Part shown: one piece after another, positions 1 through 64,000 of the stretch
Position numbering within the stretch: position 1 is the stretch's first letter
Layout of the letters: each line of letters starts with the position of its first letter
Source of the DNA: Candidatus Babeliales bacterium
Lineage (GTDB): Bacteria > Babelota > Babeliae > Babelales > JACPOV01
DNA length: 64,000 nt
NCBI GenBank assembly: GCA_050250855.1
Contig: JBFWNW010000003.1
Span: 64,001-128,000, forward strand
Reading direction: 5' to 3'
Position numbers and translations under genes: made by a program
The notes under the pieces: model-generated
Seen by the model: only the letters and a program-made list of their open reading frames with translations
Database searches by the model: none
What the model was told of the DNA's origin: nothing

Positions 1-297
1 AGGTTTATTTACATCGGCTCCGTGTGCAAGTAAAAGCTCCACAAGTTCCTTATGCCCAGCTTGTGATGCTGCAATTAAGGCTGTTTGGCCATCACGCTCA
101 GAAGCATTGACATCCATTCCCGCTTGCAGCAAAAGCTTTACTATCGTGCTATATCCTCGCGCACAAGGCCATATTAAAAGTTCTGCAGGAAGCTTTTCTT
201 GCATCTCTTTACATTCAACAAGCAATGCCACAACTTTTTGGCTATCATTATCTTGAATAGTTTTAAAAAGATCAATAATTTTAGAATATTTATCCAT
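1..297 (-). CDS. Ankyrin repeat protein (runs off window start)
   Basis: Manual translation from ATG at 297: MDKYSKIIDLFKTIQDND...GMDVNASERDGQTALIAASQAGHKELVELLLAHGADVNK; not in ORF track. Confidence 0.85.
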   Translation of the reverse strand, partial: MDKYSKIIDLFKTIQDNDSQKVVALLVECKEMQEKLPAELLIWPCARGYSTIVKLLLQAGMDVNASERDGQTALIAASQAGHKELVELLLAHGADVNKP

Positions 298-306
298 AGC
301 TAAGCA

Positions 307-993
307 TTACTCTTCTTCCAGTTCTCTAAAACTTTTTTTACCAGCTGGTCCATGCCACATTTCGTGTATTGGGCTATCAGAAAAATACTTCGATGATGTT
401 ATATCAGTTAAAATAGAACTTGATATCTCTGAATCTTCATTACATGACATTGTACAAATTGAGCCAAAAAAGTTTACCACTTCAAATGAAGGTATATCTA
501 AGATATCCAATTTTTGAGCAAGTATTTTCCAGTTTTCTAAATTATAAGATGGAGATTCATATTCTCTGTTTGGATAGCTTTGAAAAGTATTATAATCATT
601 ATATCTATAAAATCTTTCTTTTCCATCTAGACCAAAAAAGTATTGCTGGCTTTCCCAACCAGGGCCCACTTCTCGTGAAGGATAAAAATATGAAAAACGA
701 TTCCAATAACAGGAAACCGTTTCATGAGCACCCTGTACATCAAATCTACAAAATTCAACAAATTCACTATCAGCGATAATGTCATCCTCATCCCATGTTA
801 CATACTGTTTGATATGCACCTTATCGGCAAGTGCTGCCAATTGAGGAATATGGGCAAATCTCTTTTTTAGCTTTTTATAAAATCGCGTTGCTAGCAGCTC
901 CAACTTTAAAGCATTGAGCGTAGTGTCTATAGATTCTGGTGTTTCATCCTGCAGGGTTTCAAAAAAAGATTTTTTTAGATTTTCTATATTCAT
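307..993 (-). CDS. Hypothetical protein (acidic/aromatic-rich)
   Basis: 228-aa ORF, AAGGA upstream, co-oriented with neighbours. Confidence 0.7.
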   Translation of the reverse strand: MNIENLKKSFFETLQDETPESIDTTLNALKLELLATRFYKKLKKRFAHIPQLAALADKVHIKQYVTWDEDDIIADSEFVEFCRFDVQGAHETVSCYWNRFSYFYPSREVGPGWESQQYFFGLDGKERFYRYNDYNTFQSYPNREYESPSYNLENWKILAQKLDILDIPSFEVVNFFGSICTMSCNEDSEISSSILTDITSSKYFSDSPIHEMWHGPAGKKSFRELEEE

Positions 994-1018
994 GGAGCAT
1001 CCTTTGAATTTATTGTTA

Positions 1019-1504
1019 TCATAGAGCTGTATCAGAACAGGTTACGCCTACATGGCCAGCACTGATGCATAAAGAGTTATTATCTGGCCGCGAGAGCCAC
1101 CAGCTCTCGTATGTCTTCTTAGTATACATGCAAAAGACCGTAATGGCCAACGAATCAGCAAACTCAAACTTAGTATCTAATGCATCATTTAAAACATGTA
1201 TGGCAATCAATTCTTTGTCCTCAAATAATGCTAGCGATTTTTCAATTTTTTTATGACTATCCTCAGAACCACAAATAGGCTTACCCGCCTTATCATCTAT
1301 GCGCCAGGCAGCTATTTCTATAGCCAAGTACCAATCAGAAAATTTTTCAATAACCTTCTGCCCACAGCGCTTCACTGGTTTTAAACGAAAACCGCCAAAT
1401 TCCATGCTCACGATAGAACCGTGAACACGCCGTACATTGCGCGCAGGCAATCCAAGAAGTTCTTTGGTAAAATGAAGAATACGCTCTTTATTATTTTTAT
1501 GCAT
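1019..1504 (-). CDS. Hypothetical protein
   Basis: 161-aa ORF overlapping the end of the upstream gene. Confidence 0.7.
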   Translation of the reverse strand: MHKNNKERILHFTKELLGLPARNVRRVHGSIVSMEFGGFRLKPVKRCGQKVIEKFSDWYLAIEIAAWRIDDKAGKPICGSEDSHKKIEKSLALFEDKELIAIHVLNDALDTKFEFADSLAITVFCMYTKKTYESWWLSRPDNNSLCISAGHVGVTCSDTAL

Positions 1505-2156
1505 TCAATAACGTTTCTATAATCTGATAGCCTTTATCATGTGCAATCATACGTGGTGTATGCCCCGTTTTATTTTTTATGTTTGGATTTGCATCACGCG
1601 AAAGAAGTTTTTTTACCATAGCCTCATCACCATAATAGGCAGCAAAGTGAAGTGCTGTCATACCATTTTTGTCCTGCAAATTTGGATCAGCACCAGCAAC
1701 TAATGCTTCTCCGACAGCATCAAGGTTTCTTTGTGCTGCTGCAATTACTAATAAAAGATTGCCATCTTTTGTCTGCTCATTTACTTTGTAGCCATAAAAA
1801 TGGGTTGGTCCTCTGCCATACCGTCCTCTTCTTGTATCATTTTTTTCTATTATTTCTAAAAGATCACTTAAGGTAAAATCTGTTAATGATCTTTTTATAA
1901 GCGGCGCGCTACACAATGCTACAACAATGAAGAAAGTTGTAAAACCATAAAACGTTGACCTACTCAACCATCCTTTATACCTGCCTATTTTATCGCAGAG
2001 ATATAAAGAAACTATAAAGCCAATAAAATAGATAGTTACATACCGGATATCATTAGAGGCAAATCCTAATTGCATCAATAGGAAAATACTGGCAATGGCG
2101 CCTAGAGCTACATAGCAAAAATCTTTATAGGTTACCTTATTATTTTTTTTATTCAT
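1497..2156 (-). CDS. Membrane-anchored ankyrin repeat protein
   Basis: About 3 N-terminal hydrophobic helices; GADPNLQDKNGMTALHFAA ankyrin motifs. Confidence 0.85.
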   Translation of the reverse strand: MNKKNNKVTYKDFCYVALGAIASIFLLMQLGFASNDIRYVTIYFIGFIVSLYLCDKIGRYKGWLSRSTFYGFTTFFIVVALCSAPLIKRSLTDFTLSDLLEIIEKNDTRRGRYGRGPTHFYGYKVNEQTKDGNLLLVIAAAQRNLDAVGEALVAGADPNLQDKNGMTALHFAAYYGDEAMVKKLLSRDANPNIKNKTGHTPRMIAHDKGYQIIETLLNA

Positions 2157-2725
2157 TCTAATAACTTCTCAATACGATAACGGCCTTTTTCATGGGCAAG
2201 CATAGAGGGTGTATAGCCGCGATTATCTTTGAGCTGTTTATTTGCACCATGAGCAATAAGTTCTTTTACTAAAGCCTCATCTCCATAATATGCCGCCATA
2301 TGGAGCGCCGCCATACCATTTTTGTCTTGTATATTTGGATCAGCGCCAGCACTCAAGAGCTCTTTAACGGCATTCAAGTTCGCTTGTGCTGCTGCAATTA
2401 CTAATAACAGAGAGCCATCTTCTGACTGCTCATTTACTTTATAATCAAAAAAATGACTGAGCCCTTTGCCAAACCTTCCTCCTCGTTGGTCATTTTTTGT
2501 AATGATTTCACGCAGATGCCACTGACTCAAAGAAGCTAATGACTTTTTTCGACGCGGGGGCAATAAAAATATTACGCAGCCTATGAAAATAAAAACTCCT
2601 AGAAAGATAAAAAAAGTTGACTTACGCCATGGAGTACCAAATTGTGCTCTCTGCCCAAGAGAGGTAAACAGTGCAAGAAAAACTGCCACCGTAACTAGAA
2701 ATAAAATATCGGTATATGATATCAT
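2153..2725 (-). CDS. Membrane-anchored ankyrin repeat protein, paralogue of 1497..2156
   Basis: 2 TM helices; near-identical C-terminal half (YKVNEQ..DG.LLLVIAAAQ.NL, GADPN.QDKNGM). Confidence 0.85.
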   Translation of the reverse strand: MISYTDILFLVTVAVFLALFTSLGQRAQFGTPWRKSTFFIFLGVFIFIGCVIFLLPPRRKKSLASLSQWHLREIITKNDQRGGRFGKGLSHFFDYKVNEQSEDGSLLLVIAAAQANLNAVKELLSAGADPNIQDKNGMAALHMAAYYGDEALVKELIAHGANKQLKDNRGYTPSMLAHEKGRYRIEKLLE

Positions 2726-2742
2726 TTTTTATACTTTTTTAA

Positions 2743-4554
2743 TTATACAACAACGCCCTCTATCTCTTGCAATAAGGCAACTATCTTTTCATTCTTACGC
2801 TTTTTAGCATAATCAAGCGCTGTTTTTCCTTCAGTATCTTGCAGTCTATAATCAGCACCTGATGCCAGGAGAAATTGTACGTATGAAACATCATCACCAT
2901 ACCATTGAGCGGCTCTATGTAATACCGCTTCACCGCGATCATCTTGCGCATTAACCACCGCGCCATGCTGTATCAGCACCTTGGCAGCATCTTTACAGGC
3001 AAATTTTAACGGAAAACCGCGATTGGGACAAGCGCCTGCTTGCAATAAATATTCAACTATTTCAAAATAGGAACTATTATCTTTAGACGCCGCATAACAT
3101 AATGGCGTATCGCCATGATTATCGCTACCATTAATATCTGCACCATGCTCAACCAATACTTTTATACAAGAAAAATAATCTATAGCACTATTATAATCAT
3201 GACTATTACACATAAGGTGGAGCGCCGTTCGCCCTCTATTATTTCTATGGTCCACCATAGCACCGTGCTTTAAAAGAAGCTTGATAGTCTTTTCATCCGT
3301 TGCACAATGTAAGGGTGTATCACCCGCTTTATTGGGGTTTGAAATCTTGGCACCATGCTGTAAAAGCAGCTTTATAAGCTTTCTGCGATCTCTTTTGGTT
3401 GCTGCAAACAATGGCGTTTCACTACCGGTATTAACACAGGCTTTGTGATGTAATAATCGTTGAATTATTGCACTATTATGTTCATGAACAGCGCATGCCG
3501 TATAAAGAGCAGTAACACCATCACTATCGAGCTCATCCAATGGTATCTTTTCTTGTACCAGAAAATCAATTACGGCACAAATTTGAGATGTATCGCTCTC
3601 ATATTGACCCACGGTTGCAGCTACATGCAAAAGCGTTTGGCCGCGCTCATTACGCTCATTTTTTTGTGCACCATGAGCAAGCAAAAGTTTTATACTGTTT
3701 AAAGCAGCCCCACGCACAGCCTTAAACAGTGGGGTTTCACCATCAAGATCTTTTTTATGAACTGATATCTTTTTCTCAATAAAAAATTTAATTAACTGCC
3801 CATTTCCCATAAGAGCTGCTTTATGCAATGGTGTTTGTTTCTTTTTATCTTCGACATCTAACGATGCACCAAGCTGTACCAGCAATTGCGCACAAAGAAA
3901 ACCTTTTTGGACGTCCGTACAAGCTGCTGCAAAATGCAACGGCGTTTTGCCAGAATCCTTTATAGCTTCATGATAATCACCGTCATAGTAAAAATTCTTT
4001 GCAAAATAAGAGTGTTTTTCAAGCTTTGCACTGTACGTATACAAAAGCTGCACCATTGCAACGTCACCATGCCCTGCAGCACTATGCAAAGGAGTTTCCT
4101 TTTCATAACCAAGCTCGATATCAGATTTTCCGCGGCAAGCATTTACATCAGCGCCATGCTCAAGCAAAAGTTTAGCTGCTTTAAGATTGCCATACATAAC
4201 AGCAACCAATAAAGGATTTTTGCCATGTCTATTTTCGCACGCCAATGATGGCTTGTGGGCTAACAGCAAATTAAGCAATGAAAAATCATCACCCTCTAAA
4301 GCGCGGTCTAATGCAGCATGCAAAGAGGTATCGCCACCACAATCTCCTTTACGCATCTTAACATCACTGCGTGCACCACGCTTGAGTAGTGCTTCAATGG
4401 CAGAAAAATCTAATTCTTTTTGATGAACGGCCTCCCATAACTTATCATCAAGGGTTAGTTTAACTTCTTCCTGCGCTCTTATTTGAGTAAAAAAAAACAA
4501 GACCCCTACAAATAATTTTAATGCGCACCATGCGCTAAAAGTTTTTTTGTCCAT
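2743..4554 (-). CDS. Long ankyrin repeat protein with N-terminal signal peptide
   Basis: Many TPLH/HGA repeats; hydrophobic N-terminus ending IRA-QEE. Confidence 0.9.
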   Translation of the reverse strand: MDKKTFSAWCALKLFVGVLFFFTQIRAQEEVKLTLDDKLWEAVHQKELDFSAIEALLKRGARSDVKMRKGDCGGDTSLHAALDRALEGDDFSLLNLLLAHKPSLACENRHGKNPLLVAVMYGNLKAAKLLLEHGADVNACRGKSDIELGYEKETPLHSAAGHGDVAMVQLLYTYSAKLEKHSYFAKNFYYDGDYHEAIKDSGKTPLHFAAACTDVQKGFLCAQLLVQLGASLDVEDKKKQTPLHKAALMGNGQLIKFFIEKKISVHKKDLDGETPLFKAVRGAALNSIKLLLAHGAQKNERNERGQTLLHVAATVGQYESDTSQICAVIDFLVQEKIPLDELDSDGVTALYTACAVHEHNSAIIQRLLHHKACVNTGSETPLFAATKRDRRKLIKLLLQHGAKISNPNKAGDTPLHCATDEKTIKLLLKHGAMVDHRNNRGRTALHLMCNSHDYNSAIDYFSCIKVLVEHGADINGSDNHGDTPLCYAASKDNSSYFEIVEYLLQAGACPNRGFPLKFACKDAAKVLIQHGAVVNAQDDRGEAVLHRAAQWYGDDVSYVQFLLASGADYRLQDTEGKTALDYAKKRKNEKIVALLQEIEGVVV

Positions 4555-5189
4555 GCTCCAAATAACTCCTCATAATCATCTAACATACTATTACAATATA
4601 ACGGAGACGGCCTGCCTTTATTAACACCCGCTCCATGCGCAAGTAAACAATCAAAGAGAAGCGGATCAAAAAGAGTATGCATAACCGTGTTACATAATGG
4701 TGTACAGTTACTATTATCCAAAGCATTAATATCGGCACCATGTTGAATCAAAAATTCCACAAACTCTCGCTCTTCTTGCATAATTCTATAGTCGCTACTG
4801 CTTATTGTTTGCATCTGCTCTTTAGAAAAGTGGGATACTAGAATTATTTTGCCCTCTTGCTCAACATAACATCGGGGAGTTTCTGTTATCAGATGTAAAA
4901 CTGTTTTGCCTTCATTATTTCTTGCATTAATATCAGCGCCATGATCCAACAGAAACTGCGCTCTTTTTATATCGCGCGTTACATGCAAGGGCGCATTCCC
5001 CCAAAAGTCCACGGTTGCGGTAACTGCCATACAGCCATCTTTTACTTTTTCTATACATTCATCGTCTAATTTTTCAGCGGGCGTCCGAAATCGTTCTATA
5101 ACTTTGCTTTGGCCTCTTTTTGATTTTTTATAAAACGCATGACTTGGCATATTAAAACATACAACAACCATAATAAGTAAAAAATTCAC
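4518..5189 (-). CDS. Ankyrin repeat protein, probably secreted
   Basis: HGADINARNNEGKTVLH motifs; signal-like N-terminus; GTG start. Confidence 0.85.
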   Translation of the reverse strand: MNFLLIMVVVCFNMPSHAFYKKSKRGQSKVIERFRTPAEKLDDECIEKVKDGCMAVTATVDFWGNAPLHVTRDIKRAQFLLDHGADINARNNEGKTVLHLITETPRCYVEQEGKIILVSHFSKEQMQTISSSDYRIMQEEREFVEFLIQHGADINALDNSNCTPLCNTVMHTLFDPLLFDCLLAHGAGVNKGRPSPLYCNSMLDDYEELFGAWTKKLLAHGAH

Positions 5190-5264
5190 CCAAACTCCTT
5201 TAATAAGAAGATTAAAACCTCAACCGGTTGAAGAAATTTCCCTATAGAGTAAACTTAATATGGT

Positions 5265-5867
5265 ATGAAAAAAAATGCTAATAAAACAATCCAAGCTTTA
5301 TTCAAGGCCATAAAAAAAAATAATACCCAAGAAGTAAAATTTCTTCTTGGCCAAGGACTTTCTGCGTATACAAGAAACCGTAGCGGAAAAAGTGCTTTTG
5401 CTTATGCAATAAAGTATGGAAATCTTGAAATTGAAGAGCTTCTAGAAGATTCGTTAGAAAAACCAGACCACTTTGATACAACACCGTTAATGTATGCCGT
5501 TCGGGGTAACAACACCGTTCTTGTAAAACAACTACTGCACGCAGGCGCTAACCCAAACGCCTCAACGTATTCAGGACATACCGCTTTAATGTTTGCAGGA
5601 AATAAAGACCCAGAAATAACTTCTTTATTGTTGCAGTATAATGCTCAGGTTAATGCAAAAACAGTTTTTGGCTGGACAGCCTTAATGGAAGCCGCTTATT
5701 ATAATGATGCTGCCATGGTACAGCAACTACTCCAGGCTGGAGCAAAGGTTGCTCTAAAAAATCACCTTGGTAGAACTGCTCTTATTGATGCTCAGCAACG
5801 TGGGCATACAGAGATTGTTAAACTGCTTTTGGCGCATAGAGCAAAAAAAATTAAAACTCGCGTTTAA
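5265..5867 (+). CDS. Ankyrin repeat protein
   Basis: TPLMYAV, GANPN, GWTALMEAA repeats. Confidence 0.9.
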   Translation: MKKNANKTIQALFKAIKKNNTQEVKFLLGQGLSAYTRNRSGKSAFAYAIKYGNLEIEELLEDSLEKPDHFDTTPLMYAVRGNNTVLVKQLLHAGANPNASTYSGHTALMFAGNKDPEITSLLLQYNAQVNAKTVFGWTALMEAAYYNDAAMVQQLLQAGAKVALKNHLGRTALIDAQQRGHTEIVKLLLAHRAKKIKTRV

Positions 5868-6669
5868 AAACAATATTCTCTGGATGTTCTTGGCAATAAA
5901 AAAGATAGATGTGTCCGACGCTTGTCCATTTATCCTCTTGTTCATAAGCGGCACTTATCTGAAACAGCAAATCCATAGTAGTATAACATGTGCGGCATGA
6001 TGGAAATTTTTCAAGATCCATGCCAAAAGGCATGCCCAAATACTTAGTACCATCAGGGCATCCGAGCGAACAACCTACTTTGCATCCGTATAAAGAAGCG
6101 CTTTGGCCAAGTTCATTATAAAACAGTTCAACTTCTGTTTCATCAGAACTATCAGCAAGCTCAGCAAGGTTCTCGTAGGCATCGTCATCTAGTAGTTCTA
6201 TATTTTTAAGTTGTTTTATTTTCGTAAACGTAATTCTACGAGGATTAGTTTCGTTTATATTTGATGAGGAAATCTCTTTCATTTTTGCAAGCGAAGGCGC
6301 AGCATATTTGCGCAAACAGTACAGCTTTTCATAGCGAGTGATAGTATTGTTAAAACAGTTTTTACATATAAAAAAAGTATATAAACAGTTTTTTTCAATT
6401 GTTTTAGGAACCTCTGCCAAATCAAGTTCTGACGTATTTACTTGAAAGATAAAAAAAAGTTCTTTAGTGCACAATCCACAAACCGGCCACGGCTCACCCT
6501 CGCTATAGGGTTTGCCACCGAATTTTGAAACAACACTTTGTTCAATAACAAGAGGATCTTGATCTTCATACTCTTCAGGAAGCTCACCATGAAAGCGAAA
6601 GGTAATATCTAGATAGGTCGACAAAAATTTTTTAAGTTCATCATCTGTTAGCATGTTAGACCTCGACAT
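5851..6669 (-). CDS. YwqG/DUF1963-like protein (CxxC-rich)
   Basis: SKFGGKPY..E.WP.C..C...L.FIFQ motif; C-terminal LLFQI...G.IYLFYC. Confidence 0.7.
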   Translation of the reverse strand: MSRSNMLTDDELKKFLSTYLDITFRFHGELPEEYEDQDPLVIEQSVVSKFGGKPYSEGEPWPVCGLCTKELFFIFQVNTSELDLAEVPKTIEKNCLYTFFICKNCFNNTITRYEKLYCLRKYAAPSLAKMKEISSSNINETNPRRITFTKIKQLKNIELLDDDAYENLAELADSSDETEVELFYNELGQSASLYGCKVGCSLGCPDGTKYLGMPFGMDLEKFPSCRTCYTTMDLLFQISAAYEQEDKWTSVGHIYLFYCQEHPENIVFKREF

Positions 6670-7478
6670 TCGTTATTTTCCGGATGCTCTGGACAGTAAA
6701 ATATATATAATGCACCAGCATCACCCCATGAAAAGCCAGCTTCAGCTTGCAACTGAAACAATAAAGCCATGGGTTTACTACACATTAAACACTCAGGAGT
6801 ATCCATGTCGTTAAAAAAATTAGGAACACCTAAATATTTAGTGGCGTCACCATCATCATTAAAATCCGTCATGTTAAGCAATTCTTCACCAATTTTTTGA
6901 TAAAGATCTTCTTCTTGATCTGGACTCTCAGCAATCAGGTCAAGTACTAACGATGATGCTGCATCACAATCTTCGAGTCTCAAAAAAGATATGCTTTTAA
7001 TTAAATCTATTTTACTAGGAATAATATTAGCCCCTCCTGCATAAAAATCCGCATAAAAATCCGACATTTCGGGTTGATGCATCTCCTGCGCTTTATCCAA
7101 TGAAGGAGAATAATATTTTCTTAGACAATAGGTAGTATTCGGCTTATCATCAACACCCTTAAAACATTCCATAGGACATATAAAAAAAACATATAAACAA
7201 TTATTTTCAACATTTTTACCAAAATTATCAAGACCAGTATTATTACATTGAAATATAAAAGAAAGTGGTTCTTTACATGAAGTACAGAGAGGCCATGACT
7301 CACCCTCACTATAGGGTTTGCCCCCAAATTTTGAAACCGTAGTTAGTTTTGCCATATCTTCTGATGGTTGAACATCAAACTTAAATGATTTCTCTATACA
7401 AGCTGAAAAAATTTCTTTTAGTTCATCCATACTAAAAGAGCAATATTTTGTATTAATTTTAAGAGTATCAGTATTCAT
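6648..7478 (-). CDS. YwqG/DUF1963-like protein, paralogue of 5851..6669
   Basis: SKFGGKPYSEGESWPLC and LLFQL...WGDAGALYIFYC motifs. Confidence 0.75.
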   Translation of the reverse strand: MNTDTLKINTKYCSFSMDELKEIFSACIEKSFKFDVQPSEDMAKLTTVSKFGGKPYSEGESWPLCTSCKEPLSFIFQCNNTGLDNFGKNVENNCLYVFFICPMECFKGVDDKPNTTYCLRKYYSPSLDKAQEMHQPEMSDFYADFYAGGANIIPSKIDLIKSISFLRLEDCDAASSLVLDLIAESPDQEEDLYQKIGEELLNMTDFNDDGDATKYLGVPNFFNDMDTPECLMCSKPMALLFQLQAEAGFSWGDAGALYIFYCPEHPENNECRGLTC

Positions 7479-7501
7479 AAATCCTCACAGTTTAAAAAAT
7501 A

Positions 7502-8314
7502 CTAAAAATTGTTATTAAACATATCAGTTAGCTTCTTTTTATATATTCTTTTTTTATAAGCATCATCCTCTTCTGGCAAAACTATTACCACTCGTGCATC
7601 AACATTCAGATAATGCACGCCATTGATAACCGTATAAAAATCTGCATGATGACAATGGCCATAAATATGAATCTTTGGCTTATAGCTATCAACAAGTTCA
7701 AATAATTCGGCATTACCAATCGATCGATTGCCTCTTTGATCAAAAACAGGAAGCGAAGGCGTTTCGTGCGTCATAAAAATATCAACTTCTTGCACAAGCA
7801 TTTTCTGCGCCCATTGCATATAATTTTCATGCGGCATTTTGTGCGGATGCACTTTACTTGAAATGGTACCGTGAACACCACCCAAAGAACCTACCAACGT
7901 TTGTATTACTTTGCCATGTTCTAACGCTGCATACTTTTCTTGTTTATTCTTCAGCGCCACGTGCTTATTTTCAGGATCTGGCAAATCATGGTTTCCCTGT
8001 ACAAAATAAAACTCTCGAGCTCGTTGTGCCAAAAATTCATAGGATGGCGTTGGGTTATCATCAGAGCCATAGATATTTTTACCTGCCATATCACCAGCCG
8101 TCAAAACAACAAACTGATCTAGATGTAAAAAGCTATCAAGCATTTCTACTACTAAAGGGGTGTGGCCATGCATATCACTCATAAGAAAAGTCGGATGCAA
8201 AAAAAGAGATGATTCAACCACGATAACTTTTTTTATATCATGGGGCTTGTAAGCAATACCTCTTTTATTTTTTGAGGGAGGAAAATGCCAAGAATATTCA
8301 TGTATAATACGCAT
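7502..8314 (-). CDS. Calcineurin-like metallophosphoesterase
   Basis: Intact SDMHG, AGD, GNHD, THE, GHCH motifs. Confidence 0.9.
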   Translation of the reverse strand: MRIIHEYSWHFPPSKNKRGIAYKPHDIKKVIVVESSLFLHPTFLMSDMHGHTPLVVEMLDSFLHLDQFVVLTAGDMAGKNIYGSDDNPTPSYEFLAQRAREFYFVQGNHDLPDPENKHVALKNKQEKYAALEHGKVIQTLVGSLGGVHGTISSKVHPHKMPHENYMQWAQKMLVQEVDIFMTHETPSLPVFDQRGNRSIGNAELFELVDSYKPKIHIYGHCHHADFYTVINGVHYLNVDARVVIVLPEEDDAYKKRIYKKKLTDMFNNNF

Positions 8315-8389
8315 AATTTTTTATTTTCAGCTATTTTTGCAATAAATATTTTCTTTTAGAAATTAATAAAAAAATAACAATTTCGAGGG

Positions 8390-8418
8390 TCGACAAAATT
8401 ATCACATAATTGTATACT
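8390..8418 (+). promoter_or_regulatory. Putative sigma70 promoter for the ankyrin operon
   Basis: TCGACA-N17-TATACT upstream of 8466. Confidence 0.5.
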
Positions 8419-8465
8419 TTATTGTATCGATAATTATTCATAAAACAAGCTCCTTAAGGATCTTT

Positions 8466-9977
8466 ATGTCTAAAAAACAAGCGCTAACATCCCGTCTTTT
8501 TGATGCCATGGTGGATAATGATATACCTAAAGTACAATCAATTCTTGCTCAAGGGGTTGCTATAAACCAAGGGGAACGGGACCAAACTCCTTTAATGTAT
8601 GCAGCTTATTGGGGCAAAACTGAAATAGTGAAGCTTCTTTTAGTGCATAATCCTGAGATTAATAAACAGGACGATTCTGGCTGCAACGCTTTACTTTTGG
8701 CATTAAAATCATTGTATAAGCAAGAGATCATAGAGATGCTTCTTGATGCAGGTGCTGACGTCAATATGCCGGATAAAGACGGCATGACCCCTTTTTTACA
8801 AGCTGCTTCTAGCTCTGATCTATCCCTGATTAAGCTCATGTTGAAAAAAGGTGCTCATGTGCACAGTCAAAGCAATGATGGCAAAACAGCTTTAATCTAT
8901 GCAGTTTCTCGCACACTCTACAACCCTGAAGATCAGGAAAAACAGGCACAATGCATCAAGCTTTTCTTGCAGCATGGCGTAGCAATAAACCACCAAGACA
9001 ACAAGGGAAAAAGCGCTTTTTTGACTGCCGTTGATTATGATAACCCAAAAGTAGTAGAAATTTTACTTGCTGCTGGCGCAGATGTTTCTCAAAAAAATGC
9101 TGAAGGAAAAACAGCACTCACACTGGCAAGCCTCTTTAATATGCATGAGATTGCAAAAATGTTAGTACAATATGGTGCTCCGCTTGAGACACTGTTGGAT
9201 GCAGTTGTCGTCAATGATTGCACCAAAGCAAAAGAGATGCTTGCCAAAAAGAAAAAAATCTCTCAAGCCGTTTTGCAAGATTATATACACAAAGCGGTAA
9301 AAAATGGTTTTTTAGAAATGGCAACATTACTTATCAACCATACTCCCGATTGTCTTACTGATAAAATTTTTGCACAAAAAACGCTATGGATTGCCATTGA
9401 TAATAATGATAGCGCTCTGGTGCAAAAACTTATTGCATTAGGAGTACCAGCAACCGTACAGGATGAATATAAAACAACGTCACTATTACATGCTCTTGCT
9501 GCAAATAGATACAACGAAAAAAATATTACTGATCTTATACATGTTTTGCTGAACGCTGGTGTGGATGTAAACAAACCAAACTATGAAGGATGGACTCCTT
9601 TAATGACCGCTGCTGAAAATGGCAATACTGAGCTTGTTACACTCCTCCTTGCACATGGCGCTACAGTTGATAAAAAAAATATGCATGCAAGTTCTCCTTT
9701 AATGCGTGCTGTTGGCAATGGCCATACCAACATAGCAAAAATTTTATTAGAAGCTGGTGCTGACATTAATCATAAAAATAGATATGGCGCTACGGCATTA
9801 ATACTTGCTTCTGGCTCGCGGGGCTCAAAAGAGTTGGTAGAACTCCTACTTGAATATAAAGCCCTCGTTGATACAAAAGACAAAGAAGGTAAAAACGCTT
9901 TGTATTATGCTCAAGCAAATAATAAGCTCGATATCGTAGCTCTTTTAAAAAATCATACTACAGAGAGTTCTTTATAA
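8466..9977 (+). CDS. Ankyrin repeat protein
   Basis: Multiple canonical ankyrin repeats. Confidence 0.92.
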   Translation: MSKKQALTSRLFDAMVDNDIPKVQSILAQGVAINQGERDQTPLMYAAYWGKTEIVKLLLVHNPEINKQDDSGCNALLLALKSLYKQEIIEMLLDAGADVNMPDKDGMTPFLQAASSSDLSLIKLMLKKGAHVHSQSNDGKTALIYAVSRTLYNPEDQEKQAQCIKLFLQHGVAINHQDNKGKSAFLTAVDYDNPKVVEILLAAGADVSQKNAEGKTALTLASLFNMHEIAKMLVQYGAPLETLLDAVVVNDCTKAKEMLAKKKKISQAVLQDYIHKAVKNGFLEMATLLINHTPDCLTDKIFAQKTLWIAIDNNDSALVQKLIALGVPATVQDEYKTTSLLHALAANRYNEKNITDLIHVLLNAGVDVNKPNYEGWTPLMTAAENGNTELVTLLLAHGATVDKKNMHASSPLMRAVGNGHTNIAKILLEAGADINHKNRYGATALILASGSRGSKELVELLLEYKALVDTKDKEGKNALYYAQANNKLDIVALLKNHTTESSL

Positions 9978-10711
9978 TGAATAAAAGAATCCTTGAAACA
10001 AAACAATTCTTCGATGCCATACAAGATGGTAACTATCAAATGGTAAACGATATGCTTGCGACTACTTCATTAGAAGAGAAAAATAAGGGTTTATTTTATG
10101 CTACCATAAAAGGAGATCTTGCTCTGGTAAAATTATTAGTAGAGCATGGTGCTCAAATAGCTGAATCTGAGAGTTTAGAGAAAGCGATAGAAAGCAATGA
10201 TGAAGCTATTGCTGCATATTTGCTTTCTCAAGAAAAGATTGATCTTAATATCCCTGATCGTCACTTTTCACCATTAATGCGTGCTGTTTGTAAAAATAAT
10301 GAAACCATGGCGCAGTTATTACTTGATCATAATGCTGACATAAATTATAAAAACAAAAACCAAAAAACTGCTCTTATGACTGCAGCAGGCTCATGCTGCT
10401 CACCCTATCGCGATAAAAAAGAATGCAATTATCAGGGCATCATAAAGTTACTCTTACGTGCTCAGCCAGCAATAAATATGGAAAATGAGGATGGAGAAAC
10501 TGCTTTGCATTATGCTGTAGAGAATAGGTGCTTCAATACCGTAAAACTTCTATTAGAAGCTGGTGCTGATAGCTCTTTAAAAGATAAGTGCCAACAAACA
10601 GCACTTGATAAAATACAAAAACAGATTCATGATTTTGCACAAAGAAAAGAAAAATTTACTGAGATACATACTATGTTAAACTCAAAAGCTTCTACGAATA
10701 ACCATGAATAA
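9977..10711 (+). CDS. Ankyrin repeat protein (short paralogue family A)
   Basis: TK.F.DAI..G.YQ N-terminus; ankyrin repeats; TAATG coupling to upstream gene. Confidence 0.9.
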   Translation: MNKRILETKQFFDAIQDGNYQMVNDMLATTSLEEKNKGLFYATIKGDLALVKLLVEHGAQIAESESLEKAIESNDEAIAAYLLSQEKIDLNIPDRHFSPLMRAVCKNNETMAQLLLDHNADINYKNKNQKTALMTAAGSCCSPYRDKKECNYQGIIKLLLRAQPAINMENEDGETALHYAVENRCFNTVKLLLEAGADSSLKDKCQQTALDKIQKQIHDFAQRKEKFTEIHTMLNSKASTNNHE

Positions 10712-11441
10712 CCAAGAATCTGCAGAAACAAAAAAGTTTTTAGATGCAATAAAACAAGGGCAGTATCAAATGCTCAAAGATATGCTTGAACAGCAAAGTA
10801 TTTCTTTAGACGACAAAAATGAAGGTTTATTGGAAGCTGCAGAAAATGGCAATCTTGATATAGTACAATTATTGATAAAAAAAGGAGCACAAATTAATGA
10901 ATCCCATATCTTGGAATATGCCGTAAAAAAAGAATTTGAGCATGTTGTAGAATTTTTGCTCACCCAAGAAGGTGTCGATGTTGATAATCCAGACAATGAT
11001 AAATACTGGTCAAACTTAATGTTTGCTGCTTGGAATGGTAATCAAAAAATAGCACAATTATTGCTTGATCATGATGCTGATATACATCATGAAAATATCT
11101 TTGAACAAACCCCCTTGATATTTGCAGCACGAGAGTGCAAGCATAAAAAAAATAATTGTAATTATGACATCATGCAATCTCTCTTGCATCTTCTGCACAG
11201 TAACCTAGAAGAAATAAATAGGCAAGATTACTATGGGTATAGTGCCCTAGCTTATGCCATAGGACATGCCTGCACAAAAACAGTAAAACTCTTATTAGAG
11301 GCCGGAGCAGACCCTTTTCTAGAATATAGAGACGGCACAGCATTTGAACATACAAAAAAGGCGCTCCATTTTGTAGCAAAAGAACAGGAAAAATTAAATC
11401 AGATATATACTATGCTTGCAACGCATACCAAGGAACTATAA
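10704..11441 (+). CDS. Ankyrin repeat protein (short paralogue family A)
   Basis: ETKKFLDAIKQGQ N-terminus; ankyrin repeats. Confidence 0.9.
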   Translation: MNNQESAETKKFLDAIKQGQYQMLKDMLEQQSISLDDKNEGLLEAAENGNLDIVQLLIKKGAQINESHILEYAVKKEFEHVVEFLLTQEGVDVDNPDNDKYWSNLMFAAWNGNQKIAQLLLDHDADIHHENIFEQTPLIFAARECKHKKNNCNYDIMQSLLHLLHSNLEEINRQDYYGYSALAYAIGHACTKTVKLLLEAGADPFLEYRDGTAFEHTKKALHFVAKEQEKLNQIYTMLATHTKEL

Positions 11442-13534
11442 TGAAAAATATCCCTTACACGCTCGTCAAAAACTTATTCGAAGCTCTTGAGAATAATAAT
11501 CTTGAACTCGTAAAACAACTTCTTGATCAAGGCATTTCTTTGGAAATATTAAATAGCGATAATGAAACACCTCTCATTACTGCTGTACGATGCGGGCATA
11601 AAGAATTAGTTGAATTTTTAATTCATCGTGGCGCTTCCCTTAATAAACTGAGAGAGCCTCTTGATAAAAAACCAAGAGATCAAAAAACAGCTCTAATGCT
11701 TGCCTGTGAAAATAAGAGCGCTGATATTGCAGAGCTTCTTTTAAAAAACAATGCACCCGTAAATCAAACTAATGCTCGCGGGACAACAGCTCTTATGCTA
11801 GCAGCAGCACAAGCAAACGGTGAAGCTCTCATAAAACTCTTACTAGCTCATGGAGCATCTGTTAATAAAACTGATCTTAATGGTGCAACTGCTTTACATG
11901 AAGCAGCACAAGAAGGAAATACTCAGACACTTGAACTCCTTATAGAAGCCGGTGCAGAAATTGATGCTAAGGATTTGGAAGATTACACCGCTCTCCATCT
12001 TGCATGTGAGAAAGGACATAATGACGCCGCAGCGCTCCTAGTAGCCAAAGGCGCTGACGTTCATGTACGTAGCTACCGAAGAACAACGCCTCTTATAGAT
12101 GCTGCAAAACATCATGATACAACTATTCTCAGGCACCTGCTTGAGGCTGGAGCAGAGGTCAATGCCAATGAAGATGAAAGGTGCGAAACACCGTTAACGG
12201 TAGCGGTGACACAAAACAATATTGAAGCGGTAAAAATTCTACTTGAATATGGCGCTTTGGTGAATTACCCATCAAGAAGTAGCTATACACTTCTTATGCG
12301 AGCAGCAGAATCAATAAATGTCCAAACAGATATCATAGAATTACTTTTGCAAGCTGGTGCTGATATAAACAAACAAGAAACTTGGGATGGCAGAACTCCT
12401 CTTATGATAGCTGCTGCAAATGGAGCACTTGATACCGTAAAAATCCTGTTAAAACACAAAGCCGATATTCATATAGAAGATTATAACGGCAAAACAGCAT
12501 TGCATTATGCTGTTGAAAGTAGACTTGAAGATATGGTAACTATGTTGCTTGATGCAGGAAGTGCAATAAATCATCAGGATAATAAGGGCATTACCCCTTG
12601 GATACTGGCAGCAAACCACAATTTCTCTGCTCTTTTAAAACTATTACTTACAAAAAATGCACAAATCAGTCTTAAAACCTATAATGGCGAAAGTGCTCTT
12701 TTTACTCCCTGCATTAATGGCGCTATAGAAACGGTTAAACTTTTATTGGCTGCTGGTGCAGATCTTAATACTATTAGCAAAGATGGCATTCACTGTCTTT
12801 TATTAGCAGCAAAAAATAATTACCTTGACCTTGTGCAACTTTTGGTGGAGCAAGGTGCCAACATTTTTGAATCTGACAAAAGTAACAACACCGCTCTTGT
12901 TTATGCCAGCACAAATAATAATACTGCCATGGTAAATTTTTTACTAAATGCAGATACATCATCAAAAAAAGAAGCGCAGCTGGTACAAAAAGCATTTATA
13001 CGTGCTATTGAAAGAAATCATGCAGAAATCGTTAAACTTCTTACCCCTTATGTGGATCTTAATCTAGTTAATCATGATGACCCTTATTGTGATTCCTATG
13101 GCTATCAGTGGGACAAAACTGCTTTAATGATCTCCATTGAAAAAGGTTTTGAAATTACAAAAATTCTGGTAGAAGCTGGCTGTAACCTTGACATACAACA
13201 TGCTAGAACGAAAGAAACGGCTCTTATTCTAGCAGTAAAATCTGGTCGCCTGCCGAGTGTAAAACTTCTTATAAAAGCCGGCGCATCAGTAAATATTCAG
13301 GATAGCTATGGCTGCACTGCGCTTATGTATGCAGCAGAAAGCAACCGTATAGAAATGACAAAAATATTGCTTGAATCTGGTGCTGATGCAAACATTCACG
13401 ATAACGAGAATCATACCGCTTTAATGCATGCAGCTGAAAATGGTTATGAAGAAATACGGGAACTCTTAATTCCTGTCACAGCATCAGAAATAATGACCTG
13501 TAATAAAAAGTGTAAAGAATATAGTTCATTTTAA
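11441..13534 (+). CDS. Long ankyrin repeat protein
   Basis: 697 aa, almost entirely ankyrin repeats. Confidence 0.92.
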   Translation: MKNIPYTLVKNLFEALENNNLELVKQLLDQGISLEILNSDNETPLITAVRCGHKELVEFLIHRGASLNKLREPLDKKPRDQKTALMLACENKSADIAELLLKNNAPVNQTNARGTTALMLAAAQANGEALIKLLLAHGASVNKTDLNGATALHEAAQEGNTQTLELLIEAGAEIDAKDLEDYTALHLACEKGHNDAAALLVAKGADVHVRSYRRTTPLIDAAKHHDTTILRHLLEAGAEVNANEDERCETPLTVAVTQNNIEAVKILLEYGALVNYPSRSSYTLLMRAAESINVQTDIIELLLQAGADINKQETWDGRTPLMIAAANGALDTVKILLKHKADIHIEDYNGKTALHYAVESRLEDMVTMLLDAGSAINHQDNKGITPWILAANHNFSALLKLLLTKNAQISLKTYNGESALFTPCINGAIETVKLLLAAGADLNTISKDGIHCLLLAAKNNYLDLVQLLVEQGANIFESDKSNNTALVYASTNNNTAMVNFLLNADTSSKKEAQLVQKAFIRAIERNHAEIVKLLTPYVDLNLVNHDDPYCDSYGYQWDKTALMISIEKGFEITKILVEAGCNLDIQHARTKETALILAVKSGRLPSVKLLIKAGASVNIQDSYGCTALMYAAESNRIEMTKILLESGADANIHDNENHTALMHAAENGYEEIRELLIPVTASEIMTCNKKCKEYSSF

Positions 13535-13546
13535 AAAAGATATAGC

Positions 13547-14305
13547 ATGGATTACCAAAACCCAGTAACAAAAAAGTTTTTAGATGCAATAAAACAAGGG
13601 CAGTCTCAGGCTGTCAAAGATATCCTTGAACAGCAAAACATTTCTTTAAAAGAAAAAAACTGCGGGTTATTAGAAGCTGCAAGAAATGGCAATCTTGCTT
13701 TGGTAAAACTACTCATAAGCCAAGGAGCTCAGATTAATGAATCCTGTAGCCTGGAATATGCGGTAGAAAAAGAACATGAGCATGTTGTAAAATTTTTGCT
13801 CAGCCAAGAAGGTGTTGAAGTCGATTATCCAGATAATGATAAAGGCTGGTCAGCACTCATGTTTACGGCGTGGAATGGTAACGTAAACATAGCACAACTA
13901 TTGCTTGATCATGGCGCTGATATAGACCATGAAAATATATTTGAACAGACAGCCCTTATCCTTGCTGCAGAACGTTGCCCTTGCGGTGGATCTCGCTATA
14001 GAAGCGTTCCTGCAGATTGTTCGCACCAAGGTGTTATAAAAATTCTTTTACAAGCTCATTTTGCACTAAACAAGCAAGATCAATATGGGCAAACAGCTTT
14101 GCATTATGCAGTAGGAAATGCCTGCACCCAAACGGTAAAACTTTTATTAGATGCAGGCACTGATCCGGATATAAAAAATCATAAGGAACAAACAGCAATT
14201 GAAAAAACAAAAAACGCACTACGCTTTGTCGCGCAAGAACAGGAGAAATTAAATAAAATACATACCCTCTTAGAGCACTATAATGAATCAATCAAAAAAA
14301 CTTGA
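13547..14305 (+). CDS. Ankyrin repeat protein (short paralogue family A)
   Basis: Very similar to 10704..11441 at protein and DNA level. Confidence 0.9.
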   Translation: MDYQNPVTKKFLDAIKQGQSQAVKDILEQQNISLKEKNCGLLEAARNGNLALVKLLISQGAQINESCSLEYAVEKEHEHVVKFLLSQEGVEVDYPDNDKGWSALMFTAWNGNVNIAQLLLDHGADIDHENIFEQTALILAAERCPCGGSRYRSVPADCSHQGVIKILLQAHFALNKQDQYGQTALHYAVGNACTQTVKLLLDAGTDPDIKNHKEQTAIEKTKNALRFVAQEQEKLNKIHTLLEHYNESIKKT

Positions 14306-15485
14306 TCCAGAAATCTTACATAATATACTCAATCAACTATGCAGGGATATTGAAACCTGGCTTAATCCTAATCCTGATGGATCTTTTGCCTGCTCGTTTG
14401 ATTGCTGCATGGGAAATTCTGCATTTGACTTCGATGACGTACTCGAGGAACACCCTCAAGAATTTGCAGACGTTATTGGTATTACTGGTATTGCCATGCT
14501 CAAACAACTGAGAGCTACAGTCGACATTGTTATATGGTTTGATAATAATGATAGCAAAAAGCTTGCCCAAAACCCTGGCTGGCAAGAAATTTGTGCATTT
14601 GGTCAAAAAGTACACAAACATATCAAAGATTCATTAGAGGCCATTGAAACTAATACAAAAATTCTTAAAAAATATCCCCTCAGTTATACTGCCGAACTGA
14701 TGAATTTAGTAAAACAAATAGCCTCTGATAATAAAAATCCTAGCTCAAGGGATAGTGAAGGATCTCCCTTACATGGCCTTGAAGATTTTTTAACACGGTG
14801 CTGGTTTGTTTTACAAAACCCTGATGATTATAAAGGTATAACAGTAAGCGTTTATACGAACCTTGAAAATTTATATTTTTTAGTAAAAACGTATCATGAA
14901 AATCCACTTGAATCTGCTGACCGTTCAGCAAAAATAACGCAACGAGAAGGTTTTTTATCAAAATCTATCAGTCAATTAAAGTGGTATGAAATTACTCAAT
15001 GCGCGCAACAAGCATGGGACGCCTTTGAGCCAGATTCTAGAATTTTTGACCGAAACAAACTTATTAAACGATTGCAAGACCTTAATATTTATGTACGCCG
15101 TTGGGGAGCCGCTGGGCCAAGTGCTTTAGCGCAGCTTGAGCGCAATTTAGATCATACCTTCGATGATGAATCGCGCTCATTTATTGAAGAAATTGGTAAT
15201 CTTGATATTGGAGAATATCAAATCGAATTTACTCGTGATAAAGTTAAAGAAATACCTACTGCTCTAAAAAAAGTTCGCTCCGCAAATTCTTCTGACCATA
15301 TTTTAACCATTATGTATAAAAAATATGGTGATAGCACCTCTCAAGAAGACTGTTATTCTCTGCATGCTGATGGCACTATAAAACGTACACCATATCAAGA
15401 TCCATCACGCCAGAAAACATATTCTTCATTATCTGTCCTCATTGAAAGCATTATAGAAGAAGAGCTAACATCACAAAAAAAATAA
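14283..15485 (+). CDS. Multidomain protein: two helical W-x-E-I domains plus C-terminal SMI1/KNR4 (SUKH)-like domain
   Basis: GAAGPSALAQLERNLDHTFDDESRSFIEEIG resembles the SUKH N-terminus; DCYSL..DG.I...YSSL resembles its C-terminus. Confidence 0.6.
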   Translation: MNQSKKLDPEILHNILNQLCRDIETWLNPNPDGSFACSFDCCMGNSAFDFDDVLEEHPQEFADVIGITGIAMLKQLRATVDIVIWFDNNDSKKLAQNPGWQEICAFGQKVHKHIKDSLEAIETNTKILKKYPLSYTAELMNLVKQIASDNKNPSSRDSEGSPLHGLEDFLTRCWFVLQNPDDYKGITVSVYTNLENLYFLVKTYHENPLESADRSAKITQREGFLSKSISQLKWYEITQCAQQAWDAFEPDSRIFDRNKLIKRLQDLNIYVRRWGAAGPSALAQLERNLDHTFDDESRSFIEEIGNLDIGEYQIEFTRDKVKEIPTALKKVRSANSSDHILTIMYKKYGDSTSQEDCYSLHADGTIKRTPYQDPSRQKTYSSLSVLIESIIEEELTSQKK

Positions 15486-15492
15486 AATCGCT

Positions 15493-16470
15493 ATGAATAA
15501 ATCTGCACACCATCTTTTTAATGCATTAGAAGAACGAGGTAATAAAAAACTCGTTCAAACATTACTCAATCAAGGCGTAGCACTTGAGCAAAAAAATGAC
15601 CGGGGGCAAACACCCTTGCTTTTTGCAGCAAGCAATCCTTATATAGATTACGAAATTATAAAACTCTTGCTCCAGCATGGTGCACCGGTAAACAGCACAA
15701 CCCCCGATGGTTGGACGCCATTACTTGAAGCTGTCACTGCGGGCAGAGACGGTATTGTAGAACTTCTTTTGCAATATGGTGCGGATGTCAATGTAATGAC
15801 GCATGATGGAACCGCACTCATTATAGCCACCATCTATTGTCACAAAGAAATTGCTGAACTTCTTATACAGCATGGTGCTCATATAAATAGCGCTATGCAT
15901 GATGGAACAACCGCACTGCTTATTGCAGCACAAGGCACACTGCCACCACGAGCATTCACGCATACAAGTTATGCTACACAACGAGCCTATGGCAAATATC
16001 ATGATTTAGAGCCTGAATATTATAAAGAAATGCTTGAACTCCTTCTGCTCTTAGGTGCTGATGGATCCCTACAAGATAATTCTGGTAAAACTGCATTTGA
16101 TTACATTACTATTAATCTTTTAGTCCTATTAGGCAGAACCATTAGCTGTTGGCTTAAGCCGGATTCTTCTTCTTTTTTTAATGATCATTTTACATACATA
16201 GAGGTTGTAAAACATTCATTTAAAAACGTTTTTGATCAACTATTTGAATACAGTGATAATCTGCAAAAAATCATAGGAACAGAGGAACTCAAAAGAATTA
16301 AACAGCTAAAATCACTAATAAAACAAATAAAAATAATTGATAAAAATATCAATACAACACTCAAAAAAAATCCTGATTGGCTTAACCTTTGTGATCTTGG
16401 GCAAGCTATAGAAAATCATATAGCAAAATATGACAAAACAAGTGAGTGTATTGTTATTCCTGAACTATGA
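15493..16470 (+). CDS. Ankyrin repeat protein with C-terminal domain shared with 14283..15485
   Basis: Ankyrin repeats, then L.R.I..WL.P...NP.W...C..GQ...HI. Confidence 0.85.
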   Translation: MNKSAHHLFNALEERGNKKLVQTLLNQGVALEQKNDRGQTPLLFAASNPYIDYEIIKLLLQHGAPVNSTTPDGWTPLLEAVTAGRDGIVELLLQYGADVNVMTHDGTALIIATIYCHKEIAELLIQHGAHINSAMHDGTTALLIAAQGTLPPRAFTHTSYATQRAYGKYHDLEPEYYKEMLELLLLLGADGSLQDNSGKTAFDYITINLLVLLGRTISCWLKPDSSSFFNDHFTYIEVVKHSFKNVFDQLFEYSDNLQKIIGTEELKRIKQLKSLIKQIKIIDKNINTTLKKNPDWLNLCDLGQAIENHIAKYDKTSECIVIPEL

Positions 16471-17840
16471 AAAATAAAAATATGGTAAAACTTCCTTTTG
16501 ATAAAGCACTCCAACTCTTTGATGCATTTCTTGCAAAGCATGCATTGCCGCAAGAAAAAATTTTTGTTCTAGGCAAACAAGTTCTATGGCTTGATACAGA
16601 AAATAACCCTCTGTGTCTCTACCTACCAAACGAGCAACAATGTTCTATACAAGATATACAAGAACTGTATGATTATTCTTTGGAAAAAGTCACTTCAGAC
16701 TATTCCCCTATTGCCTTTCATGCTCTGGCGGTGCATAAAGGTAAAACTATCTGCAGCCTTGCTAACGATTTTTTTAGTTTTACGGACGAACCATGGGTTG
16801 AAACGCATCATGAAAATACTCTTATCTTTTCTTCTCTGTTTACAAAAAAAGAATTAAAAATTATTCATGATAAAAACACATGGCATGCATTACAAAATAA
16901 AGAACGCCTGCTGAGTGACCTTGATTATCTTTTTTATATCACGCGCCAAGAAAAAAATAATTATAATTACTTATACAGAGCGATTCTGGCTGACAATACC
17001 GATACAATAAAAAAAATTCTTTCCCGTGATAATTCGTTACTCAACATACACAATCAGTTTGGTTCTACCCCATTGGCAAATGCGTTTCTAGAAAAAGAAT
17101 TTGTACCAACAAAAGAATTGATTGCCCTTCTTCTTTCTTACCATCTTGATGTTAATCTTACATCTCAAGGATCCACCTTATTGCACTTTGCTGCTGACAA
17201 GGGGTATTCAACTATAGTAGCTCTTTTATTACAAGCTGGCGCACACATAAATATACAAAATAAAAGTGGCTGGACACCTCTTATGCAAGCAGCGGCAGCG
17301 GGGCACACAGAAATTGTAAAGCTACTACTTGATGCTGGCGCAAAAATAGATATCACAGGGAGCGTATTACTCTTAAAATCTTCCTATGATGCTGGCTATT
17401 ACGACTTTGATAATTTTGCAAAAAAAACGGGTGATGAAAATAAACCTGACAATTTTACCGCACTTATGGCAGGAGCAAGCAGTGGCAATAAGGAAGTTGT
17501 TAAGCTTTTATTACAGCATGGTGCTGCAGCAATAATCAATCAGCAAGATATTCTTGGCCGAACAGCACTATATTATGCTACGTTTCTGGGTCATGAAGAG
17601 ATTGTGGAACTTTTGCTTGCCTATAATGCTGACACCAATCTGAAAACATCTATGCATAAAACAGCTCTCATTACTGCCTCACGCAATGGTAATAAAAAAA
17701 TTGTTGAACTCCTCCTTGCGCATGGTGCAAACATTGATGATAAAGATAAACATCACTGCTCCCCCTTACGAAATGCCATAATCAAAGGGCATACTGAAAT
17801 TTATAAAATGTTATTAGAAGCAAAAAAGAATAATCAATAA
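16467..17840 (+). CDS. Ankyrin repeat protein with ~160-aa unrelated N-terminal domain
   Basis: C-terminal ankyrin repeats; ATGA overlap with upstream gene. Confidence 0.88.
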   Translation: MKNKNMVKLPFDKALQLFDAFLAKHALPQEKIFVLGKQVLWLDTENNPLCLYLPNEQQCSIQDIQELYDYSLEKVTSDYSPIAFHALAVHKGKTICSLANDFFSFTDEPWVETHHENTLIFSSLFTKKELKIIHDKNTWHALQNKERLLSDLDYLFYITRQEKNNYNYLYRAILADNTDTIKKILSRDNSLLNIHNQFGSTPLANAFLEKEFVPTKELIALLLSYHLDVNLTSQGSTLLHFAADKGYSTIVALLLQAGAHINIQNKSGWTPLMQAAAAGHTEIVKLLLDAGAKIDITGSVLLLKSSYDAGYYDFDNFAKKTGDENKPDNFTALMAGASSGNKEVVKLLLQHGAAAIINQQDILGRTALYYATFLGHEEIVELLLAYNADTNLKTSMHKTALITASRNGNKKIVELLLAHGANIDDKDKHHCSPLRNAIIKGHTEIYKMLLEAKKNNQ

Positions 17841-17913
17841 AACTCTTTCTATTTTACCTGCAAAATCTCTAGGATTCTTTCTGAGCTATAACCTTAATAG
17901 AAAGAATTCTGTT

Positions 17914-18834
17914 ATGAAACATAGCAAAATCTATTTTATTATTTTTTTAAGTACTATAATTCCACCTCTAAAAGCAGCTGAAAATAAACCACTCATGCAT
18001 GCTTGTAAAAATAATGATACCACGAAGCTGCAAGAACTTCTTGGCAATGGGCACACCTGGGATCAAGAGCTCGATACAAAAGCTATTAATGAACGAAATC
18101 TTTATAAAAAAAATGTTAATGCTGATAATTATTTACAAGCCCTTGACCAAGAACAATATTATTTTGGCAATCCAGAAAACGTTCTTAATCGCTGCGCTGA
18201 TGACTCTCCTTTGCATTGGGCTATTGTGCACAAAAAATATAATCTCGCTCGCCTTTTAACATTATATGGCAAATTACCAAGTTTTAACCCCTGCAACGAT
18301 CTTCTTCTTTCAAAAAGCCCTTTGCGGCTTGTCGCTCTACAAAGAATCATTACAAAACAAGAAACGCTTGATTTTGAAAAATTTCTCTTGGCCCATGAAG
18401 TAACAACGCCGCAACCATTCCTAAAAACAAATGATGAGATTAATCTTTCAAAAGATCGCATAAAAACGTTTTTACTCTGCTGTAATAGATATAAAAATAC
18501 TTTCCTAGAAATTCCGCGTGATATTATTTTTCATATACTTTCTTTTATGCCTGAAGAAGTTTTTTCTGTTTCTATGCTTGCAACCGTAGTAAAATATTGC
18601 AGCATGCTACCAGAAAGCTATGTAAAAAGTTTACACAAAACAGCACTTCTTGATGCTTTTAAAAAACTAGATAATCTTGAATTGAAAAAAAAGTATAAAC
18701 AATCATGTAAAAATATTCTTATTGAGCATGGAATGCAACACCCTTCAATACATTATGTACAAAAATCTTATAATGCAGAAACTCTAGAAGAATTTTTAGA
18801 CAAACAACTAGAAGCTCTTTTTTATCTTTTTTAA
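17914..18834 (+). CDS. Secreted protein with degenerate ankyrin repeats and F-box-like motif
   Basis: Signal peptide (LKA-AE); SPLHWAI; IPRDIIFHILSFMP. Confidence 0.65.
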   Translation: MKHSKIYFIIFLSTIIPPLKAAENKPLMHACKNNDTTKLQELLGNGHTWDQELDTKAINERNLYKKNVNADNYLQALDQEQYYFGNPENVLNRCADDSPLHWAIVHKKYNLARLLTLYGKLPSFNPCNDLLLSKSPLRLVALQRIITKQETLDFEKFLLAHEVTTPQPFLKTNDEINLSKDRIKTFLLCCNRYKNTFLEIPRDIIFHILSFMPEEVFSVSMLATVVKYCSMLPESYVKSLHKTALLDAFKKLDNLELKKKYKQSCKNILIEHGMQHPSIHYVQKSYNAETLEEFLDKQLEALFYLF

Positions 18835-19040
18835 CAAAAAAGTTATAAAAAATTAATTGCCATCCATCGCATTTTACGTTACATTTACCCTGTCTTATAA
18901 AAAAAGAATTCTTTCAACAGTAATGAACATTATTGCCGAAAGGGGGCATAAGTAAAGCGTAGCATTCAAAAACTATTTTCTTGTCTCTTTTTCATCGTTT
19001 TTATAAAAAACATACTCATCTCTGGTTAAAGGGAGTTTTT

Positions 19041-20561
19041 ATGAACCAATTTTTTAAAGCACTTCTTGGCTGTTTACTTATTGCAGGAACAGCTCAAGCC
19101 TCTCTGCCGGTTTTTGGCAAAACATTTTATCATCAACGCTCGCAAGGAGCTAATTTAGCACGCTGGCTTTCTGGGCAGGCACATCACGTACATTTGTGTG
19201 ATACTGATTGCGTTAACGGTAGCTGGTTTATAGCACCATATTATGGTCAAACATATAACGATAAAGAACTCGGTAGCTGGTTCTTCTTTAATGGCACCAA
19301 CACCATGCGCTTTGGGCCACAGGGTGTACAGGGCGTAGATGTTTTTGCGCGTAACTTCTTCTTGAATGATGACTTTGATGGTGCCGTTACCGCAAACCCT
19401 CGCGTCAAAAATTTCGTTGTTGACATCAACTTCTTCCTTGGTCTTGATGAATGGGTACGCGGTCTTTACTTCCGTATCGATGTACCGGTCAACTGGACTA
19501 GCTGGGATATGAAGTTAACACAAACAACAACAACACCTGGTACAATTATCGCAGCAAACACCTTAGGTAATGATATAGATCGCTCTTCTCCTTTGAACAA
19601 TATTATTGCCGCATGGAAAGGCGATACCTTAGCGCCAACAGATTTTCCTGATTTAAAACAAAAAATGCGTTTTGCCCGTATTGACGGCAAACAAACAAAA
19701 GCAAGCGTTGCAGATATCACCTTCATGCTTGGTTATGACATTATTTGTAATGAATGCTCGCACTGGGGTGTTTACGTTAACGTTGTTGCTCCTACTGGCA
19801 CACGCCCTGATGGCCAATTTGTCTTTGAACCTGTTGTTGGTAATGGCCGCTACGTTGAAATGGGACCTGGTACATCTGGTCATTTTGAACTATGGAATAA
19901 TGGCTGTGATCAATCATTTGGCATCTTCTTCCAGGGTTATGTTAACCATATGTTCCGCTCAAAGCAAAAACGTACGTTTGATTTAAAGCAAAATGGTATT
20001 GGTAGCCGTTACCTCTTGATTAAACGTTTTGACCCAAGCAGTGGCGATTATGCTAATGAGGTTCTTTTTGGACCAAACGTTTTAACGCGTAACTGCCGTG
20101 TAAAAAATGATATTCAAGGTGAAGGCGCCTTCATGTTTGATTATCAAAACTGCGGCTTTACCTTTGATGTTGGCTACGATATCTGGGGACGCACTAAAGA
20201 TAAAATAACTATTACGGAAACTATTCCTGCAAATACGTTTGGTGTACAGGGTACAACTTTAACGGGAAATCCTGTAGTAATAGGCAGCACGGATATGACC
20301 CAAAGCCAAGCTACTATTGCTAATCCAAATAATGGTCCTATTGATAAAGTATTTATCACTACAGAGGATCTTAATATTGAATCAGCAGAACATCCAGGCG
20401 CTGTTTCTCATAAGATCTTTACCCATATTGCTTATACATGGGAAAATTGTGATTACTTGCCTTTCATTGGCATTGGTGGTGAAGTTGAGTTTTCTGGCAG
20501 AGAAAACCGCGCTTTTGACCAATGGGGAATCTGGATTAAAGGTGGATTTACCTTCTTTTAA
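19041..20561 (+). CDS. Secreted Cys-containing putative outer-membrane beta-barrel protein
   Basis: GGGAG RBS before ATG 19041; signal peptide AQA-S; alternating aromatic strands; ends KGGFTFF. Confidence 0.7.
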   Translation: MNQFFKALLGCLLIAGTAQASLPVFGKTFYHQRSQGANLARWLSGQAHHVHLCDTDCVNGSWFIAPYYGQTYNDKELGSWFFFNGTNTMRFGPQGVQGVDVFARNFFLNDDFDGAVTANPRVKNFVVDINFFLGLDEWVRGLYFRIDVPVNWTSWDMKLTQTTTTPGTIIAANTLGNDIDRSSPLNNIIAAWKGDTLAPTDFPDLKQKMRFARIDGKQTKASVADITFMLGYDIICNECSHWGVYVNVVAPTGTRPDGQFVFEPVVGNGRYVEMGPGTSGHFELWNNGCDQSFGIFFQGYVNHMFRSKQKRTFDLKQNGIGSRYLLIKRFDPSSGDYANEVLFGPNVLTRNCRVKNDIQGEGAFMFDYQNCGFTFDVGYDIWGRTKDKITITETIPANTFGVQGTTLTGNPVVIGSTDMTQSQATIANPNNGPIDKVFITTEDLNIESAEHPGAVSHKIFTHIAYTWENCDYLPFIGIGGEVEFSGRENRAFDQWGIWIKGGFTFF

Positions 20562-20588
20562 TAGCATTTTCTAATTTCTCTCCTTTTG

Positions 20589-20614
20589 AGCCCGGTTTTA
20601 AAACCGGGCTTTTC
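20589..20614 (+). terminator. Rho-independent terminator
   Basis: AGCCCGGTTT-TA-AAACCGGGCT followed by TTT. Confidence 0.75.
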
Positions 20615-20774
20615 ATTTTACAGGTTCAAAATCATTCAATATTTTCAATATAAAATTAATTTGAAAAAACTATTGATTTTTTATTTCTATTTGTAAGAAA
20701 CTATAGATAAGAAGGTATGAAAATACCCTCTAGATAGGAATAGTGTATTATTAACCCTAAAAAAGGAGAGTCTC

Positions 20775-21098
20775 ATGAAGAAACTCATGTTAGCTCTAGC
20801 TATTTTCGCTGCTGCAGCATCTGCAGAAGCTGGTTACCGTAATTGCTACACACGTGGCACATGCAAAACATCTTGTGTTGAGCGTGTTTGTGAACCTAAA
20901 TGTTCACCTTGCAAGGTTGACAGAATTGTTGAACAACCTTGCCCTGAAGCTCCATGCTGTGTACGTTATGTTAAGGTTGAAGAACCTGCAATCATAACTA
21001 AGCACATCAGCTACTCTTGGGCATGTCCATCTGGATGTTCTGAAGAGAACAAAGCTGCTGGTATGATGAAAGCTGGCGAGCACGGTAATTTCAACTAA
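20775..21098 (+). CDS. Small secreted cysteine-rich protein
   Basis: AAGGAGAG RBS; signal peptide AEA-G; 11 Cys in an 88-aa mature part. Confidence 0.85.
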   Translation: MKKLMLALAIFAAAASAEAGYRNCYTRGTCKTSCVERVCEPKCSPCKVDRIVEQPCPEAPCCVRYVKVEEPAIITKHISYSWACPSGCSEENKAAGMMKAGEHGNFN

Positions 21099-21125
21099 GC
21101 TTCAATAGCTTACGTAGAAATACAC

Positions 21126-21159
21126 GCCTCCTGAGCTAAACTCAGGAGGCCCTTTTTTT
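21126..21159 (+). terminator. Rho-independent terminator
   Basis: GCCTCCTGAG-CTAAA-CTCAGGAGGC then CC and T7. Confidence 0.85.
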
Positions 21160-21214
21160 GTCTAAAAATTCCCTCACACCCCCCCTTCTCCCCCCACCTG
21201 GAGCCCAAATCCGA

Positions 21215-21242
21215 TTGACAAACTGCAATTTTAGTTTAAACT
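21215..21242 (+). promoter_or_regulatory. Putative sigma70 promoter of the peptidase cluster
   Basis: TTGACA-N16-TAAACT. Confidence 0.55.
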
Positions 21243-21264
21243 AGTCTTTAAGATAGCGTTTTAC

Positions 21265-21288
21265 GTATACCTGTATACCTGTATACCT
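21265..21288 (+). repeat. Tandem repeat (GTATACCT)x3
   Basis: Three exact 8-bp copies between the promoter and the RBS. Confidence 0.9.
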
Positions 21289-21318
21289 GAAATGACTATT
21301 TAAAATGGAGGAAAGACT

Positions 21319-22080
21319 ATGAATACAACTAAAAAATACTATGGTATAGCCTTAATAGCCACGGTGGCTCTGGGTGCTCTAATAAGTTTCAAATATCCCT
21401 TTTTTAACAAAAATACCCCAAAAACACATAATTTAGGGGCTACACAAAGCTTTTTTAAAGAAAAAATTGCTCAGGAAGAGAAAGAGCTTATAAATCGCCT
21501 AAAAGCCGAACTTGGCGTTGATTTAAGCTTAACAACACCGTCTCAAGACCATTGGCTAGGAAGCCCTACCAAGGCTCAAGGGACAGAAGATATTTACCAA
21601 CTCGTTTTTGATGTAGCACAAAAATACAATTTTAATGCTGATAAGCTTTCTATTGTCTTGCAACATAGTGACCAGGGGTCACCGGCAAGTACAAATAGTG
21701 CAGGCCAGCTTCTTATTGAAATGAACATCTTCCCGACACTACCCGTAAGCGTACAGCGCTTTATTATAGCGCATGAGCTCCATCATATTTTGCATAATGA
21801 TTTTGAGGAAACAAGAGCACTTAATAAAACATTAAATCAAAAGCATGTGTCAGGAAAAGCTCAAGCTCTTCTTGACGAATATGGTCGCTTTCAAGAAAAA
21901 CGTGCTGACGTTGCCGCTGCACTTCGTGGCGCTGAATGGGCACAAGGTTATCTAGATTTTGCTCATGAAGGTATTAAACGCTGTGCTCAGGATCCTGGCA
22001 TTAGTCACCCGACGTATAAAGAGCGTGCCGCACTAGCACAAACTATTATTGACCATATGCACGGTCTGCAAACAGTATAA
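21319..22080 (+). CDS. Membrane-anchored M48-like zinc metallopeptidase
   Basis: N-terminal TM; HELHH, EKRAD, SHP..KER motifs. Confidence 0.8.
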   Translation: MNTTKKYYGIALIATVALGALISFKYPFFNKNTPKTHNLGATQSFFKEKIAQEEKELINRLKAELGVDLSLTTPSQDHWLGSPTKAQGTEDIYQLVFDVAQKYNFNADKLSIVLQHSDQGSPASTNSAGQLLIEMNIFPTLPVSVQRFIIAHELHHILHNDFEETRALNKTLNQKHVSGKAQALLDEYGRFQEKRADVAAALRGAEWAQGYLDFAHEGIKRCAQDPGISHPTYKERAALAQTIIDHMHGLQTV

Positions 22081-22097
22081 AACATATGGAGGTTATT

Positions 22098-22865
22098 ATG
22101 AATAAAAAATTACTTATAACTATAGCAACTATTACCGCATTACTCACTGTTTTCTGGTACTTTAAAAAACCAGGTGCTCGCTTGAGTATTCAACAAGCTC
22201 AGACGGCTACACAACCAATTTGTGCAAACCTTAACAAGCTTGAAGAAGAAGTATGGCAAGCTCTTTCTTCTGAAAAGAAGATAACAAAAGAGCAGGTTGA
22301 AGAAATGCGCCAAAAAAAGTATAGCGAATATAAAAAAGATCATACAAGGCCAGATAATGGGTTAACGCTATCTTCAGCGACCATTAGTTTTGTTCATAAT
22401 ATTATGGATGAATTCGGTGTAGATAAAAAAGAAATAATCCTTATTGCACAACCTTCAATGGTAGGTGCAGCACAGGTAATTGATGACTTTCACATGGAAG
22501 TTAATGAAAAAAATCTTGCTAAATTTTCACCTGAAGCTCAAGCGTTTATTATAGGCCACGAATTACAACATATTATCTTTAAAGATCACTCAACAGCCTA
22601 TTTTATACGTACCTTGCTACCAGAGCCAGAAAAATATGAGCCTCTGTTTGCGCGTGAACATCCTATGATGCAGTTTTATCGCTTCAGAGAAGAACGCGCC
22701 GATGTTATGGCTGCAACACGCAATGATATATGGGCACACAACTATGCCATATATGCACAAGAAAACCTTGCACTACGTGGTGATGCTGCCGTTGACTGGC
22801 ACGTTAGAAGTTCAAAACGTGTAGTATTGGCACAAGAAATTAATAATGCTCTGCAAACAGCATAA
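22098..22865 (+). CDS. Membrane-anchored M48-like zinc metallopeptidase
   Basis: HELQH, EERAD; GGAGG RBS before ATG 22098. Confidence 0.8.
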   Translation: MNKKLLITIATITALLTVFWYFKKPGARLSIQQAQTATQPICANLNKLEEEVWQALSSEKKITKEQVEEMRQKKYSEYKKDHTRPDNGLTLSSATISFVHNIMDEFGVDKKEIILIAQPSMVGAAQVIDDFHMEVNEKNLAKFSPEAQAFIIGHELQHIIFKDHSTAYFIRTLLPEPEKYEPLFAREHPMMQFYRFREERADVMAATRNDIWAHNYAIYAQENLALRGDAAVDWHVRSSKRVVLAQEINNALQTA

Positions 22866-22879
22866 TGGAGAAAAACAGT

Positions 22880-23080
22880 ATGAAAAAACAAATTAAACTT
22901 TTTGGTGTATTTATCCCTCTTTTTGTAGTGGCAGGAATATTACTTATACAAAGTTTTACTCATCACTTACAAAAGGTAGGAATAAAACAACAAGAACAAA
23001 AAGAACAAACAAAAGAAATAGAAACTGATAAAAAACAAAATGGAGAAAACAATGAAAACACTATTCAAAAAGAATCGTAA
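22880..23080 (+). CDS. Small single-TM protein
   Basis: GGAG RBS; basic N-terminus, TM helix, charged tail. Confidence 0.5.
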   Translation: MKKQIKLFGVFIPLFVVAGILLIQSFTHHLQKVGIKQQEQKEQTKEIETDKKQNGENNENTIQKES

Positions 23081-23849
23081 ACACTTAGCATTAGCTCTTC
23101 TTGCACTTGTTGCAACGTTTGGTGCATACCGTTTTTACCAAGGGTTAACACAACAACAAGCAATTTATGAAGCACATGGTTCAAAACTTTCTGCAAAAGA
23201 ATATTTTGGACAATTGCTTACACAAGAACTTGATTGTGTATGGAAAGCTTTTGAAAAAATAGGTATTACTAAAAAACGTTATGAAGATGCAAAAAATAAT
23301 TACCGCAACCAGTATCTTCGCTCAGATTTTCCCGGTGGTTCTATTCAAGTATCAGACCAAACAAAACAGTTTGTTAATGGTATCTTAAAAGAACTTGGCG
23401 TAGATCCAGCAACTATAACTATTACAGGATGGGATGATATTTCACCTGCGGCAGCAACTGAACATATTATTTATATTAATGAAAAAGAATTTAGTAATTA
23501 TTCATTGCCTGCACGCCGTTTTATTATCGGCCACGAGATTCAGCATATCTTGCATAAAGATAACTGGTCACGCTATTCACTTGAATTACTATGTAACAAC
23601 GAAGTAGAAAAAATGGCTGGCAAAAAAGATCATCCATTGTGCCAATACAGTCGTTTTAAAGAAAAACGTGCTGACGTTACTATGGCAACAACAAGTAAGG
23701 AATGGGCTGAAGGTTACTTAGCTTTTGCCAAAGAATGGCATAAACGCGCAGGAGATAATCCTGGTGTAACTCACCCGCTTAATAAAGATCGTGTTGCTTT
23801 AGCACAAGATATTGTTACGCATATGAAAAGATCTGTACAAAGCGCGTAA
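23052..23849 (+). CDS. Membrane-anchored M48-like zinc metallopeptidase
   Basis: HEIQH, EKRAD, THP..KDR motifs. Confidence 0.8.
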   Translation: MKTLFKKNRKHLALALLALVATFGAYRFYQGLTQQQAIYEAHGSKLSAKEYFGQLLTQELDCVWKAFEKIGITKKRYEDAKNNYRNQYLRSDFPGGSIQVSDQTKQFVNGILKELGVDPATITITGWDDISPAAATEHIIYINEKEFSNYSLPARRFIIGHEIQHILHKDNWSRYSLELLCNNEVEKMAGKKDHPLCQYSRFKEKRADVTMATTSKEWAEGYLAFAKEWHKRAGDNPGVTHPLNKDRVALAQDIVTHMKRSVQSA

Positions 23850-23854
23850 AAGAT

Positions 23855-24100
23855 TTATTTAGTTCTTAATGCATGAATAGCTTCAACAGCATCCCTGATT
23901 GAAGCTATTTTTGCTGCTTTATCATCAGGAATTTCAATACCAAATTCTTCTTCTATCTTAATAATAACTTCCATAACTTCTACAGAATCTATTCCTAGCT
24001 GTTCAAAAGTCATAGTTGGCTGAATATCTTTTTTATCAATCTTAACGGTTTGGGCAATAAGGGAAATTACTTTATCTTGCGTATCATTTTGTTCAAACAT
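23855..24100 (-). CDS. acpP: Acyl carrier protein
   Basis: LGIDSVEVME..IEEEFGIEIPD motif with attachment Ser. Confidence 0.92.
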   Translation of the reverse strand: MFEQNDTQDKVISLIAQTVKIDKKDIQPTMTFEQLGIDSVEVMEVIIKIEEEFGIEIPDDKAAKIASIRDAVEAIHALRTK

Positions 24101-24120
24101 ACTATCTTTAAACTCCGCTG

Positions 24121-25071
24121 CTATTCATTTTTTGTTTCTATACTTTGTGGCAAAACTATTTTTTTAAGTACATCAAGATCAACCGGCTTATTTACGGCAA
24201 TAATTTTTTTATCAGGATATCGTTCAGCAAGGCCACGACTTAAGGTACTGCCCGGACCAACTTCAATAATAATATCGTATTTGCCCAGCTGATCAATAAC
24301 ACTATTCCAGTAAAGCGTTTGTTGAATTCTTTGCATACTGTATTCTTTGACAACATCTCCCTTACTTATCATTTTACCCGTAAGGCTACTAATAAGAGGT
24401 ACTGACAAATCATGAAAATCTATTTTCTCTAAATAAGCTCTCAACTGATCAATAACAGGATCCATTAAAGAAGAATGCAATCCTGCGCCAAGAGGCATCT
24501 CTTTTACTTTTGCACCCTCATCTGTCAGCGCCGTTTGGCAGCGCTCTACTGCGGCAGACGGTCCTGTAAGAATACCTTCTGCATCAGATATACGTATCGC
24601 TACAGAACATCCTTGATCACGCTTAGCTGTTTTTTCAATAATTTTTTCAACACGATCTAATGCGAGCTTAGTAACTTTAATAATGCGCACATCAGCGTTT
24701 GTAAGAAATTCCTGATAAAATTGTGCATACTTTGATAAAAAATAAAGACCATCAGGAAGATTAAGGCCACCAGTTGAAGATAAAGCGCTGTATTCCCCCA
24801 AGCCAAATCCTGCAACAACTTCAGGCACAATACCTTCTTGTTTAAGATATGCTGCTATAGAAAAACTTACTAAGAAAATAGCTTCATAAGCATTATCAAT
24901 TCTACTTAAATCTTGTTCAGATGAAGCAAAACACAACTTTACAAAATTAACATTCAGGCAGTTTGAAGCTTCTTCAAAATATTCTTGTATAAGCCTTGAT
25001 TCATCGTAAAGCTCTTTTGCCATTCCTACAAACTGACTACCGTATCCCGGAAATACCATAGCTATCTTCAT
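24121..25071 (-). CDS. fabD: Malonyl-CoA:ACP transacylase homologue lacking the catalytic Ser
   Basis: FPGYGSQFVGM, GLHS..M, IEVGPG; active site reads GFGLGEY. Confidence 0.85.
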   Translation of the reverse strand: MKIAMVFPGYGSQFVGMAKELYDESRLIQEYFEEASNCLNVNFVKLCFASSEQDLSRIDNAYEAIFLVSFSIAAYLKQEGIVPEVVAGFGLGEYSALSSTGGLNLPDGLYFLSKYAQFYQEFLTNADVRIIKVTKLALDRVEKIIEKTAKRDQGCSVAIRISDAEGILTGPSAAVERCQTALTDEGAKVKEMPLGAGLHSSLMDPVIDQLRAYLEKIDFHDLSVPLISSLTGKMISKGDVVKEYSMQRIQQTLYWNSVIDQLGKYDIIIEVGPGSTLSRGLAERYPDKKIIAVNKPVDLDVLKKIVLPQSIETKNE

Positions 25072-25078
25072 ACTACCC

Positions 25079-26482
25079 TCATCTGGTATTTTTTTGGTCA
25101 TTATACGTTACTAAAAACTGTTTAATACGGCTTATACTTTCAGTTTTACCAAGAACTTCTAATAATTCAAAAACTCCCGGTCCATTCGTGCTGCCAATTA
25201 ATGCTAAGCGTATTGGTTGTGCACAAGTAACAAATTTTAAACCTTTTTGCTTTACATATGATTTTACAAAATCTGTTACACTCGAAAGAGAAAAATCCTG
25301 ACATGAATCTAATAATGCCATTATTTCTTTTAACGTATGCAAGGCTTCTGGAGTTGCCCATTGTGCAAGCTCTTGTTCTGTTGGCTGAGTGCTTTTATCA
25401 TGCACTGCTTGCAGATCATCAACAAGTTGTCGTAATGTTTTTACCCGTTCTTTATAGAGCCCTATAAATGCTCTAATCTGTTCTTCCGACCATAAACCAA
25501 GCAGATCAAAAAGATTATGCTGAACATCTTGGACTGTGCAATGTAATAATTTTTCATTATTGGTTTCTTTTATATAGTGACTGTTAATCCAATCAAGCTT
25601 AGCCTGATCAAAAATCGCACCACTTTTACCAACATGATCTAAAGAAAAAAGTTCAATCATTTGTTCTCGGGTGAAAATTTCTTGATCACCATGTGACCAG
25701 CCAAGACGTACTAAATAGTTACAAAATGCATCAGACAAATATCCTGCTTTTTTATATTCTAAAACAGAGGTTGCTGCATCACGCTTACTTAATCGTTGAC
25801 CAGAAGACCCGAGAATAAGGGGAATGTGCGCAAATTGTGGCGCAGTAAAGCCAAGAGCTTCATATAAAATACATTGTTTTGGCGTATTAGAAATATGATC
25901 TTCACCGCGAATAACATGCGTAATATGCATTAATGCATCGTCAATAACAACCACAAAATTATATATGGGCATACCGTCTGAACGCGCAATAATAAAATCA
26001 TCAAATTGATCTGAGGGAAAGGTAATAGTGCCACGAACCAAATCATGAAATGAAATGGTTGCACGCTCTAAAGGAAATTTTATACGAATCACATGCGGCT
26101 TCTTTAGATCTTCATCGGTTACCTGACGCGATCTACAAGCACCATCATATTTATAAAACTCATCACCCTCTGATGCAGCACAAAAACAACGATAAGCCTT
26201 TTTTTCATCAAGAAGCTTTTTTATATATTTTTCATATTCAAACATACGTTCTGTCTGAAACACTAACGGTTCATCAGAACGAATACCCGCCCATTCAAGT
26301 GAAGCAAGTTGTGATGCTACAAAATCTTTATGCGATCGCTCTCTATCAGTATCTTCTACACGAATAATAAAAGTACCTTTATTATGTCGTGCAAAAAGTA
26401 CATTAAAAAGAGCAGTACGCAATCCACCTATATGCAAATGTCCTGTAGGAGATGGCGCAAAGCGTACGCGAACAGTATTCAC
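25079..26482 (-). CDS. gltX: Glutamate--tRNA ligase
   Basis: RFAPSPTGHLHIGG, RGEDH, LSKR motifs. Confidence 0.97.
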   Translation of the reverse strand: MNTVRVRFAPSPTGHLHIGGLRTALFNVLFARHNKGTFIIRVEDTDRERSHKDFVASQLASLEWAGIRSDEPLVFQTERMFEYEKYIKKLLDEKKAYRCFCAASEGDEFYKYDGACRSRQVTDEDLKKPHVIRIKFPLERATISFHDLVRGTITFPSDQFDDFIIARSDGMPIYNFVVVIDDALMHITHVIRGEDHISNTPKQCILYEALGFTAPQFAHIPLILGSSGQRLSKRDAATSVLEYKKAGYLSDAFCNYLVRLGWSHGDQEIFTREQMIELFSLDHVGKSGAIFDQAKLDWINSHYIKETNNEKLLHCTVQDVQHNLFDLLGLWSEEQIRAFIGLYKERVKTLRQLVDDLQAVHDKSTQPTEQELAQWATPEALHTLKEIMALLDSCQDFSLSSVTDFVKSYVKQKGLKFVTCAQPIRLALIGSTNGPGVFELLEVLGKTESISRIKQFLVTYNDQKNTR

Positions 26483-26497
26483 TGATAATTTCCTTGC

Positions 26498-27157
26498 TTA
26501 CTTAAGATGTTGTTCTGCCAGTCCAGACCATACTGAACGATCTTCTTTATTATCTTTGCTTCCTTGCTCAATAAGTGGCTGCCAAAGAGATTCTGCTTCC
26601 TTTTTTTGTCCTTTACCAAAATAATAAAGTCCAAGATAATAACGGGCTTGATCCTGGTTTGCACCTTCTTGATCTGCATATTTTTGTAATAATGCTAAGC
26701 CATCTTTTTGCACAGCTTCATTATCATCTGCAAGAAGCATACGTGCATATTTAATACTATAAAGAGGATAGAGAGGAGAGTGTGAAGATAGTTTTTCAAG
26801 CATAGTTTTCATAACAGCATATGCTTCTTCTTTTTTATCTTGCTCTAACAGGGCATCTGCCTGCAATCCCAAAAAGAATGGCGCTATTGATGCTGAGGAA
26901 TATTGGCGATAACCTGTTTTTGCACCAACTTCTACATCTTGCCACAAATCAGCATTTTCATACGCGTGTTTATGTTCTGAAAGCACTTCAGACAATGCCT
27001 GCAATGCATTTTGATTGCGAATTGCTTGTCCTTGATACCAATAGATAAAACCACCAAATCCAATGGCAGCAAATCCTAAAACACCCATAATATAATTTTT
27101 ATACGTAACAATAAAATCTTGAAAATCTAAGAAAAAATCACGATTTTGTATATTCAT
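26498..27157 (-). CDS. YfgM-like single-TM TPR protein
   Basis: N-terminal TM then TPR-like helices; AAGGA before ATG 27157. Confidence 0.6.
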   Translation of the reverse strand: MNIQNRDFFLDFQDFIVTYKNYIMGVLGFAAIGFGGFIYWYQGQAIRNQNALQALSEVLSEHKHAYENADLWQDVEVGAKTGYRQYSSASIAPFFLGLQADALLEQDKKEEAYAVMKTMLEKLSSHSPLYPLYSIKYARMLLADDNEAVQKDGLALLQKYADQEGANQDQARYYLGLYYFGKGQKKEAESLWQPLIEQGSKDNKEDRSVWSGLAEQHLK

Positions 27158-27226
27158 GTACATCATCCTTGTTAAAGTTACAGCTCTGTGCAAAAACTAT
27201 CATACCTTACAAAAACTCTCAAGCTT

Positions 27227-28273
27227 CTAAATTGACGCGCTTTTAAGTTCCTGCTCTGAACCTTTCAGCAATAAACCATGTTCTTCAAGTAAGGCAACCA
27301 CGCGCTTATTATACTCTTCATAAAAATTGCTTGAACCTACTGAATGAGCAAAATGAATAGCATCTTCTATAGCTTGTGCATTAGAAGAACCATGTGCAAT
27401 AATTAACGGTTTTTTAAGGCCTAACAATAAAGCACCGCCACGCTGTGTTTTTTTTATATTTTTTTTCAATCTTCTAAAAATAGGAGCACCAAAAAGACCA
27501 ACGCAACGGCCTAGAAATGATTTATTACCTTCATCTTTCAGCCATTGTGTAACAACTTGTACCGTTGCTTCCATAGATTTCAGCATTATATTACCAGAAA
27601 AGCCATCACATACCACAACGTCAGCAGCACCATGCAAAACATCTTGCGGCTCACAATTGCCAATAAAATGTAATGAACTTTTAGTAAGTAATTCATACGT
27701 TTGTTGAACAAGCTTACTTCCTTTTCCTGCTTCTGCTCCATTTGAAAGAAGCCCTATTCTTGGCTGCGCAATATTTTTGGTAAGTTGTACATAAGCAGAA
27801 CCCATTAAAGCAAACTGCTGCAAAAACTCCGGTCTACAATCAGCATTCGCGCCTAAATCGGTACAAAAAACTGAGTCTCGCTGCGTAGGCAAAAAGCCTC
27901 CTATAGCGGGACGCAAAACGTTTGGAAGTTTTCCTATTACGACCATTCCTGCAACAAGACAGGCTCCTGAATTACCCGCAGAAACAACAGCACGAGCTTT
28001 CCCAATAGCAACCCATTCCATGGCCTGTATTAAAGAAGAATCTTTTTTTCGAACCGATTTTACTGGTTCATCATCCATAGTGATAACTTGAGAACAATGA
28101 ATAAAAGAAATTGGCAACGAACGCCAATCTGCGCAAAGAGAATGTAAATGAGACTCTATAAGCGTTTCATCGCCAAAGAGGCATACTTTGATCCCGGTTC
28201 GGGCCGCTAAATAAGCACCTTCAATAATAGCATGGGGGGCATAGTCGCCCCCCATAGCGTCAATAGCTATCAT
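27227..28273 (-). CDS. plsX: Phosphate acyltransferase PlsX
   Basis: IAIDAMGGDYAP, VSAGNSGA, DLGAN, CDGFSGN, HGSS. Confidence 0.96.
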   Translation of the reverse strand: MIAIDAMGGDYAPHAIIEGAYLAARTGIKVCLFGDETLIESHLHSLCADWRSLPISFIHCSQVITMDDEPVKSVRKKDSSLIQAMEWVAIGKARAVVSAGNSGACLVAGMVVIGKLPNVLRPAIGGFLPTQRDSVFCTDLGANADCRPEFLQQFALMGSAYVQLTKNIAQPRIGLLSNGAEAGKGSKLVQQTYELLTKSSLHFIGNCEPQDVLHGAADVVVCDGFSGNIMLKSMEATVQVVTQWLKDEGNKSFLGRCVGLFGAPIFRRLKKNIKKTQRGGALLLGLKKPLIIAHGSSNAQAIEDAIHFAHSVGSSNFYEEYNKRVVALLEEHGLLLKGSEQELKSASI

Positions 28274-28288
28274 ATAACCTTTTGAACC

Positions 28289-28546
28289 TTACTCTTGAGT
28301 TTCTTGAGTAGGTTGCTTTGCTGCTTTCACTTTTTTTAATTCTTCGCGTTTTTGGCCACGATCAGCTTTAGTAGCTATAACTTTTGCACCTTTGTAAAAG
28401 CCACATTTTTTACATGCTTGATGAGGTAATAAAGGAAACCCACACTCTTCCTGCGCACAGCGAGCAATAGATGTTTCTTTAATTCCCTTATTTGCAAATC
28501 GTTTATCTCTACGCGATCTGGATCGTTTTCGTTTAGGTACTGGCAT
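28289..28546 (-). CDS. rpmF: 50S ribosomal protein L32
   Basis: MPVPKRKRSRSRRDKR...PHQAC..CG.YKG; upstream of plsX. Confidence 0.93.
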   Translation of the reverse strand: MPVPKRKRSRSRRDKRFANKGIKETSIARCAQEECGFPLLPHQACKKCGFYKGAKVIATKADRGQKREELKKVKAAKQPTQETQE

Positions 28547-28661
28547 CGTAAATCTCCGATAAAAAGAAGTATGGCGACAAGCGCCATGTAAATTCGTCAA
28601 ATAGCTTTATCTATAGCAATTTTATTAAAAATTAAGGAAAAAAGCAAAAAAAGATATAAAC

Positions 28662-29774
28662 CTATCCCCGGCAAACCCACAATCCAGCAAAATCCTGGGT
28701 AATAACTCCCTCCAACTGCAGGTTAAAAAGAGATTCCTGCACTTCATGCAGGCTTTTACCCGTCAATTGCACCAGCTCATCAATTGCCTTAGGTTTTTTG
28801 CATGATTGTATCAAAAGCCCTTCAGGTGTTAATGGCTGAGGACTTTCGAGCTCAGGACTCACTAATGAAAGCTGCTCGCTGACCTCTTGAACCTCATCCT
28901 GTCCATACTCAACCAAAATATCCTGTGCACTAGTAACCAATTTTGCTCCCTGCTGAATAAGGCGATGGCAACCGTGGCTTAAAGGATTATTCAGTAAACC
29001 TGGCACGGCAAAAACGTCACGCCCCTGATCTAACGCACAATGTGCGGTGATTGATGCGCCACTTTTTTCGGCAGCTTGTACAACCAAGCACCCCCGAGAT
29101 AATCCTGAAATAATACGATTACGAGCAGGGAAATTTCCTGGCAACGGGTCACTCAACAAAGGAAAGGGGCTCACAACAGCCCCACCCTCTGTATATATTG
29201 TCTGAAATAAAGATTTATTCTTTGTTGGATATGGCCTCAAAAGACCTGAACCAAGTACTGCTACCGTGATACCTTTACTTGAAAGTGCTGCTTCATGAGC
29301 CATAGTATCTGCTCCAAGAGCACCGCCACTTACAATAGTCCACCCATGAGCAACTAAAGAAGGAACAATTGCTTTTATAGCTTCATGCGCATAATCATCA
29401 GCAGCACGAGATCCTACTACAGCAAACGCCTGTTCTAAACATGATAAAGTTCCTTGTGCATATAGGACAGCCGGTGGCATATGAATATGGCGCAATAATG
29501 CCGGATATGATTCATCAAACAACGTTACAATCTGTATACTATGTTTTTCAAGCAAAGCGCATTCACGCTCAAGAATAGCTTTATCCGCTAATCCTTGCAC
29601 CAAGCGCTGGGCCTGAGACATAGTAAAGCCTGCTTTCAAAAAATCATCATGCAAAAACGTATAGAGCTGCGCAAGATCCTGATTTCCAAAAAGCTCATAC
29701 AGCTTGTTTGTTAGTGTAGAGCTTAAACCGGCTATTAATGAAACGTGAAGTAGTACTAAGCGATTATCATTCAT
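28662..29774 (-). CDS. dprA: DNA processing protein DprA
   Basis: AVVGSR, IVSGGALGAD, FPARNRIISG, SGASITA. Confidence 0.95.
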   Translation of the reverse strand: MNDNRLVLLHVSLIAGLSSTLTNKLYELFGNQDLAQLYTFLHDDFLKAGFTMSQAQRLVQGLADKAILERECALLEKHSIQIVTLFDESYPALLRHIHMPPAVLYAQGTLSCLEQAFAVVGSRAADDYAHEAIKAIVPSLVAHGWTIVSGGALGADTMAHEAALSSKGITVAVLGSGLLRPYPTKNKSLFQTIYTEGGAVVSPFPLLSDPLPGNFPARNRIISGLSRGCLVVQAAEKSGASITAHCALDQGRDVFAVPGLLNNPLSHGCHRLIQQGAKLVTSAQDILVEYGQDEVQEVSEQLSLVSPELESPQPLTPEGLLIQSCKKPKAIDELVQLTGKSLHEVQESLFNLQLEGVITQDFAGLWVCRG

Positions 29775-29777
29775 ACG

Positions 29778-32411
29778 TTAAAACATCAACATTTCATCAT
29801 CGTAAGCATCAGGCTGAGGATCTTTATATTCAGTATCTTGATCGCCATAAGGAATATCAAAAATACTCATTGCCTCATCATCATGCATATCATCAGCTTT
29901 TACTGCCGCTTTAATGGGCTTATCAGCTCCACCAGAGCCACCTTCATCGCCGCCACCATTGTTACCATTGTTTTCTTCGACAAATGCAGCTACCGTTGCT
30001 AAGCGTTGATCATCATCTAAGCGTATAAGGCGAACGCCTTTTGCTTGACGACCCATGGTACGAATTTCTTGCGGAGAAAGGCGAATCATTTTTCCAGCAG
30101 TATCAATGAGCAATACATTTGAATCATCAGAAACTGCTGCAAGACCGATAACAAAACCATTACGCTCATCAACTGGAATAGTACGTACACCATAGCCGCC
30201 ACGATGCGCTACGCGGAAATCTTCTGCTTTCACACGTTTTCCGTAACCACGCTCAGTAGCAAAAAGAATATCTTCTTCACCGGTAACAACTTCCATACCA
30301 ACGACAGAATCTTTTGAACGCAAACGAATTCCCATGACACCAGAGGCTTGACGGCCCATTTGACGCACTTCAGTTTCTTTAAAGCGGATACCTTGTCCCT
30401 TTGCTGTCGCTATAACAATAGTATCGGAGCCAGAGCTGAGTGCACAGAATACAAGCTCATCACCTTCACGCAATGTAACAGCACGAATACCGGAACTACG
30501 AATTTTTTCAAATAAGGTAGCATCCATGCGCTTGATAATACCATCGCGCGACAACATAACAAGCGATTTGCCCGCTAAATCACGCGCACAGAGTAATTTA
30601 ACAACTTTTTCACCTTCTGTTAATGGCAGCAAATTAACAATTGCACGGCCTTTTGCAGTACGTGAACCTTCTGGCACCTCAAAAACTTGTAAATTATAAA
30701 CGCGTCCCAAATTCGTAAAGAACAGAAGTTCATCATGATTTTTAGCAACAAAAAGATCTTGCATGATATCATCAGATTCATCTAATGACGCCATACCCAT
30801 TTTACCTTTGCCACCACGATGCTGTACGCCATATACCGTAAGTGGCACACGTTTTATGTACCCTTTTTTGGTAAGCGTTACCACAACCTCTTCATCAGGA
30901 ATTAAATCGGCTTCAGTAAGAATATCAATCGCACCTTCAATTTTGGTACGACGAGGATCGGCATAACTTTCTTTTATCTGAACGAGCTCCTTAACAATTT
31001 CTTGTTTCAGTACTTCTTTATCGCTCAGAATCAATTTTAAATAGATTATAGTTTTTTTGATTTCTTCCATTTCAGCACGGATTTTATCTTGCTCCATTGC
31101 CGTTAAACGCTGCAAGCGCATTTCTAGAATTGCTTTACATTGCTCTTGTGAAAGCAAGAATCTCTTATTAAGTTTTGTTGTTGCTTCTTCTGCTGATTTA
31201 GAAGCTTTAATAAGTGAAACTGCTTCATCAATATTATCAAGTGCAATAATAAAACCAGCTAAAAGATGTTCACGCGCATGCGCTTTATTAAGATCATACA
31301 CCGTACGACGATGAACAATTTCTTGGCGATGCATTAAGAATTCACGAATCAGCTCACGCAAAGAAAAAACATTAGGTTTATTATCAAGCAAGCCAAGCAT
31401 TAAAATAGAAATACTTGTTTGCAATGGCGTATATTTATACAGCTGATTTAAGGTAACACTTGGCATTTCTCCGCGTTTTAATTCAATAACAACGCGCATA
31501 CCCTTTTTATCTGATTCATCACGGATATTCGAAATGCTTTCAATAACTTTATTTTTTACAAGATCAGCAATTTTTACAATTAAATCTGCCTTGTTGACTT
31601 GATATGGTAATTCGGTAATAACAAGCGCATCACCTTTTTTTGATTCTTCGATATCAACAACACCGCGAACAATAACGTTACCGCGGCCAGTTCTATATGC
31701 TTTTACCACGCCAGCACGGCCACAAATTATACCGCCGGTAGGAAAATCTGGCGCAGGAATCAAAGCAAAAAGTTCATCTTCCGTCATCGCTTCATTTTGC
31801 AAGAAAGCAAGACACGCATTAATAACTTCACCAAGATTGTGAGGCGGCACCGATGTTGCCATACCAACAGCAATACCAGAAGCGCCATTAATTAAAAGAT
31901 TCGGTAATCTACTTGGTAAAATTACTGGCTCAACAGTTGATTCATCAAAATTTGGTACAAAAGGTACTGTTTCTTTATCAAGGTCTGCAAGGATTTCTTG
32001 TGAAATTCTTTGCATACGAACTTCAGTATAACGCATTGCCGCTGCGTTATCACCATCTATAGAACCCCAGTTACCTTGACCATCTAGTAATGGATAACGT
32101 TTTGAAAAATCCTGCACCATCCCAACCATAGTATTATAAACGGCTTGGTCACCATGTGGATGATATTTACCCATTACGTCCCCAACGATACGTACTGATT
32201 TGTGATATGGTCTATTATAATAAAAACCAAGTTGGTCCATGGTGTATAAAATACGCCTGTGTACCGGCTTAAGCCCATCACGAATATCAGGAATAGCACG
32301 ACTGACTACAACTGACATCGCATAATCAAGAAATGAACTTTTTAATTCATCTTCAATTAAAACAGGTTTTAAACTTCCATCATTTTTTTTAATATCATTG
32401 GCCAATGCCAT
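29778..32411 (-). CDS. gyrA: DNA gyrase subunit A
   Basis: DGLKPVHRR, YHPHGD, AAMRYTE, GyrA-box QHRGGKG, acidic tail. Confidence 0.97.
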   Translation of the reverse strand: MALANDIKKNDGSLKPVLIEDELKSSFLDYAMSVVVSRAIPDIRDGLKPVHRRILYTMDQLGFYYNRPYHKSVRIVGDVMGKYHPHGDQAVYNTMVGMVQDFSKRYPLLDGQGNWGSIDGDNAAAMRYTEVRMQRISQEILADLDKETVPFVPNFDESTVEPVILPSRLPNLLINGASGIAVGMATSVPPHNLGEVINACLAFLQNEAMTEDELFALIPAPDFPTGGIICGRAGVVKAYRTGRGNVIVRGVVDIEESKKGDALVITELPYQVNKADLIVKIADLVKNKVIESISNIRDESDKKGMRVVIELKRGEMPSVTLNQLYKYTPLQTSISILMLGLLDNKPNVFSLRELIREFLMHRQEIVHRRTVYDLNKAHAREHLLAGFIIALDNIDEAVSLIKASKSAEEATTKLNKRFLLSQEQCKAILEMRLQRLTAMEQDKIRAEMEEIKKTIIYLKLILSDKEVLKQEIVKELVQIKESYADPRRTKIEGAIDILTEADLIPDEEVVVTLTKKGYIKRVPLTVYGVQHRGGKGKMGMASLDESDDIMQDLFVAKNHDELLFFTNLGRVYNLQVFEVPEGSRTAKGRAIVNLLPLTEGEKVVKLLCARDLAGKSLVMLSRDGIIKRMDATLFEKIRSSGIRAVTLREGDELVFCALSSGSDTIVIATAKGQGIRFKETEVRQMGRQASGVMGIRLRSKDSVVGMEVVTGEEDILFATERGYGKRVKAEDFRVAHRGGYGVRTIPVDERNGFVIGLAAVSDDSNVLLIDTAGKMIRLSPQEIRTMGRQAKGVRLIRLDDDQRLATVAAFVEENNGNNGGGDEGGSGGADKPIKAAVKADDMHDDEAMSIFDIPYGDQDTEYKDPQPDAYDDEMLMF

Positions 32412-32601
32412 TTTTTTCCCTTTGCGCAATTTTTTTATGAAATCACACTGCTTAAAAAAATGGAGCGACTAGAAGCAGCTTTTCATTACATTTATAGAAT
32501 ACCTTAAATTAATGTAATAAACAAGTTCACAAAAAAGCTACCCTCTTGTAATTTTTTTTACTTTTTTACTATGCTTATAAAAAACTAGAGAGGAGAACTT
32601 T

Positions 32602-33105
32602 ATGAACTTAAAATACCTATTCTTATATTTAAGCTTTTCTTGTTCACTCGTCAATATAATCCTACCCACACCACCGACTGAGACAAAGTGCTCCTACTCT
32701 CTCTTTGATTTTATTATAGGGCTGTTTACCCCTGAAGAATCAGAGAATCACAATTCAACACCTCTGCAATCCATTAATGCTCAAAAACCTTATACCTATT
32801 ATGATCTTGATGCAAAAAATACGCGACGCTATTTAAAAACACTCGTACAAGATGCACAAAAAAATACCATAACAAATGAAGAAATTGAAAAGAGATTAGA
32901 ACCTCTCATGAATTTTACGGCAAACTGGGCATTTTTACCGAGTATTCTTATGAAGATCATTATGAAAGAAGAAAATATAGAGAAATTTACCTTATTAGCT
33001 GACAGCAAAAACCCTACGGCTCAAAAGCTCAGTGCTGCCTATCGCACCACTGCTCTAAAGATTAATGAAAAACTGAAAAAGCACCAACCTATTCATTTTG
33101 ATTAA
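32602..33105 (+). CDS. Secreted hypothetical protein, possibly truncated
   Basis: AGGAG RBS; hydrophobic N-terminus. Confidence 0.65.
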   Translation: MNLKYLFLYLSFSCSLVNIILPTPPTETKCSYSLFDFIIGLFTPEESENHNSTPLQSINAQKPYTYYDLDAKNTRRYLKTLVQDAQKNTITNEEIEKRLEPLMNFTANWAFLPSILMKIIMKEENIEKFTLLADSKNPTAQKLSAAYRTTALKINEKLKKHQPIHFD

Positions 33106-33155
33106 GTAACAGAAACTCCTTGCTGAATTAAAAAATTTTATATACATTCTTGTGA

Positions 33156-33515
33156 AATATAAAAAATATCTCATCCGATGCCAAAGCGTCTCATAAGTTT
33201 ATACAAAAATTTCCATCAAACGAAGATATTGATGTAATAAAAAGTGTTCTATCTCATAAGGAACGTCATTATTTTAATAAAATTGAAAAAAAGGCAAAAA
33301 AATACAACCTCATACAACAATACTTACCCGCTCGTAAAAAAGAAAGATGTGCATATCTCATAGCAATTGCCAAATCTCCTCAAAAATGCTTAGCTTTTTT
33401 AGAACAATTTAAAACCACAAAAGAGCTAAAGCTTATAAAAAGCATGCTATCTAAAAAAGAACAAAAATTATTTGAAAAAATTGAACAACAAGCAAAACAA
33501 GCAGCACAACTATAG
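33156..33515 (+). pseudogene. Start-less open frame with an internal repeat; probable 3' remnant of the upstream gene
   Basis: 119 sense codons; IKSVLSHKERHYFNKIEKKAK ~ IKSMLSKKEQKLFEKIEQQAK. Confidence 0.55.
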
Positions 33516-33528
33516 CACAAACTAGATT

Positions 33529-33561
33529 AGGGCTTAGAGATTATCTGTTTTTCTAAGCCCT
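33529..33561 (+). terminator. Stem-loop, probable terminator
   Basis: AGGGCTTAGA...TCTAAGCCCT inverted repeat. Confidence 0.55.
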
Positions 33562-33688
33562 CTATAAAAAATAATCTACCTAGCCTCTTTTCCCATCTTG
33601 TCCAATCAAACGATACCCTTCATAAATTCTGGCACTATGCTATACTCTCTAGTACATACCTAATCCTTTACTAAATAAAGATATAATC

Positions 33689-35512
33689 ATGAGTTTTAAA
33701 AAGAATCTTGCCAATTTCACCCCTGATAAAATTAGAAATTTCTCTATTATTGCCCATATTGACCATGGTAAGTCAACCCTTTCAGATAGACTACTGGAAA
33801 CAACCGGCACATTAACAGATCGCACCAAAGCTGACCAGTTTTTAGACAAACTCCAGGTTGAAAAAGAACGCGGCATCACCGTAAAAGCACAAACTGCTTC
33901 CATGGTGTACACCTACAATGGCCACGATTACCTCCTTAATTTAATTGACACTCCGGGACATGTAGATTTTAGCTATGAAGTTTCTCGTTCTTTATACGCC
34001 TGCCAAGGAGCTTTATTGCTTACTGATGCATCCCAAGGCGTTGAAGCACAAACAATGGCAAACTTCTTTTTGGCATTCGAACAAGATTTAACTATCATTC
34101 CTGTTATTAATAAAATCGATTTACCAACGGCTGACGCTGAAAAAGTTCAGAAAGAGCTGAAATCTCTTTTTGATTTTTCTCCTGAAGAAACAGTACTTGC
34201 TTCTGCTAAAGCTGGCTTAGGTATTGATGACATTTTACAAGCTATTATTAAACGCATTCCAGCACCACAAGGAAGTACTGAAAAACCACTCAAGGCTCTT
34301 CTTTTTGACTCGTGGTATGATGAATATAAAGGTGTTATGTGTCTTATCGCCCTTGAAGATGGTGCATTAAAAAAAGGTGATAGCGTTAGCCTTGCACAAA
34401 CTGGTGAAAGTTATGAAGTTTTAGAACTCGGCCTTATGTACCCTAATGAAACCCCAACTGATGAACTCTATGCAGGTCAAGTAGGTTACGTGGTGACCGG
34501 TATGAAAACCGTTAAAGAAGCACGCGTTGGAGATACCATGTTTCACACCAAACAACCAGTCAAACCATTTCCTGGTTTTAAACCGGCAAAACCGATGGTT
34601 TTTGCAGGAATTTATCCTATTGATAACTCTGAATTTGAGCAACTGCGTACGGCAATAGAAAAACTAACGCTTAATGATGCCAGTGTAACGGTAGAAAAAA
34701 AGTCATCTACTGCTTTAGGTTTAGGTTTTCGTTGTGGCTTTTTAGGCCTTTTGCATATGGAAGTATTTAAACAACGCCTTGAGCAAGAATATGATATTAC
34801 CGCCATTGTTACCGCACCAAGTGTGCTCTATAAAATAAAAATTAAAAATTCTGAAGAAATTTTAAATGTGGAAAGCCCTTCAGACTTTCCCGATCCTAAT
34901 ATTATAGAAGAAATACGCGAGCCTATGATTAATGCCACCATAATTCTACCAAAAGAATATTTGGGGGCCATTTTAAAATTATGCCAAGAAAAGCGTGGTC
35001 AACAAAAGGATATGCGTTTCTTGACTGAAGATCGTGTTATTTTAAATTACCTTTTGCCGTTAACGGAAGTTGCTACCGATTTTTATGATCAATTAAAATC
35101 GATCAGTTCAGGGTATGCAAGCTTTGACTATGAAGAATCTGGCTACCAGCCTTCAGATTTAGTCAAGATGGATATTCTGCTCAATGGTAAACCAATTGAT
35201 GCACTTTCTTTAATTGTTCATAGAGATAAGGCGTATTATATCGGCCGCGAATTGGTAGAACGCCTTAAAAACGTTATAAAAAAGCAACTTTTTGAAGTTG
35301 TGATTCAAGCTGCTATCGGTTCAAAAATCATTGCCCGCGAAACAATTTCTGCTTACCGCAAGCAGGTAATTGCTAAATGTTATGGTGGTGATATTACCCG
35401 AAAACGTAAGCTTTTAGAAAAGCAAAAAGAAGGTAAAAAGAAGATGAAGCAGCTTGGTTCTGTTGAAGTTCCGCATGATGCTTTCTTGGCAATCCTCAAG
35501 AAAACTGAATAA
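33689..35512 (+). CDS. lepA: Elongation factor 4 (LepA)
   Basis: IRNFSIIAHIDHGKSTL, KCYGGDITRKRKLLEKQKEGKK. Confidence 0.98.
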   Translation: MSFKKNLANFTPDKIRNFSIIAHIDHGKSTLSDRLLETTGTLTDRTKADQFLDKLQVEKERGITVKAQTASMVYTYNGHDYLLNLIDTPGHVDFSYEVSRSLYACQGALLLTDASQGVEAQTMANFFLAFEQDLTIIPVINKIDLPTADAEKVQKELKSLFDFSPEETVLASAKAGLGIDDILQAIIKRIPAPQGSTEKPLKALLFDSWYDEYKGVMCLIALEDGALKKGDSVSLAQTGESYEVLELGLMYPNETPTDELYAGQVGYVVTGMKTVKEARVGDTMFHTKQPVKPFPGFKPAKPMVFAGIYPIDNSEFEQLRTAIEKLTLNDASVTVEKKSSTALGLGFRCGFLGLLHMEVFKQRLEQEYDITAIVTAPSVLYKIKIKNSEEILNVESPSDFPDPNIIEEIREPMINATIILPKEYLGAILKLCQEKRGQQKDMRFLTEDRVILNYLLPLTEVATDFYDQLKSISSGYASFDYEESGYQPSDLVKMDILLNGKPIDALSLIVHRDKAYYIGRELVERLKNVIKKQLFEVVIQAAIGSKIIARETISAYRKQVIAKCYGGDITRKRKLLEKQKEGKKKMKQLGSVEVPHDAFLAILKKTE

Positions 35513-35594
35513 GCTCGATTCTTGAAAAAAAGAATGCATATTGTTTACACTAAAAAAAAGAGCCTCGGCACAAACGTTAACATGTGGAGAAATC

Positions 35595-36707
35595 ATGGCA
35601 GAATCTGAGAATAAACAAGGTAGCTTGGTGCTCAACCAACCCTTGGAATTTTCTGGTAATATTTTTATCTATTACGCCTTTGATATAGGTGATGATATCA
35701 ATTTGGAAAAAATTGAAACCTTACCAGGAATTATTGCGCGCCCTTTAAAGATCTCTAAACATTTTAAGGGATACCATGTTCCTCTTGCCATTGATTTACC
35801 GCATCCTCATTCAAGCTCTCGTTGCATAGGGGTAAAAATCTATAATTTTGGTGTTATATCCCTTATTTATCAAATACCATTTTCTCAGACAACCCTCTTG
35901 AATTTAAGAACTAATTTAAGTTTACTTGATTCTGAATTTAGCGAACAAAGTGTTGAAGATGCGCATTCTGTCTTCAAACAAATAAAAAATCATATAAAAC
36001 AAGCGCGTTTTTTCCATTTACGCACCTCATACTTTGTAGTCCAAGTTGATCAACAGCCAGAACTTGTTACCGTTTCTGACCTTAAAAAGAATAATGGTGG
36101 CGTTATAGCTTCTTTACTTAGATTTGAAACAGAAAGTTTATCTGAGTACCAGAAAAATGAAATTCTAGATTCTGCTATGGGGTATTATCGTGGGGATTTA
36201 ATTATTATCGATACTGATAGCGCCTTCGTTTACGATGATGAATATACAGAAATTTTGGACCTCTTTGAGTTTGCTAATATTCAGCATGTTGAGCTACAAT
36301 ATTATGACCGCGTCCTTGATCAGCAGCTTAATAAAGTATATCAACGCGAGCTAGGAGCTCCAGCACTCAAATCTTATATTCCTCTGCTGAGTATTTTCAC
36401 TAAAGATCCCGTTACCGCATTAGGACTCTTGCGCGTAGAAATTTCTGTTATTATTGAGCGCTTGGAAAGCACGTTAAAAGCAACTGCTGAAGCTTACGTT
36501 ACTGAAACCTATGATTTATTGGCAGAAAAGCTTGAGCTGAAAAGCTGGAAAGATTCTATTGATAAAAAATTAGAAATTATCAAAGATATTTATCAAGTTC
36601 ATCAAAATAAGATCGATGTTAACAAAGAAGATTTACTCTCTGTGCTGATTATTATTCTTATTTTCATTGAGCTCATTATTGGTATTTTGAGTTATATGAA
36701 GGGATAA
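35595..36707 (+). CDS. Conserved hypothetical membrane protein, RMD1/DUF155-like
   Basis: E.ANIQ..EL.YYD..LD helical region; C-terminal TM (LIIILIFIELI); GGAG before ATG 35595. Confidence 0.55.
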   Translation: MAESENKQGSLVLNQPLEFSGNIFIYYAFDIGDDINLEKIETLPGIIARPLKISKHFKGYHVPLAIDLPHPHSSSRCIGVKIYNFGVISLIYQIPFSQTTLLNLRTNLSLLDSEFSEQSVEDAHSVFKQIKNHIKQARFFHLRTSYFVVQVDQQPELVTVSDLKKNNGGVIASLLRFETESLSEYQKNEILDSAMGYYRGDLIIIDTDSAFVYDDEYTEILDLFEFANIQHVELQYYDRVLDQQLNKVYQRELGAPALKSYIPLLSIFTKDPVTALGLLRVEISVIIERLESTLKATAEAYVTETYDLLAEKLELKSWKDSIDKKLEIIKDIYQVHQNKIDVNKEDLLSVLIIILIFIELIIGILSYMKG

Positions 36708-36732
36708 AAATAATCTTTAAAAAAGGAGAACC

Positions 36733-37506
36733 ATGAATAAACTTTCAATACTTGTAGGTGCCTGCTTTGTATGCACTGCATACTCTAGTGAGCTCTCTAA
36801 TGAGTTATCGCAGCTTAATCAGCAGCTTACGCAGCTTACTGAGCAACTCGAAGATATAGAGATGGCTCCTCTTAGGGAAGAAATAATGCCATTTATTTTT
36901 CAAAAACAACCAATCCCGCAAGAGCTCATAACTAAAATCAAAAATACTGGTCTTTACAATGAACTCGAGATCGCTCTTTTAGAGGGAAACACGCAAACTG
37001 TTAAAGATCTTATTGCAAAAACACCAACCATGGTTAATACACCAGGTGATAAAGGCGGAACACCCTTAATGCTTGCAGCAGTATTAGGTAATCTAGAAAT
37101 GGTCAATTTGCTCATTGCAAACAAGGCTGACGTTAATGCTACAAGTGGGGATGGCATGACAGCATTACTGGCGGCTACTTGGCTAAATCATAATGATATA
37201 GTTAAGATTCTTCTTACTGCAGGCGCAGACCCTAATATACAATCTGGGGGCATGACAGCATTACTGGTAGCAAGCTTCACGATAAACCTTGAAGGAGTTA
37301 AAACTCTTCTTGAGCATAACGCCGACCCTTCCCTAAAAAACAACAATGAATATACAGCTCTTGATCTTGTGCAAGATGATGCTACAAAGCAAAAAAAGGA
37401 ACTAACAAATATGGGGCTACCTGCAGAAGAAGTAGAAAAAAGAATACAAAACAAACCAGAAATAATTAAGCTCTTGCAAGAAGCTCTGCAAAAGCACCAG
37501 AAATAA
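36733..37506 (+). CDS. Secreted ankyrin repeat protein with N-terminal heptad helix
   Basis: Signal peptide; LSQLNQQLTQLTEQL; GTPLMLAA repeats. Confidence 0.88.
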   Translation: MNKLSILVGACFVCTAYSSELSNELSQLNQQLTQLTEQLEDIEMAPLREEIMPFIFQKQPIPQELITKIKNTGLYNELEIALLEGNTQTVKDLIAKTPTMVNTPGDKGGTPLMLAAVLGNLEMVNLLIANKADVNATSGDGMTALLAATWLNHNDIVKILLTAGADPNIQSGGMTALLVASFTINLEGVKTLLEHNADPSLKNNNEYTALDLVQDDATKQKKELTNMGLPAEEVEKRIQNKPEIIKLLQEALQKHQK

Positions 37507-37509
37507 TTA

Positions 37510-37532
37510 GAGGGCCCTTTGGGGCCCTTCTT
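37510..37532. terminator. Stem-loop between convergent genes
   Basis: GAGGGCCC-TTTG-GGGCCCTT. Confidence 0.6.
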
Positions 37533-37537
37533 ATAAT

Positions 37538-38053
37538 CTAATAAGCAACCGCCACTTTTGCAGGACGCAGAACTTGGCCATTCAAAAGATACCCTTTTTG
37601 CAATACCTCAACAATGGTTCCTGGCTGGCGGCCTTCTGCTTGCACCTGCATAACTGCTTCATGAAGTTCAGGATCAAAGGTTGTACCCGCTTGAATTTCT
37701 GAAACGCCATGTTTTTCTAAAAACTTATAAAGCTCTTTTGCTATCATTGAAACGCCTTGGCGCAACGTTTGGCACGTAGCATCTTCTTGTTCACTCTCTA
37801 ATGCTCTTTCAAGGTTATCAATAATAGGTAAAAGATCGTATAAAATATCCGTTTTTACCATTCTATTCAGGTGAGCGCTATCCTTTTCTATCCTTTTTTT
37901 GTAATTCTGCAAATCAGCAATAGAACGCATATATTTATCTTTCCATTCTGCTGATTCTTGCTCACATTTTTTTAACGCTTCCTGAGCATCGGCTTGCTGG
38001 CCTTGCGCTTGCATTGCCACTTCTTCTGAAATATTTTTTTCTTGATTTTGCAT
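37538..38053 (-). CDS. grpE: Nucleotide exchange factor GrpE
   Basis: AD..NYKKR, LLPIIDNLERAL, FDPELHEAV, QKGY.L...VLRPAKV. Confidence 0.96.
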   Translation of the reverse strand: MQNQEKNISEEVAMQAQGQQADAQEALKKCEQESAEWKDKYMRSIADLQNYKKRIEKDSAHLNRMVKTDILYDLLPIIDNLERALESEQEDATCQTLRQGVSMIAKELYKFLEKHGVSEIQAGTTFDPELHEAVMQVQAEGRQPGTIVEVLQKGYLLNGQVLRPAKVAVAY

Positions 38054-38221
38054 GTAAAACCTCAAGTAGTCTGCTTTTTAATTAATCTATATCTGTTTTT
38101 TTTAGTATACCATATGGGCATGCGCTGACAACCAAATAACAACCTTTACTTGCCCAGAAAGAAAAAGTCGTTGTACACTAGAAAGAAAATTTATCTCATC
38201 TTCCCGTCAAAAAGGTATAGC

Positions 38222-39484
38222 ATGAAGCGTTTTAAAATTTTTTTAATATTGACAGCAACAATCCAGATTTCGTTGGCCATAGACAATCCTCATTTCTATA
38301 GAGCGCTCTACTTTTGGGGTGAACCACGCCTTGAATTTCCATGGCTTGCCAGCTTTGATATTTCTTTAGGAGGTGGCAATACCCATACAGCACGTAATAG
38401 TAATGGCAAAAAAACACCGCTTTTGAATATCTATGGGCCGCACAATATGCACAAACTTGGTGCTGATGTTCCTGGCTTGAATCCTGCAAATCCTTTAGAT
38501 GCTATTCTTATAAATCTTGATGCCATTCCAGATCGTCCAGGATTTGGGCAGCTTTTATTTTCTGGTAAATTTCAGATTATTGAAAGCTATTTAAATGTTT
38601 ATCAAAACTTAATCAATGGCTTTTTCTTACAGGCAAATATACCCATTCGTAAATTAAAAATAACCCAAATCGCGTATGAAGATCTTTCGCCCGATGATAC
38701 AATATTTCCTAATAAAAATACCCCTGTTTGGCAGGAATTCTTAGCAAATTTTAATGCTATTTTGAACCAATTTGACCTCAAACTTAAAGGCGCTGACCGC
38801 ACTGACGTTGGCGATTTAGCCATTCTTGGCGGATGGACAACTAATTATGAAAACACTAAACATCTTGATTATATTGATGTTACGGCAAAATTGGGAGTGC
38901 TCTTTCCAACAGGAAAACGAAAAAAGCTCTCAAGACCCTTTGATATTCCTCAAGGATATGATGGATTTTATGGAGTTCCCTTAAAATTTGATATTTCTCT
39001 GGGTGCTCTTGAATGGTTAACGCTCGGATCGCACCTTGGTGCGCTTTTTTTTATTGAACGAGGCAGTAAAAATATCCGCATGAGAACCAATGAACAACAA
39101 AATGGTTTTATTAAACTTACGTATGGTGATGCAAAAATTGACCAGGGAACCATTTGGGATTATTCGGGTTATATTAAAGCAGATCATGTTATACGCGGAC
39201 TTTCTTTCCTGTGCGGCTATTCCTACAACAAAAAAGATCGCGATTGCTTAGAACCAAAAAACAGTATGGTCTTTGATCCCCTTGTTGTCAATAAAGATCG
39301 GGAATATCTAAGCTGGCGCATGCATACCATGCATTTTATTATTGAATATGATTTTGCCCAAAAGCCAACCCAGCCTGGTTTGCGGATAGCATTTTTCCAC
39401 AACCGCATTGTTGGCGGCAAACGTATTTTTGATACCAATGTTTACGCGATAAATACTGGTGTTGATGTGGTATGGTGTTTTTAA
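38222..39484 (+). CDS. Secreted putative beta-barrel protein, distant paralogue of 19041 and 56072
   Basis: Signal peptide; VGDL.ILGGW, GVLFPTG motifs; ends VDVVWCF. Confidence 0.65.
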   Translation: MKRFKIFLILTATIQISLAIDNPHFYRALYFWGEPRLEFPWLASFDISLGGGNTHTARNSNGKKTPLLNIYGPHNMHKLGADVPGLNPANPLDAILINLDAIPDRPGFGQLLFSGKFQIIESYLNVYQNLINGFFLQANIPIRKLKITQIAYEDLSPDDTIFPNKNTPVWQEFLANFNAILNQFDLKLKGADRTDVGDLAILGGWTTNYENTKHLDYIDVTAKLGVLFPTGKRKKLSRPFDIPQGYDGFYGVPLKFDISLGALEWLTLGSHLGALFFIERGSKNIRMRTNEQQNGFIKLTYGDAKIDQGTIWDYSGYIKADHVIRGLSFLCGYSYNKKDRDCLEPKNSMVFDPLVVNKDREYLSWRMHTMHFIIEYDFAQKPTQPGLRIAFFHNRIVGGKRIFDTNVYAINTGVDVVWCF

Positions 39485-49039: not shown

Positions 49040-49636
49040 ATGGCAAAAATAGATAAAGATTTAATACAAGATTTAAGAAATAGAACCGGTTGCGGTATGA
49101 TGGACTGCAAAAAAGCCCTAGAAGAAACTGGCGGCGACATTGATAAGTCTATCGAAATTCTACGCAAAAAAGGTGCTTCTATCGCTGAAAAGCGTTCTGG
49201 CAACAAAACAGCAGAAGGCATTATTGAGGCCTATATTCACCCTGGCAATCAAGTAGGTGTTTTAATCGAACTTAATTGCGAAACAGACTTTGTTGCCCGC
49301 ACTGCAGCTATGCATCAGTTTGCAAAAGACGTTGCTATGCACATTGCTGCATTACGTCCTGAATACCTCAAACCTGAAGATGCTGATCCTAAATTTGTTG
49401 AAAATGAGCTTCGCATCATTCATGAGCAACTAACAGAAGAAAAAAAGCCTGAGAAAATGATTGCTCAGATTGCTCAAGGAAAACTTAAAAAAATCTTGAC
49501 AGAAAAATGCCTTCTTGAGCAACCATTTGTAAAAAATGACAAAATAACAGTACATGATGCTCTTAAAGAGCTTATTGCAAAACTTGGTGAAAATATTGTT
49601 ATCAAACGCTTCTGCCGTTTTGAAATAGGTGCGTAA
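49040..49636 (+). CDS. tsf: Elongation factor Ts (short form)
   Basis: LR.RTG.GMMDCKKAL, ELNCETDFVA. Confidence 0.97.
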   Translation: MAKIDKDLIQDLRNRTGCGMMDCKKALEETGGDIDKSIEILRKKGASIAEKRSGNKTAEGIIEAYIHPGNQVGVLIELNCETDFVARTAAMHQFAKDVAMHIAALRPEYLKPEDADPKFVENELRIIHEQLTEEKKPEKMIAQIAQGKLKKILTEKCLLEQPFVKNDKITVHDALKELIAKLGENIVIKRFCRFEIGA

Positions 49637-49642
49637 GAGAAC

Positions 49643-50353
49643 ATGAGCAAAAAAATAGTTCTGCTGAAAATAACCGGAGAAATTTTGGTCGGCCAGGACA
49701 ACCATTCATTGGATAAAAGAATGGTATGTACTATTGCCGACCAGATTAAAGCTCTGGCGGATAGCTATTATTTTGGCATTGTTATTGGTGGTGGCAACTT
49801 CTTTCGTGGCTCACGACAAGGAAAACAGCTAGGTTTAACACCCTCCGTTGGCCATCAAGTTGGTATGCTCGCAACCATGATGAATGGGCTTATTGTTAAA
49901 GACATTTTTGAATCCCATGGATTACCATCTTCATTATTCTGTGCTGTACCAGCTCCTGAAATTGGCGCTCCTGTTTCTCATCAAGCAATTAATTCTGCTT
50001 TAGCAAAAGGACAATGCCTCATTTTTAGTGGTGGTACGGGAAATCCTTTCTTTTCAACAGATACCACAGCAGTATTACGTGCATTGCAAATTGAAGCTCA
50101 TGAAGTATGGAAAGGAACACTCGTTGATGGCGTTTATGCTGATGACCCACGCAAAAAACCTGATGTAAAGCGCTTTGAGCATATAAGCTATAAAGAGGTA
50201 CTTGATAAAGAATTAGGTATCATGGATTTACCTGCCATTGCATTAGCACAACAGCATCGATTACCTATTCGCGTATTTGATATCTTTAAAAAAGATGCTC
50301 TTTTGCTCGCTGCCTCAGATCCATTATTTGGTAGCACCATTAATTCATATTAG
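49643..50353 (+). CDS. pyrH: UMP kinase
   Basis: LLK..GE, GGGNFFRG, GMLAT.MN, GTGNPFFSTD. Confidence 0.95.
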   Translation: MSKKIVLLKITGEILVGQDNHSLDKRMVCTIADQIKALADSYYFGIVIGGGNFFRGSRQGKQLGLTPSVGHQVGMLATMMNGLIVKDIFESHGLPSSLFCAVPAPEIGAPVSHQAINSALAKGQCLIFSGGTGNPFFSTDTTAVLRALQIEAHEVWKGTLVDGVYADDPRKKPDVKRFEHISYKEVLDKELGIMDLPAIALAQQHRLPIRVFDIFKKDALLLAASDPLFGSTINSY

Positions 50354-50368
50354 ATTAAAAGGATTATT

Positions 50369-50956
50369 ATGATTGAACTACGATTAACTGATCAAAATCA
50401 AAAAGAATTTGAAAAAGCCGTTCAACAAGAAATGGAAAAATCGATCAAACATTTTGAACGTGAACTGATTACTATTCGTACAGGGCGCGCTCACCCTTCT
50501 TTGGTTGAAGATATTCAAATTATTTGTTACGGCAACACGCCTATGCGCATTAAAGAAACGGCATCTATTGCGACACCTGAGGCACGACTCATTACTATTA
50601 CCCCTTGGGATAAATCTATTTTAGGCGATATAGAAAAAGGAATCCAACAATCAGACCTTGGTGTAACACCGGTCAATGATGGAACTATTATTCGTATTTC
50701 TTTGCCTGAGATGTCTACGCAACGCCGTGAAGAATTGGCAAAAGTTCTTGGTAAAAAACTTGAAGAAACCAAAGTGAGCATCCGTAACACCCGCAAAGAT
50801 TTTCATAATTTGGTAAGAGACTCTCAGAAAAATAAGCATATTTCTGAAGATCATGAACGCCGTTTAAATGACGCTCTTCAAAAACTAACCGATTCCTTCA
50901 TTACCAAATGCGACGAAATGGCTGAGCGTAAAAAGAAAGAGATTACCTCTGTTTAA
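50369..50956 (+). CDS. frr: Ribosome recycling factor
   Basis: IRTGRA.P, P.NDG.IIR..P. Confidence 0.96.
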   Translation: MIELRLTDQNQKEFEKAVQQEMEKSIKHFERELITIRTGRAHPSLVEDIQIICYGNTPMRIKETASIATPEARLITITPWDKSILGDIEKGIQQSDLGVTPVNDGTIIRISLPEMSTQRREELAKVLGKKLEETKVSIRNTRKDFHNLVRDSQKNKHISEDHERRLNDALQKLTDSFITKCDEMAERKKKEITSV

Positions 50957-51040
50957 AATTAGCTTCCTTTTTTCCTTTTTTATGCTATGCTTACAGGCAT
51001 GAGTTACTTACCTATTTTTTTGAAATATCTGAAGGCTTAA

Positions 51041-51116
51041 GGGCCGCTAGCTCAATTGGTAGAGCAACAGACTCTTAATCTGTGGGTTATTGGTTCGATT
51101 CCAATGCGGCCCACCA
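51041..51116 (+). tRNA. tRNA-Lys(CTT)
   Basis: Cloverleaf; anticodon arm ACAGA-CT-CTT-AA-TCTGT; TTCGA T-loop; encoded CCA. Confidence 0.95.
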
Positions 51117-51224
51117 TCTGTTGTTAAGAGGCTTGAGGCTTTCTGGCAAAATAAAATAGATCCTTATAAAGTTAATCGGTTTCTTCCTTTTAGGGGAATA
51201 TTAAGATAATCTTTGAAAAAACGT

Positions 51225-51309
51225 GCAAGAGTGGCGGAATTGGTAGACGCACTGGATTTAGGATCCAGCGCCGAAAGGCATGGGGGTTCGAGTCCCTTCT
51301 CTTGCACCA
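51225..51309 (+). tRNA. tRNA-Leu(TAG)
   Basis: CTGGA-TT-TAG-GA-TCCAG; long variable arm; encoded CCA. Confidence 0.95.
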
Positions 51310-51329
51310 TAAAAAAGGAGATATAGGTA

Positions 51330-52622
51330 ATGACTCATCCCATCAAATGTTCTATTAAAGAAGAAAATCCACAGTTTTGCCATTTAACGGTGGATATTCC
51401 CTGCCCTATCGTTAACGAACTGTATCAAGAAATTGCTCTCGCACAAAAAAGTGAAATACAAACGGTAGGATTTAGTAAGTATTCAACTCCTCTCTCTTAC
51501 ATCCAGCAACACTATAAAAATAGTATAACTGATCACATCAAAGAATTTTTATTCAAATTTTTTTTAATTAATTATCTTCAAGAATTTTTGCATCAAAAAA
51601 AATTACGCCTTTTTGGTGAGCCTCGTATTCTAGATATACATGTTGAGCCAGAACAAGATGCTATTTTTGAATTTGAACTTTCTCTTTCAAAACCAATAGA
51701 TTTTCGTGAATGGAAAAGCTTTCCTTTCAAAGCACCAAAAAGAAAAAATTACAAAGATATTGATCGCCAAGTTGAATCATTCATAAAACAAGAACATGAT
51801 GCAAAAAAGCAAATTACGGATGAAAATATCACTGTTGGAGATTGGGTTTGCTTTGATATTGGCCTTTGTTCAGCTAGTAATATTCCTTTGCTTAATAATC
51901 ATCATGAAAGTGCTTGGATTAAAATTGGTAGTGAAGAAGCTGATATACCCTTCCAAGAGCTTTTTGTAGGAAAAAAAAGAGGAGACTCGTTCTGCACAGA
52001 TCACCACTGCCTGCAAGAATATTTCAGCACTTCTATTAATACTCGTTATAACTTTTCTTTAAGCATCCAAGAAATTGTTCCCCATGCTTATTTTTGCTTT
52101 GATGATTTTAAACATCATTTTCGTCTTAAAAGCAATAAAGATGTTCATGAAAAATTAATTGAAATATTTTCTTATCGTGATGATCTTTCTCAACGCAGAG
52201 GAATAGTAGAAGAAGCGCTCAAACTTCTCATATCTAAACATCATATTGAAACGCCACATTATCTTATTTTGCGCCAACAAAAATTAGTTCTTGAAGCGGT
52301 ACAATCAAACCCGGATTATCAAGTATACAAAACAGAACCAACCTTCAAAGATTTTATTCGTCAACTTGCCACCAAACAAGTCAGAGAAATGATTTTAATT
52401 GATCAACTTGCTGTTGATGAAAATATTAAAATTAATAATCAAGATTTAAAAGCTTATCTTAATTTACTCAAACGGGCACGCACTAAAGAGTTCATCTATT
52501 TTACGCCGCCTCCAACAAAAATTGAAGGACAAGAAATGCCTATTCCAAGCGGTTTACTTAAGCGCACCTGCCTTCGTGAAAAAACATTAAATCATGTAAT
52601 TCATCATCTAACAAGGAAGTAA
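51330..52622 (+). CDS. tig: Trigger factor-like protein (divergent)
   Basis: Length ~430 aa, GF....P ribosome-binding-like loop, GD.V..D, position after tRNA-Leu. Confidence 0.7.
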   Translation: MTHPIKCSIKEENPQFCHLTVDIPCPIVNELYQEIALAQKSEIQTVGFSKYSTPLSYIQQHYKNSITDHIKEFLFKFFLINYLQEFLHQKKLRLFGEPRILDIHVEPEQDAIFEFELSLSKPIDFREWKSFPFKAPKRKNYKDIDRQVESFIKQEHDAKKQITDENITVGDWVCFDIGLCSASNIPLLNNHHESAWIKIGSEEADIPFQELFVGKKRGDSFCTDHHCLQEYFSTSINTRYNFSLSIQEIVPHAYFCFDDFKHHFRLKSNKDVHEKLIEIFSYRDDLSQRRGIVEEALKLLISKHHIETPHYLILRQQKLVLEAVQSNPDYQVYKTEPTFKDFIRQLATKQVREMILIDQLAVDENIKINNQDLKAYLNLLKRARTKEFIYFTPPPTKIEGQEMPIPSGLLKRTCLREKTLNHVIHHLTRK

Positions 52623-53546
52623 ATGAACCAAAAGATACATAACGTTATTATTATAGGATCTGGCCCAGCAGGACTTACTGCAGGAGTTTATACGTCACGC
52701 GCAAATTTAGAGCCACTTATTATTGAAGGCGGAGAACCTGGCGGGCAGCTCATGGGAACAACGTATGTAGAAAACTGGCCAGGAGAAAAAAGTATCTTAG
52801 GTCCTACACTGATGAAAAATATGAGAGAGCACGCTCAACACACCGGCTGCACCTTTAAATCTGGCACGATAGAACGTGTTGATTTTTCACAACGCCCTTT
52901 CAAACTTATTACCAACAAACAAGAAGAACTTTTTGCTCACACTGTTATCATTGCAACGGGCGCTACGCCAAAACGCCTTGGTGTTCCTGGTGAAGAACAA
53001 CATTGGGGAAAAGGGGTCACTACGTGCGCTGTATGCGATGGTGCTTTTTATAAAGATAAACCAGTACTAATTGTCGGCGGTGGCGACACCGCTATGGAAG
53101 ACGCTTCATTCATGCTGCGCTATACCAATAACATTACTATAGTACAAATATCCGATTCATTAACGGCATCTGCCGCTATGCAAAAAAAAGTTGTTGGAAA
53201 ACCTGGCATTACGATCTTGTATAATAGTACCGTAAAGAAAATTATAGGCGATGGCTCATCAGTTAGCGGTGCTGTGGTTGTTGATAATGCAACAAAAAAA
53301 GAAAAAATGTTTGATGTCAATGCTGTATTTGTTGCTATCGGCTTACATCCTAATACGGCACCATTTAAAGATCATCTTGCCTTAGAAAAAAATGGTTACA
53401 TCAAAGTATCCGATCACACAAAAACATCTGTTGAGGGGGTTTTTGTTGCGGGCGATGTTGCTGATTATCGTTATCGCCAAGCTATTACCTCTGCAGGTGT
53501 TGGATGCATGGCCGCCCTTGATGCACAACGTTTCTTGGAAGAGTAA
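52623..53546 (+). CDS. trxB: Thioredoxin reductase
   Basis: IIGSGPAG, GGQL, CAVCDG, GGGDTA, YRQAITSAG. Confidence 0.97.
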   Translation: MNQKIHNVIIIGSGPAGLTAGVYTSRANLEPLIIEGGEPGGQLMGTTYVENWPGEKSILGPTLMKNMREHAQHTGCTFKSGTIERVDFSQRPFKLITNKQEELFAHTVIIATGATPKRLGVPGEEQHWGKGVTTCAVCDGAFYKDKPVLIVGGGDTAMEDASFMLRYTNNITIVQISDSLTASAAMQKKVVGKPGITILYNSTVKKIIGDGSSVSGAVVVDNATKKEKMFDVNAVFVAIGLHPNTAPFKDHLALEKNGYIKVSDHTKTSVEGVFVAGDVADYRYRQAITSAGVGCMAALDAQRFLEE

Positions 53547-53573
53547 TAAATAATACTATAAAAGGAGAGTATT

Positions 53574-54065
53574 ATGTTTGAAGAAGTAAGTCTGTTTATT
53601 GAATCAATTTTTGGCAAAGATCCTGATACGCTAAGCATGTGGCATATGTCCTTACGAGCTCTTGCTGTATATCTACTGGGTATAATTTTATTGCGCATCA
53701 ACAAACGGTTCATGAATGTGCGCACTGTTTATAACTTTTTTTTATATATTCTCATGGGATCAATCCTTGCCGGTACCATCGTTGGCATAACAGATTTTTT
53801 TGATTCATTGGCAACTATTGTTATCATTATGATGCTCAACGTTCTTATGAACTTTTTAGTCTTTTATTCTCCGTTCTTTGAAAAATTAATTAAAGGAGAA
53901 AGAGTTTTATTGGTAGAACATGGTACTATACGCTGGCAAAACATGAAAAAAGTACTTATTACACAAAACGAATTGTTAGAAGCTGCTCATCGTGCTAAAC
54001 TTGAAAACATTAGTCAGATAAAAAAAGCATATTTTGAAACAAATGGCGAAATCACCGTTATATGA
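53574..54065 (+). CDS. DUF421/YetF-like membrane protein
   Basis: 3 TM helices; L.E.G.I...NMKK..IT..EL...AYFE.NG.I.V. Confidence 0.8.
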   Translation: MFEEVSLFIESIFGKDPDTLSMWHMSLRALAVYLLGIILLRINKRFMNVRTVYNFFLYILMGSILAGTIVGITDFFDSLATIVIIMMLNVLMNFLVFYSPFFEKLIKGERVLLVEHGTIRWQNMKKVLITQNELLEAAHRAKLENISQIKKAYFETNGEITVI

Positions 54066-54952
54066 ACATAAAAAATAGTATACAAACCTTTCTTTCTATT
54101 CTACTGGTGAGCTTAACGTTTATTTTAGGCAAAACATTAGAACATGTTTCTTCGCCATCATTACTATCCTTTTTACGATTTGCAACATCTTCTTTGTGCT
54201 TTCTCCCGTTTGTAAATTACGTATCGCTGAGAGCTATTTCATTAAAAAATTTCATTTTAATGGCTATAGCAAGTCTTTTTGGGATTGTCGCTTTTAATGT
54301 TTTCTTTTTCTCTGCCGTAAAATATACCTCTGCTATTAATATAGCACTGTTAAATGCCTTGGTTCCCTTGCTTACCGTTATTACCTCTATATTTATAAAA
54401 AAAACGTTCCCTTCTTTTAAAACAATCTTTCTCTTTCTTCTTTCATTTGCAGGATTAATGCTCCTGATAACAAAAGGAGATATCAGTATACTTTTTGCAC
54501 AAAGCTTCAAAGGTGAATTTTTAATGCTTTTGGGTTCCATAAGCTGGGTAATCTACGGCTATATTATAGAACGTATTAAATCTCGGTGCTCTATGATTGA
54601 TATTACCTTTGTAATAGGATTAATTGGTAGCTTAATTCTTGCGCTAATAACTTATTTTTCAGGAAGCCTAACGCTTCATGCTTTTAGTGCAATAACAACC
54701 TATGAATGGATTGCCATAATGTGCATAGGTGCTTTTGGCACTTCACTATCATTCTTTTTCTATAATACCATTATTCAAACGCTCAGCCCTAATAAAGCTA
54801 ATTTATTAGTGTTTACTCTTTCTCCGGTTGTTGTTGCATTGTATGCGGTGGTAGTAGAAAAACAAACATTAAATAGCTGGCAACTTCTTGGCATCATATG
54901 TATTCTTGCAAGTATTGTTCCACCGTTCATCAGCAAGGGCAAAAAATTATAA
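54062..54952 (+). CDS. EamA/DMT family transporter
   Basis: ~10 TM, duplicated EamA pattern. Confidence 0.88.
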   Translation: MNIKNSIQTFLSILLVSLTFILGKTLEHVSSPSLLSFLRFATSSLCFLPFVNYVSLRAISLKNFILMAIASLFGIVAFNVFFFSAVKYTSAINIALLNALVPLLTVITSIFIKKTFPSFKTIFLFLLSFAGLMLLITKGDISILFAQSFKGEFLMLLGSISWVIYGYIIERIKSRCSMIDITFVIGLIGSLILALITYFSGSLTLHAFSAITTYEWIAIMCIGAFGTSLSFFFYNTIIQTLSPNKANLLVFTLSPVVVALYAVVVEKQTLNSWQLLGIICILASIVPPFISKGKKL

Positions 54953-54965
54953 TCTTGAGAATTCA

Positions 54966-55844
54966 ATGAAAATAAAAGACATACTACTTTTTAGCGTCTG
55001 CATATTTTTTATAAGTTTAAATTATATCTCTGGCAAATTTCTTTCTGAAGTACCATGCCCTGCAGCTATAGTTCTTCTTCGCTTTTTAATTTCTTCTCTA
55101 TTATTTCTCCCTTTTGTATCATTTTCTTCGGTCAAAGAAATTACGCGCAAAGATTTCCTTCTTATTATAGTAAGTAGCTTTTTTGGCGTTTTTGCTTACA
55201 ATTACCTTTTTTTTATGGCAGTAAAATGTACCCTCCCTATTAATATTTCACTCGTAAATGCCCTTATTCCTTTTCTCACCCTTATATATTCAGCATTCAT
55301 ATTTAACACAAAACCTACCTGGAAAGAAATCGTGCTCTTTTGTATGTCGCTGATAGGTATTGTTTTTGTTATCACCAAAGGAAATTTTAATCTTTCCTTA
55401 TTTAAAACATTTAAAGGTGAACTGTACATGCTTGCAGGCGCTTCATGCTGGGTCTTTTATGGTTTTGTTATTAGAGCAATCAGTAAAACTATTCCTACTA
55501 TGACCATCACCTTTTTAACAGGGCTTTCTGGCTTAGTTTTTCTTGCATTATTTAGTCTTGTTGGCAATATTCCGCTTTTTACTATTCCAGTTTTGAAAAA
55601 ATCTGAATGGCTTGCCATAGCATATATTGGTAGCTTTGGCACTGCTGGCGTATTTTTTCTTTACAATCTTATTTTAAAATATTTCACAAGCAAAAAAACT
55701 AATCTGATTGTTTTCTCTTCTGTACCTATTACCGTTGCGTGCATATCAGCAGCCCTTCTTAATCAAACGCTCAATGAATGGCAATTAAGCGGCGGTGTAT
55801 TAATTCTTGCAAGTATACTCCCTATGGTTCTTCAAAAAGATTAA
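54966..55844 (+). CDS. EamA/DMT family transporter, tandem paralogue
   Basis: Shared INI.L.NAL.P, ITKG, FKGE motifs. Confidence 0.88.
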   Translation: MKIKDILLFSVCIFFISLNYISGKFLSEVPCPAAIVLLRFLISSLLFLPFVSFSSVKEITRKDFLLIIVSSFFGVFAYNYLFFMAVKCTLPINISLVNALIPFLTLIYSAFIFNTKPTWKEIVLFCMSLIGIVFVITKGNFNLSLFKTFKGELYMLAGASCWVFYGFVIRAISKTIPTMTITFLTGLSGLVFLALFSLVGNIPLFTIPVLKKSEWLAIAYIGSFGTAGVFFLYNLILKYFTSKKTNLIVFSSVPITVACISAALLNQTLNEWQLSGGVLILASILPMVLQKD

Positions 55845-55900
55845 CTTTACTTTTTTCTCCGTTAGTTTTATGAATGAATATAAGAATTATTGTAATAAGC

Positions 55901-56053
55901 GTTCGAATGCTTCGACGAGCTCAGCACGAACGGTTGTAACCATTTTTTTATTCCGTTCGCCCTGACCCCTCGTCAGCTTAATAGCTGCTCGGGACTAAAG
56001 GCTATTCGAGGGGGCCTGCCCTGAGCTTGTCGAATGGGTCGAAGGGTACGAAC
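55901..56053. repeat. GC-rich nested palindromic (REP-like) element
   Basis: Inverted arms GTTCG..TTCGAC.GAGC.TCAG..GAACGG and CCGTTC..CTGA...GTCGAA..CGAAC with internal hairpins. Confidence 0.7.
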
Positions 56054-56071
56054 TCAAAAAAAGGAGTCCTA

Positions 56072-57655
56072 ATGAATAAAAAGTTTTCCGCTTTACTTTT
56101 ATTTGCAGCATTATCCATCTCTCAAACTAACTATTCAAGAACGGTTAATCTTGCTATTTCTCTTGATGACAACATTTCAAACTGGCCCATTAGCGGACTT
56201 ACCTTTTATTCTGAACGTCCTGTTTTTCGTTCCGCCTCACCAGAAAAAACTGTTCTTTTTCGAGATAGAGCTCTTGCACGCGAGTGTGGCCTTAGCGGTG
56301 CATTTCAAGTAGTACCGCTTGGAGGCCGTTCTGGAAAACGTGGTCGCCTTAATGAATGGTTCACGTTTAATAACCTTGAGACGGTCATTGTTGCTGAAGA
56401 TGCTGCTCCTGGATTTTTGGTAAATGGTGTACTTGACCCTAATTTTCGCAATGTCAATGCTTTACACTTTAACATTCAAACCGTTGGTAGAGATTTCAAA
56501 AGTGCCTTTATCTTTCAACCGCGCCATTCATTTGCCGGTGTAGGTATTGATCATAAACAATATCTTCATAGCAGAGATGCCTGTGAAAAAAAATGGTGGT
56601 TTGAATGGTCAACGCCAATAATTTGGGTACAGCATGATATGAACATTACTGAGTCTATTTTAAATCAAGGTACACCACTTAATGATAATGTTAATACCAG
56701 CATAAAAGAAGCTTTCAAAGGACAAAAAGGTTATTATAATGCAAATACAGGATTAGTTACTGGTGAAAAATGGCACTACGGCAAAATTAATGGCACACGA
56801 GAACGTGTATTCTTTGGCGATTTTGAAGTAAAACTTGGCTACGATTTTGTATGTGAGGAAGATTGCCATGCTGATGGCTATATCGGTGGCATTATTCCTG
56901 CCAGCACAAAGCCAGATTCAGAGTATGTTTTTGAACCGCTTACGGGTAATGGCAACCATGCTGGCGTTATGTTCGGTGGCTCTGCTGGTTGGGAATATTG
57001 GTCACGTTGCGAGCATCATTTGGCTATAGAGGCAGAATTCAACTGGCGTTATTTGTTTAAAAATACACAACGCCGCACTATAGAGTTCCAAAAAAAACCA
57101 TGGAGCCGTTATATGCTTATCTTTAAAAACTTTGAAGACACACAAAATAATATAGCTACCAATGCTATTAATGAATTTAGCCCTAAAGTTGAGGTGCGCC
57201 CGCGCTTTAATGCAGACGTCAACCTTGGCTTCCTCTATACTCGCTGCAACCTTGAGCTAGAAGCTGGCTACAACGTTTGGTTCAGACAGTCTGAGAAGGT
57301 ATCAGCAAAAGAATTTAATACTGAAGCTGCCTTTGCCGCTGTGCCAGCAGGAATTACGATTGCCAATAGAATCAACAGAGCTATAACGATTGGAGAAAAC
57401 TTTGATAGTGCTTTCATAAACGTTATTAATCAAGCAACCTATGAAGCAAACCGCATATACAACAGCAACATGAATTTTGGTATTGCATCCCACCCAACAA
57501 CTATTGCTCATACTATATATAGCTCAATTGGTGGACGCTGGGATCACCTCTGTTTCCCTGTAGCAAGTGGCATCGGTGCTTCTTATTCATTCTCATCGAA
57601 TGGCAGCACGCTAAATAAGTGGATGCTCTGGGGCAAACTAGCAGTTTCTGTATAA
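56072..57655 (+). CDS. Secreted Cys-containing putative beta-barrel protein, paralogue of 19041
   Basis: AAGGAG RBS; FEP..GNG, LGYD..C..C, HP....H.I, W..W.K motifs shared. Confidence 0.75.
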   Translation: MNKKFSALLLFAALSISQTNYSRTVNLAISLDDNISNWPISGLTFYSERPVFRSASPEKTVLFRDRALARECGLSGAFQVVPLGGRSGKRGRLNEWFTFNNLETVIVAEDAAPGFLVNGVLDPNFRNVNALHFNIQTVGRDFKSAFIFQPRHSFAGVGIDHKQYLHSRDACEKKWWFEWSTPIIWVQHDMNITESILNQGTPLNDNVNTSIKEAFKGQKGYYNANTGLVTGEKWHYGKINGTRERVFFGDFEVKLGYDFVCEEDCHADGYIGGIIPASTKPDSEYVFEPLTGNGNHAGVMFGGSAGWEYWSRCEHHLAIEAEFNWRYLFKNTQRRTIEFQKKPWSRYMLIFKNFEDTQNNIATNAINEFSPKVEVRPRFNADVNLGFLYTRCNLELEAGYNVWFRQSEKVSAKEFNTEAAFAAVPAGITIANRINRAITIGENFDSAFINVINQATYEANRIYNSNMNFGIASHPTTIAHTIYSSIGGRWDHLCFPVASGIGASYSFSSNGSTLNKWMLWGKLAVSV

Positions 57656-57681
57656 TACGTCCTATACCTGCTTTGAACCTT

Positions 57682-57713
57682 AAGGGGAGCTCAAAAAGCT
57701 CCCCTTCTTTTTT
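57682..57713 (+). terminator. Rho-independent terminator
   Basis: AAGGGGAGC-TCAAAAA-GCTCCCCTT then C and T6. Confidence 0.85.
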
Positions 57714-57716
57714 GAT

Positions 57717-57745
57717 TTGAAAAATCTATTATTTTGCCGTATACT
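57717..57745 (+). promoter_or_regulatory. Putative sigma70 promoter of rpmH
   Basis: TTGAAA-N17-TATACT. Confidence 0.55.
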
Positions 57746-57788
57746 AGGACGTATCTAGAGAAAATAACGTCAAGAAAGAAGGCACATT

Positions 57789-57941
57789 ATGTCAATAACC
57801 TATAAACCAAGTCGTAAAAAACGTAATAGAAAACACGGTTTTCGCAAACGTATGAAAACCAAAGATGGCCGCAAAGTATTAGCTCGCCGCCGTGGCAAAG
57901 GCAGAAAACGCCTAGCAGTTCGCTCTCGCAAAACACGCTAA
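57789..57941 (+). CDS. rpmH: 50S ribosomal protein L34
   Basis: Manual translation [42 protein letters not shown]; below ORF-track size cutoff. Confidence 0.96.
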
Positions 57942-57943
57942 TC

Positions 57944-58273
57944 ATGCCCTCATTTGTTCGTTCTTTAAGCCAGTTTTTACCTCACGAGCTGAGAAATCTC
58001 TTTAAAACAGCACAAACTACGCTTATAGAGAACGGATTGACTATAAAGTTAGCGCCTAAATCAAAAGAATTTGGGCGCATTTTAATAGTAACTCCCCGAA
58101 AAAGTGGTAATGCTGTACAGCGAAACCGCATAAGACGACGTCTTAAATCAATCTTCTATCAAGAAAAGCTGTTTGAGCGCGGCTCAGACTGCATTGTATT
58201 TGTCGGAGCACAAGCACCATTGCTTGCTTTTGATGATCTAAAAAATTTATTACTTAAAGCATTTTCTGTATAG
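57944..58273 (+). CDS. rnpA: RNase P protein component
   Basis: K.GNAVQRNRIRRRL motif; follows rpmH. Confidence 0.93.
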   Translation: MPSFVRSLSQFLPHELRNLFKTAQTTLIENGLTIKLAPKSKEFGRILIVTPRKSGNAVQRNRIRRRLKSIFYQEKLFERGSDCIVFVGAQAPLLAFDDLKNLLLKAFSV

Positions 58274-58294
58274 TTAGAATAGCCAAGGATTATT

Positions 58295-59650
58295 ATGAAC
58301 AACATTGAGCACATACAACCAGCCTATGTCTTTACCCAACCAAATAAACCATTACTTGCATTGCCTGTTGAAGGAACAACCTCAAGCAAAGTTATTGATT
58401 TAGTCAAAAAAGGGGTTAATCAATATGAACACCATAATTTTGACATGGCAACCATGTATTTCAAACAAGCACTTAAACTTGATGCTCTTCCTGTTATAGC
58501 AAACAATCTTGCCTGCATTGCGCTTATACAAAACAATCAAGAAAAAGCTAAAACCTATTTGGTCAATGCACCGGGCAACACACTCTTAAGCTACAACTTA
58601 GCAATAATTCATTATCAAGAAAATAATATACCAGAAGCTGAGCGTCTCCTTACGGAAATAACTACTCAGCCGCTTGCTTTTAAAGCACAACTCTTTTTGA
58701 GCTTTATACAGTATGAACATAAAAATTTTCAAAAAGCTTTAGAGGTACTTGAGACCATAGTTCCTACTGAAAATAATCCTTATGAACAAGAAATTATACA
58801 GTATCATAAAATAGCAGTTCATGCTGCTTTGCAAAACTATGCCGCAGCAACTGCCGTAGCGCCAACTTCTTTATTAGAAGAAAATCCATCGCAAGAAAAA
58901 AGTGGCGCAGAACCGTTCTTTGCTGAAACGTACAATAATCTTGGCTGCACGTATCTTGATCAAAAGCAATATGCACCAGCACTTAAATGCTTAACGCATG
59001 GCTTCATGATTAATAAACTTATGGGGCAACCTGCTCTTAATACCACGCTTGCTTTTAATATCGGCCAAGCAGTATATGAACAAAATAAAAATAGCCAAAA
59101 ACCAGATGCATCTGATGAAAAAAAATATACGGTCAAAACAATACGCTTTAACAATAAATTTCTTGCTTATGCACTACCAGAAGAAGATGGTGCTTTGAGA
59201 CAGCTTCTCATGACTTCATTTACTCATATAGATCAAAGAAATTTCAAGGCAGTATTAAAAGGTATGCAAGATGCTCTTGACCTTTTTCCCGATTCATTTG
59301 CGGTGTATAACAATTATGTTGTTGCTTTGTATGTAACCCATGCGCTGCAGCCGCACCTTGTTTCTGCGCAAGATATGAATAAAAAATTTGTTGCTTATAT
59401 GATTAAAACAAAAGAGTTAGCAGTCACTAAACAAGAACTAGGCATTATGCTTAATAACCTTGCATGCACTATGCCAGAAAAAGAATCTGCGCAAGCACTT
59501 GCTATGCAACATGCTGCTATTGCACATGATGCGCACAAAGAATATCTTATCAATTTAGGATTCTTGGCTATGAAGCCGCTAGAAAAAGAACTCCAAGCTT
59601 CTTTGCACCATAATAAACAAGAAAAAGTACAAGAAGCACAATCTGCTTAG
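58295..59650 (+). CDS. Tetratricopeptide repeat protein
   Basis: Repeated NNLA/YNLA/YNNLG TPR motifs. Confidence 0.8.
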   Translation: MNNIEHIQPAYVFTQPNKPLLALPVEGTTSSKVIDLVKKGVNQYEHHNFDMATMYFKQALKLDALPVIANNLACIALIQNNQEKAKTYLVNAPGNTLLSYNLAIIHYQENNIPEAERLLTEITTQPLAFKAQLFLSFIQYEHKNFQKALEVLETIVPTENNPYEQEIIQYHKIAVHAALQNYAAATAVAPTSLLEENPSQEKSGAEPFFAETYNNLGCTYLDQKQYAPALKCLTHGFMINKLMGQPALNTTLAFNIGQAVYEQNKNSQKPDASDEKKYTVKTIRFNNKFLAYALPEEDGALRQLLMTSFTHIDQRNFKAVLKGMQDALDLFPDSFAVYNNYVVALYVTHALQPHLVSAQDMNKKFVAYMIKTKELAVTKQELGIMLNNLACTMPEKESAQALAMQHAAIAHDAHKEYLINLGFLAMKPLEKELQASLHHNKQEKVQEAQSA

Positions 59651-59661
59651 TATATAAAAAT

Positions 59662-59693
59662 AAAAAGGCGCTTGTATTTCAAAGCGCCTTTTT
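59662..59693. terminator. Bidirectional terminator
   Basis: AAAAAGGCGCTT...AAGCGCCTTTTT between convergent genes. Confidence 0.8.
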
Positions 59694-59710
59694 GTCTTCT
59701 TTTTCAGTCT

Positions 59711-61138
59711 TTACTTCACAAGCCCCTTCTGTTGAAGATCTGAGTACTTAATTGATCCATACTTTTCTAAAGTATCTTTTAAAGTAGGTTCTTGATAAAT
59801 ACCCTCGAACTTAAGATAAGGAATTAAATCTAGATTCACTAACCATGATTCAGGATTTCTCCTCAATTGCAACGTATGACCAAAATAGTACATTTTATTT
59901 GCAAATGATTTAAGTTCTTGCTGCAACTTTTTATCTTTAACTTTTTCTATAAGTTTCTGCAATGGTGAGTTCCTGCTTTCATACCACTCAAATAATGGAA
60001 TATTAAATAAGTTCTCAAGTCCAGCCGATTGCGTTGGATACCTAATAAACCATCGGAATAACTGTATAAATCCTTGATATGTTAATTCTACACTAGCATC
60101 ACCCTGCTGCATAATCTGACGCAATTCAGATTCTGAAACATCGCTCTTTTCAAGCAAGGTCTTAATATGTTTTGCAAAGTTTTCATGTTCTTTATTTCGT
60201 TGTTTAATGAGCGTTTCAAGATCATTATAAGATATATTTTGAGGCAAACGTTGCTCACGCACAAAAGGAACGCCACCAAGCTTAGATGAAGGTGCCTCTA
60301 CAGGAATTTCTTTTTGACTCGTAGGTCTAGCTGGCTCAAACTGCTGAGGTGCTTGCTGTGTCATGTGCTGAGAAAAACTTTGCATAAGTTTAAGCACCTC
60401 TTCATATTCTTTTTGATAACGTGTATCATGCAATTTAGAGAGTAAAGATTGTCCATAAATACCCTCAAATTGAAAATTCGGTATCATATTTATAAATGAC
60501 GTATTATATAAGTAAGTTAAAGGATTTCTAAAAAAATAAAGATCTCCAGCATTTTGTAAATCTTCTGCGACCTTTTTAGCTTCTTCATTGGTTAGAAGTT
60601 TTACAAAGTCTCTAAATTTACTAGCTTCTGGTGCAGAGCCATAACTCACATATATATTAGATCCAATTAACTTGTTTAATTCATCAAAACTATACTCATC
60701 ACGAATCCACAAACGCCATCCTTCAATAAATGCCCGATACTGCGAATCGATAAGCTTACGGCCTAAGGCAGCAAAAATTTTCTGTTTTTGTACATCAATG
60801 GACTTCTCTTTTACTAATTCCTCCATAAACTTTTTGAGGCTTTCTTGCTCTTCGTTACGCATTGCAATTAAATTTTTGAAGCCCTCTTTGTCAATATGCT
60901 TAAAGCCACGATAGACAATAGGCTTTTCGCGTGCAAAAAGAAGCTGCCCAAAAGAAGGCTCAGTTTGTGGCGGTGGTGATGGTGGAAAAACAACTGGTCG
61001 TGCACCCTCCGCTCTATTCAAGAGTTCTTGCAAACGCTGCAGCTCCCCTTCAAGAATTCTCAGTTCCTGTGTTAATTGCTGCTCTGCAGCACAGCAAAGA
61101 GCATTCCACAGAAAAATAGTTAATAGTTTTTTATACAT
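59711..61138 (-). CDS. Secreted protein with two tandem copies of an unknown ~165-aa domain
   Basis: Signal peptide, heptad helix, duplicated LI..RN.E.E / Y..FI...R..IR / IP...FEGIY. Confidence 0.75.
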   Translation of the reverse strand: MYKKLLTIFLWNALCCAAEQQLTQELRILEGELQRLQELLNRAEGARPVVFPPSPPPQTEPSFGQLLFAREKPIVYRGFKHIDKEGFKNLIAMRNEEQESLKKFMEELVKEKSIDVQKQKIFAALGRKLIDSQYRAFIEGWRLWIRDEYSFDELNKLIGSNIYVSYGSAPEASKFRDFVKLLTNEEAKKVAEDLQNAGDLYFFRNPLTYLYNTSFINMIPNFQFEGIYGQSLLSKLHDTRYQKEYEEVLKLMQSFSQHMTQQAPQQFEPARPTSQKEIPVEAPSSKLGGVPFVREQRLPQNISYNDLETLIKQRNKEHENFAKHIKTLLEKSDVSESELRQIMQQGDASVELTYQGFIQLFRWFIRYPTQSAGLENLFNIPLFEWYESRNSPLQKLIEKVKDKKLQQELKSFANKMYYFGHTLQLRRNPESWLVNLDLIPYLKFEGIYQEPTLKDTLEKYGSIKYSDLQQKGLVK

Positions 61139-61151
61139 AGTAATTCCTTTT

Positions 61152-62564
61152 TTACCAAACTTCGCTCACCATTCTGCTCAGTTCGCTACGTTCACTGCTT
61201 TCTAGGAACACGGTGCCAAACAGTCTTTGTCCTTTAAATTTGTTACTGGCAACAATTAATCCGTTACTACTAAAATCAAGATACGGTGAATCAATTTGGT
61301 AAGGATCTCCTGCTAAAATTATTTTACTCCCCTCACCAACACGTGAAATTAAGGTCTTAACTTCATGTGGCGTTAAGTTCTGTACTTCATCAATTAAAAT
61401 AAATTGATAAGGAATAGAACGACCACGCATATAGGTAATTGCTTCTAAACTTATTTTTCCTTTTTTAATAAGATCTGCTACCGGATCCATTTTGCGATCT
61501 TGATGATGATGTTCTTTGCCTTTCTTTTTGCGCGATCCTCGGTGTCCTTCATACCGTTCTTCATGCCGTTGCGTTTCATAGGCAGAAGCATCGCGACGAC
61601 CAACATTAATAGCATGCGCAATAAATTCCATATTATCGTATACTGGCTGCATCCAACTATGTAACTTCTCTTCTATGGTACCGGGCAGATAACCAATATC
61701 AGGACCTAAAGGAATTACCGGACGAGAAATTAACATTTTTTCAAACGTCTCGCTTACTAATACTTGATACATACCGGCCAAAAGAGCCAGGAATGTTTTA
61801 CCCGTACCAGCTGGTCCAATTAAATTAATAAGTTGAATTGAATCATCAAATAAAAGATTCAGCGCCATGAGCTGCTGAGGATTTTTTGCCTCAAGCGGCC
61901 ATTTAATGGCAGGTGCAACAACTGCTATAAACTTTTTGTTGCCAGCATAGCGAAACACTTTGTAATTATAAGGATTGTTCCTGCTTGAAACCCATACAAA
62001 TTCATTAAGCGTCATTTCTCGCTCTTCCACTAAGTCTTGCAGCTCGGGAGGAAATTCACTTTTTAATGAATTAGCGGGTACTTGTACGTGAATCCATCCT
62101 TGATAAAACCGCTCGGGCGTAACATGACCTTTTAAATAATCTTGTGATGCTATGCCTAACGCATCTGCTTTTACGCGAGCATTTAAATCTTTTGAAATAA
62201 ATTGGACATCTTGTCCTCGGTTCTTTAAATCCAGCGCTGATAATAAAATTAAATTATCTGCCAAATTTAAACTTAACGAAATAGGAAGCTCGTGTTTTTT
62301 TTCTGGTAAAAAAACAACTTTTACAATCGACCCATTATCAAGTTTTACTCCTTCTCGTAATGAGCCTCGTGCTCGTAATGCATCAAGATGACGAATTGTT
62401 TGACGTGCATTATGTCCCCGATCTGTCGTTTCACCTTTAAACGTATCAAGCTCTTCAAGAACCATGATAGGAATTCCTATGGTAGCTCCCTTAAAGCTAA
62501 AAAGTGCTTCAGGATCGTGAATTAATACGTTAGTATCTAATAAATATATGCGATTTCCAGCCAT
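61152..62564 (-). CDS. PhoH2-type PIN-PhoH ATPase
   Basis: LDTNVLIHDP PIN; GPAGTGKT Walker A; YMRGRS; DEVQN; GDP.QID. Confidence 0.93.
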   Translation of the reverse strand: MAGNRIYLLDTNVLIHDPEALFSFKGATIGIPIMVLEELDTFKGETTDRGHNARQTIRHLDALRARGSLREGVKLDNGSIVKVVFLPEKKHELPISLSLNLADNLILLSALDLKNRGQDVQFISKDLNARVKADALGIASQDYLKGHVTPERFYQGWIHVQVPANSLKSEFPPELQDLVEEREMTLNEFVWVSSRNNPYNYKVFRYAGNKKFIAVVAPAIKWPLEAKNPQQLMALNLLFDDSIQLINLIGPAGTGKTFLALLAGMYQVLVSETFEKMLISRPVIPLGPDIGYLPGTIEEKLHSWMQPVYDNMEFIAHAINVGRRDASAYETQRHEERYEGHRGSRKKKGKEHHHQDRKMDPVADLIKKGKISLEAITYMRGRSIPYQFILIDEVQNLTPHEVKTLISRVGEGSKIILAGDPYQIDSPYLDFSSNGLIVASNKFKGQRLFGTVFLESSERSELSRMVSEVW

Positions 62565-62764
62565 ATGCTCCCTCACGTTACTCAAACCTTTTTTATTGTT
62601 TCTTCCACCCTTGGTATACTAAACCAAATTTTTTCGTTGCAACAGATAACTTATTTATACCAAAAAAGGTGCTTTGTAGCACTATAAAAAAACTCTTTTT
62701 TGCGCTATACTACGTCTAGTGAAACACCGTGTACGATAGTATCCACGATAATAAGGAATAAATC

Positions 62765-64000
62765 ATGCATACAAAAAAAGAGTTAGAAACATTACGTCAT
62801 TCAGCAGCCCATTTACTTGCACAAGCTGTACTCGAACTTTATCCTTCTACTCTTTTGACCATCGGGCCGGCGACCCAAGAAGGATTTTTTTATGATTTTT
62901 TACCTGAAAAAAATTTCAAGGAAGAAGATCTTCCTCTATTAGAAGCTAAGATGCTTGAACTTGCTGAAAAAAATTATCCCATTACCCACAAAGAAATTTC
63001 TAAAAAAGAGGCACGCAAAATATTTGCTGGCAATAAATTTAAAGAAGAGCTTATTGACCTTATACCAGGAGACACCGTTGGTCTTTCTGAGCAAGGACCT
63101 TTTAAAGATCTTTGTAAAGGTGGCCACGTAGCATCAACAGGGCAACTCAAACATATAAAATTATTAGGAATATCAGGTTCCTACTGGCGTGCAGATAAAA
63201 ACAAAGACCAATTACAGCGCATATCGGGTACCGCATTCTTTACCCAACAAGAGCTTGAGGATTATTTAAAACATAAAGAAGAAGCAGCTCAGTATGATCA
63301 TCGCAGACTTGGCAAAATGCTTGATCTCTTTTCGTTTCATCAAGAAGGTCCTGGGTTCCCTTTCTTTCACCCCAAGGGTAAACTGGTTATTAATCTTCTT
63401 ATTGCTTATTTAAGAACATTACAAACTAAGCTCGGCTATCAAGAAATAGAAACGCCTCTGTTATTAACCGATCAACTGTGGCGCCAATCTGGCCATTATG
63501 ATCACTATAAAGATAATATGTATTTTCTTGATATTGAAGGCGAGCCATTTGCCCTCAAGCCAATGAACTGCCCTGGAGCTTTCGTTTTATACAATGAACG
63601 TCCTCATTCGTATCGCGAGCTGCCGTTACGCTTAGCAGAATTTGGCAAAGTTCACCGTCATGAGCTCTCTGGCGTTTTACATGGCCTTATGCGCGTGCGC
63701 AGCTTTACCATTGATGATGCTCACCTTATCTGTACATTAGATCAGCTTGAACAAGAAATTAAAAATACTATACAGCTTGCCTATGAGGTATATAAACATT
63801 TTGGCTTTGAAAAAATAAAGGTAGCACTCTCAACTAAACCTGAAAATGCTATGGGCTCAGATAAGGAATGGCAAAAAGCCCAGCAGGCACTCAAAAACGC
63901 CCTTGATGCAAGCAATATACCCTATACTATCCAGGAAGGAGAAGGCGCTTTCTATGGCCCTAAAATTGAGTTTAAAATACTTGATTCTATGGGGCGAGAA
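62765..64000 (+). CDS. thrS: Threonine--tRNA ligase (partial, runs off window end)
   Basis: LRHSAAHLLAQAV, DLCKGGH, DHRRLG, KPMNCPG, FYGPK; not in ORF track. Confidence 0.96.
   Translation, partial: MHTKKELETLRHSAAHLLAQAVLELYPSTLLTIGPATQEGFFYDFLPEKNFKEEDLPLLEAKMLELAEKNYPITHKEISKKEARKIFAGNKFKEELIDLIPGDTVGLSEQGPFKDLCKGGHVASTGQLKHIKLLGISGSYWRADKNKDQLQRISGTAFFTQQELEDYLKHKEEAAQYDHRRLGKMLDLFSFHQEGPGFPFFHPKGKLVINLLIAYLRTLQTKLGYQEIETPLLLTDQLWRQSGHYDHYKDNMYFLDIEGEPFALKPMNCPGAFVLYNERPHSYRELPLRLAEFGKVHRHELSGVLHGLMRVRSFTIDDAHLICTLDQLEQEIKNTIQLAYEVYKHFGFEKIKVALSTKPENAMGSDKEWQKAQQALKNALDASNIPYTIQEGEGAFYGPKIEFKILDSMGRE

Follow-up and report, generated by a model that had tools for sequence, protein, structure and literature searches.

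A Dependentiae outer-membrane barrel family with cysteines on its predicted periplasmic rim, and a small cysteine-dense exported protein encoded beside it

Dependentiae are widespread and mostly uncultured parasites of protists, and the DNA considered here comes from a lineage of this type. It is a stretch of 64,000 nucleotides (hereafter the window) of contig JBFWNW010000003.1 from Candidatus Babeliales bacterium (assembly GCA_050250855.1). The central features are a gene for a protein predicted to form an outer-membrane β-barrel (P0001) and, directly downstream, a gene for a small cysteine-dense protein (P0002), followed by three tandem peptidase genes; a paralogous barrel gene (P0003) lies further along the window (Table 1). 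A preliminary description of this DNA had assigned P0001 a signal peptide, a terminal Phe and eight mature Cys residues, all of which are confirmed by the translation, and the 11 Cys, signal peptide, ribosome-binding site and separate terminator-like hairpin that it attributed to P0002 are likewise present.

Table 1. Genes and signals at the locus, with the paralogous barrel gene; positions are those of the window.
Feature	Position	Strand	Description
Shine-Dalgarno-like GGGAG, P0001	19031..19035	+	5 bases upstream of ATG (sequence)
P0001 barrel gene	19041..20561	+	506 aa, Sec-exported, 12-stranded outer-membrane β-barrel (translation; model)
Terminator-like hairpin 3' of P0001	20588..20611	+	10 pairs, 6 GC; T-rich tail TTCATTTTAC
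AGGAG ribosome-binding site, P0002	20764..20768	+	6 bases upstream of ATG (sequence)
P0002 small-protein gene	20775..21098	+	107 aa, 11 Cys, Sec-exported (translation)
Terminator-like hairpin 3' of P0002	21126..21150	+	10 pairs, 7 GC, then CCTTTTTTTG
HExxH (M48-like) membrane-anchored peptidase, first tandem paralogue	21319-22080	+	conserved neighbour of the pair
HExxH (M48-like) membrane-anchored peptidase, second tandem paralogue	22086-22865	+	conserved neighbour of the pair
HExxH (M48-like) membrane-anchored peptidase, third tandem paralogue	23040-23849	+	conserved neighbour of the pair
P0003 paralogous barrel gene	56072..57655	+	527 aa; BLASTP vs P0001 24% identity, E 2e-39

The signal of P0001 is of the SPase-I type (…AGTAQA|SLPV), and the protein terminates with …GGFTFF, F506 being its last residue. 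A lipoprotein reading was dropped since the hydrophobic core of this signal contains Cys11. The mature Cys residues are at positions 53, 57, 236, 239, 289, 352, 371 and 470, and the earlier label of a Cys-rich barrel overstated the composition, as 8 of 485 residues (1.65%) differs little from the 1.44% averaged over the proteome; what is unusual in P0001 is the placement of its Cys, not their amount. P0002 is a different case, with the highest Cys density (12.9%) among the 483 signal-peptide-like ORFs of the genome. Its signal (…ASAEA|GYRNC) puts the first Cys five residues past the predicted cut and leaves 11 Cys in 88 mature residues. Neither a lipobox nor a membrane anchor was found in P0002, and a lipobox is likewise lacking in 20 aligned homologues.

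The AlphaFold2 model of P0001 is a confident β-barrel (pLDDT 94.2, pTM 0.90), which upholds the barrel reading of the preliminary description, and DSSP together with the best structural matches gives a strand count of 12. The closest likenesses are the COG4313 channel of Pseudomonas putida (Pput2725; 4rl8_A, VIA-align Z 23.8, rmsd 2.9, 260/267 residues aligned) and FapF (5o65_A, Z 23.1, rmsd 2.6, 255/276 residues aligned; Foldseek E 1.6e-11), while other 12-stranded barrels score clearly lower (Z 15.8-18.3). P0001 thus qualifies for the COG4313/FapF structural class as a 12-stranded barrel superposable along its whole length, although sequence identity is 11-14% and P0001 has approximately 220 additional residues in its outward loops. 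This likeness is structural: P0001 scanned against Pfam (E ≤ 0.1) gave nothing beyond a chance match to FixQ and no match to the COG4313/Phenol_MetA_deg family model, an NCBIfam scan returned zero matches, and profile searches of the PDB with the barrel and small-protein families gave nothing significant (best E 0.11 and 0.36). The genome encodes two Omp85 proteins, and with its Sec signal, closed barrel and aromatic C-terminus P0001 has the characteristics of a BAM substrate, so that it is presumably BAM-assembled. A channel function of the barrel is also likely.

The topology of the barrel was inferred from the DSSP ranges of the model and textbook rules for outer-membrane proteins. Counting back from the C-terminal strand, short connections of 2-7 residues alternate with long loops of 8-62, and the segment before strand 1 comprises only about 37 residues. 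Under this topology, seven of the eight mature Cys of P0001 lie in regions predicted to face the periplasm, namely the N-terminal segment and four out of five short turns, as the preliminary description had led one to expect, and its remark that Cys follow aromatic strand ends holds in the model, where DSSP places W285…C289, Y368…C371 and W467…C470 near predicted strand ends. The same pattern extends to the family. Across 121 members, Cys makes up 526 of 2661 turn residues (19.8%) and 183 of 4428 residues of the N-terminal segment (4.1%), compared with 129 of 24921 in strands (0.52%) and 66 of 27422 in outward loops (0.24%); these counts assign residue 236, by DSSP the last residue of its strand, to turn 2, a choice by which about 70 Cys count as turn rather than strand residues. 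The N-terminal segment and turns, predicted to be periplasmic, thereby hold 709 of 904 mature Cys in 11.9% of the residues, with rim Cys typically one or two residues ahead of each outward-running strand. Mapped onto the predicted structure, Cys is therefore concentrated family-wide in the periplasmic N-terminal segment and the five turns and is nearly absent from strands and outward loops. To our knowledge, no such Cys rim has been described in the COG4313 or FapF families.

The barrel family was present in all 261 Dependentiae genomes searched, usually in multiple copies and with about 1,400 barrel genes altogether, and P0001 is shown by prediction to be a member of a signature outer-membrane-protein family of this phylum. 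No Pfam or NCBIfam model covers the family, nor is it named in the available portions of the literature on the Dependentiae outer membrane, porins, disulfides and cysteine. What is new here is thus a universal Dependentiae barrel family, outside Pfam and NCBIfam models, whose Cys are nearly confined to the predicted periplasmic rim. Six barrel paralogues occur in the present genome, all with Cys at some rim positions, and the most divergent (C1:84272-85771) retains the fewest. The Cys positions that P0001 had been said to share with P0003 proved largely correct, with C236, C289 and C371 aligned and the equivalent of C470 off by one residue.

The family of the small protein is far narrower. An exhaustive search yielded 28 cluster representatives, and the family is found in 22 of the 261 genomes. 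P0002 has 19 close homologues, and eight Cys are invariant across the 20 aligned sequences. After the signal comes a variable run of close Cys, mostly three or four residues apart, followed by a conserved core (PCCVRYVKVEEPA..TKH.SYS.xCPxGC) in which charged and β-forming residues are abundant in the alignment. In 13 of 13 examined loci with strong matches, this one included, a gene of the P0002 type lies directly 3' of a barrel gene. These loci span three Babeliales families, and the synteny persists down to about 38-44% barrel identity. Among the first 12, the small gene lies on the same strand and within 1.5 kb of the barrel gene in 11, with that of G105 at about 1.5 kb, and in G120, from the third family, it likewise follows the barrel gene. 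In two genomes (G110 and G111; f13), the listed coordinates put the small-protein matches some 200-300 bases 3' of a barrel gene with the same orientation, while a homologue in G020 has no adjacent barrel gene; weak matches in G022, G211, G027, G035, G233 and G014 lie outside the 13 loci. The gene pair noticed in the preliminary description is therefore conserved across families, but the small protein, being confined to 22 of 261 genomes, cannot be the general partner of the barrel family. Barrels adjoining the small gene have no Cys common to all, and the adjacent barrel of G120 retains only three of the listed Cys sites of P0001.

Mature Cys counts are odd in 62 and even in 59 of the 121 barrel members and odd in 24 and even in 20 of 44 members of the small-protein family, and such near parity suggests that unpaired thiols are common in both. 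One pair behaves differently: C53 and C236 are both present in 65 members, both missing in 50 and discordant in only six, far tighter than other pairs. Raw Fisher tests of Cys co-occurrence are inflated by shared ancestry; on the tree, three to four of seven independent contrasts change jointly and none oppositely (median p 0.125), seven pairs being too few for significance. Co-occurrence and joint changes together indicate an internal bond, and C53-C236 is probably an intramolecular pair. Cys of turn 4 and turn 1, which change 26 and 22 times on the tree, vary largely independently of the others.

These patterns are best explained by a disulfide network on the periplasmic rim of the barrels in which P0002 would act as a lineage-specific adaptor, a reading that we put forward tentatively and somewhat short of an even chance. 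P0001 would be exported by Sec and assembled by BAM into a 12-stranded barrel with large extracellular loops. Some rim thiols would bond internally, C53-C236 tying the N-terminal segment to turn 2, while the remaining thiols, unpaired within the chain, may link up through intermolecular disulfides at the periplasmic side with neighbouring barrels or exported Cys-rich proteins. P0002, non-lipidated, exported and Cys-dense, could serve in this network much as OmcA does in Chlamydia, and the thiols could be oxidised by VKOR and extracytoplasmic thioredoxin-fold proteins, whose genes lie elsewhere in the genome. Such a protein network, dependent on redox state, would serve to stiffen or anchor an outer membrane devoid of LPS and known tethers. 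Co-folding of P0001 (22-506) with P0002 (20-107) scored 0.01 against a mark of 0.32, the fold of P0002 being itself uncertain (pLDDT 45.8 when modelled singly), and weighs neither way on binding.

The most serious competitor holds that the rim disulfides are intramolecular only, pinning an N-terminal plug and the adjoining turns, with the small protein unrelated to them. Such bonds could stabilise the barrel in a membrane that lacks LPS, or determine how the channel gates, and the position of P0002 would reflect local gene order only. The co-occurrence and joint changes of C53 and C236 fit this proposal, as do the CxxxC (53, 57) and CxxC (236, 239) spacings, which could form two local bonds, and the lack of any common Cys in barrels beside the small gene. 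The COG4313 and FapF folds, the closest structural matches of P0001, carry N-terminal lumen plugs. Against it, the odd counts leave about half of the members with at least one thiol that has no internal partner, and general barrel geometry would place equivalent turn Cys of successive hairpins approximately 10-12 Å apart, beyond disulfide reach. Further points against it are the frequent and largely independent changes of the turn-4 and turn-1 Cys and the synteny of small gene and barrel across three families. We consider this account rather unlikely.

The genomic context of the envelope bears on the network proposal. The available portion of a preprint describes homologues of the tethers Lpp, Pal, OmpA and OmpM as absent in ten Dependentiae genomes (10.1101/2021.05.31.446380), and the phylum is reported, in the part of the source available, to lack LPS genes as well as all four known outer-membrane tethers. 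In the present genome, no LpxC was found and the OmpA domain gave a sub-threshold match only. VKOR is encoded together with two signal-peptide thioredoxin proteins, while the DsbA-type Pfam families PF13462 and PF01323 have zero matches in this genome, which is 95% complete. The genome also encodes four Mur ligases, so a coat taking the place of peptidoglycan, in the manner of Chlamydia elementary bodies, is not implied; judged from these genes, a peptidoglycan wall would be present and a Chlamydia-style need for a protein shell absent.

Dependentiae and Chlamydia nevertheless both parasitise cells from within and have an infectious particle that is free, and a chlamydia-like cross-linked envelope is plausible by analogy. 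The solved chlamydial MOMP is, in the part of its description available, a 10-stranded barrel with eight Cys, five of them periplasmic, located in an N-terminal loop (C26/29/33) and a tight turn (C179/181), and its periplasmic Cys are judged there to bond between molecules (PMC13254160). P0001 resembles it in having about eight Cys, mostly on the predicted periplasmic side, in an N-terminal segment and tight turns, but has 12 strands rather than 10 and an unrelated sequence. In a similar manner, P0002 is like OmcA in being small, exported and more than 10% Cys, but has an SPase-I site in place of a lipobox, whereas OmcA is a lipoprotein. No OmcB-like partner was identified here. Chlam_OMP (PF01308) did not match P0001, P0003 or anything else in the genome, in a search whose control genomes included no Chlamydia; Chlam_OMP3 (PF03503) matched neither P0002 (E ≤ 0.1) nor the genome, and Chlam_OMP6 had no match in the genome, all three genome searches being run without a positive control. 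The two systems also differ in that peptidoglycan genes are present here and that cross-links in Dependentiae are hypothetical. Another precedent is provided by the major outer membrane protein from the amoeba-infecting Legionella pneumophila, whose 28- and 31-kDa subunits are joined by interchain disulfides, one subunit being bound to peptidoglycan; it differs from P0001 in barrel class, as the 10-stranded Legionella porin 9nh1 aligns with a Z of only 10.3. PomS and PomT of the amoeba symbiont Protochlamydia amoebophila are porins specific to their lineage, described, in the portion of the source available, as replacing MOMP (PMC3561449).

The cross-linked coat proposed in the preliminary description has therefore survived in part: the barrel fold, the predicted periplasmic Cys and the syntenic family of small exported proteins speak for it, while the pair is not general (22/261) and C53-C236 is likely internal. 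A wider version, in which a phylum-wide, redox-switchable disulfide lattice anchors the Dependentiae outer membrane through the universal barrel rim Cys, with an OmcA-like adaptor in some families, is in our judgement unlikely. If true, it would explain outer-membrane anchoring in Dependentiae and represent an independent invention of the principle of the chlamydial outer-membrane complex, by unrelated proteins and alongside peptidoglycan. Should the cross-links exist, unrelated proteins would have given rise at least twice to disulfide-bonded outer-membrane shells among intracellular bacteria that have a free infectious stage; should they not, the barrel family would still be of use in annotating more than 1,000 hypothetical genes.

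Two further explanations appear improbable. By analogy with FapF, which exports amyloid subunits from its own operon, the adjacent barrel might be a secretion pore that exports P0002 to form a disulfide-bonded surface layer or to act on the host. The rank of FapF among the two best structural matches, the position of the small gene in all 13 strong-match loci and the lack of a lipobox or membrane anchor in P0002 are consistent with such a pore and cargo, and the language-model neighbours of P0002 in the ESM Atlas, namely planctomycete hypotheticals (0.87-0.89) and a YTV-domain cluster (0.77), offer a lead only, all being below the tool's 0.9 bar. A universal, multi-copy barrel with a rare cargo and separate terminators for the two genes argue against this scheme, as does the short segment before strand 1 in P0001, since FapF requires a long N-terminal coiled coil; the periplasmic-rim Cys would also be left unexplained. 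A role in metal or redox handling, in which thiols encircling the periplasmic mouth bind metal or sense redox and thereby gate the channel, with P0002 as a periplasmic, metallothionein-like chaperone or buffer, would suit the closely spaced and variably numbered Cys at the mature N-terminus of P0002 and a non-significant 7-Fe ferredoxin profile match (E 0.41), but is very unlikely given a charged, β-forming core in place of pure Cys clusters, no metal transporter in the conserved neighbourhood, and neither a His/Cys motif known from metal sites nor any match to metal-binding Pfam families (E ≤ 0.1).

The tandem peptidases beyond the pair give weak Pfam matches to M48/YgjP-like families, the third alone passing the M48 cut-off; such genes, absent in G120, follow the small gene in one to five copies in G105, G108, G101, G104 and G109.

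P0001 (506 aa), encoded in a 1.22 Mb, 95%-complete Babeliales genome (Dependentiae/TM6), is well supported as a 12-stranded outer-membrane protein and a member of the phylum's main barrel family. Its N-terminus carries an SPase-I signal peptide of typical form, its C-terminus reads GGFTFF, and its AlphaFold2 model, built with a 71-sequence alignment as input, reached pLDDT 94.2 and pTM 0.90, bearing out the beta-barrel fold for which the preliminary description had named structure prediction as the check. The top Foldseek matches were FapF (E 1.6e-11), a COG4313 channel and FadL; in a structure search independent of Foldseek the top rank went to 4rl8, the COG4313 channel (Z 23.8, 260/267 residues at rmsd 2.9), and the second to FapF 5o65 (Z 23.1), followed by autotransporter, KdgM and NanC barrels (Z 15.8-18.3), all of them 12-stranded. 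In the model, DSSP places strands at 59-71, 113-134, 142-165, 218-236, 240-251, 273-286, 291-312, 349-370, 373-391, 454-466, 472-485 and 494-505, with bulges merged and short strands within long loops omitted from the count. Starting at the C-terminal strand and working towards the N-terminus, short connections (135-141, 237-239, 287-290, 371-372, 467-471) alternate with longer ones (72-112, 166-217, 252-272, 313-348, 392-453, 486-493). Outer-membrane proteins have both termini and their short turns on the periplasmic side, and those of P0001 would accordingly face the periplasm. A word-based search retrieved 360 relatives at E ≤ 1e-3, and among the best 120 every source name given was a hypothetical protein from Babeliales or Dependentiae; the barrel profile matched 261/261 Dependentiae genomes, usually several times per genome. 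Pfam and NCBIfam scans (E ≤ 0.1) of P0001, the neighbouring small protein P0002 and the paralogous barrel P0003 gave chance matches only, profile searches of PDB sequences with the barrel and small-protein families found no significant match, and the literature searched yielded no description of the barrel family.

Locations of the features discussed, as window positions or, outside the window, as contig coordinates of the same genome
Feature	Location	Strand	Details
Ankyrin-repeat protein	17914-18834		signal peptide
P0001 gene	19041-20561	+	ORF; GGGAG five bases ahead of ATG
Terminator-like hairpin	20588-20611	+	3' of P0001 gene
P0002 gene	20775-21098	+	ORF; AGGAG six bases ahead of ATG
Strong hairpin and T-run	21126-21150	+	3' of P0002 gene
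Promoter-like site	21215-21242		TTGACA/TAAACT
Octamer repeat	21266-21289		TATACCTG x3, head-to-tail
M48-like peptidase genes	21319-23849		three tandem paralogues, membrane-anchored, HExxH
P0003 gene	56072-57655	+	527 aa
Most divergent barrel paralogue	C1:84272-85771
Large exported proteins	C1:141961-156693		tandem; 789-1522 aa, 27-40 cysteines each
Candidate lipoprotein (L032)	C1:317485-317667		60-aa ORF
Thioredoxin protein (L030)	C2:56577-56960		127 aa, single domain, E 3e-30
Thioredoxin protein (L029)	C4:23648-24649		332 aa, two thioredoxin domains, Pfam Thioredoxin E 9e-42

The cysteines of P0001 are ordinary in amount and unusual only in placement. The barrel had been described as Cys-rich; cysteines do lie on its predicted periplasmic turns, whereas enrichment fails, with 1.65% in the mature protein versus 1.44% in the predicted proteome. 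The paper on the MOMP structure (PMC13254160) states that most membrane barrels lack any cysteine. C53 and C57 precede strand 1, C236 and C239 occupy turn 2, and C289, C371 and C470 lie in turns 3, 4 and 5, leaving C352 as the only cysteine placed within a strand, towards the outer end of that strand. Across 121 aligned members (P0001, 119 listed relatives and P0003), cysteine accounts for 19.8% of turn residues (526/2661; residue 236, with which the strand ends according to DSSP, is assigned to turn 2), 4.1% of the N-terminal segment (183/4428), 0.52% of strands (129/24921) and 0.24% of outward loops (66/27422). Turn 1 also bears a cysteine, at position 140, in 42/121 sequences, and therefore all five turns can be occupied. 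The commonest rim pattern has all eight positions filled (19/121), and each of six paralogues in the genome carries cysteines at some rim positions, the most divergent retaining the fewest.

The most likely account combines a 12-stranded barrel, intermolecular disulfides between rim thiols and a small-protein adaptor: the periplasmic-rim thiols would form bonds by which the outer membrane is stabilised or anchored, and the small protein would be an added Cys-rich adaptor in three families. The first alternative is that the rim cysteines form internal staples only. An internal C53-C236 bond, tying the N-terminal segment to turn 2, is probable from the alignment, in which 65 of the 121 members carry both residues, 50 lack both and just 6 are discordant, a near-perfect association; on a FastTree phylogeny the two changed jointly in 3-4/7 independent contrasts and never oppositely (median p 0.125, seven contrasts being too few for significance). 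The remaining rim cysteines are less tied to one another, with 26 changes on the tree for turn 4, 22 for turn 1 and 12 for turn 5. The mature cysteine count is odd in 62 and even in 59 of the 121 members, so half of the barrels are left with one or more thiols that lack an internal partner. By their placement, one or two residues ahead of every strand that runs outward, the rim cysteines occupy corresponding sites in consecutive hairpins and would be too distant to pair between hairpins, general barrel geometry predicting a separation of ~10-12 Å.

P0002 proved on translation to be the small exported 11-Cys protein previously described (107 aa), with a signal peptide ending …ASAEA before G and no lipobox; its strong ribosome-binding site and a terminator-like hairpin of its own were likewise recovered. 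Since each gene has its own hairpin, the spacer is 213 bases and P0002 has its own AGGAG, the two look like separate transcription units. P0002 has the highest cysteine density among 483 signal-peptide-like ORFs of the genome. It shares eight invariant cysteines with 19 close homologues (50-75% identity), whose near-invariant core, PCCVRYVKVEEPA..TKH.SYS.xCPxGC, follows a variable Cys run spaced mostly by three or four residues; the wider alignment reduces the invariant cysteines to C62 and C84. Searched exhaustively with the profile, 1.84 billion representatives yielded only 28 P0002-type clusters at E ≤ 1e-3, all of 42-136 aa, and thus no fused forms. Of 44 family sequences, 24 have an odd mature cysteine count and 20 an even one after a crude signal-peptide cut, and structure prediction gave no usable fold (pLDDT 45.8).

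The P0002 profile matched 22/261 Dependentiae genomes, including 8/9 other genomes of its own family, 5/5 of a second and 1/2 of a third, with a few weak matches beyond; the sole miss in its own family, a same-genus genome, arises because the contig ends within the barrel gene. Synteny, named earlier as a check across Babelota, holds for the best loci: in 11/12 best P0002 loci the small gene comes straight after a same-strand barrel gene, within 1.5 kb, and in the twelfth (G105) the two are separated by three short ORFs. Genome G120 has the small gene behind a tandem run of four barrel genes, and by match coordinates the strong matches in G110 and G111 start ~200-300 bases after a same-strand barrel gene; a distant homologue in G020 has no adjoining barrel. 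A second alternative, in which the barrel is a FapF-like pore and the small protein its cargo, draws on the structural matches and this adjacency. Barrels adjoining the small gene share no cysteine common to all, which argues against a fixed partnership. In another Babeliales family, head-to-tail arrays of four to five barrel paralogues occur in L023 (G120:C1:1327500-1339500) and in G121, and behind the G120 array comes a small protein of 116 aa with 14 Cys.

Downstream, 5/6 examined relatives with the pair have between one and five genes for M48-like anchored peptidases, with acpP- and fabD-like genes further on where the fetched stretch extends that far; in the window, three such peptidase paralogues directly follow P0002. 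By analogy with BepA, an M48 protease that assists outer-membrane-protein assembly in E. coli, these peptidases could conceivably be linked to quality control of the barrels. The TATACCTG octamer copies lie just upstream of the first peptidase gene, with the promoter-like site upstream of them, and the protein encoded directly upstream of P0001 is typical of the phylum's exported ankyrin repertoire.

The genome encodes two Omp85 proteins and four Mur ligases; LpxC was not found in it, and an OmpA domain gave a sub-threshold match only. PMC6561590 reports a complete mur pathway and no LPS genes in Chromulinavorax, PMC4776705 describes Babeliales as lacking most LPS genes, and bioRxiv 10.1101/2021.05.31.446380 reports finding no homologues of the four known outer-membrane tethers in ten Dependentiae genomes. 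A third alternative is that the rim cysteines and small protein serve in metal or redox handling. The genome encodes a VKOR and two signal-peptide thioredoxin proteins, candidate extracytoplasmic thiol oxidoreductases, of which L029 has two WCxxC motifs in a PDI-like layout; it gave no DsbA-type Pfam match. For the intermolecular-disulfide account, the chlamydial MOMP/OmcA pair is close in layout but not homologous: P0001 differs from MOMP in strand number, P0002 lacks the lipid anchor of OmcA, and the source cell, unlike the chlamydial system, retains peptidoglycan. Nearer to OmcA than P0002 is L032, by its lipobox-like signal (…LTLAGC), behind which four more cysteines closely follow, making it a small Cys-rich candidate lipoprotein. 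The tandem large exported proteins, one of which on scanning had a right-handed beta-helix and NosD-like repeats, are possible Cys-rich envelope or surface partners.
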